64,000 nucleotides of DNA from Selaginella moellendorffii (Eukaryota; Plantae; Lycopodiophyta). The translations under genes and the position numbers were made by a program. Each line of letters starts with the position of its first letter. The stretch's first letter is position 1. The stretch lies in assembly GCF_000143415.4 (NCBI RefSeq), contig NW_003314264.1, positions 3,709,229 to 3,773,228 on the forward strand, written 5' to 3'. This document shows positions 1-64,000 of this stretch, piece by piece. Under the pieces are notes generated by a model. That model saw nothing but the letters and a program-made list of their open reading frames with translations, was not told the DNA's origin and did no database searches.

Positions 1-819
1 AATGCCAGAAGAAAAATTCCAATGACAAACACACCTGCAACACAACTCAAGCAGAGACTCAAAAAATGCAGAAGAGCTTACCCAATATGTTCAAGAAACC
101 AACCACAGTACCGAGCCACGATAACCATCGAATGCCGAGCACGTTGATGAGTCCACAAAGTACCAGTATACCACCGTATAGGCAGACTACCACATACTTT
201 GAGGCATAGTAACCACCTCCATTGCTTCCCCCTGTACTTACGAGAATTGTCACTTGTAGCAATAGTGCTAGAGAGAAATTAACGCTCGCTGTTCCCGACC
301 ACTACATACGCGATGAACGTCGTTAAGGAGTATCAGTGCACGATCATATTACCATTCCAGCGATGTTGAACCTGAAACATAACACGGAATAAGAGCCGAT
401 ACAAAAAATTGAATCTGCTAACCATCCGGTCATCCAGGCCGTAAATGCTCCCCATCTTCGTCCTCCAAGCTTGTAGCTCCAGAAGTAGAGACCACCAGAT
501 GTAGGATAGGCGGAGCAAATTTCCGCCAGAGACAGAGCGATACACAGCGAAAAGAAGCATACGATCAGCCATCCGTAGACAATGGAAACAGGCCCTCCAT
601 ATCTGAGACCAGTGTTGTACGTCGGGGTAATGCCAGTAATTATAGAAATAATTGAGAAACACATGGCAACATTGCCTAGCGGCCTGCAAGAACACCAGGA
701 ATCTTAATCGCCAGAAATTCAATCCAAATGTGTACTTACGACATAGAACGCTTCAACTCCTGCTTATATCCAAGCTCTTGCAGTCGCCGTTGCCCCGAAT
801 CCATCTTCGCAGCGTCCAT
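1..819 (-). CDS. Amino-acid permease, BAT1/GABA-permease-like (APC family); multi-exon, 3' part beyond window start
   Basis: ATG at 819: MDAAKMDSGQRRLQELGYKQELKRSMS. Next exons read FSIISIITGITPTYNTGLRYGGP...LAEICSAYPTSGGLYFWS and are separated by GT-AG introns. Confidence 0.85.
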
Positions 820-1021
820 CTTCACAAATTTTTCTCCTCAACGTTTCACAATGAGGAAGCTGAGAGTGAATAAAAAATAAAGCGTCAAGTCAAGCGCGAC
901 AAATCGCTGAATTCATCATTCCACAAATGTTGACTCACCTTTATTGGACAGCTGGCCACTAGGAAGCAAAGTCCGATCAAGCTTTTGAAAAATGTTGAGA
1001 AAGTTTCATACCATAACGATG

Positions 1022-3583
1022 TTACCAGTAATCTTTGCACGAACAGCGTCCGTCCTTAAAGTTGTGGAACCGATGAGTATCCCTCACCAAAATCTCGCGA
1101 CCCCTGAGCTTGGAGATATACTTGGTGGCTGTGTGACAATCCGAGCACACTCTGAGGTTCTTGATAACTCGAAGAGGCGTTCCCGGAGGCGTACTGATGA
1201 GGCCAAACGCAATGGCCAATCGCTCGCTGTGATAAAAAAGCATGTCTTCCTTCCGCTCGTCTTCGACATCGTGCAGGATCATCTTAGTGTCAGGGATATA
1301 TCCCGCGGCTCTCATCTCTGAGTTTAGAACGTCCAGCTCTGCGTATATAGGATGACGCCGTGGATGGGACCTATCTCCCTCCAAAAACTCATGCACCCTG
1401 TTGAGAATCTCGATTGATGAACGACCTGGTTCTTTTTTCACGCCACGGCTACGCATCAATTTTCTCATTCTGTTGACACCGTCCCAGTCACCAGCTGCTG
1501 CATAAACGTTCGACAGAACCACGTAAGCTCCAGAATGGCTTGGATCGCGCTCAAGAACTTGCTCGGCTGCGGCTTTAGCTTGATCCGTCTTGTTGTGTGT
1601 CCGGCAGGCTCCAAGAAGTGTCATCCACAAGATGCCGTCTGGAAGACATCCCGAAAGCTTCAAGACGATATCTACTGCTTCCTGTATCCTCCCTGCCCTT
1701 CCCAAGAGGTCGACGACGCACCCATAGAGTTCTGGTGTTGGAGTAATGCTGAAATCTTGGAGCATAGCCACGAAATACTGATAACCATCTGTAACCGATC
1801 CGGAGTGACTTAATGCCGAGAGCACGCTCACGAAGCTCACTGCGTCTGCCTTCACACCATCTAGCTGCATCTGGTTGAAAAGCTGCAGAGTCTCGTCGTA
1901 ATACCCGTGTTGGGCATACGCCCCGAGCATAGAGTTCCAAACGAGTATGTCTCTCTTCGCCATCTTCTCGAAGACACTCATTGCCTCCGCCATTTTCCCG
2001 CACTTGCCATACATGTTGATCAGCGCCGTTTCCACGACCATCTCCATCCGAAACCGGTTCTCGATTATGTGACTGTGAATCTGCCTCCCCTTTTGCAGAG
2101 CCGCAAGGTGTGCGCAAGTATCCAGCACAGCGACAAGAGTAGCACTCGTAGGCCTGCGTCCTTCGAGCTGCATCTCCTGGAACAGCTGAAGAGCTTCCTT
2201 CCTAAAGCCATTCTGCGCGTAAGCAACACACATAACAGTCCAGGTAATGACATCCTTACTTCCCATGTCGACAAAAATCTTCCACGCTTGTCCGGGGGCC
2301 TCGCATCTCCCGTAGAGACTCATCAGAGCTGTAGCAACAACAGCATCTCTATCATATCCAGCCTCTTTCACAAGCTCATGTATCACCTTCCCTTTCGCCA
2401 AGCTCGTCAAGCTGGTATACACGTTGAGCATCAACACAAACGTGATGTCGTTTGCCTTGACCCCATCCTGCTGCAAGCGGCCAAAAAGCCTCACGGCCTC
2501 GCCAAAGTTCTCGTTTTGCACGTAGAGTGTGATGACTATGTTCCAAGTAACCACGTCCCTGTCCACCATATCCTCGAAAAGCCTCCGCGCGTCACCCAGG
2601 AGCCCAGCGTTGCCAAACATATTCACCGCGGAGTTCATCACCCGGACGTCGGACTCCATCACTCCCGAGGAAACCAAGCCGTAGACAAACTTCCCCTCGC
2701 TCAAGTAGTTTGGATCTCCATAAGCATTGAAGACGGTGTAGAGCGTGATCTTGTTCGGCACCACGCCGTCGAGCTGCATCCTCCGGTAGAGCCACCTCGC
2801 GAGAGCAAACTGATCGTGCTGGACACAAGCCGCGATCATGGCTGTCCATGAAACCACGTCCCTGTGCTCGAGCCTCTTGAAAGAATCCCAGGCGCCCCTG
2901 ACGCTGCCACACTTGTTATACATGTTTATCAGCGCCGTCCCCACGAACACATCGCCCTCGAATCCCTGCTGGAGGATTTGCCCGTGGATTTCCATCCCAT
3001 CCTTGAGCGATTCCGTGCTAGCGCAAGCGTTGAGGATCGCGACGTATGTCACCTTGGTCGGCATCACATCCTCCTCTTGCATCTGGTAGAACATCCCCAG
3101 CGCGCGATCGTAATCCCCTTGCTGGCAATAGATCCCGATCATCCTCGTCCACGCGAACACATCCTTGCGCTCCAAGATCTCGAAAACCTGCTGAGCCTCC
3201 GGCACGCTGCCGCATTGCGCATACATCTGGATCAAGTGGCCACAGACGAGATTGTTCTGCTCGAAACCCCGATCGCGGACGTGCCAGTGGACGCGCCGGC
3301 CGTGATCCACATTCTTGGCAGACGAGCAGCGCTGGAGCAGCGCCACGAAGAATGCGGTATCCGGCTTGAATCTCTTCCTCTCCCTGTCGCAGTCGCCGTC
3401 AAGAACACCGAGATCGTCCTTGATCTGAGAGAGAACCGCGAGGGGCGTCGGTTTCCTCGGCACGAGCTGGTCGCTGGCTGGAAATGCGCGTCAGAAGGAG
3501 GAGGTCCGATGGGATGAAATCGTCTTACCCGCGGCTTGGAGCTTCTGGATCTTGGATCGAGCTTGGCGCCTCCCAGGCAGCAT
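1022..3583 (-). CDS. PLS-class PPR protein with E and DYW deaminase domains (organellar C-to-U editing factor)
   Basis: PLS repeats, PG box, HSE...CSDCH...DYW terminus. The ORF track starts at GTG 3463, but exon 3583-3529 (MLPGRRQARSKIQKLQAA) plus a 51-nt GT-AG intron (3528-3478) joins in frame. Confidence 0.93.
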
Positions 3584-3691
3584 TCTTCTACCCTAAACCT
3601 CTAGCCATTTACCCGACTTGCGAATATGCGGCAGCATATCCTTGGTCTCTTTGAATCGTTATGACGAGTAAAAGCTTAACTTTCTCATCAT

Positions 3692-3765
3692 TCCATTGTC
3701 GTCTAGTCCGGTCAGGATACCTGGCTTTCACCCAGGCGACCCGGGTTCAAATCCCGGCAATGGAA
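3692..3765 (+). tRNA. tRNA-Glu (anticodon UUC)
   Basis: TCCATTG/CAATGGA acceptor stem, CCTGG-CTTTCAC-CCAGG anticodon arm, GTTCAAATC T-loop, T-runs at 3776-3789. Confidence 0.93.
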
Positions 3766-3777
3766 AGTATCGCAGTT

Positions 3778-4967
3778 TTAAATTTTTTTGGAAACCACAA
3801 GAACGCCCATTAGCCCCCCAGCGATTTCATAGTGGACGGCCCTCGAGAATCCTGCTTGCGCTGCAATTTTTTCTAGCTCCTGCCCTGAAAATCCCTTCCC
3901 AAATTTGCAAAGATTTCTTTAGAACAAATGCAATACCTGTGTGGAAGTTCTCGATTGATTGCTTGAGGTACTCGTAGTCCTCGCGGAATCCAAACTGAGA
4001 GGCTACTGGAACGACAACATTGTCCAGCATCCAGCCCTGCACAGCGATACCATGACTGGTAATCTTAGAACAAACTGTGACAATCTTACTTGCAAGCTGC
4101 TTGTAACGGGATCGGTGCTTTTGTTGAAATCTAAGATGGATGCTAGAGCACCTGAACTTCAACAAACCCTCGATAGCCAATTCTCTTTTAGCAGCATTAT
4201 CATACCTGGCCTTAGAACACGTAAAATCTCTTCGAAAGCTCGAGGAATATCTCGAACGTTACGAAGGCCGTATCCAACCGTGACAGCGTCGAATTGTTCT
4301 ACGTCGAATGGCAAGTTTAGAGCATCGCCTAGGCACCACCTGCAAAAAGTCTACTCTTCCTGTTAAACATCAAACACTTCCCCATCCCCTTACTCAATGT
4401 TTCGTCGCCCATATGATTTCTTTTGTCGCTCCCTTGCCAAGGCTAGCTGTTCTTCAGCAAAATCGAGCCCAGTCACCTGTAAGGCCGAAAGATCATACCT
4501 TGCATCGGCTCGGACAAGAATTCCTACCTTGCCTCTGGGCCCGACTTTCTCCGCTAGAAGCATGGCCAAATCCCCACTGCCGCAGCATATATCAAGCACC
4601 GAGTCTCCAGCTTTGGCACTAGATAGATAATGAATGAATGTTAGGAGTTCCCGGGGGATGAGAACTCTCGGGAGTTTTTACCCGCTCCATCCGACAGCCA
4701 TCCTCTTCCAAATCCTGTGCTGCCCAAGGCTCAGCACATCATTCAGCTGGAAAAAGAAAATCCTTGAGAACTTTACTTGGAGGAGAGAGGAGAGCCACCT
4801 ACATTGTCATACATTGGAGCAATGCGATTGAACAGACGTTGCCGGTGCGCCGCTTGCTCGTCATCAACGGCCGACACTGGAAATCCTCGCGCGGAAAGTT
4901 TACCAATTCTGGAACCCAACGCCGGCCGCTGGAGCGCCGCCATCGACGTCGGCAGCTGCAGCGCCAT
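3778..4967 (-). CDS. MENG: Chloroplast demethylphylloquinone methyltransferase (UbiE/MenG family), multi-exon
   Basis: Transit-like N-terminus, [45 protein letters not shown], terminus [18 protein letters not shown] (TAA 3780-3778). Confidence 0.88.
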
Positions 4968-5620
4968 CGCAGGCTACAAAGCCCTAAAATCTATCTAAAA
5001 CAAAGTTGGGCGGTAACGAATTATGTGAAAAGAAAATGCGATCTCACTTGAGAACACACCTCGGAACACTTTTATTCTTTGACAATTAAATTAACACTTC
5101 ATTGCTCTATGACAATCTTATGATACAAATTCCAGGAAAAGTATGAACTTGTACAAGAGAAAAGGTGGAAACAGTGATCTAGGTAGTAGATGACATGTTA
5201 AGTGGCAAGTTAAGGAATCATTGAGGGGAGCTTGAATTGATCACTAGTGAAAGAAGGAAGCAAAAGTTTATCATAACAATCCAAAATTCTGGGAGATGAT
5301 GGGCATTATAAAAATTGTGGGCTTTAGAGGATAAAAGAAGGTATCACTCAACAACTTGGTCTTAGGAATAACTTCCTATCCTCTTTAAAAGAAGGAACAC
5401 AAATGTAAATGTGTTAAAAAAAATTCTTAGAGAGAAATCCAAATTTGACCCTCTCCATATTGAATATTCTTTTAGAATACTCCTATACACTAAACTACCA
5501 TTTACTACCTGGAAACCTGGAAGCTAGTAGCACGTACTTCGTCAGCCTTGGCCATCATTTTCTTCTTTTTGCTATCGAAGGTAATGATAATTAATAGAGC
5601 ACAAAGGGTTTCGACAAATC

Positions 5621-7020
5621 ATGGAATCATCAAGACCGCTGGTCCTCGAGCCTTTCGGAGTGTTGCACCCAATCCTTCAAAAGCTGCCAGAATTTCTAGT
5701 GCGAAGGCTGATCCGCCGCGGTGTGGCAACGCAGCTGCGCTACTTGTATGGATTGTCCGCTGAAGAGCAGCTCCAGGGCCTTGTTAATTTCGTCCAGAGT
5801 AAGTTCTCCCTCTCATTCTAGTCGAATCAATCGATTTGCTTTGATCTTGTTTTGTAGATGCCAAGAAAATGCCCGTCATGGAAGCAGGGGGCTCTTTCCG
5901 GGACGAGCTTTACGATGTTGACTTCTTCAAACTCCTGCTTGGAAAGCATCTCAAGTACAGGTAGGAAGAACCCAAGATCTGATCATAGATCTCATGACAA
6001 TTAGAATGCTCAAATCTGAATGCTCAGCTGCTTGCTTTATGAGGATCCTTCGTTCACGGACGAGCAAGCTGAGGAAGCCATGTTTAAGCTGTGCTGCGAC
6101 AGAGCACGCATCCAGGACGGGCAGCGTATCTTGGATCTTGGAGGCGGCTATGGCGGACTGGCTATGTATACCGCGCAGAAGTTTCCTTCATGCCAGATTA
6201 CTTCCATAGCCGATTCAAGAGTCCAAACGGAGCACATCCAAGAGGAATGCAGGTAACAAGCACTCTCTCATTTCTTTTCTGGTGCCAAGGTCTTCCTTGC
6301 TTAATTGTAGAAAAAGAGGCCTGGTAAACGTTGAGGCGATTGATTGCGACATAACAAGCACCAAAATCACACAGACTTTCGATAGGATCTTCTGCATTGG
6401 CGTTTTCGAGGTGACAATAGAATATTAAATTCAAATCTTCCATCATTGATGTTCTAACTAAGCATTGTTGAAAATTTGAGCAGCACATGATAAACTATCA
6501 AAAGTTTATGAAGATAGTGTCTGATCTTACGAGCGAAGGAGGTCTCCTCTTCGTGGAACATGTCTGCCACAAGCTATTCGCGTACCGCACGGTAAATGCT
6601 CGCAATATCCTTTCGTTTTCTTTGCTAGTAACTACGTAAATCTCTCCTCCTTGTAATTTATCTCTAGACAACGGGCAACAGGATGCTGGCAGACGCATTG
6701 CCATTGTATTTCCAGGACGATTTTGTGATACTGGATCATTGGCGAGTAAATGGAACCCATCAAGGACGATCTTGGTAACCATATATTGATTCCATATAGC
6801 TTCACGCTCTTGAAAACCTTGCAGTGAAGCCTGGATGAGAAATCTGGATGCCAAATTCGACCAAGTTAGCGCCTTGTTTGCAAAGGCTTATGGGGAGGAC
6901 AATGCAAGCAAGAGACTGGCAGGCTTTAAATCAAACCTCCTCGTGGGCGCGGAAATGTTCAGCTACAACAATGGACAGGAATGGTTTGTTTCGCACAAGC
7001 TCTTCCAAAAGAGAGCCTAA
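5621..7020 (+). CDS. Coclaurine N-methyltransferase-like / CFA-synthase-fold SAM-dependent methyltransferase (divergent), about 7 exons
   Basis: LGKHLKYSCLLY, AEEAMFKLCCDRARIQDGQRILDLGGGYGGL, FDRIFCIGVFEHMINY, YFQDDFVILDHWRVNG, EMFSYNNGQEWFVSHKLFQKR. Confidence 0.85.
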
Positions 7021-7387
7021 TTTCTACGCACTTAGACATGGTTTGCAAACAATATAATTCCTATCAAGATTTTAGAGTCGAGACTCACACATGAAACCCA
7101 AGGTTGCTAACCACAGCCAAGCCAATGGGCGGACAACGCGTGGACTACATATTCCTCTCTTTACGTTCTTATTGGATGGTCCATATCTCTCTGTTGTTCC
7201 TAGGCGAGGAGGAGGAGGCTATGGCGTAACGAGGTTTGCTTCCGCCATTTACTACTGGCAGCTCCGGCGGCGCTCTCGATCGAAGTCTAAGCAAAAGGTA
7301 TGCTCGATCTAGAATGGAATTCTATAAAATCTAGAGAGTTTTGATCTAGAGCGCATTCAAGATTGATTGATCTTTGTGCACAGCAAA

Positions 7388-8162
7388 ATGCCGAAAGGAA
7401 GGGTCTCCACCAGCGTGAATTCCCCAACCGTGGACATCGTAATTGACATGGGGAACCCATTCCTAAACAGGACTGTGGATGGATTTTTCAAGATTGGAGC
7501 TGTAAGCTTTCTAGATTCTGTGGTTGGCTTGTCCAATTTCTTCCCTTGATTTTCTTTTGCAGGTCAGTGCAGGACATGCAGCTGGCCAGGAAGCTTACAA
7601 AGTTCTCAAGAAACGTAAGTACCCCTCCAGGTGTTATTCTATTTGGTGGCAATTTTTTCTTCTCATTTTCTCTAGAGACTGTCACCAAGCATGATCTCGA
7701 GTATACGGTACGTCACATGAAATAAATTCGCGAGTGAAAATTTACTGTGTTACTGCAGCTCAAGCGAATGGGAAAAGACGGGTTACACTGGGGTAACTTT
7801 TAAAGTTCATGACTCAATCGAAGCTATCCTTCTTTTTCTTTTCTTTTTTTTTGTTTGTTTTTTCTGGTTTTCTCTCGGGAACATTTTTTAGGAGCCATCG
7901 CGGGACTCTATACGGGAATGGAGTATGGAATTGAGCGAGTTCGTGGGAAGCACGACTGGGTAAGTTCCATTCGTTTTTCTAGAGCGTCACTGATAGATCG
8001 CTGACTGATCACCGCCAGAAGAACGCAATGCTTGGGGGTGCCGTGACTGGAGCGCTCGTGAGCTTTGGGGAGCATCGCTACAGCCGTGACAAGATGGTCC
8101 AGAACGCCATCGCTGGGGCCGCCATCGCCACGGCCTCGGAATTCCTGCGTCATCTTACGTGA
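7388..8162 (+). CDS. OEP16: Plastid outer envelope pore protein 16 (Tim17/22/23 family), multi-exon
   Basis: MPKGRVSTSVNSPTVDIVIDMGNPFLNRTVDGFFKIG...GLYTGMEYGIERVRGKHDWKNAMLGGAVTGAL...AIATASEFLRHLT*; 5'UTR intron about 7298-7383. Confidence 0.9.
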
Positions 8163-8606
8163 GCGAAGCTTTCGCGACCCGATTCAAGTACGCTAACATC
8201 ACGGCCATGACACCAACATGTCTAGAGCAGCGCCTATTAGAATCTGGTCAGAAAAGTTGGGAAAGAACTTTCGTGAACTTGGAAGGACTTCTCACCAAAT
8301 AAGAACTTCTTATCTTTTTTTCTTTCTTTCTTTTTTCTCTTGCTTTGAGATCTCTTAGGCACTCGTGACTCGATGGATGTGGAAATGCTTGTGCCCGCGC
8401 TCAATCTAGAGGGACCACCTTTGGTTTCTTAATCTTTCTAATTTTCTTCGTTGCTCTCAGAGCTTGCCTAGATTGGCCATGAAGATTTTCTGGTGAAGTC
8501 TCTGACGTAGCCAGAGATTAGATAGCTAGGCAGAGTTCTGATCTCACGTCGCTTTCTCATAAATATCGTCACATTGTTGAAAAACCATGGCGTTTTCCAC
8601 AATCGC

Positions 8607-8678
8607 GGAGGTATAGCTCAGTGGTAGAGCAATTGACTGCAGATCAATGGGTCTCTGGTTCGAATCCGGATATCTCCT
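8607..8678 (+). tRNA. tRNA-Cys (anticodon GCA)
   Basis: GGAGGTA/TATCTCC acceptor stem with U73, TAGCTCAGTGGTAGAGC D-arm, ATTGA-CTGCAGA-TCAAT anticodon arm, GTTCGAATCC T-loop. Confidence 0.93.
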
Positions 8679-10515
8679 CTCATTTCCTAAATTTTTAATC
8701 TTTCAAGGACGAGCTCTACTTTATTTCTTTTCTCAATGCATGTTGCGCGCATTGAATTCGCCGGCTCTCCATCGATCTCAATCTTGTCCGGTCAAGAGCG
8801 AGAGAGCGGAAAATGGAGGAAGTTTCAGGAATGGATGGACGGATCATCCTTTCTTCATGAATTCATCGTAGGCTCCACTGGCTCAAACTCTTTGATCGAT
8901 GGATCCAAGAGATTGCGCCATTTAAACCAAGAGTGTTACAGTGAAAGGAGTTGTTTTGTCCCCGATTGACCGCGACCAGCCACCCGACTTGACAATGTCT
9001 TGGAGTGTTTGTTCCTCCGGCTCGAGAAAACAAATGGCGAAAGTTCTACAATACGATTTCCGGCATTGACAATCGGTGAAGTACGGATGCTCGTTCTTTC
9101 GTTCCAGTTTCGTCCCAGTTTCAGATCGGTTTTTCCATCTAGAAAAAAAAAAAAAAAAACTTTTGGTTGACCCCCTGATGTGTACACGCCAAGGCATTTT
9201 TGCGTGTGCGGTAGCAACGACAAGGTACAAACGGCAGAGAAACTGTGGGCCTGGAGAGAAAATTAAATGGATTAAAACAAACTTGGAAAGATCCTCCTCC
9301 GCGATAAGCTCGACAAGTGTGTAGACTTACGACCCAATTCCGTCCCCGGATCGAATTTCCAAGAGGTTGGAAGAAGCCGCCAATTTGGCGTTCTCCGCTT
9401 TTAAATTTGAAAACAGGATATTCCACGGCATTTAGGGCTCGCGGGGACAGCTGGGACCGCGGTTTTTTCCTTGGAGTAGAGCGCTGGTGGCCCAATACTG
9501 TCGCTAAAAGCCCCACTTTTGCACGTCCTCACAGAGGAAAGTGAAAAGGAGAGAACCACGTACAGTAAACACACTCTCCAGCACCAAAGATCGACATGTC
9601 GAGGCTCGGAAGCCCCGCCATGCCACCTTTTGAGCCCTCCGAGAAATCAAACCGGGAAAAAAACACAAGCGAGACGAGAGCCCCAATAATCTGGACGAGA
9701 TCGATTGAGCGCCCCATTGTCGGGAAAAGAGGCAGAAGGTTTCAAACCGATACGTAGGATCAATGCACGTAGACGTAGACAATGTACATACGGTTTTACC
9801 ACTTTTGATCTTTTGTTGGAAAGAATGGAACCTTGTACTGACTAGTAGAGTGTGGGATCACACACACCACCCACCCAATTGCCGTGTCCAAGGATCCCAC
9901 CAGAATCCCAAGTTGCCGCCGCTATACTGAGAGGGAAGGATCGAGCACCCTGGAACACACTGACACAAGAAGAACAGGGTACCAACTTGGTCATCTTCCT
10001 AGGTGCTCAAGGTGTCTAGGCATGCAAATGCCACAAATGGGCATTCTAGTACGTATGTCATGAATAGTAGGCAAAACTTAACTAATGTTTTTTTTTTTTT
10101 TCCTTGTTGCTTTGTGGGATTTGTGCGTTGGTTTAGAAGTAAAATGATTTGGCAATGGTGGTGGAGGATCGAGAAGTTGTCGGGCTCGCGCGCTCAAGCG
10201 TTGGGCTGATTGCCAAAAACAAAAGGTGGTGGATCGCGGTGAAGTGTGGCCTCGACATCCACATCCGACACAACGTTTCAAGCACCAACATGGACCATCT
10301 CACTATATATCCTTGCGACCGTTTGGGACAAGTTCCATCAGAACAAAAGAATGAGAGGGAATTTTTACAGTTATACACTTTTGCATTTCTGCTATCTTTC
10401 TCATGGTTATAATTTTCATCTTTTCCCTCCTCACTGTTGCTTAAAAGGCCACACACAACACGGGGACCCCTAATTGTGTTTGGAGTTGTCTTGTGACTGA
10501 TCGCTTAAACAACGC

Positions 10516-10522
10516 TATATAA
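10516..10522 (+). promoter_or_regulatory. Candidate TATA box of first CLE gene
   Basis: TATATAA about 100 nt upstream of ATG 10615. Confidence 0.4.
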
Positions 10523-10614
10523 CATCGCAGCTAGCGGTTTTGTTCTCCCTAGGAATCCATCAACACTGTTCTAGAACGATAGGAGGGAGCGAAGAACTCG
10601 CAGATATTTCTATC

Positions 10615-10851
10615 ATGTGTCGCCAGCAGAGATCAAGGCTTGCGGTTCTTCTTCTTGTGCTTCTTCTTGTGCTGCTGCCGCCACTCCCGGTGGAATCGTC
10701 CGCGCACCGGAGGCTCCTCCAAAAGGATTTGGAGTTTGATTTGCGACGCTTCCTCCAGTCGCTCATGGTGGAGAGCAAGAGGCATGGCGGGCTGCTCGTA
10801 GCGGAGCTCCATCGCGTGCCAAGCAGCCCGAATCCAATACAGAACGAGTGA
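10615..10851 (+). CDS. CLE peptide precursor, TDIF/H-type (mature HRVPSSPNPIQN)
   Basis: Signal peptide MCRQQRSRLAVLLLVLLLVLLPPLPVES, RRLL motif, C-terminal 12-mer similar to TDIF HEVPSGPNPISN. Possible intron 10848-10961 would give a short C-terminal extension. Confidence 0.8.
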   Translation: MCRQQRSRLAVLLLVLLLVLLPPLPVESSAHRRLLQKDLEFDLRRFLQSLMVESKRHGGLLVAELHRVPSSPNPIQNE

Positions 10852-12389
10852 GTATCCTCTCTCTCTCTCTCTTTTTCCTCCCTGAGCATTTATGTCTCGC
10901 AAATTCTTCCGCGCGAGAGAAAACAGAGCACCATCACATTTATTGATTTCTTCTCTTGCAGATTCACGGACGAAGTCCACCATTGAGAATTCGGCAATTC
11001 TCCGCATCAAATTGGCCCGCTCGCTCGCTCGATCCAATCCAAGAGATCGATTTCGGTAGTCGCCAAATCGTGAACGCAGCGAGTAATTCCGAGGCTTCTA
11101 GTTACATATACTCTCTTGCCCCTCGTGACACTCCGCGAGCGCAAGCTTACAAACATCCCAATCAATCGATCAAGAGCACGAGAAACTTGGTCAGGAACAG
11201 CGGAGAGTCCTTCAAAGTTACAAGTAATAGTTTAGAGAAATCGCTTGTCTTTTCTTGTGTGCTTTTGTGGCTCTGGGATTCCATCGCTCTGAATGAGGAG
11301 AAACCCAAACCCATCTATCATCTAATTCGCAAGTTTTCTCGCTCGATCATATCCCTCTTTCCAAAGTCACCAACTAGCAACGCAACTTGCCTTACACATT
11401 TATACTATTATTTCCCACAGACCTTCTCTCACTTGATCGATCATTCACAAAAGTTTGATGAGTTTCTTCCTCCTCTCGCTCTCGCCATTTAGTTAGAATC
11501 TCCTGGCGGATCCAAATTCATGCATGCACAACAAGAACATTTAAAATCGGGAGCGTGGTAGAGGAGTACGTATACCCAGTGTCACAACGAGGTATAGATA
11601 TAGGTATGCCAAGACATTGAATTTTAGAGTGTGGTTGGGCAACCATAGCCTGGAAAAGATGAAACAGGCCAAGACCGTGCATCTATCTCTGTGAAGCTAG
11701 ATTGCCATCTATTCGATCCAGAACTCCTTTTCTTTTACGAGCTTGTTTCTTCCTCCTCTTTTTTGTTCCTGGGCATTTCAGATCCAGTCAAGCCTAGCGA
11801 GAATTTAAGGCCGTGTGTTGTTCCGGTCAGTGTACCAACATTCTTGCAGTGCGATCGAGATTTCATGATGGAAACTGTGCAAACTCAAGTTAAAGACCGA
11901 TTCTGGAAACTTTAGATAGCTAAGCGCTTAGCTTTTGAGTTAGAGCTTTAAGATCATGCCAAGCTGGTGTATATAGAATTGACCAGCTGATTGACAAGGA
12001 AAAGAATCGCATGTATGGCCCGTGAACCCGGCCCATTCTTTGGATTTGTTTTGCAAGATTGTCAAAGCAAGCGAGCCACGCGGCCACATCTAGGCATCAC
12101 GACACGGAGCTGGAGCCAAGCGTTGAATCGAAAAGGGAATATTGGAGCTTGGATGGAGCAAGCAAAGCGAGGGCGCAAAATAGTCAGTCGGGTCACCTAA
12201 CGGGCAAAGAATACCGTACAAAATACTTGTTTTCTCGCAGAGCCTTGCATGATTTGGAGAGAACTTTAGCGCTGTAAGTGGACAAGCACGGAAAGTCGTT
12301 AGTTTTAGCGCTTGCTGCACGCCACCTTCGATCGGTGAGCTCTTTTGGCTTCCCGCGCTCTTTAAAAATTTAAATGTCAAAGTACTCAT

Positions 12390-14700
12390 CGAGGTTTTTT
12401 AGGGTTCTTGATTGCTGGCGGGTATGAATGGCAACTGGTGAGTTCCTGGCATTGTTTTTTTCTAATGGCAACTAGTTCCTGGCATGTTTTTTCACTTCCT
12501 AGCATAGTTTATGACCTGGGCTCTGGAAGTGTGAAGCTTCTTTTCTCTTTTTTATTTTCGGCAGGCATCTGATTGTTTTGTCGATGCACGGAACAATGGG
12601 ACAAAATGGTGCCTCCGGATCATCACAGCCTGATCAACCGCGAAAAATAATTCACGTCCACAGCAACACACTGCGGCATACTAGTCTCCTCAAGCTCATA
12701 AATTTGCTGCGCCGCGGCTGACACTGGTGAGTGATTCCGGGGGATTGTTTGAATGATTGAAAATGGCCACGGCCCCACAAACCTGTGCCCAAATCACTCG
12801 CTTGGTTCCTTTGCCTCCCTTGAAAAAAAAATTTCCTTCATGCTTGCAAGACCATCTTATTTTTCTAACTTGTTTTTTTGCTTTGTTTTCGGTTTGTTTT
12901 TCTTTTGTTTTTGCTCCATCTTTGCTTTTAACTTGTTTTTGCTTTGCAGGCACAGTCACACCACTGACGAGTCCCATTCAACGTTTTTCCAAATCTCTCT
13001 CGGAACGGAGATGTTACCTCTGCGAGCAAATGTGATGAAGGCTTTCGTGCTCAGTGCGTACTGGCGAGTGTTGCTGCCATGGCGACGTAGAACTTGGCCT
13101 GTAAGTCCTCTCTCTTTCCTAGTTTCCTGCGTTGCTGCTGACTGGTCTTGGTCTCTCGGTCGTGCTCCAGCAGTAGTTTTCGCTTTGTCTTTTCTAAAAA
13201 ACTCTGGGCTTCGAAAGTGTTGGTAGCTCCTGTTTCGATTTATTGCCATGGCCAGCTAGCTCCAACTCGACAGTAGAATTTTTTCATCTGAGCGTATGAA
13301 AGCTTTGCGTTCCTTGCAGTGGCCGTTAATGGAAAGGTAATTGGTGAAGAGCAGAGCTGCGCGACGTGTGTAAGTTGTTTTAGCCTTCCATGTTTCGAGT
13401 TCTTGCTGTTTTTGTCACAAAATTCAAGCTCGCAGGCAGGCAGTCTGGCTGGATTTAAGAGAATGATGGCGGTATGAGTCAAGTGGCAACACAGGTACCC
13501 TGGCAAAGCTCTCACCGGTGTTGGGACTCTGATATGAAACGAGTGTGTGTTTGTGCTGTGTCAGGTTTGGAATATACATTATGTGTTCCTGGATGGGCCG
13601 AGAGTACATTCTCTCCATGCAAATCCCCAGAGTTCTTGTCAAGACACTGGCTTCGTGTTATTGCTCGCTACGTGACCAAACACACGTATTTTGGGGCGCT
13701 TGTTACCACAGGGAGGTGATTGATGTACAAGGACGGGTATGTTCTTTTCTATCTATTTTCTCGTTTTTTTCTTCTTCTTCTTCTTTTTTTTCCCTTTCGT
13801 TTTGGTTTTTCTTTCTCTTTTCTCTTTTCTCTCCAAGTGCATGTACTAACAGAGGTGTCCATGGAATTTTGCAGGGACGTTCTTTCTCCATGAGTCAGGC
13901 TTTTGTTTAAATGGGAGGAAGGCGACTGATGGGCCTTGGAAAAAGGTAATCTGTCGAGGCACAGCTTAAATACAAGGTACGTATGCGTTGCTGGATATGG
14001 TGCGCCAGAGAGATCTTTTGGCTCACAGGATTCGTTCGTTCGGGCGGATCCTGACCTTTTTTCCAGTCGCAGTGAAAGAAAAAGCAAAACTCTATACGCT
14101 CTCATAGGCCGAAAGTTCTCCTTTCTCGAAACTAACACGTTTTTTTTTCTCCTGATGGTTCTTGCAGGTAGATATACTAGTACCAATGCCAATGTAGAAG
14201 ATTTCATCAGGTACTCGCCACCACTTGAATTGCCGTGCTGAAGCAACGAAAGACTATCCGTTCGTGGTAACATGGTAAGTATCTCCGATGCATCTGAGCA
14301 TTGATTGTCTTCCTTGTTTTCTAACTCTAGAGCTCGTTTTTCTTCTAACAGGTGGTGTTTTCCTGTGCTCGTGGAACCAAGTCCAGATTCAAGCAAATGC
14401 AAATGCGCACCGGCGAGACATAACATTAAACAAGGAGGAGCGTTTCGTTGCGCGTCCTTGGACAGTTTTTAACTCACACGACACACGCAAGCCAGCCACA
14501 GTTGTGTGAATTGATCCCATCGCAGACATTCCTCCTCCGACGTTGCGAACGTGGTGGTAAGTAACTCCAAAGTCTCCCAAGTATTTCTTCTTTTGTTCTT
14601 CTTCCACATTTCATTAATTCCGTGTCATGCGCAGCTGCTAAGGAATCTGAGAGAGGGAGGTATTTATATTGTTTCTTCTCCGGGTCTCGGGAATCAAGCT
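12390..14700 (+). ncRNA. Putative multi-exon long non-coding transcript
   Basis: Telo-box at 12399-12406, then alternating plus-strand donors and polypyrimidine-CAG acceptors; no ORF continues across the exons. Confidence 0.4.
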
Positions 14701-16350
14701 AAAGGTAAAGAACAGTCCGGCTCTTCCAGATCTCCAGACACTCCGCTCAGTCAAATTTATGATTTGGAGAGCGAGCAAAGATGGTTTTCTCGATTGCGGA
14801 ACCAGCTAGCCAGCCAGCTAAACGAGACGAGACGAGACGAGGATATCAGGCAAGTTTTACCAGCGATGATACGAGAAGATGATCATTGAGCTGAGGAACG
14901 CCAGGCACAATACTATTTGGCTTGGCTTCCAAGGATTGGTTTCACATGAATTTATTCCCAGGCGCCATTAAATGCTCTTGAATGCATGTGCCAACAATGA
15001 ATGAGGCAAGAGGGTGAGGTCTATCAAATCGGACATAAATGTTTGATGGTTCGTTCGTTCGCTCGCTTACGAATGGATAGAAAGTAAAAAAAAAAAATCA
15101 AGGGAAAAACTGATTTTGTATTTAAAAACGGATCATTTTCGCGATGTTTCCGAGACCATGATCATCAAGTGGTGCTTCAAACATAGGAACGTGATGAAAG
15201 TGATCTCTGCTGCTGCGAAGGTCGAAAATGTCTGAGGAAGAACATGTCAAACGTCTATAATTTTGCTTGCTCCAGCCATTCATGGCTCATGAGCATTGTA
15301 GTCTACATATAGTTGTTTAGAGCGGAAGCGATGGTTCCATGCACGACGACGAGCCACATTTCAACGCGATGGAGGCATGTTTCGTAGTCAAAGTTTCGCT
15401 CCGCGTTGAATGGACTCTTTCAAACTTAAAGATTATGGAAAGGGATTGGATTGGCACTATGCTTCTTGGTGGGCAAGACCTCACTAAACAACATATAATT
15501 CAGTGACTGAATGTTATTGTGGATTCAAAGATTCGAGCATCTGGAGAACACGTTTAATAGCGTTTCTCAAGTTCCCAGTGCGAGAACTTCAGTTCCAGAT
15601 CTCTTCTTCCACTAGCAGGAAGTGTAAGATAAAGATTCCTCGGGAATTTTAAACCAGCCATTAGCAGCACCTATCTGGAATCTCACTTACGCTGACACTC
15701 GTCAATCTCTTCTTGGAAAGGAAGATCAAACGCGGAGAATACATTTGTATTTTACTGAAGAAATAAGAATATGAAACGCTCGGATTGAATCTTAAGAACA
15801 AACAGGCATCTTCGCAGCCTTTAATGCGCGGGTGTTGAAATAGCATGACACAAAGGAAGAAAAAAAAAAGAAGGAAAAAAGAACAGAAAAAAAAGAAAAA
15901 GAGAACCAAGGGGAAGAACACAACTACGTAACAGTGTTCACATCATTTGATATCTTTGTAAGTGTGTAGTATAAGACATGTGCTTGTGTGTGAAAGTCCT
16001 TTTTTTTCCCGAGGTGGGTTCTTGAGAGCGAGAGTTTGGAGTTTCATTTCGAGTATGATCGGCGTGCGAGGAGCTGGGATCCTCCAAAAAAGCAATTTTT
16101 AACGTGAATGATTGGATCCTGCTCGTCAAGAGGCGAGCAGAATGATTCCCGGCTTGCACCAAGGGTCATGAAAATCATCCGGGACGAAGAGGATCGAGAG
16201 ATCAGAGTGAGCGAGAGGAAGAGAGAGAGAGGGAGAGATCAAGGATAAGCTTCGTTTTTCTGGTTCCACTAACTGCTGCTGGGAATCTCAGGGGTCACAC
16301 ACTATGAAAGGATTCTCTTTTCAAGTATAAAGGGAACCGATTCGTCCATA

Positions 16351-16419
<69 letters not shown>
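16351..16419. repeat. Compound (CT)n(CA)n microsatellite
   Basis: Directly visible, just downstream of TATAAAG at 16326-16332. Confidence 0.95.
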
Positions 16420-16422
<3 letters not shown>

Positions 16423-16745
16423 CCCATCTTGATCTTGCATGTAAGAATTGGCGATCTTTCTAGCTTCCATAAGCCGCGATTCTGTGCAAGCGCTCGAGAG
16501 GGACTCTGTGAAGATCGAAGCTGGGAAGACAATGCCTGTCTAGAGGAGGAAGAAGGATAAAGAAAGAAGAAAGAGCAGAGGAGCTTAGCGATATATAAAG
16601 TTTCTTTCCAGCGCGCATTCTTTCCGGGCCGATTGATTGATTGATCCTCGAATTTTGCTGACACCGCCGATCGAGAGAGGGCTTTTTGTCCGAGATTTCA
16701 TGTCAATCCGTGTCCCATCGGCAAGCCGTGGACACGGGGAGGAGC

Positions 16746-17222
16746 ATGACAGGCTTCTTCATCTGCTTCATCAGGTGGTGCATGGCTATGGCGGTCGTCT
16801 TTGCTCTCGCGGCAGATCTTTGCGATCTCAAGGCCAGCGCGAGGAAGACAATGCACGATCGCCACCACCAGCGCCACCATTCATCCACAGAAACGACGAC
16901 CCTTCACGTCCCTGGTGGTGATCAAGCCCCCTCTTCCTCCTCCTCTATCTTCTCTCGTTCACAACACCACCACCACCACCACCACCATCGCCACCATCAA
17001 CAATCTCCGCGAGTGGACCAACAAGACAAGCTTGGCACTAGCGATGATTCAAGAGCGTTTGGCTACGCCGCTCACAGCCCTCCATCGCAAGGGACGCTGC
17101 TGAGCGATCCATTGCCTTCTCCTCGAGCTCCACCATTCTATCCGGGATCATCCACCTCGGACGCTTCCTTCTACACCTCCGAGCACCTCGTTCCCAGCGG
17201 CCCGGATCCTCTCCACAACTAA
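16746..17222 (+). CDS. CLE peptide precursor (mature HLVPSGPDPLHN) with His-rich variable region
   Basis: Hydrophobic N-terminus MTGFFICFIRWCMAMAVVFALAA; ends SEHLVPSGPDPLHN*, similar to CLE9/10 RLVPSGPNPLHN; TATATAAAG at 16592-16600. Confidence 0.88.
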   Translation: MTGFFICFIRWCMAMAVVFALAADLCDLKASARKTMHDRHHQRHHSSTETTTLHVPGGDQAPSSSSSIFSRSQHHHHHHHHRHHQQSPRVDQQDKLGTSDDSRAFGYAAHSPPSQGTLLSDPLPSPRAPPFYPGSSTSDASFYTSEHLVPSGPDPLHN

Positions 17223-18416
17223 AAATCCTCCAGGAAATCTTGAAGCTCTTCTGCTGCTCGATCGATACAGAAGCTAGGTACGAGCGAGCGAGGATCACAA
17301 ACAACTTCGTTCCAGCCAGGGCCAAAAGATACGTATATATGATCTTAGAACTTCGAGGGAGTTTTTTCTTTTTTTGTGTCCTTCTTCCAAGGCTCTTCTA
17401 ACAACGAGCAAGCACACCACCGAGCAGTGACCAGCACCAGCACCACTACTCACACAGAGATCGAAAAGCCCTCCTCGGCCTTTTTGTGGCTTTTTGGATT
17501 TTGATTGACTGGACTGATTGATTGGTTTGATTCAATCATCATCATCGCCAACAACAAAGGAAGAGCTTTAGTTCTTCATCAAAGTATTGGGGCTTTTCAC
17601 AGAAAAATTCTCGAGTCCAGCAACAGGTTGATTGATCGTAGAAGTTTGTATCTGCCCAATACTTCGATGAAGAGGATAAAAATCTCTGCCTCATGGCTTA
17701 CAAGCACAAGTTCTGCTGTGTGGTTCCTCCAGCCAGGTCTTTCTTGGAGGAACCAAAAAAAATTTTGTTCTTGGGGAACTTCGATCATAACTTATGAATC
17801 AAACGAAACCATTCCAAGGTGTAAGTGCTGTGTGTCTCCACGACTTGTGTTTCTCCCTCCCTGTATCAATCAATGCTCTCACGGAGTCAAGGCAGACCAA
17901 AAACGAGAGAAGAAGTTCTCGCATAATTGTCAGCTCGATCGTGCATCCACCACGAAGAACTGTTGACTTTCGCAAGACAAGAACAGGAAAAGAAAAGAGC
18001 TCTTTGTTTTTTTTTCTATGTGTGTGTGTGTATGTGTGTGTCCTTCATTGGAACAAGCTTCTTCTCACTGTTGTAGATATCCCTCCATCCTCGCAAAGTC
18101 AACTTACATTTGGTGGCGCTGTCGCGAGAAAAAATGGCTTGCTGATGATGGAAGAACCAAAGAAAAATGTATAGAAGAGAGTAGGCCTAGCTATAGCCCT
18201 TGTGCTTTCTTTTGATATCTTTATTTCTTTTCTCTTCTCTACTCTTTCCAAAACCCTAATCAGGGCGCCAGTCTCCCCAGATGAGATCACTGCGGCATCA
18301 CGGCGGCACCTCCGATTCCAGGCAGCCGAGCCACGGCGATCGATCCATGGAGTGGAACCCCGCATTCTTCCATAGCGCGCGCCGGGGTCGAGCAGAAATC
18401 CGGGAAATCCAAGAAG

Positions 18417-20078
18417 GTGAGGGTTAATCTAGCGCCTCTCCTCGCCGCGATCAAGGCATGCAGCGAGGCAAGGGATGTGGAGAAAGGGAGAAGGATTCAC
18501 AGGGAGATTGGGGAGGAGATCAGGGATAATGTCTACGTGACGAGCAGCTTGGTCAGCATGTACTCGCGGTGTGGAAGCTTGGTAGAGGCGCGCAGAGTTT
18601 TCGATGGGATGGGTTATAGCCGCAATGTGGTGGCCTGGACAGCACTGGTCATGGGGCATGTAGAAAGCGGCCATGCCAGAGTGGCTCTCGAGCTTTTCGA
18701 TCGTATGCAACTGGAAGGCTGCTCGCCAAACGCACGGACCTTCGTCGCCGCGATCAAGGCTTGCGCAAGGCTGGCAGAAGAAGAAGAAGTTGGCGATGGA
18801 AAGGCGAGATCTTTACGCAAAGGAGCTGCCATTCACTCGCTTTTATCAGCGTGTGGCCTCGACTCGGATGTTTTCCTCGCAAGTTGCCTGGTGGAGATGT
18901 ACGCGAAGTGTGGGAGGATGACGAGCGCAAGACTGGTTTTCGACGCCGCGCCATGCCGCGACGTTGTTCTCTGGACTTGTCTCATGCTGGGTTACGCTGA
19001 CAATGCGGAGGAGGATCTAGCTCTGGATTGCCTTGGACGGATGGAAGCACAGGGCTGTCCACCAAATGCGTGGACGTTTGCTGTGGCATTGAAGGCCTGC
19101 ATTGGGCTGGCGGGGAGAGAGCAAGGCACGCAAGTTGATGGGAAGATCTTTAAGGTGGGGTCTCTCCGGAAAGGAATGGACGTTCACTCCCGGGCCGCTG
19201 CCAGTGGATGTGACGAGGAAAAGTTCGTGGCAAGCAGCTTGGTGGCCATGTACGCAAAGTGTGGCAGCATGGTCGACGCCGGAAAGGTGTTTGACAGGAT
19301 GAGGCAGCGTGACGTTGTCTCTTGGAACTCTCTCATAGGTGGATACGCGGAGAACGGGCAGGGGAAGCTGGCTTTGGAAGCTCTCGAGAGAATGGAGCTC
19401 GAGTGCTGCTCGCCGGACACCGGAACGTACGTCGCTGCGTTGAAGGCCAGCGGGAGTGTTGTTGCCGTGGAAGCTGGGAGGCGGATCCACGCTCAAGTTT
19501 GTAGGAGAGGTCTTGAGCGAGACCGAGCACTGGCGACTTCTCTGGTGGATTTTTACGGGAAGTGTGGGAGCATGCTCGAGGCTCACCAGGCGTTCGATTC
19601 ACTCGCACCCAGGGATGCTGTAGCACTCACTGCTTTGCTCGCTGGATACAGTCGGGAAGGGGATGTGAGGAGCGTGCTGGAACTTTTCAGCGGGATGGCC
19701 GCCGAAGGTCTCCGAGCCGATGGGATCACTCTCGTCTGCGTCCTGGCTCTGTGCAGCCATGCCGGCCTTGCGGATAAGGGGAAGGAGTTTTTCGAGGCCA
19801 TGAGCTCCAAGTATGGCGTCACTCCGATGCTCGAGCACTATCACTGTATGGTGGACATTCTCGGCCGCTCCAGTCAACTGGATGCCGCGATTTCCTTGGT
19901 GAAGTCGACGCCAGCGGACTCGAGCTCGTTGGCTTGGCTGACGGTCTTAGGAGCATGCACGAAGTGGAGAGACGAGTCCGGGGGAAGGGTCGCGTTTGGC
20001 TCGTTGAAGAACTTGGGTGAAATGGACGCGGCAGCTTGCGTGTTGATGGAAAGCATTTACAAGGCCTCGAGAAGATGA
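18417..20078 (+). CDS. PLS-class PPR protein with short E-like C-terminus and no DYW; start codon uncertain
   Basis: Repeated MYxKCG / DVVSWNSLIGGYA motifs, HYHCMVDILGRS, WLTVLGAC; no in-frame ATG before 18558. Confidence 0.85.
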   Translation: MRVNLAPLLAAIKACSEARDVEKGRRIHREIGEEIRDNVYVTSSLVSMYSRCGSLVEARRVFDGMGYSRNVVAWTALVMGHVESGHARVALELFDRMQLEGCSPNARTFVAAIKACARLAEEEEVGDGKARSLRKGAAIHSLLSACGLDSDVFLASCLVEMYAKCGRMTSARLVFDAAPCRDVVLWTCLMLGYADNAEEDLALDCLGRMEAQGCPPNAWTFAVALKACIGLAGREQGTQVDGKIFKVGSLRKGMDVHSRAAASGCDEEKFVASSLVAMYAKCGSMVDAGKVFDRMRQRDVVSWNSLIGGYAENGQGKLALEALERMELECCSPDTGTYVAALKASGSVVAVEAGRRIHAQVCRRGLERDRALATSLVDFYGKCGSMLEAHQAFDSLAPRDAVALTALLAGYSREGDVRSVLELFSGMAAEGLRADGITLVCVLALCSHAGLADKGKEFFEAMSSKYGVTPMLEHYHCMVDILGRSSQLDAAISLVKSTPADSSSLAWLTVLGACTKWRDESGGRVAFGSLKNLGEMDAAACVLMESIYKASRR

Positions 20079-20088
20079 AACGAGCGTA

Positions 20089-22829
20089 TCAAAGCGGAGT
20101 TTCGTTCTTCATTTTCGCTACCAGCTCGTCGATTTTCATGAACTGCCGCGACCAGCTCGAGTCGTACAAAAACTGGCGCTGATCGAAACGATTGTCGTCG
20201 GGAGAGTAGCTCTGCGATCCATCCAGCGATGTTAGAACTCAAGAAAGATCAAAGCAAGATTACCTCCGCGTGGTAACTTGGCGTTAGAGTCGTCATCTTG
20301 TGCCTGTTGATGGAATAGTAGCGGAAAAAATCCTTCACCTTGTTCGCAACTTGCTTATGGTGGAGTCCATTCCACTCTTGGCACAATCTCTGTACAAAGC
20401 GAGTGATATGAGCAAGAAAGAAAAGTTAAAAACTCTACCTGGAACATTGCGACGGGCCCAAGCCTGTCGACTTTTCGCAGACGAGAAAAACTGTTAAGTT
20501 CATCGTAAGTCATCCCCATGTCCTCTTCGTCCGTCTAGCGATTCGAGACACAGCGTTAGAGAGAAAAGCTTATGAAAGTTTCTAGGCCAAGTACCTGTTT
20601 GTATCCATCGCTGCTCGGCTCCAGCTCCGCCGTTGGTGGAGCAGCTTCCACTTGAGCAAGAACAGGGAAGCCAAGTTTTTGTGCTCCCCAGCGAAGGAAT
20701 GCTCGCAAGTCTCTTTTGCTAATACCACCTATGGGATTTATATCCGCGGAGCTGCAGTCATACTAAACGAGAAATACCATAAGAGGAGAAAAGAAAGCAT
20801 TGCAGCTCTACCTTGGTCATGTATCCTCGGATGCTTTCATCGGCATTAGAACTGCCGAGCACGAGAAGGAATCCTTTCTTTCTTCCGACCCATGGAAGCA
20901 ACGAGGCTAGCATGTATGATATCACCATCCGGACTCTGGCTTGCAGATTTTGTAGTGCTAGATTCTCGACTGGAGTACCAGAGTCCACCTGAAGGCACGG
21001 AAGACAAGTGGTGTTGGCGACAGAAGAAAAGAACACGAAAAGAAAGGTTTTGAGACCTTGTACCGCGGAATTCTTCCCGTCAAGCCACAAAAGAGAGAGA
21101 TGAGCGCGTTCACGACCATATCGATCTTCAAGTTCCAGTGGTTGGAGCCGATCTCTCTAGCTAGCTGCTGTGCCCTGCTTTGCGTTTCTGTAGAGCTACA
21201 AAAGGAATAGAATCGTCAAAGCTACATGTCGCAAAACGGCTTACCTGTTTTGTGAAGCCATGTACACTGTGTAGAAGATCCTGCTAGCGAACTCTTGAGA
21301 ATCGGCTGGTTCTTCATCGGGTTTATAGTTTCCTATCCTCCTCGCATCAGTCAAGACTCGTTTATCGTTTTCGTGAATAGCTGCAAAGACAAACGTTGCT
21401 TAGAATGTGGATGAGAATGGAGATTAACCTTTGATAACAAGCTGACACATGGAGCCAACTATTGCAGCCACTGCCGAGCTATCAGCACCACCAGAGAGTG
21501 GGAGCAAGTAACCTGAAGCTCCACTGCGACGCAAGTAATCCCAAAGCCAGCACGCTGGCCCCAGCGCTATTTCCTGTTCTGGTAGAAATCGAGTTGCCTG
21601 TTTTCTAAAACTCACGAGACTGGAACATATCATTGATGGTCAAACCTTACCTTCAATGGCCGACTAATTCGCAAAGATCGACTAGAGCTTAACTCGCAGA
21701 GAGATGCAGCTACGTTGACACAAGCCATAGAACGCCGCTCACTCGCCTGCTCGCGGAAGCTGCTTTTAGAGGCCCTGAAGTTGACGACCTGCAAGCAAGA
21801 AGCGATCATGCAAAGAAGCAAAAAAGAATAACACTCACCTCGTCTAGATCAAGGCACACTGTGCACACATCAACATCACGCAGCGAGAACTGGCGTCCTT
21901 GGAGGATCACTTCTCCGTTCATCACAACGCTGGCACATCCATCTGCAAAAAATAAATCCAGTGACGATGCTTGCGAGCGTCCACTTACCATAGTAAAGCC
22001 GCCCGCCATCGCAGCCTTGCTGGTTTGCGTACAAGTAGACACCACCACATCTCTCGGTTACGTTTTTCATGAGCCGGAGCCTTGTACGCTGCTTTCGAAG
22101 CTGGTGGTGGCTGCCACTTCCATTGGAAATAATTTGCACGCCATGGAGTGCCAGGCCGCTGCTGGCTTGCTTGGGAGTGAAGAGCTCCTCGCAGCATTCG
22201 GACGCAAGATCCCTGGAGAGAGAGAGAAGCAAGCTTAGAATCCACTGCAAAAAAATTTTTTTTTTCACGTACGTGTCCTGGAACGAGAGGTATGCGTCTC
22301 CAAATGGTGCTGTTCTTTGCGACTTAATGGCTTGCACACACTCGGGGAGATTCAAAGATGTCACCACCTTGTGCCGCTTCCACGACGAGAACCATCGCAG
22401 CTCACGATAGTTTCCATCGTTGGCCATGAACTTCTTTGGACGAACGAGAAGAATCTCCCCATTGAGGCAAAACACCCGGCAATTGTAAAGCACCCCTTCG
22501 TGTAGCACGGGAAGGCCGATATCACACACGATCCCATCCGTGAGGCCGGAGGAAAGGATCTCCGCCAGGCACTCCCACCTGCGCAAAGCGAGAATCGATC
22601 GATCCCCAGCCCTAGAAATCGATCGAAGCACTTACGCGGTAATGCAGGTCTCTCGCTCCAGGAAGTGATCCTCGCAACCATATCCAGTGAGCTCCAGCTC
22701 GGGGCCGACGCGGAAGGCGGCGCCGCTCTCCCTAGCGATGGCGATGGACTGCTTGGTGTTGCTCAGGTTGTGATCGAAGCTCATCGCCCATTGATTCAAG
22801 CTAGACACTGCAAGATTGACGAGCCTCAT
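20089..22829 (-). CDS. QNS1: Glutamine-dependent NAD+ synthetase, multi-exon
   Basis: [16 protein letters not shown]...[79 protein letters not shown]. Confidence 0.93.
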
Positions 22830-22839
22830 TGCTCAAGAG

Positions 22840-22864
22840 CCCTAAAATTTAAACCCTAAAACCT
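22840..22864. promoter_or_regulatory. Telo-box motifs upstream of NAD synthetase; similar motifs near 3591, 4981, 12399, 18251, 25135, 40137 and 54878
   Basis: AAACCCTA / TAGGGTT(T) recurring just before start codons. Confidence 0.55.
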
Positions 22865-22998
22865 TCCATCCCGCCAAGTAAGCTATAAAGTTGGACAGAG
22901 GCATTTTTTCTTATGGTTTCTTCCACAACTGGAGTTTCACTCACTGGTGAGGTGAGGCGATTTGATCTGTGGAAGATTATATACTCTCGATTGCAAGA

Positions 22999-24468
22999 TC
23001 AGAACTTGGAGATTTCGCCGGGTTTTCCATCAGCTCCAAACGTCCAGTACTCGAACGCGCCATCTACAAAGTTGTAGTAGCCTCCGTGGAGAGCGACTGT
23101 GCCGCTGGTTACTGCCTCTTTGACGAACGGGAAGCCGAGAAGGTTGGATAGGGAGACGTTCACGGACTCCTGCAAGGCGCGAGATTGAGGGATTGGTAAG
23201 AGGGAAAGAGATATCTTGAGCACACCTTCTCGCATTTCGTGCATTGGTGGTCGATCTGCCCCTCCGGCTCGGACTTGAGCGTTGATGCACGGGCAGGGCG
23301 ACCGATCTCGATCCAGTCTTCGATGAAAGCACTGAGGAAACCGAGAACTTTGTGAGATCATGAGAAAGATGGCTGGAAAGTTACCTCCACTTGGCTGCGT
23401 TTTCTTTCTGAGTCATGAGGGCTTTGATGCCTCCACATCTGCTGTGTCCAATTACCAGTATGTTCTCGACCTGATACACAGAGAAAAGCAAAGTTTCTAC
23501 AGACAAGAAGAAGAAGAAAAGCTTATGACACACAAAGATCCCAGAGAAATGAAAGGTCAAGAAGAAGAAAAAGAGCTTGAAACACAGAAATCCCAGAGAA
23601 ACCAAAAGTTTCAACACTCCAGAAGCAGAAGAAGAGGGGAACGCAAGAGCTCCGAAAAAACAAAACTTGAGGAATAGAATCGACACTAAAAGCTTGAATC
23701 TTTCCAGAGAACAAAAAACTCTAGCGACATAAAAAATTGAGAGGAGTGAGAGATTTACCTTGAGAGCCGTGACAGCGTACTCCAGAGCGGCACTTGTTCC
23801 AGGATAACCAGCCTGTTCACGAGACGATCATGCTCGAGAAAGGTCTCTTATGTTTTTGAGCTTGAAAAGTCATTGGATTTTGTAGTACCTGTTCTGGAGG
23901 AGGCACCATGTTAGCAACGTTGCGAACAACGAAAGCCTCTCCCGGCTGGAACCCCAGAACGGTGGTGGGACAAACTCTCGAGTCAGAGCAAGCAATCACC
24001 ATGAACTGTTCCAGAATCACGAGAAAGTTATAGCGAAGGAATTCGTTTCGAGGATTCGGTGACCTTGGGAGATTGTCCGTTGGCCAGCTCGTTGAAAAGC
24101 TCTGGATTCTGCCTGAAAACACCACAAAAACTCGCACCTTGAAGAGCAAAAGCAAAGAAAAAAGAGAATTTTTACGTGTATGTCTCCGCTTTAAACTTCT
24201 GGAAGCCTGTCTTGATCCTCTCTGCGGCTGCCACTTTCGTCTCTACAGCCTTGCGACGACGCAATCCAAAGATTTCAGCTCGAGAGGAAAGAATTCAAAG
24301 AGACCCACTTACAAAATGTGGCCGCTGCGAGCAGCAAATCTTCCTCCTAGCGGCGGCGGCATTGCAGGACTGTGGCAGCGATCTCGCCCCAAGAGCCTCG
24401 GAGGAGATTTGGTTCCTGGCCAGGAAATCGGAGGCGGACAGAGCTTGGCAGCAGCGCAACGAAGACAT
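22999..24468 (-). CDS. Beta-carbonic anhydrase, probably plastid-targeted, multi-exon
   Basis: Zn-ligand motifs [13 protein letters not shown] and [34 protein letters not shown]. First exon 24468-24313 is transit-peptide-like ([13 protein letters not shown]...). Confidence 0.92.
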
Positions 24469-25169
24469 GGCGGCGACGCGGTGATCTCCTCAAAGCCACC
24501 CGACTTTGATCCAGACTTATACTGCAGGCCAAGGCATCTGGGGAGTATATCCCAGCGAGCGGAGCACGAATTTTTCGAGCACAAAAAAACGAGCACCAAA
24601 GAAAAAGAAAGTGGTGAAAGGTCGTCGACTTATCAACTGGATGTTTCACCTGATCCACCATAGCCAAGCCGCTGTTATCCATTGCGTAAATCGTGATTTG
24701 CTTATCGCAAACACGGTGGGATTTTCGCTTGATGCGTGAGAAAGATTGGGACAAAACCATGAAGATCGGGAAGAAAGAATTTTTTCCTAGGAGAATGATC
24801 GTGGATGCTCATACAAAATCCATTCTTTTGGTCATATTTTCTTGGAGAATGACTGTGGAAGAGCTCAAAGTTCTCATTGGGTCATACAAAACCAAGTTTT
24901 TGGCTGATGAAGAACAAGGATTTTCTGGGTGATGGATCGAGCAGAGATTCGTGGTGAAGATTTCCTTAAGACCACCACCGCATTTCTAAAGCTAAAGTTT
25001 CTCCCGGGATTTTAATCGAGGAAAGTGTGGAAGAGAAAGACTATAGGCAGGGACAATGACAATGCTGCTGGGGGGCGGCCCTAGTGGTAGTATGTTTCTT
25101 GTCAAAAGGAATTTTTGTAAAGTAGTCCCGGGATTTAGGGTTTTGAGCAGCGGCAGGGTTCGGCTAAGC

Positions 25170-28100
25170 ATGGAGGACGGCGCGCCAGAAGATCTGGAGC
25201 GCAAGAAGAAGAAGGAAGAGAAGGTATGCTTCCAGCTCTTCTCCTGGATTTGCTGCGGTGCGTGTTCTAAATCCGCGAGCGCTGGCGCTCGGCAGGCTAG
25301 GGAGAAGGAGCTCAAGAAGCTAAAAGCCGCGCAGAAGGCCGAGGCCAAGAAACTCGAAGCAAATGCCGCCAAGGTAGATTTTTCATGTCGATGTTTTAGA
25401 TTTTGGTTCTCGTTTCTTTGAGCAGCAGGTGGAATCTAAGAAGGAGAAGAAAGGCAAGGAGTCTAACGACGATTTGCCCGATTCCAAAAATCCTTACACT
25501 TCTTCCGGCGAGAAGAAACGCCTGGCGCCTGTGATGGCGCAGGGTTATAATCCGGCACTCGTGGAGGCATCGTAAGTTAAACTTCTTCGTGCATTCTTGT
25601 CTCTCGAATTTGTTCTAAGTTTATTTTTCTAAGGTGGTATGAGTACTGGGAGAAGCAAGGTTTCTTTGTTGCCGATGCCAGCAGTCAAAAGCCCAAGTTT
25701 GTAATGGTAATACTTCTCTTCTCTATGTTTCATTCCCGAGTTTCTAAACTACGTTGTGTCTCAGGTAATACCACCACCAAACGTCACGGGTGTTTTGCAT
25801 ATTGGACACGCTCTGATGTGCGCTGTGGAGGTAATTTTCCTTTTGTTTCTCATTCTATATTGACTTCACTGTCCTCAGGACACTCTCACGCGATGGCGAA
25901 GAATGAAAGGATATGAGACTCTTTGGGTACCAGGAGTAGACCATGCTGGGATATCCACACAGGTACAATGCAAGTCCCATTGTTTTTATCTTGTTCCTGA
26001 GGATCTTGCACAGGTGGTTGTAGAGAAGAAAATCATGCGGGAAAAGGGTTTGACGAGGCATGACGTAGGCAGGGAGGATTTTGTGAAAGAGGTATTTCTT
26101 TCACCGCTTTCCTGGACTATGCTAAATATTACTTGCAGGTGTGGTCGTGGAAAGAACAACATGGAACTAGCATTTTCTCCCAGTTGCGAAAAATGGGAGC
26201 TTCTGTCGATTGGTCCCGAGAGGTAAGATAATTGCGGAAATGTTGCTCTTAATGTAATGTGTGTTCTTTGCTAGTGCTTTACAATGGATGAGCCAAGATG
26301 CAAAGCTGTCGTAGAAGCATTCGTGCGGTTTCACAAGGATGGGCTTCTATACAGGTTTTTACTTTTTTCAAAGTGTGCCGCTATCTAATTTTGCGTTGCC
26401 TCAGAGATAATCGTCTCGTGAATTGGGATTGCGTTTTGAGAACAGCAATTTCAGACATAGAGGTAGTCTTCTTGTACTTGCTAAACTACACACTAAAGCA
26501 ATTTTTCAGGTGGATTATATTGATGTCGAAAAACGCACTCTCCGCAAAGTACCAGGATACAAGTCTACTGTCGAGTTTGGGGCCTTAACATCGTTCGCGT
26601 ATCCTTTGGAAGACGGCAAAGGGGAGATCGTTGTGGCAACGACAAGACCAGAGACTATGCTGGGTGATTCGGCAGTGGCTGTCCATCCAGAGGATCCCAG
26701 ATACTCGCATTTACACGGCAAGTTTGTTGTTCATCCTTTCAACGGGAGAAAGCTTCCAATCATTTGTGATGCGGTGCTGGTGGATATGAACTTTGGAACT
26801 GGAGCTGTGAAGGTAATTCTATGTGCTTCGTTTTCTTACACCCGGCTCTGTTTCTCTTTTGTTTTTATAGATCACCCCTGCACACGATCCGAATGACTTT
26901 CTTGTTGGAAAGAGGCACAACCTTCAGTTTATCAATATTCTCACTGACGATGGAAAGATTAACGGCAACGGAGGTCCAGATTTTCAGGGGATGATGCGTT
27001 TTGACGCTCGTGCTGCTGTGTTGAAGGCCTTGGAGGACAAAGTAAGGCAGAAACTTGCGGTAGAATGCTAATAAATTCTTCTACGTGCAGGGTCTGTACA
27101 GGGGCGTGGCTGATAATTCCATGAGGCTTGGTGTTTGCTCCAGGACCGGCGATGTCGTGGAGCCGATGATCAAGCCTCAATGGTATGTTAGTTGCAAGGA
27201 GATAGCTGCAAAAGCCTGCAACGCGGTGCGAACGAAAGAGCTTGAGATTATCCCGAGTCAATTTGAAGACACCTGGTTTCGGTAAGTTGAGATTTATTCT
27301 CTCACTTTGGCTTATTTGCTCATTTGCAGGTGGCTCGAAAACATTCGAGACTGGTGTGTTTCGCGACAGCTTTGGTGGGGGCATCAGATCCCAGCCTGGT
27401 ATTGTACGTTTGAAGGTGACGAGCTAAAAGAAATGGGGGCATACAATGATCACTGGATTGTGGCTAGAAGCGAGACCGAGGCCAGAGTAGCAGCCGAGGA
27501 GAAATTTTCAGGAAAGAAAATAATCTCTTTCGAGCAGGACCCGGACGTGCTCGACACGTGGTTCTCGTCCGGACTGTTTCCTTTCTCTGTGTTGGGATGG
27601 CCAGAAGCTACGAAAGATCTCCAAGCATTCTATCCGACGACATTGCTCGAAACGGGCCATGATATTCTCTTCTTCTGGGTTGCTCGCATGGTGATGATGG
27701 GAATTCAGCTCACGGGAGAAGTACCTTTCAAACAGGTAATTTTTACGTGATTAAACTGGTTTTCATTCCCTCGTTTTCAGATTTTCTTGCATGCAATGGT
27801 CCGAGATGCTCATGGCCGTAAGATGTCCAAGTCCCTTGGCAACGTGATAGATCCACTGGATGTGATTCACGGTATAACATTGGACGGTCTCAAGGCAAAG
27901 TTGTCGCAAGGAAACCTGGATCCAGCCGAATACAAGACGGCTTTAGCCGGTTTGCAAAGCGACTTTCCTGAGGGAATTCCCGTTTGCGGAGCTGATGCTC
28001 TTCGTTTTGCTCTTGTGAACTACACTGCTCAGGTACGAGTTCAATTCTTCCCACAGGGGAAAGTTTCTAAACTCCTTCCATTTGTGTGCAGTCCGAGAAC

Positions 28101-29314
28101 ATCAATTTGGATGTCCAGCGTGTGGCTGGCTACAGATACTGGTGCAACAAACTCTGGAATGCAATCCGATTTGCGATGCTGAACCTGGGTGACAACTTCA
28201 TTCCCTCTGAAGAACTGAATATTTCCGAGCTGCCGTGGAGCTGCAAGTGGATTCTTTCTGCTTTGAACGGAACCGTAGCTGCCGTGGATGGACATATGGA
28301 GAAATACGACTTGTCCGCAGCGTCATCGGCAATTTACTCTTGGTGGCAGTACGACCTTTGCGACGTGTTTATCGAGCTAACGAAGCCAACACTATCGAAA
28401 GGAGACTCAGAGGATGCCAAGAAGCTGACAAGAGATACTCTGTGGGTATGCCTGGAGAATGGACTACGGCTATTACATCCCTTCATGCCGTTCGTCACTG
28501 AAGAGCTGTGGCAGAGACTGCCAAGAGCCCAGGAGGAGAACTCGTCGATCATGCTGGCTAGCTATCCAACGAGGAGGAAGGTACTCATTTGATCTTATCA
28601 AAGACGTCGTTGCTATAGAGTGTTTGCTCTTCTAGGACTTGGATAACGAAGCTGTCGACGCCGAAATGACTTTGATACTATCGACTGTGAAGGCTGTCCG
28701 AGCTCTTTGTGCGGCATGTCGCGTGCAACCAAAGCAAAAGTAACTTTTTTCATTTGCTATTTTGCTACTGAGTCGAAGGATTGTTGTCTCGTGTAGGCCG
28801 GGAGGTTTCATTGTCACAGGAGACGCAGAACTCTTCACAATGTTCACAGATCACTCGTCGGAGTTAGCAACACTGGCAAACCTTTCCAGCGTGAATGTGA
28901 GTGGAAAGAGTTTCCTTGCGAAAGCTGGCCTTATCGTGATGCTTGCAGATATGCAACGATGTTGCGGAGCTACCAGCGGGCTGTGCGGTCACCATTGTGA
29001 ACGACAAGGTATCGGCCTATGTCATGCTCCAAGGCATCGTGGATCTCAGCTCGGAGCTCAGCAAGCTTCTCAAGCAGAAAGACGAAGAGTCGAAGTAAGT
29101 TCTTCAGAGGTTTCAAGCTATCATCGTCTCTTATTTGTCGGTGTGAAATCCTCGCAGGAAGATCGAAGTTTTCCAGAAGAAGATCTCGTCCCAGGTCTAC
29201 AAGGATAAAGCCTCGGAGGAAGTCCAAGAGGCCGATCGTGCGAGACTCGCGAAGATGGTCGGAGAACTGGAGCTGAGAGTGGAGAGCATCCAGTTGCTAC
29301 AAAAGCTGGTTTGA
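25170..29314 (+). CDS. Valyl-tRNA synthetase (eukaryote type), many exons; in-frame upstream ATGs at 25056/25062/25092
   Basis: [68 protein letters not shown]. Confidence 0.95.
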
Positions 29315-29533
29315 TCGGGAAAACAATCGCTCCAAGTTTTGGAAGTTGGATCCAAAAGTTTTGAGAAAAAAAAAAAAGCGTTGCTTTCATGCGCTGGTCC
29401 TCCGCAAGAGCGTTCATGTTTCAAGCAGGAAAGCTAGTTTGATTGGAACATCGAGTTTCACTACAAAAAGCTACTTTCGTGTGAAAGTAGAACCCTATTA
29501 TTCATTGTCTGCGATGGCCCGGTAAGCGTGTGG

Positions 29534-31861
29534 ATGGATCGAAAGAGCGTCAGCGCCCGAAAGATCATCCGGCAGCTGGCCAAGAATCCAGAGTTTGTAG
29601 CGAGCGGACTTCCATCGCCGCCGGCGGGATCTCCGCTGCCGCTCAGCGTCTCGCCGGCGGCGGACAGTCTAGGGGCATTCGCGTCCGCCGACGATGAGAT
29701 CTCGTCACCAGGTAGCGTCAGTGTGCGTCTGTCGGAATTCATAGGAAGTAGGAGGAACCGAAGGGGGAGGAGGAATTCGCGGCCGATGAGCGATGAGAAG
29801 AGCGAGGATCTTCGCGATTTTGGGGAAGTATTTGTCCAGGATTTAGAGGAGCATAGAATTGTGGTAGACAGCGGTGCGAGCAGCAGCGGCAATGTGCATG
29901 GGATTTTTGCTAGTGATGATACTGGGCGGCCCGAGCTCGAGGATTTGGAAACTATGATGCTGCGAAAACTTTTGGAGCAAGATAAGACGGAGGCGGCCAG
30001 TGCCATTGCTGATGACAAGATTTCTCAAAACAAGCAAGAACAAGACGACGAAGTAAGTTCTTTACTTTTCTTTTCTTTTCTCTTGCAGTTGGCTGATGTG
30101 AGGACGTAGATTTTGGCCTTGGAAGCTATCTATGAAGGAAGTTTCAAGCATCTGAGCAAGGAAAGCGATGGTGATCTTCGCTGCTTCATGGTAAAGTCTA
30201 TCCTTTTGTTCTAGCTTGCTATATACTATCTCTTCGTGACAGATAGAGGTCACGCTGGAAGCCTTCGAGAGCATCGAGATTTCTATGGAACGTCCATTGC
30301 CTTCTTCTGGAGCAACTAATCGGCACAGCTTTACGCTACAGTACCTCCCACCGATTCATCTGGCCTGCCTTCTTCCGAGCACATATCCATCACACTCTCG
30401 TCCACCTTTTGTACTTCATGCTCAGTGGCTCTCTGCGGACAGGCTTATTCGCCTCAGCGATAAGCTGCTGGAGATTTGGGAGGATCAAAAGGGGGAGGTC
30501 GTGGTCTATCCCTGGACGGAGTTTCTCCACTCTCAAGCTTTGAGCGCCATTGAAGCCTTCGAGAAACTAGAGCTGGTTCAACAGCCGCTCGAGCTTCACG
30601 ATCCAAGAGTTATCTCTGGATGCAACTCCCTCGACGAGGATGCGCTCTCCCTACTTCGCTACAACGAGGAGATGCAACTCAGTACGTTTCTCAGTTCCAT
30701 CCATCTCTGCACCATTTGTTTCGAAGAATCCACTGGTAAGCATTCTTACGTTGAAGTTTTATTCTTCTTTGACGAACCGGTCCTCATTGCAGGAAGAGAA
30801 TTTATAAAGTTTCCCTGCCAACATGCTTACTGCCGAAAATGCATGCAGCAGTACATGTCAGTTCACGTCACCGATGGCTCCATCAACAGCTTGAAGTGTC
30901 CGGATTGTAAGGGAGGCATTCCACCATCTGCGCTGAAAGAGCTTCTTTCCGAGGAGGATTTTGAAAGATGGGAGAAGCTGTGCCTGCAGAAAACCCTGGA
31001 CGCGATGAGCGACATTGTCTACTGTCCTCGCTGTGGTGCAGCATGCATTGAAGAGGGAGATCATGACGCACAATGCAGCCGATGTTTCTTCAGTTTCTGT
31101 AGCCTCTGCAGAGCGGCAAGGCACGTCGGTCAGGAATGCCTCACTCCAGAGGCTCGCTTGTTAATCCTTCGCGTAAGTTTGACAATCTCTCTCTCTCTCT
31201 CTCTCTCTGTTGCCACCATCACATTTGTGTTACTCTACTCTTGCAGGATCGAGGGTCCCTTTCAGAAGACCAGCGGAAGCGGGAAGAAAACCTGGTGAAC
31301 GAGCTCAAAAATCTCGACTTTGTCAAGAAGGACGCCAAACCGTGTCCAACGTGCGGCATGGCCATCTCCAAGTCCGCGGGCTGCAACAAAATGACTTGCT
31401 CCAACTGTGGTCAGTACTTTTGCTTCAAATGCGGGAAGCGGATCGATGGCTATCTTCACTTCAGGTGAAACTTCTTCGGTGGAGTCGAGCTTTCGAGTGA
31501 CGAACTCTTTCTGGTTTTTGCAGCAATTCGTGCACTCTTTTCGACGATGACGACAGAGGGGAGAATGCGCAGCTTTGGCAGCTGGTTCAGCAGCAGGAAC
31601 AGCGTCAGCAGCAGCGGCAAGAAGCCATAAGGTTTGGAAAGCCTTGTCCTTCGTGTGGCCAGCCAAACGTGAAGGTATCTCTCGTTGGTTATTTTTCTTC
31701 TTTCGATGTCTCGAGGATTCTGGCAGGTTGGAAACAACAATCACATATTTTGTATGAGCTGCCAAAACCATTACTGTGGCCAATGCCACAAATTAGTGCG
31801 AAAATCTTCGGAACACTTCGGGCCCAACAAGTGTAAGCAGCACTCCGTTGAGCCCAGATGA
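29534..31861 (+). CDS. RWD + RING-IBR-RING (RBR) E3 ubiquitin ligase, RNF14/ARA54-like
   Basis: EILALEAIY, LPPIHL..LPSTYPS (RWD); CTIC...CQHAYC (RING1); CPRC...CSRC..FC..C...H (IBR); CPTC...GCNKMTC (RING2); ends KCKQHSVEPR*. Confidence 0.9.
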
Positions 31862-34709
31862 TTGAACGAACTCGCCAAAAACAAACATGTTACAAATGAT
31901 CACCAGATTTGTCAAAAATCTTCTCGGCCGGACGAAGCTTATACGGGGACTTTGACGACTAAAATCTTCACGCATGGGTCTTTGATGTTGTGTGGTGTGA
32001 GCAAAGTTCCGTACAAGGATCCATAAGAATATACTACTAATGTTTCGTACAAGCGCGAGCGTGATGTAAGTTCTCCGTACTCATGCCCCAAGCAACGAGA
32101 AAGGAAGCGTTCTACAAAAGAAGCGAACAAGGAAGATCGCCATAGCTCCACGGGAATTGGGCGAGAGTGTGTCTTCGGCAGTAAGCTCTAATCGAGTCCT
32201 CGCGAGCGAATGCGTCCAATCACAGCAATCGACCGACCGACCCGACGGAAATCACACTCGAGCAACGCCATGTCTTCAAATCTGCCAGGTCGCGTCTTCA
32301 CGCCCGCAAGCTGCTCTCCACACCAAAGCGCAGCTACAAACAGCCGCTCAATCAAGCAACTTCAGAGCAGCTTGGAAAAATTAACTTGTCATCTTCACAC
32401 AACATCGCCAACTGCGGCATTGCCACGGCAAACGGCACGACCTCTTCACTCCCAGCGATGGTTGCAACGCCAGATGGAGCAATTTTACCACCCCGCCACA
32501 GCTTACCATTGAGAATTCTCCTACCCAAAGCTCTTCACACGGCCATCACTTATCGCAGCTACGAGGGCAAATACATTAGCACTACTAACGTCACTACACA
32601 TCGAATATCTTCCTACCGCCCATGCACAACCAGTGCCACCCATGCATGCAAGACCAACACAAGAACAACATGAAAAATCAAGAAGCTCTCCTGCAAGATT
32701 GAAGCATGCCAAGTGCGATATCAAATAGACAAGATCAAAGAGCACCGTCTACGGGACCCGGTGGAGTTTGCGCTGTGGTTCTCGGGGCTGGTGCTGGTAA
32801 AAACAAGATTTTGGAGGCAAGATGAATGTAATCTTGTGAGATCGTGCTTGGCATGGGAGCAGAGCATGAGACCAGCTTGCGGGCTTGAAGCGAGAGACGT
32901 AGTTGCATCCGAGGAGATTGACCACGTCCTCAAAGAGTGTCAAGACCTTGCTCGGTTGATCTCACCACACAGCTCCACGTCCTCGAGTCCTCAAACAGAA
33001 CACGTCCTTGAGAGTCCACTTCAGCTTCCTTAGCCAGCCGCAACACAAGCTCAACACAAGCTCCCGGCAAGACAAAGCCCTACAAGATTAATTGCCAGCC
33101 GCGACAAGACCCCCAAGCTTCTTCAATCACCGAGTTTCCAACAGTTTCAAACGTCGCCATCTCGTCTTGCTACAATGCAAGAGGACGTCACCGCCCAGCG
33201 CCACCTCAGCACCTTACTGCCCTTGCGAAAGATCGACGCATGCCAAGAACAAGATTAAGGCACCCAGATCAAGGAGCTATTGTGCGAGATCGACGCAAGA
33301 GCAAGCAAGACTGCGGTATGAAGTGCACAAGCCCACGAAGAGAAGAACACGTCCACAAACAAGATTCCACAAATGGAACCCTCGTCCTTGGTCCTCAAGA
33401 GCAAGACGCAAGCTACACTGCTCATTGGCAACCAGATCTAGCAAGCCCACGCCTCTCACAACGTGGACGAAGACATGGATGCTGTCCTTTGTCATCGAGA
33501 CTTAAAGACACTATCTGATAGCAAATGTTTTGAAAACGTAAGCTGGAGTAGCCAACGTTGGCGTCTTCGTCGAGACGTTCCTGAGCGGTCACGGACGACA
33601 TGGCGAAGTCGAGAGTGAAGTCATAAGATCATACATACGAGCCTTTGCCAGCCAGGAAGTCGTGAAGCTCGCGCATATGGCTCTGATCGGGATCTTCAAA
33701 GGGGGACAGCGAAGCCGACACTTCGATTTTCTAGCCCGCAGCTGCGATGCAAGAACGGATTTTCTGGCGGCTTCGACGAGACCTCCAAAGATGTGGTCAT
33801 CCAGTTCGTCTTTGCGTCGAACCATTCTGAGGCAGTATCCTGGGACTGAGCCGAGAACCGGAATTTTCGAGCCGGACAGGGCCTGAAGAATCAAGGGATG
33901 ATCAGCATCACAAGTCTTACACGGCCCGAGCTTGGACGACGCTCCACGATGTGTTGTGGGCAATGGGAATCCTCCTCCCAAGCGAAGAAACCAAGTCAAG
34001 AGAAGACAACTCCCCAAGCAAAGAATGAACAAGATATCTTTAAACAACTAGTCCGGTCGGCTGATGTCCCTTCGTTTCTCGTCGGAAGCTCTTCCACAGA
34101 CAAAGCAAGAAGGACTCTGGTCTAACACATGGCCACCATCACCTTCCTATTAGAGGTTTGTCAAGTTGCTCACTAAGACTACTCCTGCCGCCCAGTCCAA
34201 TTCTGCGACACTATGCCAAAGTCAGGAGCGTAGAAACAATGGTAGCAAAGGATTGCGAAGAACTGAACCCGGCAGAGAATTTTGGACCAGACATGTACTA
34301 CCAACATTCAACGTGGAATTGGCACGCTATGGAAAGATGCCGCATAGCAAGCCACCAGTTCATGATGGAGCTAGGGCGCTGCAACAAAATTACGCGAAAT
34401 ATAAGAATCTGCCCCGGCTGGGCGAGAAAATAGAAACAGTAACACATGCACTCAAGCCTTGCCCTGCCTACATATCGACTGGGCCAAAGAAAGCAACACT
34501 TCGCCAACAAAGCAACAACTTCCCACCTCGCTCCATTATATGCGCTGCGCGCATTCAGAGGCCTCGAACGAGAGATGTAGGCAGGGCAAGTGCGAAGGAG
34601 AACGAGGACGATGAAGCAGCGGACGACGCAAACTTGCATCCATCCATCTCATGCTGCAAGATGAACAGCATATAGACGTGAATTATAAAGGAATTATTCC
34701 ACCTTATAA

Positions 34710-35477
34710 TGCGGCCAGTGCTTCTCCAGCTCTTTGTAGAGCCGCAAGGCACTGTCAGGAATGCCTCACTCCAGAGGCTCGCTCGCGTAAGTTTGACAAT
34801 CTCTCTCTTTGTTGCCACGGCCACATTTATATTACTCTAATTGCAGGCTCGACGCTCCCGAGTTTCAGCGGAGGCGGGAAGAAAACCTGGTGAACGAGCT
34901 AAAAAATCTCGACTTTGTCAAGGACGCCAAACCGTGTCCAACGTGCGGCGTGGCCATCTCCAAGTCCACGGGCTGCAGAAAAATGACTGTGGTCAGTACT
35001 TTTGCTTCCAATGCGGGAAGCGGATCGATGGCTATTGAAATTTCTTCAGAGTTTTTTGTGGAGTCGGGCTTTCGAGTGACGAACTCTTTCTGCTGGCTTG
35101 TGCACTCTTTTCGACGATGACGACAGAGGGGAGAATGCGGAGCTCTGGCAGCTGGTTTAGCAGCAGGACAAGAAGCCATAAGGTTTGGAAATCCTTGTCC
35201 TTCCTGTGCAGCCAAACGTCAAAGTATCTCTCGTTGGTTATTTTTCTGATTTCAATTTCTCAGGTTGAAAACAACAATCACATATTTTATATGAGCTGCC
35301 AGAACCATTACTGTGGCCAATGACACCAAATAGTGCGAAAATCAAATGAGGATACTCTCTTTGAACAGCAAATACAGTCTCTACTGGGAAAGCTCGTGTA
35401 TGATCACCGGATTTGTCAAAATCTCCTTAGGCCACCGCAGGAAGCTTATACGCGGCCTTTGACGACCAAAATCTTCT
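34710..35477 (+). pseudogene. Degenerate partial duplicate of the 3' part and 3' flank of the RBR gene (about 31085-31969)
   Basis: Colinear similarity including introns (e.g. CGGGAAGAAAACCTGGTGAACGAGCT), with small deletions, frameshifts and a premature TGA near 35320. Confidence 0.85.
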
Positions 35478-36352
35478 CATGACCTCGTATTTTTTGGTGG
35501 GTCACGTCCTTCGAAGATTTTTTCAACCGTAGGTGGTGTGTGATTTTTTCAACCATAGATGGTGCAACATTGAGTTTGGCAACAAAAAAATCCATGCGTG
35601 CATCCAAGACTACTTTCGAAACTTTTGCACCGAAGGATCACCATGCACAACTTTGCCAGATAATTCACAAAGGCTACACATCCACTGCCACAAGCACAAA
35701 TAGAAAGGACGATCGCCGTACAAAAGAATATACCACGGCAAGGAATATGCTCTCTCCAGTACGTGCGAGGCCACAGTGGTGATGTGTGGTACCCGGATGG
35801 CGATGGCGACCCCCGGCGATTCGTGAGCTAAGCCTATCCATGGAGGAGAGGAATGCGTGGGCAGTAAACCACTTCTTCTTCCTCGCCTCGCCTTGTTCTT
35901 CTTCTTCTTCCTCCTCGCGTCGCCCACCATTTCTAGGGCAGAGTGTTACGGAACGGACGAATCGATGGCGCGGAGGAGGAAATCTCAGTTTTGCCACGCC
36001 TGGATGCAGTGAGAAAGAGCTCCATCCTCTGTTTGGCCGCTAGCGCTTGGACTCATCTCCCTTCCGGGAAGGAATTCTTTTCCTTTTGTCCAAAATCGGC
36101 GAGAAAATGCGCCCCCGCGGGCGAGCGCTCTGTTCCTCCTGCCGCTCCTGCCGCCACTGCTGCTGCCGCGAATCGATCGGTCAAGGTATCTTTTCTATCC
36201 ATCCAGATTCCAATGTAGGACGCGACCGTAGCTTCCTTCCACCAGGGCTTATATTTTTTCGTTTTGGATGCTGTTCTTGGCAGGGGGAGGAAGATGGTTG
36301 AATCGGGGATGAGAGATCGGCGCTGCTACATTGCCAGGGCTTGGATTTTGTC

Positions 36353-38110
36353 ATGGGTTCCTCCTCGCCACAAAAGCCAGCATCGGCGGCGGCGGGGGCA
36401 GCAGTAGCTCCGCCACCAGCGCCGTCAAACTTTGGCGATTTCGTGCAGCGATTCGCATGGGCGTGCTTGCTCCGCCCGGGAGGAGTGAAGATGGCGCTCA
36501 AGGACGACGAGGATAGCGGCGGCGCTGAATCGTCGGAGTCCTCGGAGGATCAGTGGGTTAGCGGCGGCAAGGCTCGGAGCGGCGGCGGCGGCGCTGCTAC
36601 TGGCGGTGGTGGCGGCGCCGCCAAGCTTAGCAGTAAGAGCAAGAGCAGCTCTTTCAAGGAGACCAAGGAGGAGGACAACGATCACGACTCCTTCCACGAG
36701 GCGGAGTGGGAGTCCACCGCGTCCGCGGCGACGTCCGCCGCGCGGATCCACGCCCTGGAGTCGGCCATCGGCGAGGTGTTTGCCACCGTCTCGGCGCTCA
36801 AGTCGGCCTACATCCAGCTCCAGGCGGCGCACTCGCCCTTCGATCCCGAGAAGCTCCGCCTGGCGGACAAGGCCGTCATCCAGGAGCTCCGCCGCCTCTC
36901 GGAGATGAAGCACGGCTTCCGCGACCAGCAGCGGTTGCGGGATTCGTCCTCGACGCTCCACCAGCACCTCCACCAGCACCACCACCACAATGGGCGGCAG
37001 CAGCAGAGCCTCGAGGAGCACAACGAGGAGCTCCGCCGGAAGATCCAGGAGCTGGCCACCGCCGCGGGGATCAAGCAGCGCGCCATGGAAACGTACGAGG
37101 CGAGAGTCCGCGCGTGTGAGGCGGAGATCGAGCAGCAGAGGCTGGAGATCGACGAGCTCAACGACAATCTCGCGCGCGCGGTGGCGCGGCGGGAGAAGCT
37201 GGAGCGCCGGCTACGCAAGTGTGAGCAGCGATCGTCCGCCAATCACCACCACCACCACCACCATCGCCAGGGGATTGGATTGAGCTCCTCCGGAGGATCG
37301 CCATCGATCCTCGAGGGCAGCGGCGGTGGCGGGGGGCTCCTCAGCTCCATCGACGCATCGCCCACGCCCCAGATCTTCGAGGTGGCGGTCCAGAATGCGC
37401 GGGAATCGGCGCTCGCGTTCAGCAAGCTTCTGGTGAGCCTGATGCGCGGCGTGCAGTGGGATCTGGAGGCGGCGGCGGAGTCGATCGAGGCGGGGATCGG
37501 CTACGCCCGCCCCGCCCACCGCCGATTCGCCTTCGAGTCCTACGTGTGCCACCGGATCTTCTGCGGCTTCGAGAACGAGAACTTCTACATCAATGGCAGC
37601 CTCTCCTCCATCCTCGACCCCGTAAAGCACCGCGCCGAGTGCTTCCGCCAGTTCCGGGACATGCGCGCCGTCGATCCCGCGGATCTGCTGGGCATTACGC
37701 CGGAATGCCTGTTTGGGAAATTCTGCCACAGAAAGTACCTCCAGATCGTGCACGAGAAGATGGAGGAGAGCTTCTTTGGCGGGTTTGAGCAGCACCGCGA
37801 CGTGATTCTGGACGGGGGCCATCCACGGACGAGATTCTACCAGAGCTTCCTGCGCTTCGCCAAGGCGGTGTGGCTCGTCCATCGCCTCGCGTTTTCGTTC
37901 GAGCCGACGGCCACGATCTTCCAGGTGAAGAGAGGTACCGAGTTCGATCCCGCCTTCATGGAGAGCGCCGCGAGGAATGTGAGGATGAGTGATGACGACG
38001 ATGGCGTGAGGCCGCGCGTGGGTTTCACTGTCATGCCGGGTTTTCGTGTCGATAAGTGGATTGTCAAGTGCCATGTCTACCTGGATGGCATGGTCGCCTC
38101 CGAGGATTGA
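36353..38110 (+). CDS. DUF641 protein, GIL1 / IRK-interacting protein-like; single coding exon
   Basis: VFATVSALKSAYIQLQAAHSPFDPEK...DKAVIQELRRLSEMK, coiled coil, FAFESYV, KYLQIVHEKMEESFFG, VGFTVMPGF. Confidence 0.9.
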   Translation: MGSSSPQKPASAAAGAAVAPPPAPSNFGDFVQRFAWACLLRPGGVKMALKDDEDSGGAESSESSEDQWVSGGKARSGGGGAATGGGGGAAKLSSKSKSSSFKETKEEDNDHDSFHEAEWESTASAATSAARIHALESAIGEVFATVSALKSAYIQLQAAHSPFDPEKLRLADKAVIQELRRLSEMKHGFRDQQRLRDSSSTLHQHLHQHHHHNGRQQQSLEEHNEELRRKIQELATAAGIKQRAMETYEARVRACEAEIEQQRLEIDELNDNLARAVARREKLERRLRKCEQRSSANHHHHHHHRQGIGLSSSGGSPSILEGSGGGGGLLSSIDASPTPQIFEVAVQNARESALAFSKLLVSLMRGVQWDLEAAAESIEAGIGYARPAHRRFAFESYVCHRIFCGFENENFYINGSLSSILDPVKHRAECFRQFRDMRAVDPADLLGITPECLFGKFCHRKYLQIVHEKMEESFFGGFEQHRDVILDGGHPRTRFYQSFLRFAKAVWLVHRLAFSFEPTATIFQVKRGTEFDPAFMESAARNVRMSDDDDGVRPRVGFTVMPGFRVDKWIVKCHVYLDGMVASED

Positions 38111-39180
38111 CGAGAGATCTTTCTTTTGACTAGAAATCTAGCTGCGATCACGATCAAAGTTTTATAGAAGATCAAGAAATCTCTATGGAGTGGAGATATT
38201 TGCAACAGTGGATTTTCGATAAGTACATAGACACAAGTTTTATACAAATCTGGACAATGTCTAAAGAATTTTATCGCTCGAGCTTTGGATTTTCGGTTAA
38301 GTCTGCGGACATCCAAGGTGTGTATCTCTCGAACTTTGCCTTTGGCGTTTTCTTTGATATTTTTCTTTCATGGCTGGCTGTGTGCGTTCCATAAAGCTCC
38401 TGGCAGAAGTGGCACATGCCCCGTTTATTTTTGCTCGCGCAGACTTCAACGCTTGCCTGCTAAAAGTGCCAAGTGTTTTTCGCGTCATTGATTTCACGGA
38501 GCAAGCCGACAGACGCCAACTTCTCAGGCGTCGTTTGCTTCTGCTGTTCTCGTCTGCGAGAGGTCGTCTCTTTTCCTAGAATCGACACAAGAATTCATTA
38601 GCCTGTTGGAAAACAGTAGTAATAAGCATGACCTGTGGAGTAGCAGCAGCAGTAGTAGCAGCAGCAGGCACGGGAGAGGCTGTTACACCTGTTACAAAAC
38701 CAGAAAACACGCCTCTGCCTCGTCGCATAAACTCGATCAGGAAAAAATGAAGAAAAAGGAATTTGGATCACTACATACTTGGAAGCTGGAGTGATGAGCT
38801 ACACAAGTGTCTGGTGATGATGAAGATGAAGCTCAGGAAACATAGATAGTTATCTGTAGACGTCCCAAAAGCAAGCAGATAGTTTGGAGCAGAAAGACTA
38901 TGGCGGGCGAGGCAGAGGCGAGATGAATTTGCAGATAACTTTCAGAAGTTTGCAGATCATGACGAGGAGGCAGTAGAATTGGAGATGAATAACGAGGAAG
39001 CAGACGTGCAGAACTCGTCATACCTCGGAGCACAAAGACCAAATGAGTTTATCTCGAAACGAGAAAAGAAAGAAAAAACCGTAAACATACAACTTAGTTC
39101 TTACATGAAATCCACAAGGAAGAGATAACTTAACCCACAGCAGCAGCCTCCCCTCGTCCCGTTGTTTTTCGCAAAAGTTC

Positions 39181-40120
39181 TCAGTTGTAAGGACTGCGGC
39201 TGCGGCTCCGGCTACGCCTGTACCTGGGAGCTGGACTCCTGCCAAGAACAAAACATGCAAAAAAAAAAAAAAAAAAACCGAGTTTGCTTTGCAATGCGAA
39301 GAACAGAAAACATACCCATTGAGCGCTGGAGGTCCCCTCTCTCTCCTGGGAGGTGGAGACCGGCTTAAGCTGTTGTAGCGACGAGCGGGAGGTGGTGGCG
39401 ATCGACTGTAACTGTAACGACGACGAGCTGTTGGTGATATACTACGCCTCGGAGGACTGCGACTGTGTTATGCATTAGAGCATAAACAGTGAAGGTCTCA
39501 AAGGAAAAAAGCAAGAAAAGAGAAAGGGGAGGAGAAGAGTGGCGTACCCTCGTCCATAGCTGGGACTACGACGATATCGTGGTGGCGGACTCCGGCTCCT
39601 CCGTCGGCCCCCTCCTTTTCCCATTCCAGCAGCGCCAACGCGAAGAACGCACTCCCGCGCAAAATGTCCAGCCTCGCCACACTCGTAGCACTTTAGCTCG
39701 TCGCCGCCGCCGCCGCGGCCTTCGCGAGCTCCCGGATCCCTTCCACCACCGCGGCCACCGTTTGAGCTCCGCGATAGTTCTACTCGCCATCCATTTTTCC
39801 CTGGAAGTTCAAAAGAAGAAAAATGAGATTTTTTGCGGTTTTTTCTTGAGGAACTTTACCATTCATGTTTTGAATCGCGTCCTGGGCATCGCGGTAATCG
39901 TCGAACTCTATGAACGCGAAGCCCGGAGGCTTCCGGGCTACCCACACACTGCCAGCAAAATCGAGCCCCAGATTTGGATTCTTTGGCGCTGGAAAAAGGA
40001 CGAGAGGAGAATCGATTTGCGCGTGGCTTACCTTCGCAGCACGCCGAAGCTCCGGAACTCGTCCTCGAGCTCCCGCTCCGTCGATCGCGGATCCAGATTG
40101 CCGACGTAGACGCGCGCCAT
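39181..40120 (-). CDS. RSZ: Serine/arginine-rich splicing factor of the RSZ subfamily (RRM + Zn knuckle + RS)
   Basis: [61 protein letters not shown]-rich tail ending RSRSPYN*. Spliced, so absent from the ORF track. Confidence 0.93.
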
Positions 40121-40731
40121 GGACAAGCCGCTGAAGAAACCCTAGTTAGGGTTCTTCAGTAATGCTTAATGAAAAAGAAAAAAGTGAAAATTTTCTTATC
40201 CATCACGTCCACCTCGCAGATAAGCTCAAAAATCGCGCTTTCGTACTTTTCTTCTTGGTGTGTGCCCTAACGGCGTCGTTACGAAGAACAGTGAGGCCAT
40301 CGCAGCCGGGCAATGCCGCTGCCGCGCCGCCGCGATCGCGCCAGTGCCATCGGCTGGGCTGGGAAATGCGTAATCTCCAGCTCCACAGCTAGAGCGCCTC
40401 TCGAATGCCTAGGGTTTTAAGGTTGCTCCATCGGCAGAGCACAGCGCGCAGCTGCCGATGACGCCTGGGTGAGGTACTGCGGGGGATTCAAGCTGATCGG
40501 GCCCTATTTCGCGTTTCCAGTGCACAGACTCTCATCGCTGAGCGATTCGTCTCATCAGAATCCCCATAGGTACTACTCTTGATCAGATCGGCAGCATCCA
40601 GGTGTGGCCAGCTCCTGGCATTGATCGCTGGAACGCGTTTTGCTTCCATCGCAATTTTCGAAAGGTACACCCGATTTTTTTACCTCATCGGTGGTTCCTC
40701 TGGTTTTGTATCAGCGGATCACAAAGAGATC

Positions 40732-43387
40732 ATGGTCTCCAGATCGTATTCCAACCTTCTCGATCTCTCCGGGGAGTACCCGACTTTCATGCGCAGTGGA
40801 AGCAGCAGGCGGATGTCCAGAGTAATGACGGTGCCTGGGATGTGCTCCGAGAGCAGGGAGGAAGAGTCGGTTGCCAACCTCACCCCGGGAGAGAACGTAT
40901 CGTCCTCGATCTCTCAGGACAGGGCCATCATCGTGTCAAACGTTTTGCCCCTCCACGCTAGCAGGCGTCCGGATAATCTGTCTTGGGTTTTCAGCTGGGA
41001 CGAGGACTCTCTCCTTCTCAGGCTGAAAGACGGTCTGCCGGAAGACATGGAAGTTCTATACGTCGGCTGCTTGTCCGTGGACGTGGAACTCAGCGAACAG
41101 GATGAGGTAGCAGCGTATCTTCTCGACAACTTCAACTGCGTCCCGACTTTCATTCCACCGGATCTGAGGAACAGGTACTACATTGGGTTCTGCAAGCAGC
41201 AGCTGTGGCCTCTCTTCCACTACACTCTGCCGCTGACCCCGGAGCACGGTGGACGATTTGATCGACCACTGTGGCAGGCCTACCTTTCTGTGAACAAGCT
41301 GTTTGCGGACAAGGTGATGGAGATCATCAGCCCGGACGAGGATTACGTGTGGGTTCACGACTACCATCTCATGGTGCTGCCGACCTTTCTCAGAAAGAGG
41401 TTCAACAGGATAAGGCTCGGGTTTTTCTTACACAGTCCGTTTCCTTCGTCGGAGATATACAGGACTCTTCCGGTTCGGGAACATATACTGAGAGCGCTCC
41501 TCAACGCTGATTTGATTGGCTTCCACACCTTCGACTATGCGCGGCATTTTCTTTCGTGCTGTAGCAGGATGTTGGGACTGAATTACGAATCTAAGCGGGG
41601 CTACATCGGGCTAGAATATTATGGACGCACAGTTGGGATCAAAATAATGCCGGTCGGGATTCATATGGGTCAGCTTGAAGCAGGCTTGATTCGCAGTGAC
41701 ACGGAATTGCGTATAGCAGATCTGAAAGCACAGTACCAAGGCAAGGTTGTGCTACTTGGTGTGGACGACATGGATATGTTCAAGGGGATTGGACTTAAGT
41801 TCCTGGCGATGGAGCAGCTTTTGAATCAGAGGCCGGAATGGAGAGGCAAGGTGGTGATGATACAGATTGCAAATCCAGCCAGGGGCCGTGGCAAAGATGT
41901 TCTTGAGGTGCAGCACGAGGCCTACTCAGTGGCGAAGAGGATCAACCAGGCCTACGGAAGGGATGGATACCAGCCCGTGGTTCTACTGGAGAGACACGTT
42001 CCATTCCCGGAAAGGATCGCTTACTACACCATTGCGGAGTGCTGCGTGGTGACTGCTGTGCGGGATGGTATGAATCTCATTCCGTACGAGTATATAGTGT
42101 GCCGGCAAGGCAGCAGCGCTGCCTCGAATGGCACGGAGGGGGAGTCGCTGAAGAAGAGCATGCTCGTCGTATCAGAGTTCATTGGCTGCTCACCATCGCT
42201 GAGCGGCGCGATCCGGGTCAATCCTTGGAACATCGAAGCGGTTGCGGAAGCGATGATCATGGCTATAAGCATTCCAGAGTCAGAGAAGCATGCCAGGCAC
42301 GAGAAGCACTACAAATACGTGAGCTCCCACGACGTAGCATACTGGTCGCAGAGTTTCATGGGAGACTTGGAAAGAACCTGCAGTGGACACACGCGAAGGC
42401 GATGCTATGGGATTGGCTTTGGCCTGGGATTCAGAGTGGTGGCGCTGGATCCCAACTTTAGGAAGCTGTCTATGGAGCATATAGTGTCCGCGTACCGAAG
42501 GAGCAAGAGCAGGGCCATTTTACTGGATTACGACGGAACCATGATGCCTCAAGCGTCAATAAACAAGACCCCCAGTCCGGAAGTTCTACTGGTGCTGAAC
42601 TCCTTGTGTAGCAATCCCAAGAACATCGTCTTCATTGTGAGCGGTCGCGACAGGCAAATACTGAGCAACTGGTTCTCGCCCTGTGAGAAGCTCGGCCTGG
42701 CCGCCGAGCACGGATATTTCTATCGGTACGTGATACTACTTCACTACATTGATAACGTCATGGTTCTTTTCTATGCATGCAGGTGGATAAGAGATTCAGA
42801 TTGGCAGACTCTCGTCCCGGTCGTGGATTTTGAATGGAAGCAAGTGGCTACTCCGGTCATGAAGCTATACACGGAAAGCACAGACGGTTCGTGCATCGAG
42901 TCGAAAGAAAGCGCTCTCGTCTGGCACTACGGCGATGCGGATCCAGATTTTGGATCGTGGCAGGCAAAGGAGCTACATGACCATCTTGAGAGCGTGCTTG
43001 CAAACGATCCAGTCTCGGTAAAGAGCGGGCAGCACATAGTGGAAGTGAAACCACAGGTAGAACTTTCTCTCTACAGAATGTTCATTTTAATGGTATCCTT
43101 GGTGCTTGCAGGGTGTAAGCAAGGGCGTGGTTGTCGACAAGCTTTTGGCTTCCATGGCAAGCAAAGGAACGCCAATCGACTTCATTGTGTGCGTTGGGGA
43201 CGATAGATCAGACGAAGACATGTTTGAGACGATCGACACGGCGGTGGCATCACCTCCGCTTTCGTCTAATACGGAGATATTTGCCTGCACGGTTGGGCAG
43301 AAGCCCAGCAAAGCAAAGTACTACCTCGACGACACTGCGGACGTGATCAAGATGTTACAGGTCTTGTCCACTGCGCATGATCCATGA
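40732..43387 (+). CDS. Class II trehalose-6-phosphate synthase/phosphatase (TPS5-11-like), 3 coding exons
   Basis: MVSRSYSNLLDL, WVHDYHL, GFFLHSPFPSSE, DGMNL, LDYDGT, GDDRSDEDMF. Confidence 0.95.
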
Positions 43388-43737
43388 AGAACGCGGCCAA
43401 TGGAATCCAGCCAACGGAGAAAGCTCAAAGGAAAAGCCAAACGAGCAAAGCAAGCGATGTTATCAGGCAAGTCACTTTTCTCAATGTGCGAGAAACCAAA
43501 CTTCTCTTTCAATTGCAGTGAAGTCTGCCACAACAATGCATGAATTGATATGATTCAGGTGCATCTCTTGTTTGCTTTCAAGTCAAATATGAAAATGAGA
43601 GTGTCATGGTGTTTGCAGAAAATATACCAAATCGATTACGTCATTGACAAAACTTAAGGAGAAAAAAGTGTGATAGCTCTCAGGGGATATGCCATGCCCC
43701 AACGACCACCAGGAAGATAATAAACGAAACTGTGAGC

Positions 43738-46489
43738 TCATACCATGTGACGCAATCGTGACTGCAAAGCGGCAGCTCTCTTTCTCCTCCGAAATCGCCA
43801 ATAGATCACTGCTAAAAGCGCGAACCAAGCTAGAGGTATCAACCACCTGCAATGCAAAAGCAAAAGAGAAGCGAAAAAACTCTTTAGTTTTGAGCTCTAC
43901 TAGTTGGAGTTCGCGAAGAGATCTCTTACCTGTCCATGTCTAAGATTGGGCTATAAACTGTCGTCTCCCAGACTGCCACAATCGTTTGCCACACTGGATT
44001 GTAATACAGCAGCTCCGCCGACCAGAAAATCCTCGTGTAAGTCTCCAAGAACACGAACAGTCCCCATGCGGCCACTTCGAGCAGTAAGAACTTCACGACG
44101 AAGCGGCCAACGACCACCATGACGAGCGAGAAAACCACGAGCCAGTTGAAGAGCTTCTGGTTATAGTTGTCGACGAAGTGAGATTTCGTCCTTAGCATCA
44201 TCTGGAAACGGGAGTTAGCGAGGTTGATCGTGCTGACAAATCAGTGAGAGTTACCTTTGACAGCCTCTCGCGATAGGATGGTTTGGAAGGACCCATACAG
44301 CTAAGCTCGAACGTCTGGTTACACTCTTTCAAGCCGGCTGTGAACTTTGCCATTGAAGGCAGCCGCAAGTCTTGCATCTCTTCAATCTTGTTTTCGCATA
44401 GAGTGTAGTGCCGGTCACATTTCTTCGAGGATGCGTAGTCGTTATCGGTTTTTAATAGAGCATAAGCCTGACAAGAGCAAAGTTGTGGTCACCACCTCAA
44501 ACAAAAATTCGTTTTGCTTACCTTACTTAGTTCACTTTCCATCAGATGGAGGGCTCCGTCGCCGCGGCGCCTACCAAATCGCGCCTTATCGAACATCAAC
44601 ATAACTTTGGCAGCTGTCGTTTGATGAAAATCTTCAACCGACTGTTCCGGCATCGGCAACTTGAGCTTTGAAAGATCCTCGTTGTAAGCTTTCATGCATC
44701 GGTCGATGACCACTCGATTGAACGAGTCAACAACAGAGCCTGCAGAAGGAAATTCTCCTTCGTTCAAAGCTTCCAGCGTCTGCAGGAATATTGCAACGTT
44801 TCACAGGTAAATAAGGAAGTGAACACAAACCTGCTCGAGAAAAGCTGCAAACTCCTTGCCAGTTACTGTTTTCCCTTGCACCACCTTAGGCCGTATCATG
44901 GAACGCAAGAGTTCCTTTAGGCTCTCACGCTGTTTGATGTATTCTGGATCAAGATCGGAGTCGTCCATCTCACATAGTTTGGTGCGATGAAGGTGAGGCT
45001 ATCATCACAGCCTGTCAGAATAGAAATCAGCGACTATAGGAAAGACTCTAAACGTAATTACCTGCGGTAAGCCAAATGCTGTGCTGTTTTGTGCCATCAA
45101 ACTCAAAGACTCTCTAATGCGATTGACCTGATTGAAGATAGAATATTTCGACGTCACGAAACATGAAACTCTATCATACCTGATCAATGTCTTTGTCTCC
45201 TGAATTCAAAGGTCGAATGTCAGTACTAAATTTGCACATCACAGAAGAACATACCGGTGGGATTAACAACCGGTTGAAGAGCCTCCCTCACCATTTCTTG
45301 TACAGTTTTTCCCTCTATCATAAACAAATGTAAGAGCCAGAAACGACCCCTAGCATCTAGAAAACATACCAAGGAAATCTCGCTGAATGAGCCAAAGAAG
45401 TTTTGACGGTTCGAACGAGGCTGCATGTCCCTAGAGCACAAAAGACATCTGAGAAACTGTCATCCGTCAAGTGTACTGTACCTTCACACTGTAAACATCG
45501 AGAACCAAAAAGTGTGAGTCTAAACATAAGTCTTGGAGAAACAACGCACCGGCCATAAAACTCCTCGCCCAATTCCACTGCAAAAGAAAGTTTGGAGATG
45601 TCTGCTTCCCTGACCTGTACATAAAAAAAACCAAGTCAATTCCGAAAAGAAAATGACTAAGTACCGTCTCCGGAAGGTTGTAAATAAGAACTGAGCTAAG
45701 TAATGCTGCTAGAGCGAAAATCCTAGAATACTAGAGTTAGAAGGCTGGACAATCCAACACGAAAGGTTTTCACCTGTCATCGTAGACATTTGATTTTCCT
45801 ATGCTTTCGAATCCCTCCGTATCCATAAAGAGGACAGACGTGACCGAGTTGCCAATTGTCAACTCCATGGGTTCTCCCCATAGCCAGATGCCTGTGTGAG
45901 TATATTGTCAGCGTTGTAGGCCAGGCGAAAGCAATGTAAAACCTACCGCGAGTCTGCGTGTCTCGCAAGTGTCCAACTCCAAATCCTTGTATTCACAATG
46001 AAAACAATTTGGCACCAAGGAACCTTCGAAGTGACATAGCTTACCTTCATTGCAAGTGAGAGATAGAAGCTGGTTTAGAAGAAATGATTTTCCCGATCGA
46101 TAGGGACCTATGACCTGCGTGACAGCAAAGAAAAAGAGATCCATAACGAGCATAGATTCGTGCTTGCTCACGCACTACGCACCGCAACCACGGAAATTGG
46201 ATTCTTTATGCTTGAGATGAGCTCCAGTCCTTGTTTCGAGATTGCGAGCTTTGTGTGACCCGGATCTGGCTCCACGACGGGGAAGCTGGAGCGCAAAAAA
46301 GAGCCCGAAATTTCGATCGAAGCACACAGAGAAGAGATAAACGTACGCTTGATGCGAGAGGATCTCCAGAGGCCGCGCCCGGTCTAGACCTAGAAGCAAG
46401 ATCCAGAGTGAAAGAAGCCGCAGAAGCAATCCCATCGGCTGCTCGCCCTCGTCGCGGGCCTGCATTGACAGCATTTGAATCAGCTCCAT
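43738..46489 (-). CDS. Guanylate-binding protein (GBP/atlastin-like GTPase) with N-terminal signal and C-terminal TM helices; ends approximate (alternative ATG about 46435)
   Basis: P-loop GPYRSGKS, GIWLWG, DTEG, RIFAL...IYN, C-terminal hydrophobic segments. Confidence 0.85.
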
Positions 46490-47198
46490 GGCGCTAGGGC
46501 GCGCGCTTATCGATGCCGCTTACCTCGCCCACCACAACCAGTCACAAGGAACGGAGGTCAATGAAGAGAACCCGTACGGAAGGCCTCTATGACATGTCCA
46601 CGTCAGCTGCCACAGCGTGCTTGACTTTTGCAGCTACGTCAGCTTTTTGTCGACGTGTCACGCGTTTTTGGTTGCTTTCGTGGCAGGGTTTTACGACCAC
46701 GTCGGTGGGTGTGTTTTAAAGCCGGACTTGAAATGCGGGCCTCCAACGCGATTGAGGATTTCGTATTTTCCTTTTCTTCTCTGTGTGTTGACCATAGCCG
46801 CCGTTGAAAGTTCTCACTCGTGAGGGTTTCGTGCGCTTCTACAGGCGGCCGCGTTGGACCAGGACGCATTCGATCGCCGGGTAGGTCTTCTCGCATTCGC
46901 GGTGGCGGAGCTCGAATTTGGAGCACTGGTCACCGAATCCAGCCGGCGGGCAGTGGTTTCGCGAGAGATCTCGCGCCTCCTCTCGGTTGTTAGGTCGGGA
47001 TTGGATGGATTGGAGGCCTGGGGAATTCCGGGACGACAAATGCGAGCTACCTAGCCATAGGAATTTGGTCGATTAGAGGCGTGGCATCTGGGAATTGCTA
47101 GAGATGGCAGCGGCGACCAGATGATGCCAGATTTGGGAAGAGGAATTTAGGCTCCTGGATAGACACACAGGGTTTTTGGTATCCAATTTCTCTCTACA

Positions 47199-49402
47199 AT
47201 GGCACAGGAGAAAACCTCGGCTTATTTCACAGCTAGTGAGGCGGTCGAGTCACTAGGAAAAGGATTCGATGTGACTTTGGATCTTAGGCTTGCTGGATGC
47301 AAGGGCCCATCCGGGCGCCTCGTAGAGCTCGACGAGACAAGCCATGAAAACCTCTACGTCCAGGACCGGGTCGTCATTCCCAATGTTTCCAAAGACATAA
47401 GATGTGACAAGGGGGAGTTTACGCATTTTCGGTCTGAAGTGCTTACATTTCACCAGGCAAGCTCACGCTGAGACACATACTTTTTTTTGTTTCTCTTTGC
47501 TTTCTCGGTTGCTTACGAGCATTGCTGTTGCTGGTCTTTGCAGATGTCGGAGCGATTCAACCAAGAACTTTCTATCACCGGGAAAATGCCACTCGGGCTT
47601 TTCAATACCATGTACAGTTTCAATGGGCCCTGGCAGGCTGATGCCTCGACTACGAAAAGTCTCGCACTCGATGGCCGGTTTATAACATCTTATAAGCTGC
47701 AAATTGTCAAGAGTCCGTTGGTTTTGCGCGAGGAGGTGAAGAAGGCAGTCCCAGCGTCTTGGGATCCTGCTGCATTGGCCAAGTAAGCGATCTCGTCTTT
47801 CATCTCTTGTTTGGTAAGGAATTTTCTGACTGTGCGACACATACAAGGTTCATAGATACGTACGGGACGCACATTATTGTCAGTATCAAAGTAGGAGGTA
47901 AAGACGTTGTTTATGTCCGGCAACACCAGTCCTCACCGCTGTCGCCAACGGAGCTTCAAAAGTTTATCAAACGAATCGCCGATCAAAAGTTTGCCGAGAC
48001 AAATGGCCCCGTCAGTGATTCCAGAAATATAAAGGACAAGGTACGGTTGCTGCAATGTTTCAGCAGGACAAAAACATAATTTTTGTCGCGCTCTTTCAGA
48101 TGCAGACGTCGGACTTGCTCGCAGGTTCCAACCATGCTCACCGCTTGCAGCTAGAGACGCTTGCGTCGTCTGGTAGTTTTACAGCGAAGGAGGTAATGCA
48201 GCTCTTGGTTTTCCTCCTCATCTGCTCAGCTTTTTTGTTACACTGCAGGACGTTGAAATCATTTTTCGGCGAAGAGGTGGTAGCAATCTTCTGAAAAGTC
48301 ACAACGAGTGGCTTAAGACTGTGGCTGATGCTCCTGATGTCATATCCATGACCTTCGTTCCCATTACGTCTCTGCTAAACGGAGTACTTGGGAGTGGATT
48401 TTTGAGCCATGCGGTGAACCTTTACCTACGTCGTAAGTCTTGCTTGTTGATGACTTTGATCGTTTTTTTTCTAAACATCAGTCACACAGATAAACCTCCC
48501 ATCGAGGATTTACAGTACTTCTTGGAGTTCCAAATTCCTAGACAATGGTCACCGGGCTTTGATCTTCCTCTCGGGCCTCAAAGGAAAGAACCCGTGTGTC
48601 CGGCAATGCAATTCAGTTTGATGGGTCCAAAGCTGTATGTTAGTAGCGCGCAGGTCAGTTTACATACGGTGCTTTCTCTTGCTCGTTTACAAGCGTTTAC
48701 GTGTGTTCTCAGGTGACAATAGGAAGAAGACCCGTTACAGGACTACGGCTTTTCTTGGAAGGCAAGAAATGCAACAGACTGGGCATTCACTTGCAACACC
48801 TCTCGAGCCTTCCAAAGATCCTACAACCGCACTGGGACTCAAACGTCCCGATCGGGCCGCCGGTGTGGAAGGGCCCCGAGGAGCAAGACAGCAAGTGGTT
48901 CGAGCCGGTGCAATGGAAGAGCTTCTCTCACGTGAGCACGCAACCGGTGGAGTTCCTCGAGGAGTCCTACGTAGGCCAGACATCCGGCACCTACATTGTC
49001 ACCGGCGCACAGCTCGGAGTCTGGGACTTTGGCATGAAGAAGGTACTCTTCCTGCGGCTCCTCTTCTCCAGAGTCCCCGGCTGCGCCATCCGGAGAACAG
49101 TCTGGGATCACTCGCCAACGACGTCGCAAAAGTCCGGCCTCTTCTCGCAGCTCGGGCTGAGCTCTACGTTCTCGGGCGCTCAAAAGGCCAAGCCGGCCCC
49201 GGTGGTGCTCAACTCGGCCGTGTACCCGGGCGGTCCGCCGGTGCCGGTTCCAAGCCCGAAGCTCCTCAAGTACGTGGACATAACCGAGATGACCAAGGGA
49301 GCCCACGACATGCCGGGCCATTGGATAGTAACCGGCGCGAAGCTGGACGTGGACAGGGGCCGGATAGCGCTACGCTTGAAGTACTCGGTGCTGCATTATT
49401 GA
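47199..49402 (+). CDS. MACPF-domain protein, CAD1/NSL1-like
   Basis: LGKGFDVTLDLRL, VPASWDPAALAKFIDTYGTHII, PDVISMTFVPI, KPPIEDLQYFLEFQ, PGHWIVTGAKL. Confidence 0.92.
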
Positions 49403-49929
49403 TGTATAATTGGAATCGCGCGCGCGGCTTGATCATCCCTATCCCCTTCTTTTGACGCAAAGTTGGCGATCTTCTTCGTTCGTTACCTTGTGAAAAAAAT
49501 TCTCGCATCAAAACGTTGTATTTAGTATTGATACAATATAGTTGTTATTGTTTGCGCACACGCATTGATGGATGGAAGCTTGGACGACCGTGAATCACGA
49601 TAATGGTGGGGAAAGGGATAAAGGATCCTTAAACCTAACCAGCGCACGTGGAAATTGGGATGCTGGAGCCCTAAGGGATATGCGGCTCTTTCGTACGTCG
49701 GTACGGTAGGACACACACAAGCGCAAGCGCTGCGACGGAGCGAGCGAGCATGGGAAATGGGGGTTTTGCGCCCCGGCGCCACGCCAATCCTCGGCATTCT
49801 CACCTCTCTCTCGGCGCGATGTAAGCTCTCTCTCGATTCTTTGCTCTCGATTTCACAGTTTTCTCCTCTTCTCTGCTAGAATCCGGCGGCGCAGCTCCGA
49901 TATTTTGATCTAGTTCTTGCGCGATCGGC

Positions 49930-51264
49930 ATGGGTGTGGCGCTCGCGCCGCACAAGAATCCGCAGCAGCAGCAGCAGCAGCATCCAGCGCCGGCGGAGCC
50001 GCAGCAAGACTGCGCGAGGCTTGCATGCTGTCGCCGCCCCTCCTCGATCCCTTCCTCGTCCTCCAAGGAGAACAGCCGGCCGAATCAGGAGCTCGAGCGC
50101 AGCGCCAGGGCTCCCCAATCTTCGGCGTCGTCGTCGCCCGCGGCGGCGGCGATGCCGGTCACGGCGATCAAGAATCACAAAAAGAAGAAGAAGAAAAAGC
50201 CGCAGCATGCAACAGTGGCGCCGCCGGCTGGATCGTCGTCACCGCCAGCGTCATCCTCGTCGTGGATCGAAGAGGAGGAATTCGTGTCTCTGCTCAAGGC
50301 CCAGGATTTGCAGCCCACCGTGGAGGCGCTTCGCTGCTCCTGCGCCGCGAGCTCGCAGCACCAGGATCTGGCCGAGATCGACAAGGTTCTCGAGGTAGTG
50401 GCGCCGAAAGTCTTGTCCACTTCGTGCGCTAGGAATCCACCACCTTGCGTGTGCCGGCTCAAGAACCCGGGGCGTTTGCGGAAGCTCTCGCTCCAATCCG
50501 TGTGGGACTGGTTCGAGGAGCCCAGCATCTGTGGGATCCAGGTGAAATCGTGCGGAGAAGGCGACGATCGCTTCGATGCTTACCTGGTGCCTTACATCTC
50601 CGCCATCCGGCTGTTTGGGAACCGATCCGACGAGACCGTGCCGCTTCTCTTCGAGTTTTACGAGACCGAGCAGCTCACGCTCCGGCTTCCACTCCACCAC
50701 AGGTAAAGCTCTTTTCTTTTGCGTTTTTATCGGACTTTAGCTTTGTCTCTAGAATCCAGGAACTTCTCAAGGAAAATCCCAGCTCTTGCATCATCAATGG
50801 CGACCCTACACTTCTCGAGCGGTGCTCGTTGCGGAGCCTTCATCCATCATCTTGGTAAGTTTGCGTACTTTGGTTTCTACTCTTTGGTGTTTGATAGACA
50901 TTTGTCACAGGTTTGCCGTTGCATGGTATCCAATCTACAAGGTTCCAGAGGGCCAGTTCCGCTGTGTCTTTCTAACGTACCATTCCCTGGGTCACGTCCA
51001 AGCAAGTGGATCCCTTCCGGTTCTTGGCCTCCAAACTTACCACTGCCAGGTTTGCCTGAAACATGCTCATATCGTTTCTCCAATCTTTCACAGGTCGAGC
51101 AATGGTTCACTCTCAAACAAGGGAACGAAGATTGCTCCGAGACGCTAAAGCAACGATTGACAAGCCTTGATCGTGCTGCTCTAGTCATGTCGAGAGGATC
51201 GGACCCCGTGTCTCAAAAGTTCCAGCACTCGGACTACGAGTTTTTTACAAGCCGAAAGTACTGA
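49930..51264 (+). CDS. DUF789 family protein, multi-exon
   Basis: LQSVWDWFEEPS..G, AYLVPYISAIRLF, FEFYETE...RLPL, FAVAWYPIYKVP, FLTYHSL, HSDYEFF. Confidence 0.82.
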
Positions 51265-51443
51265 CTCCCCTCCTGTATCCTAAGCTTACAGACACTCGCA
51301 CACGTCAGTGTGTCCAAATTTTGATCGCTTTATAAAACTGGAAGTTACCTCCGTCCACCAACACAATCCTTGGTGTATTTGCTATCGAAGATAGATCGGC
51401 CTTTACATCATCTATATCCGTGGGCTGTTCTTGCGACGAGTTT

Positions 51444-53308
51444 TCAGTGTACGCCAGTCACCGTCTTCCCCAAAATCCAGAGCACCAGCGAGAGCTCAAG
51501 TGCGAAGAGTGTGTACAGGGATCCTCGGTCCAGCACGAAGCCGTAGACTGAAATCCCCGGGGAGTTATGTTGCAAGTATCTCACTGCGAGCAGAAGAAAG
51601 AAATATTACTCGAGAAAGTTTCAAGGCTCCAGGTACTTACGAAATGACTGCTGTTGCCTAAAGTAACACTCGTTGTCGTAATGCGAATCCTGGCTCTTCG
51701 CAGAGAACAAGTCGCAGGCCTTGATATCGGACTGTTGTCTCAGCAACGGGTAACATGGTGGAGTCGCGGTTTTGAAGGCTGGCTTGTTAAAGTCGCTTGT
51801 CATGGCGCTGCACGTCCACACCGCATGCCACTCGCTGACGAGGGAGATGAGTTTCTGGGCTCTGTGCGTGATCTTGGAGGCCCCATTCATGCAAGTCAGG
51901 ATCCCGGAGAGCTGAACCGCAGAGGAAACCTGCAAAGTTCGCGCTGAAGTTAGAAAACAGAAGCTCCCAAGCGGGAGGTAAGAGCTATACTTACTGCCAG
52001 GCTGCCTGCGATGAAGAAGTGGACGCTCTCCTTGTATGACAGGATGAAGAACAGCGATATGAACTGGCTGCTGGTGATGATGAACATACTGGCAAGGATG
52101 AAGATCCGGCACCTGTGGCTGATCTTGAAGAGCTGCTTCCGGATCCTTACGTGCTCCAGCAACAGCTCTGGAACGTCGAGGCTCTTGGCCAGGAGCGTGC
52201 TGTAGCCTTGGAGGCGCAAGATTTGCAGGGAACACATGAGCCGGAAGAGCACGCACATGAGCAGGAAGACTCCGGCCTTGTAGAGCCAGGAGAGCATGAC
52301 CAAGGTGCACATAACCGAGCGGAGGGCGGGGCCGTGTGGGATCCCAGGGAGCGCGACTGTGGCGCGCGAGAACCACCATATCTCCCGGACGAGCTTCACC
52401 ACCATTGATGGGAGGATGATCATGGCCAGCAGCCGGAAGGCAAACTGCGAGACAACAAAGAAAGCGTAATTAGCGAACTTGGACGAATCAACGCGAACTT
52501 AAAAAACGAGAGTTTTAGCTAGATGAATAGATGACTCATATGCAAGTTTTGGATCGTCCTGGTGCACGGAAAAAGAGAAAGAAAGTAGAGAGTTCAACCT
52601 AGACTCAACAAAAACAATCTTCTAAATCGCATCCAAGTGGCAACAAGTGTCGGTTGGAGCTGAGATGATGTTTGCAATGAACGATGCAGACAAGCAAGTG
52701 CTATGCACCAGAGCAATATGTAAACGAACGAACGCAAAAGATCAAGCACACCATAAAAGATCAAAGGAAGTTCTTACGTTAACTTTGGCTCGGTAGTTCT
52801 GTTGTACCTCCTGGGACTCTCGATCCAGCTTCTCGAGCATCAAAACTTTGCGAAGGCCGTGCCGCCTGAGGAGGAAAGAGAGGCAAGCAAAGGATACGAT
52901 TGCCAATGCCGACTCCGAGACGTAGACGAGCCTCTCGAATGGGAGCTGGCGGTGGTAGCATCTGGAGCACGAGGTGGCCACGCTATTGATGACCGGCAGC
53001 ACGATTGCAAAGAGGAGAAAGATGATCCAGGAGAAGGCGATCCTCACCGGCGTCGATTGATCCAGCCCAATCCATAGGAGGCTTAGCCGGAAGCGCTGGA
53101 GCTCGTCGCGCGGATTGGACAGCAGGCGGCATAGCGATCGCTGGTGGTGGGCGTCCGGCGGCGAGCCGCCATTGATTTTGCCCTCTTCGAGATCCCAGGT
53201 CACCGAGCGCCGGGGGGAATCCGAGCTCGCCCGCAGCGATCGATTCTTCTCTGCCAGCAGCGCCACCGCCGCCGCGGTGAAATCGTTGTAGATGTCGTGA
53301 TGCGCCAT
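51444..53308 (-). CDS. DUF3537 family multi-pass membrane protein, multi-exon
   Basis: DELQRFRLSLLWIGLDQS, MCVLFRLMCSLQILRL, EHVRIRKQLFKISHRCR, KITHRAQ, GFVLDR...LVLWILGKTV. Confidence 0.85.
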
Positions 53309-53686
53309 GGAACCGGAGAGGATTTCGCCAAGGAACCAGATATTTCGAGCCTTGGGTGGATCCCTTCGATCGATCGCTGTGCAATGCGGCCGGGATTTTG
53401 ATGCGCGAGCTTGCCTGGAATCACGATCGAGGCGATCGAGGCGATCGCGGTGGCGCCCGGCACATGAGAATCCACATGGAGTGGCGCCTTTCTTTTAGAG
53501 TCCGCCCATGGACTCTTGTGTGCGCTGCTACAAGGGAGAACTTTTTGTTTGCGCGGAGGGAAACGCGATGGTGCCACGTGGTATGGCGATTCACCGTCGC
53601 TTTTATTCGCTGTGCTTTCTAAAGCACGGGAAAAGAGCTGGAAGAAGGTGCGAAGGCTTTGCTTTGCCCTAGAACAAAGGGGAGGG

Positions 53687-54559
53687 ATGAGTTTTAGGGT
53701 TGGAGGGGGGATCCAGCGATTTGGATCCAGGATTGTCCATGCCAAGGACGCGATCAAGGACACATTCTTGTCAACCAAGGTAAGCGACTAGATCGATCAT
53801 GGATTTGAGCTAGAGGGGGATTGAGCTAGATTTCTTCCTTGGGGCGATTTTTCTAGAATGTTTTTGAGCAACACAAGCTCGTCTTTACCATTGGGACTTC
53901 GGTTCTCTCGGCTGGGGCTGCTTGGGCAGGTGATTGATTTCTAGGATGGATGTTTGTACTGATCTCTTTGCGTTTTTAATTTTTCTTTTCTTCCTTGTTT
54001 CTAGGCTACGTGGGGCGTCAAGTTCATCAGCAACATGTAGAGAATCGGCTCAACTCCATAGAAAACGCTGTAAGTTTATCGGCATCTTGGACAATTTCCT
54101 CTCTTTTCTCGCTCAACTTGGAAGATTTCTCTTTTTCTATTCTAGATGAAATCGCAAACGGGTTTGCCAGAAGATGAAATCCTGGCAATGACGAGGAGGG
54201 GCGTGAGCTTCAAGACGTGCTTTGCCTCAGTTGGAACGGCATCAGTGATCACGTATGGTTTTCTCTAAAACGTTTTGGCTTCGGTGCTCAAAGGTGTGAT
54301 CCATTCAAACAGGTACATTCTTGGCTTTAGATCCGGGAGAAAGTTCACGCTGGCCAGAATCGAGAAGCAAAAGCAGCGGCTCCTGCTAGCCACGAACAAT
54401 CCCAAAGTTCCAATCTCGCAGCGGCCGATAGCTCTCAAGCTCCAGCAGAGATTGAACGCTATCAAGATGCGAACCAGCGGCTGGAGGAGGAAGAAAAGTG
54501 GTAGCAACCAGCAAAAGAGCGTCCGGGAAGAGGAAGAGCTCTATCCGGGTTGTGCATAG
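53687..54559 (+). CDS. Small conserved plant membrane protein of unknown function, 5 exons
   Basis: Five in-frame GT-AG-joined exons: MSFRVGGGIQRFG...|NVFEQHKLVFTIGTSVLSAGAAWAG|YVGRQVHQQHVENRLNSIENA|MKS...VIT|YILGFRSGRKF. Confidence 0.75.
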
Positions 54560-55087
54560 ATAGATACATCGATAGATCGATGGGTGAGGCTACAATTTTG
54601 ATGTACAGAGATTTCTAGCTAAAGATCCGAGATTTTGTGTGTCTACTCCCTCATAGATCGTCAAATTTTTCTCAACACTGCGTTTCAGACAAGGCTGAAA
54701 TCTTTTTGAGTGGTAATCACAGGGAGACGATGAGATCCAAGCCATCAGAAGCAATCAATCAGCTCTTATCCTCGAGCCCGCGAGGAGCTCTCAGAGCCAC
54801 TGCGCATAGAATTGTAGAGCTCATCACACGGCGGGAGCCCTAATTTCTGGCAAAATTTTAGGGCTCTTCCGAATGATAAACCCTAGGAACAGTGAAAGCG
54901 ATTCGAAACCACAAACTTTCGAACCGTTCGTAGGGTTCTTACGAGTGCGTGGAATCGAAGGAATGCTAGGTAGGAAATCTCTCCCCGGCATGGAAGATCG
55001 CTGGGGCCGCTGGTGATCGGCACGCAGGGGCTTCTTCTCCTGTTTTTTTTCTGTGTCGTTTTGGTTGCTCTTCTTTCTTGATCAAAG

Positions 55088-57010
55088 ATGGCTCTGGTAG
55101 AAGCGCGAGAAGATTGGGGAAAAACCTCCGACCTCGCATGGAGCAGCGGCGTGGCTCCCTGGTCGGTGCTCATCGCGGGCTTGCCCAGGAACTCCATGAC
55201 GTCGCAGGCGCTCCAGAGCCTGGCCAGGGAGGCGGTGGGCGGATTCGAGATGGTCCCGGACGGCATGGAGCTTGTAAACTTTGCGCGGATCTTCTCTCCT
55301 CCCGGCGCCACCGCTGAGGAGGACTGCGCCGTGGTGGGCTTCTCCTGCGAGGCCGTGGCGGAGCTCTTCCTGGATTCGTGGCCCGAGCTCCAGCTCCCGC
55401 ATGGCATCGAGAGCACCAAGTTGACGTTCGCGAGGAACTTCCGGTCGAGCAAGAGGGTGGATTCCAGGCAGGAGATAATGCACGACTTGGTTTGCTCGGC
55501 TCCGTCACCCCTCGAGGAGAGGTTTGTGGTTTACGTGAGTGGCTTGCCAGAGGAGTGGATCGATCAAGCGCGGCTCCGGGACTACTTTGCGCAGATCGTC
55601 AAAGAGTACCAGAGCGAGGAGGTGGTGAGGTCGGTTCACGTATCGCCGCTGCTCAAGGACGCGTATGTGGAGCTCACCAGCGACGTGACGGCGGATCTCG
55701 TGTTCTACAGGAGCAAGCGAGATAGACTTCTGGACAAGATCTCCAAGGAGGTGTTTATGTGTCGTGGAGTCGGCTCTATCCCCTTGCTCCACTGGAAGCT
55801 CCCCCGGATCAAAGCAGCAGCAGCGGAAGAAGCTAGTCTCAAAAATGGTGGCGGGAGTGAGAAGAAGGCCACCTTTCTGGACTTTCTCAAGAACCAGCCG
55901 GGTATTCCTGGAAAGGCACTGGATCTAAACGTCCCCCCGCCACTGGCAAGTAATCCCGAGATCGCGCCTCCTCCTCCTCCGGCAAGCAGTCCGAAGGCCG
56001 CACCTCCTCCTCCGGCGAGCAGTCTCGAGGAGGCACCTCCTCCGTTAAGCAATCGCGAGACCACGCATCTTCGTCCTCGTCCTGCTCTCGTTGCTGCTCC
56101 ATGCGCGGGGAGAGCACTCAAGGTTGAGACCGAGAGGGACGACGCCAACTTCCAGTTCCGGGCTGCCAACTTCAACGTTGCACCCATGCAACGGCCGTGC
56201 GAGAACAATCACGATAGCGCGATGACGAACAACGATACCATGTCCGTCTGCGACTCGGAGAGCGTGGACAGTTTTCAGAGAGACCAGCGCTCCCGGAATG
56301 ACAGTCTCAAGCGCAGCTCCGTCTTCGTTGGATCCCTGGCCGAGCACAACCCGACCAAGCTCAAGGAGCTCTTCCACACCCTCCTCCGGAAGAGCATGCC
56401 GCTGGTGTCGCCCGACTCCATCCGCGTACGCTGGACTCGGGGGAAGAGCTTCTGCCTGGTGGGGCTTCGATCCGAGAAGGCGGCACAGATGCTCATGGAC
56501 GCATACATGGAGCACACCCGAGACGCTCACATACCGGGCTTTCCCCTGGCGATCTACAGGCACCGGGGATACCAGCGGCCTGGGACGGAGGTTTGCAGTG
56601 ATTTCTCCGTGGACGAGTCCGGCTTGGTGCTCGTCCAGGGGCTCCCCCCGCGTTTACACGCGTGCCTGGTCCAGGGAGCTCTCACCGAGCTGCTGGAGAC
56701 GGCGCTGGCTGGCGCCAAGAAGTTCCACTCCAACATGGCCCGGAATTTCTTTTCCTACTTCAGGTATGATCCGATGTTTGGGACCGCCAGGGTGAGATTC
56801 AAGTCCCGCGTCGCTTGCGAGCACTTGCTGACGCTCAAGAACTGCCGGCTGGAGCTCGCGGGTGGCGTCATAAGCTTGGAGCGCGAAGCGTCGCCTCCAG
56901 GGTTTGGCGATCACTTGGACCAGGATTTCATGGACGGGAACTGGAAGCGCAAGAGGCCGTTTAGCGCAGAACATAGCCACGCCAAGCAAGCTAGACAAAG
57001 CTACTACTGA
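55088..57010 (+). CDS. 640-aa protein with four divergent RRM-like domains and a Pro-rich linker
   Basis: RNP2/RNP1-like pairs VLIAGLP/CAVVGF, VYVSGLP/DAYVEL, VFVGSL/FCLVGL, VLVQGLP/ARVRF; C-terminal KRKRP; telo-box and apparent UTR introns. Confidence 0.7.
   Translation: MALVEAREDWGKTSDLAWSSGVAPWSVLIAGLPRNSMTSQALQSLAREAVGGFEMVPDGMELVNFARIFSPPGATAEEDCAVVGFSCEAVAELFLDSWPELQLPHGIESTKLTFARNFRSSKRVDSRQEIMHDLVCSAPSPLEERFVVYVSGLPEEWIDQARLRDYFAQIVKEYQSEEVVRSVHVSPLLKDAYVELTSDVTADLVFYRSKRDRLLDKISKEVFMCRGVGSIPLLHWKLPRIKAAAAEEASLKNGGGSEKKATFLDFLKNQPGIPGKALDLNVPPPLASNPEIAPPPPPASSPKAAPPPPASSLEEAPPPLSNRETTHLRPRPALVAAPCAGRALKVETERDDANFQFRAANFNVAPMQRPCENNHDSAMTNNDTMSVCDSESVDSFQRDQRSRNDSLKRSSVFVGSLAEHNPTKLKELFHTLLRKSMPLVSPDSIRVRWTRGKSFCLVGLRSEKAAQMLMDAYMEHTRDAHIPGFPLAIYRHRGYQRPGTEVCSDFSVDESGLVLVQGLPPRLHACLVQGALTELLETALAGAKKFHSNMARNFFSYFRYDPMFGTARVRFKSRVACEHLLTLKNCRLELAGGVISLEREASPPGFGDHLDQDFMDGNWKRKRPFSAEHSHAKQARQSYY
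55932..56060 (+). repeat. In-frame ~33-36-bp tandem repeat, 4 units (PPP-x-AS-x-PE-like)
   Basis: CCTCCTCCTCCGGC(A/G)AGCAGT units. Confidence 0.8.
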
Positions 57011-59223
57011 GGTGAGCACCACAGGTTCTATACACGAAAGCAAAGTCTTTCCCCATTTTTATTAGCTAGTACACTTGTTATGACTTCTTTTATATTTATC
57101 TAAGCCACCTGCAGGAGAGAAAATCCCTCCTCGCCATCCTTGAACCACACCGTCACCAACTTAAGCCTTTATGACCCAAAACTTGTTGTTCTCCACTGGT
57201 TGCATTGTTCTTTCGCTTTATTCTAGCCGCCTTTTCTGTTTCCATTTGATTTTCTTTATAGATGCATAACAACAACGCCAGGTTGTTCTCGGTCATGTAT
57301 GCTTGTGTATCGATCTATCTTGTAAGAAAGAAAATCAATAGCTAAATAAGTCAAAGTTTTTTTTTTTGTGTGTGTTTATTCTGATCAACTAAATTATCAA
57401 TCGATCAGATAGCCACTGGACTATCTCCTTTAGTATTGACCACCACATGCTTGTGAGGGGACCTTCCTCGCTGTCACTATAATTTGGATTGTTTTGGAGA
57501 AGAACAGAATCTTGTTCAGCTACTCTTGCCTGGAGAGCCGCCTTAGTTTCTTGCAGCAATTCCTGCCTCCTTCTCATGCTTTCTATTTTCCCTCATTGTC
57601 GTGAGCTCTGCTTTTTTTTTTAATTTCCTTCAAATGTTTGAGCTCGCAGTAAAATGGGGTTCCCATTAAGGTAGCAAGGAAAGCTATGGACAAAGTTCTC
57701 ACAGCTGAGAACATCCTTGCAGGCTGGACAATAACAAGTTTATTTCTTATTAGTTCAACTTCTATGGTGGATCACTGTAAGCCACAGAGTGAAGATAACT
57801 TAAAGCCATTTCTGAATGCTACTGTTGGAGGGAAATGGACATGGACCTCAACCACATTTCAATGTCAATAACAGATTTACTACTCATCTCACTATGCTTT
57901 CAATTTGCAAATCAGGAACCAACACCACAAATGATGTGTTTCAACCATTTTTCCATCTGTGCATGTCATCCTTCTGCAAATCTGCAAATTATTGTTCCAA
58001 TTTTATCTGGTGTCTCCAAAGAAATATATTTTTTAATGGAGCTGAAAAAAGAAAGAGGAAATACAAATTATGAAAGTTTATAATATGGTCAAATGCTCCA
58101 TACCTTGTAGCAACTACCGATTTAGGTAAATTTATTTTAGATTTTTTAATTTTGTAAAAGTAATTATGAACAATAACAAAAATGTCAAATGTTTTAATTA
58201 TTTTAAAGAGTGTGTAGCTACATTTAAGGTTGTATAAATTATTTTTAAAATGAAAATTTTTCATTTTATTTTTCAAAAATTTGATTATTTTTGAGTTTGA
58301 ATCTTATAAAAAAGTGATTGTAAAGGAGGTGACTATGTTATGGTATTTCATTTTTTGGTATTGTGAGGGCCAAGTATATAGCATTGTAGCTGTACACTTG
58401 GCCCTCCAAGCACTCATAATACATGTTATCATATTTAACCCATAAATACACTAAACTGTATTAATAATAAGTGAGAAGTGGTTCAACTGTAGTTTGTGTA
58501 AAGTATGAAATAACAATTTATCAAATCCTAAATATTTAGTTTTTTTAGTGCAGCTTCAAAGCCATGCCCATCTATTAGCAAACATGTCCAATTTTTAGCC
58601 AAGACACCATTTAGAATAACAAAAGTAATATATTCAAATTAGCAAGTAAAGCAAGGATTAAATATATTAAGAGTTTGATATATCAGGATCTAAACATATC
58701 CAAGGCTTATATGGTAGCGCCAAGGGTATGGCTATACTAGTATGAGGCTGTGGAGCCACTACACTTGCATGGCCTAATGGGAGGCTGGAAACAGCAATTT
58801 TAGTTGGAGGGGATTTATTACACAACAGCAAAGAGAGGACCCAAGCAACAATAGCATTATTATTATTGGAGATTGTACACTCTTCCTTAGTTCATCACAC
58901 TATGGGATTTAGAACCGTACATCTTCAAAGGCTTTTTGTATCTCTGGGAAATTGTAGGTGCCATACAAATGGAGATCAAGTGAGGGTAGTATACTTCTAT
59001 TGATTTCATGATTGACTCAAGTCTTCACATTAGTAGGTGTAGTCAGATGGGAGAGATGAGGTTGGGGACCATGGATAAGGCACAAAATTCACAACCACTA
59101 AGGACTAGGAGCATGTGTTTGTGGAGCAAGCGCCATGGATTTGGGCTACACAAAACCAAACTTTAGTTCCCATGATATAAACTATACAAAATTGAACTTT
59201 AATTCCATTGATCCCTTAAAGCG

Positions 59224-62200
59224 TGTGTCTCCCGGGGGGGGGGGGGGCTGCAAGGGGTTCCAAAAGTATAGTAGGGATAGTGAGGTCTAGGAACCAGTCT
59301 TGAAGGAACTCTCTAGTGGTGCTTCTAAACTGACTTGAGGATGAAATTAAAGCCGAGGGGCCTTGGGTGGGAGTGAGCATGGACTCGGGTGTTGGAGGGG
59401 CCACCCAAGAAAGTGGTCAAGAGCAACTCTCACTCTCGAAAGGGAAACCAACTATGGTGCTCCCAACTCATGTGGAGTGGTGCCCCACTTGAGTACCTTG
59501 TGGCTCATTGGTCTTTGCCCTTCTTAGGGGCTTGGGCTTTCCCTTCGGGATAGAAGTGCGAGGGTAGAGGTACCCATATCGGGCCATTAGGCCATGGTGT
59601 TTCGCCCCGGTGTCCCAAAGCAAGTGTTGCACCCAAGGCTTGGGATTTGGAGGGTCTCATGATCAAGTCTTGTTATACCAAGAGATGTTAGAAACCTAGA
59701 GGCTTGGTGTGCTTGGCTGCTTGTGCTTGTGGGGAGTATAGTTGAACTTTAAGTCCAGTTTAACCCGGGGAGGGGGATTGGGAGAGATTTAGGAATCTAT
59801 GGATGAATGACTAACGCTCTGTTGTTTATGTAGTGAGTAGCTGAAACCAAGTAGGACCAAGTAGGAGTTGGTATAATAAACGAGAACCTTGGCGAGGGAA
59901 CTTAGCAAAAGCCAAGGCAGTGTTGGTCGGATAGACGAGATAAGTTGGCAAATTGGAAGGGAAAAATTTGTGGCTTACAATTTGGTATTGGAGCCTTTTC
60001 CTCAGTTCTAGCGAAGGATAGAGGCAGATTGCTGGGAGATGGCAAAGGCAGGGCGGAAACGTACCAAGGCAGAGACGGAACCTCCTCTAGAGCTGGAGCC
60101 TCCGGTCGAACAAGAGGCTATGGATGAGGAATCCTTACATGAGGAGGACTCTAGTGAGGAAACTTCCAAATAGGAGTCCGGTGGCGAGGTTCAGTTGTCC
60201 AAGGCTCGATTGGACATTCTAAAAGGACAATTGGCACAGACCAATGCCCTGCTGGAGACTCTTGTACGCAAGCTAAAGCATGACAAGAAGAGGAAGAAAA
60301 GGCAAAAGATTGCAGATGCTAGTAGCGCAGAAGGTGTAGACCCTTCGGCAGGGACTGAGACAAAACCAAACAAGGTCGAACAAACCGAAGTGGAATCAGT
60401 CCCTCAGGTAGTTCCCAAGTACAAACCAAAGCCCCCACCAGTCTTCATGGGAGTGAATGACTACAAGGTGGTGGAGGATTGGTTTTACGATATGGAAAAC
60501 TACTTCTGAGCGTTGCAGTTACCGAGCTCGAAGAAGGTCCCATGTGCAAAACCATACTTGGCAGATAATGCTAAGTCTTGGTGGAGAATGATAGAGGCCA
60601 ACGAAGGACCGGTGGCCACTTGGGAAATGATGAAGGCGAGGATTTACACAATTTATGTTCCTCCGAATGCTACTCTGCATCTAAGAGACAAGCTAAGTAG
60701 GCTGAAGCAGACTGAAACCATTCAGGAGTATGTGAATGGGTTTATGGCAAAGAGGATACTTGTCACAAATATGGGGGATATGGATGCGTTCCATACCTTC
60801 ATATCAAGCTTGCAAACTTGGGCTCGCGGTGAGATGATGTGGTGGAACCTGACCAACTACAAGGAAGCGTTAGATGTGGCTATTAAGGTGCATTTCAATG
60901 ATAACTTGCGAAAGGGGAACACGACAGGGTCGGGGTCTATGTTTAGCAAAGGGGCTAAACCAAAGGGAACATATAGCAAAGGGAAATTTAAGAAGAATTT
61001 CTCTAAGAATGAGTCTTCGGGGTTCTGAAAAGGCAAATCCAGTAGCCAACGGGCAAGTACGTGGGGGAGTCAAGCAAAAAGAGCCAAACCCACGGATAAG
61101 AAGGGCAAGTCAGTTAGCAGTGTGGGAAACAACGTATGTTATAACTGCGGTGAAGCGGGACACTTTTTGAGGGAATGTCTCTACCCGAAGAAGGCCAGAG
61201 CCAATATGGCCATTAAATCGGGTGAAATCGAAACTAAGGTATGTGATCCAATCCCTAGCTCAAAGTTACTTATTACACGAGCAACTTTGGTAAAGAGTCA
61301 TTCGCAACATCTATTAGCCCTCTGAGGGAAGCTCGGAGGTAGTTTTGTTAAGATCTTTATTGACACGGGTGCTTCAGATAATTTTGTGGTTGCAGACATA
61401 GTCCGGCAAGCCGGACTAACGGTGCAGCGGCTGGGCAAACCAAGGACTATAGAGTTTGTTCAAGGTAGCCAAAGCACCGATGAGGTACTTCGACAAGCGA
61501 AAGTCGAAGTAGAGACATGGAAAGTAGACATAGATTTCACCGTGTTAGATATGGCGGGGTTTGATGTGATCTTTGGGATGGATTGGTTCAATCGGTTCAT
61601 GGTAGCCTTGCATAGACAATGTAGAAACCTTGTGGTACTAGCGAATGCCCAAGGAAGAAGATCCAAGGTGGAGGCCTAGGATCTAAAGGTAGGGCAAAGC
61701 AAGGCCAAAGATTCCTACTTAAACCTGGTGTCCACGAGAGGACAACTCACTAAAGGGACCAAGGTAGCATTTTTTTGCTTACTCTTAGTGAGGAGTGATA
61801 AAAAGATAGGATTGGAAGAAGTACCTTCAGTGATCCAGCAGATGTTGCACTAATTCCAGGATACCATGCTAGAGGAGCTACCGGCAGAGTTGTCCCCCGC
61901 ACGACTGATAGAACATAAGATTGAGCTAGTCGAGGGTGCTGAAGTGGTGGTTCGTCCCCCCTATCGGTTGAACTTAAAAGAACTCAAGGAGCTTAAGCGC
62001 CAACTAAAGGAGTTGGTGGACAAAGGGTATGCTAGATTGAGCAAGTTGCCATATAGGGCACCGGTGTTATTTGTGAAAAAGAAAGATGGATCTATGCGCA
62101 TGTGCATGACTACCAGTTGCTCAACAAGTATACAAAGAAGAACAAATAGCCTTTGCCAAGGATTGAGGACCTGTTCGATAGGTTGGGAAAGGTAAAATAC

Positions 62201-64000
62201 TTCTTGAGGATTGACTTAAGGCAAGGATACTACCAAATCAGGGTAGCAGAGGAAGATGTCGAGAAGACACCCTGTCGAACAAGGTATAGGAGCTTTGAGT
62301 TTTTGGTGATGCCCTTCAGGCTATGCAATGCGCCGGCAACGTTTTCGGCGTTGATGAACCACATCTTTGTACCCTATCTGAATTACTTTTTGGTCGTCTA
62401 TATTAACAACATCTTAATTTATAGCAAAACACTAGAGGAGCATGCCAAACACTTGACAAAGGTGTTTAAGAAACTAAGGGAACACCAACTGTATGCTAAA
62501 GAAAGCAAATGTGACTTTGCTCAACAAGAAGTAAAATTTCTCGGGCATGTGATGGGCAAGGACGGGCTTAAGGTGGACCCTGAGAATGTCTAAGCGATCC
62601 AGGATTGGGAGCGACCATCGAATGTACATAAGTTAAGGGCATTTTTGGGGCTATGCAACTACTACCGAAAGTTTATCAAACACTATTTGAGAGTAACCCT
62701 ACCCTTAACGGACCAAACAGGAAAAGGGAAAATGGTATGGACAGTGGAATGTGAGGCGACATTTGTCCACCTCAAAGGGAAGTTCAGGAAGGCTCTTGTG
62801 TTGGCGTTACTAGACTTTGGTAAGGACTTTGAGGTAGAAATGGATGCTTCAGACTTTGCGTTGGGCGCAATTTTGACGCAAGACAACAGTCTAGTAGCAT
62901 TCTTTTCGAAAAAGTTGGACAAGGATCAACAGAAGTGGTCTGCCCACGAAAAGGAATTGTTTGCGGTGGTCAAGGTGCTCAAGGAGTGATGACACTACCT
63001 TGGGAGACACTTCAAGGTTTACACGGACAATGTGGCAACGAACAGCCTGACCTGAGAGGGAAATAGAGTCGGTGGGCCAATGCTTTGGCCGAGTTCAATT
63101 GCGAGATTCTATATAAGCCTGGGAAGAGCAACATCATGGCAGATGCGTTAAGTCGAAAAGCAAGCTTGAAGTTAGTGATATCCAGCGCGACAGCAACCTT
63201 TTGGGATGATGTGCGGACAACATATGAGAACGATGGTATAGCACAAGAAGTGTTACTATGGAATTTAGAGGCATGAGAAGTGCACTAGAGAGATGAGCTA
63301 CCAACGGAAGAGAAAACAAGCTATGCGGAACGTAACGGACTCATCTATTACAAGCAAATGAGGGTGTATGTTCTAGAAGGTGAACTAAGGAGGGTAGCCT
63401 TAGAAGAGTGTCATAACAGACCTTTTGCAAGACACAGCGGAGTGCCCAAGATAATGGGCTTACTCAAGAGGAAGTACCACTGGCCAGATATGGCTAAGAA
63501 CGTCCAAGATTATGTAAAGACATGTCCAACATGTCAGTAGGTCAAAGCCGTGATTAAGGCTAGTGGGGGCTTGTTACAAAACATCCCAATTCCAGATCGT
63601 CCGTAGAAATGTCTTACGATGGACTTCATCACAGGACTCCCCCCGAGCGAGGGGTTCGATGTGATATTCGTGGTGGTGGACCGATTTTCAAAGATGGGCA
63701 CATTTCATACCCACCACAACAGAAGTGGATGCGAAAGGTGTAGCGAAGCTGTTCTTCGAATAAGTGGTTCGAGTGCAGGGAAGGCCAGAAGAGATTATCT
63801 CAGATCGAGATAAGATCTTCACCAGTAGGTTCTGGAGAACTCTCTTGGAACAGTATTGCACCAAGTTGAAATTCAGCACAACCTATCACCCACAAACAGG
63901 TATTGGGTATTAAGTCAAGTTTGATGGCAGTAACACTTCTTGACACACAGACAAACGAAAAGGGTGATTAGGCAGTTGGAGGATATGTCTCGGGAGACTA
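59224..64000 (+). mobile_element. Decayed Ty3/gypsy LTR retrotransposon (chromovirus-like); 5' LTR ends at 59979, left boundary uncertain (possibly 57776); truncated by window end
   Basis: LTR end TTACA then PBS; gag from ATG 60039 with CYNCGEAGHFLREC, protease LIDTGA, RT (IDLRQGYYQI, YINN for YxDD), RNase H DASDFALGA, integrase [16 protein letters not shown]. Order PR-RT-RH-IN; many stops and frameshifts. Confidence 0.93.
59983..59995 (+). promoter_or_regulatory. Primer-binding site complementary to initiator tRNA-Met (degenerate)
   Basis: TGGTATTGGAGCC versus canonical TGGTATCAGAGCC, 3 nt after LTR-terminal CA. Confidence 0.75.

Follow-up and report, generated by a model that had tools for sequence, protein, structure and literature searches.

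The DNA stretch analysed here, a window of 64 kb from Selaginella moellendorffii, carries a small gene whose predicted product ends in the CLE-type 12-mer HLVPSGPDPLHN, with a first-position histidine as in TDIF and a histidine at position 11 as in CLV3. This combination raises the question of which receptor class such a peptide would address: CLV1/BAM-type, TDR/PXY-type, or both. An earlier note on this DNA had called the peptide a natural 'hybrid' that could be a bifunctional or evolutionarily intermediate ligand. We weighed these readings against the gene, its relatives and published structure–activity data.

Gene identity and precursor anatomy

The program-made open reading frame spans 16686-17222 (+), and its first in-frame ATG, at 16746, opens a single-exon coding sequence of 158 codons plus TAA (16746..17222, +). 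The last twelve sense codons (17184..17219, +; CAC CTC GTT CCC AGC GGC CCG GAT CCT CTC CAC AAC), of which CAC at 17184-17186 encodes His1, translate to HLVPSGPDPLHN, the presumed mature peptide (residues 147-158 of the precursor). Asn12 is directly followed by the stop codon TAA (17220..17222, +), so that a C-terminal extension is absent and no trimming would be needed; CLE receptors bind the free C-terminal carboxylate of residue 12 (PMC4856767). The codons at 17184-17222, and the same 12-mer on the other haplotype, confirm the earlier note's statement that the precursor ends in HLVPSGPDPLHN and a stop, and its residue calls H1, V3, N12, D8, L10 and H11 are all correct in the translation. A six-frame translation of the 64 kb window contains the pattern P.GP[DN]P a single time, which argues that HLVPSGPDPLHN is not a chance match. 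All residues expected of a CLE motif (P4, G6, P7, D/N8, P9, H11 and H/N12) are present at the C-terminus.

The precursor has the general build of a CLE protein, being small (158 aa, below about 250) with a hydrophobic N-terminus. Kyte-Doolittle means over nine residues reach 1.3-2.7 over approximately residues 1-20, and A-L-A precedes residue 23 (positions -3 to -1); from this hydropathy profile and cleavage-site pattern only, a signal peptide of about 22 residues (MTGFFICFIRWCMAMAVVFALA|A; 16746..16811, +) is predicted. The middle of the precursor is a His/Ser/Pro-rich, low-complexity variable region that includes the His run HHHHHHHHRHH (16965..16997, +).

A word search with the whole precursor returned one protein, of 152 aa, with 92% identity, 100% coverage and E = 5e-89, recorded as BAH56543.1, XP_024531981.1 and UniRef100_C0STP0 'CLAVATA3/endosperm surrounding region 12'. 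In a look-up of 90% clusters, BAH56543.1 and the 158-aa protein of the window fell together, the latter as second member. For the 152-aa form, the coding locus is on GL377582.1 of GCA_000143415.2, and between the two loci the DNA identity is 96.7% in the upstream flank, 97.8% within the CDS and 98.7% in the downstream flank. These results show that the ORF at 16746-17222 is the second-haplotype allele of S. moellendorffii SmCLE12. UniRef and DDBJ annotate the SmCLE12 allele as a CLE under the name given above, and NCBI models the same ORF, with the automatic name 'forkhead box protein A2-B-like' for XP_024531981.1. A Pfam scan of the precursor found no CLE domain and only a sub-threshold match to ZIP (transporter); the His run probably explains both this match and the NCBI name.

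The two alleles differ by 10 substitutions and one 18-nt in-frame indel, and 9 of the 10 substitutions as well as the indel lie within the first 104 codons. The window allele thus encodes 158 aa against 152 aa in BAH56543.1, with 9 substitutions in the variable region, mostly non-synonymous. The indel is at 16915-16932, upstream of the His tract, which itself differs by substitutions (HHHHHHHHRHH in the window, HQHHHHHHRHH in the other allele). The last 55 codons contain one synonymous change, and the 12-mer and signal peptide are identical. This clustering of differences in the variable region is the usual pattern of CLE precursors, although with so few differences constraint is not proven (Fisher p = 0.10).

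The gene is reportedly the one that Miwa et al. 2009 named SmCLE12. It is therefore already known, its name dating from 2009, and public records already give the sequence of its peptide. Among SmCLE12-15, it was given as "H-CLE" in Hirakawa and Bowman 2015 (PMC4659896). The 12-mer HLVPSGPDPLHN and five related 12-mers were absent from the main texts of the literature searched, in which SmCLE12 is mentioned by name in two papers only.

A word search with the last 40 residues recovered only the allele, a single candidate being scored; the same search misses the known S. moellendorffii peptide RLVPSGPDPLHH, so the blank says nothing on absence. A profile search with these residues against 1.84 billion representatives returned the allele and five multi-motif K/R-LVPSGPDP proteins. 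Neither a close SmCLE12 orthologue nor an H1 relative was found among these representatives; since single-motif CLEs fall below the E-value cut of the profile search, the result only excludes a close orthologue in the library. The five multi-motif proteins (P0003-P0007) are secreted and contain 3-8 tandem CLE-like units of K/R-(L/R)VP(S/R)GPDP(I/V)E type or SVPSSPDPLHN type, several of them without H11 and N12. These proteins could be plant precursors with several CLE units, or else multi-domain mimics of CLEs.

Peptide composition and expected receptor class

We compared HLVPSGPDPLHN with other CLE peptides by counting position-by-position matches. Identity was 10/12 with Sm408679 from the same genome (RLVPSGPDPLHH; 10/11 without residue 1), with Sm416983 (HLVPAGPNPLHN) and with the synthetic KIN-H1st (HKVPSGPDPIHN), and again 10/12 with AtCLE9/10 (RLVPSGPNPLHN) and a Picea abies peptide (RLVPTGPDPLHN), the last two counted from motifs in Table S9 of Zhang et al. 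2020. CLV3 (RTVPSGPDPLHH), PpCLE1 (RMVPSGPNPLHN) and a Huperzia R-type peptide (RLVPTGPDPLHH) matched at 9/12, and TDIF (HEVPSGPNPISN) at 8/12 (7/11 without residue 1). When residue 1 was ignored, R-type peptides matched at 9-10 of 11 positions, compared to 7 of 11 for TDIF.

The individual residues follow the same division. The R-type peptides RLVPSGPDPLHH, RLVPSGPNPLHN, RLVPTGPDPLHN and RTVPSGPDPLHH have H11, L10 and D/N8 as in HLVPSGPDPLHN, and differ by Arg1 in place of His1; with H11, H/N12, L/I10 and D/N8 all present, the DPLHN tail matches those of AtCLE18, AtCLE27 and Picea RLVPTGPDPLHN. TDIF/CLE41/44 (HEVPSGPNPISN) and SmCLE14/SkCLE1 (HSVPSGPNPVGN) have H1, V3-P4-S5-G6-P7, P9 and N12 in common with HLVPSGPDPLHN, whereas the TDIF group has N8, I/V10 and S/G11 where HLVPSGPDPLHN has D8, L10 and H11. 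Thus, two H-type features are found in HLVPSGPDPLHN, namely His1 and an Asn12 with free carboxylate (N12 then TAA), while it has neither the non-His residue 11 (S, G, Q or R) of that type nor N8 with I, V, T, D or G at position 10. V3 is present in both classes, including CLV3, and N12 is common in the R-type, occurring in CLE9/10, 14, 16-22, 25-27 and all PpCLEs (Zhang et al. 2020 Table S9 among the sources), as well as in Picea RLVPTGPDPLHN. Since V3 and N12 are common among R-type peptides, His1 is the only TDIF-diagnostic residue of HLVPSGPDPLHN. First residues other than Arg are known in the R-type, as MpCLE2 (KEVPNGPNPLHN) has Lys1 and is classed as R-type, its function depending on the CLV1-type receptor MpCLV (PMC8462819). 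The sister motif HLVPAGPNPLHN, which also begins with His, was placed in Group 3C, R-type, and not in TDIF Group 4 (Zhang et al. 2020). From these motif comparisons, the body LVPSGPDPLHN is classed as R-type and CLV3/CLE9-like, so that signalling through CLV1/BAM-clade receptors would be expected.

Published peptide swaps bear directly on this expectation. Hirakawa et al. 2017 (PMC5303819) made all 14 CLV3/CLE25 swaps at positions 2, 5, 10 and 12, and all of them shortened roots, a CLV3-type activity. Alone among them, the K2+I10+N12 swap 'KIN' (RKVPSGPDPIHN) in addition gave a thicker stele and TDR-dependent inhibition of xylem, and it bound both CLV1 and TDR (PMC5303819). The swap set necessarily includes RTVPSGPDPLHN and RKVPSGPDPLHN, which had CLV3-type activity only (PMC5303819) and differ from HLVPSGPDPLHN at residues 1-2 only. 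In the same study, KIN-H1st (HKVPSGPDPIHN) acted like KIN and CLE41-R1st like CLE41 (PMC5303819), indicating that specificity does not depend on residue 1. CLV3-type activity required H11 and was blocked by S11 (PMC5303819), which suggests that HLVPSGPDPLHN, having H11, is competent for CLV1/BAM-type signalling. L2 and L10 are states without TDIF-like activity, and for this reason CLV3/CLE9-like action is rated most likely. Taken together, we consider it probable that HLVPSGPDPLHN is a CLV3/CLE9-like ligand of CLV1/BAM type derived by an Arg-to-His change, and this is the most likely of the readings considered. The structure–activity rules come from Arabidopsis receptors and are applied to Selaginella by analogy. 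S. moellendorffii has 3 CLV1/BAM and 2 PXY/TDR homologues (PMC8462819 Table 3), so either receptor route is physically available to HLVPSGPDPLHN.

The earlier note's description of the peptide as a 'hybrid' holds in part: the mix of residues is real and rare, but V3 and N12 are common in R-type peptides, the body is R-type, and residue 1 does not set specificity. How rare the mix is was estimated from catalogued motifs and from metagenome DNA. H11 occurs in 0/18 H1 motifs of Arabidopsis (4), rice (2) and spruce (12) (count from Zhang et al. 2020 Table S9). The same table holds 4 H1 entries of S. moellendorffii, of which 3 have H11, namely HLVPAGPNPLHN twice (Sm416983/Sm420331), these two being probably alleles, and HYVRSAPNPMHN (Sm409888); SmCLE12 is absent from this catalogue. 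These peptides of the same genome have H1, H11 and N12 as in HLVPSGPDPLHN, but differ from it in N8 and A5 and in their multi-motif precursors (IDA/CLE in the case of Sm416983/Sm420331), SmCLE12 being a single-motif precursor. Among 241 million metagenome records, none matched a degenerate DNA pattern for H-LVPxGP[DN]PLHN; with the first codon dropped, the pattern hit 107 plant-DNA loci in metagenome contigs. Of the 116 motifs counted from the examined loci, 104 begin with R and 12 with K, and none begins with H; the instances are not independent, as many come from the same host plants. Within the sets searched, H1 on an R-type body seems to be a Selaginella peculiarity at several loci.

The rival reading that survives best is that HLVPSGPDPLHN is a natural bifunctional ligand, a counterpart of KIN and CLE41-H11th, and activates both CLV1/BAM-type and TDR/PXY-type receptors of Selaginella; we regard it as unlikely. 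The synthetic H1+H11 peptides KIN-H1st and CLE41-H11th (HEVPSGPNPIHN), 10/12 and 9/12 identical to HLVPSGPDPLHN, are bifunctional in Arabidopsis (PMC5303819), and peptides of this kind bind CLV1 and TDR. KIN, KIN-H1st and CLE41-H11th all have H11 and N12 as in HLVPSGPDPLHN, and two of the three have H1. D8 is tolerated by TDR in KIN (PMC5303819). In the structure reported in PMC4856767, His1 stacks on a conserved GxY motif, Ile10 packs on Ile329 and Trp353, Ser11 bonds Lys397, and the free carboxylate of Asn12 is the main anchor in TDR; CLE41-H11H12 loses CLE41 activity (PMC5303819). The N12+H11 pair of HLVPSGPDPLHN fits TDR binding as seen in synthetic CLE41-H11th and KIN, and counts against the CLV1/BAM-type reading. 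H-type peptides take I, V, T, D or G at position 10, and L10 may not exclude TDR. The presence of H1+H11 at several S. moellendorffii loci and in no seed-plant H1 motif would also fit a lineage without selection against dual activity.

Against this, the swap series gave dual activity only with K2+I10+N12 on a CLV3-type body, the other synthetic dual type having I10+H11+N12 on a TDIF body; of these residues, HLVPSGPDPLHN shares only N12 and H11, and it has L2 and L10. The synthetic dual peptides all carry I10, and KIN also K2, the residues on which the gain of TDIF-like activity depended, whereas HLVPSGPDPLHN shares its L10 with the CLV3-type-only swaps, and the L10 analogues RTVPSGPDPLHN and RKVPSGPDPLHN had no TDIF-like activity. 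KIN, KIN-H1st and CLE41-H11th are man-made, while HLVPSGPDPLHN is natural and known from sequence. Hirakawa et al. 2017 (PMC5303819) knew of no bifunctional CLE in nature and proposed that selection acts against dual activity. The published swaps therefore make a dual-receptor role of HLVPSGPDPLHN rather unlikely. The wider proposal, that HLVPSGPDPLHN and the other Selaginella H1+H11 peptides are naturally bifunctional and activate lycophyte receptors of both the CLV1/BAM and the TDR/PXY clade, we hold to be slightly less probable again.

Origin of the motif and the neighbouring CLE gene

We found a second CLE gene in the window at 10615..10851 (+), co-oriented with SmCLE12 and 5.9 kb upstream. 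It encodes a TDIF-like (H-type) precursor of 78 aa that has a strong predicted signal peptide and HRVPSSPNPIQN-E as its C-terminus, and the two haplotypes do not differ in it. In its motif HRVPSSPNPIQN, Ser replaces the near-invariant Gly6, and the motif is close to Picea HSVPSNPNPIQN. The exact 78-aa protein is absent from a 15-billion-protein collection, and no gene is called there at the GL377582.1 locus (L001).

A true H-type gene so near on the same strand would fit tandem duplication, and SmCLE12 could then be a genuine H-type, TDR/PXY-specific ligand whose C-terminus has drifted. H1 and N12 are both present, and the listing as an H-CLE in 2015 agrees with this reading and stands against the CLV1/BAM-type one. 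But the two precursors have nothing in common beyond the 12-mer, and D8, L10 and H11 are all unlike TDIF. H11 gives CLV3-type activity, and it is S11/G11 that keeps TDIF off CLV1. At least 4 replacements separate HLVPSGPDPLHN from any TDIF-like motif, compared to 1-2 from an R-type motif. We therefore consider a TDR/PXY-specific ligand improbable.

Derivation from an R-type peptide is short at the DNA level as well. Starting from an RLVPSGPDPLH(N/H) peptide, one CGC-to-CAC transition, a classic CpG change, is enough to give HLVPSGPDPLHN. Marchantia has both the H-type MpCLE1 (HKNPAGPNPIGN) and the R-type MpCLE2 (KEVPNGPNPLHN), and both types are present in hornworts too (PMC8462819), indicating that the H/R split is older than the separation of bryophytes from vascular plants. 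The proposal of an evolutionarily intermediate ligand is rejected as unlikely, since both classes exist already in Marchantia and a single transition suffices from the R-type.

Transcription of the locus and meaning for CLE signalling

Fifteen sequencing runs guessed to be RNA, from 7 studies, contain the stretch, and 4 of them (4 studies) were aligned over 14200-20100. These runs are argued to be RNA because the intergenic DNA at 14791-15972 has zero depth in all four, a GT..AG joint is present elsewhere in the stretch (14555/14634), and the four assemblies total only 26-56 Mb. In all 4 runs, contigs span 16431/16446 to 17705-17775, colinear with the genome and with zero joints. The results indicate that the SmCLE12 locus is probably transcribed, as an unspliced RNA of at least 1.3 kb (16431..17775) seen in contigs that carry no strand information. 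Variants of the other allele (16826 T>G and 16873 G>A) appear in two runs. Further contig pieces cover 16014-16344, beyond a compound (CT)n(CA)n microsatellite at 16345-16430 that lies within the transcribed 5' region and at which all four assemblies break. A genomic A8 run ends at 17762, and two contigs stop at exactly this position, which is suggestive of a poly(A) site on the + strand.

Read-through from the downstream PPR gene was rejected in view of a gap at 17776-18226, a 3- to 8-fold difference in depth and the lack of a joint. The PPR gene model starts at approximately 17693 (L001 10930 onward), within the region that contigs of SmCLE12 span, and strong PPR coverage begins only at approximately 18227-18334, after the gap; the annotated first exon of the PPR gene may be wrong. 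A GC..AG joint at 18462/18897 was seen in three runs and may be an assembly artefact of PPR repeats.

Upstream of the start codon, an out-of-frame ATG at 16700 opens a uORF of 73 codons (16700-16921, +) that overlaps the SmCLE12 start. This uATG has a weak context (T at -3), and the main ATG has A at -3. The uATG might serve translational control of SmCLE12 by leaky scanning. TATA-like boxes are located at 16326 and 16592.

The last rival is that the locus is non-functional or untranslated, its RNA being antisense or non-coding, or its translation being blocked by the uATG, with the motif as a decaying relic. The strandless contigs and the uATG that precedes the start allow for this, and both count against the ligand reading; the failure to find an orthologue in the protein libraries searched and the small number of allelic differences, too few for constraint by the Fisher test above, point the same way. 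On the other side, the ORF is intact in both haplotypes and is modelled by NCBI, and the signal peptide and last 55 residues are identical between the alleles (one synonymous change) while the variable region has taken 9 substitutions and an in-frame indel. The weak context of the uATG also argues against a relic, as do the two contigs that stop at the 17762 A-run in the manner expected of polyadenylation on the + strand, and we give this reading little credence.

The identity of the gene, its build, the conservation of its motif between alleles and its probable transcription were obtained directly, and we infer processing, modification and receptor choice as follows for the preferred reading, a CLV1/BAM-type ligand. 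SmCLE12 would be made as a secreted prepropeptide in which the signal peptide is followed by a His/Ser-rich variable region that evolves fast, then by a conserved C-terminal third and, at the very end, the 12-residue CLE motif. After removal of the signal peptide, a single cut at Glu146/His147 would release HLVPSGPDPLHN, whose C-terminus would already be free with the stop after Asn12, and Pro4 and Pro7 would probably be hydroxylated. The peptide would signal mainly via the CLV1/BAM-clade receptors, three in S. moellendorffii, and His1 would be a specificity-neutral replacement of Arg1 through the one CGC-to-CAC transition.

For the classification of CLE peptides, this means that the "H-type" label of SmCLE12 derives from His1 alone, and that its other diagnostic residues, together with the 2017 swaps, point to a CLV3/CLE9-like peptide. 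As H1+H11 is seemingly confined to Selaginella among the motif sets checked, a cheap peptide assay could test whether natural CLE bifunctionality exists. If dual activity were true, the strict separation of R-type and H-type peptides, which S/G11 enforces in euphyllophytes, would have been relaxed or never completed in this lineage.
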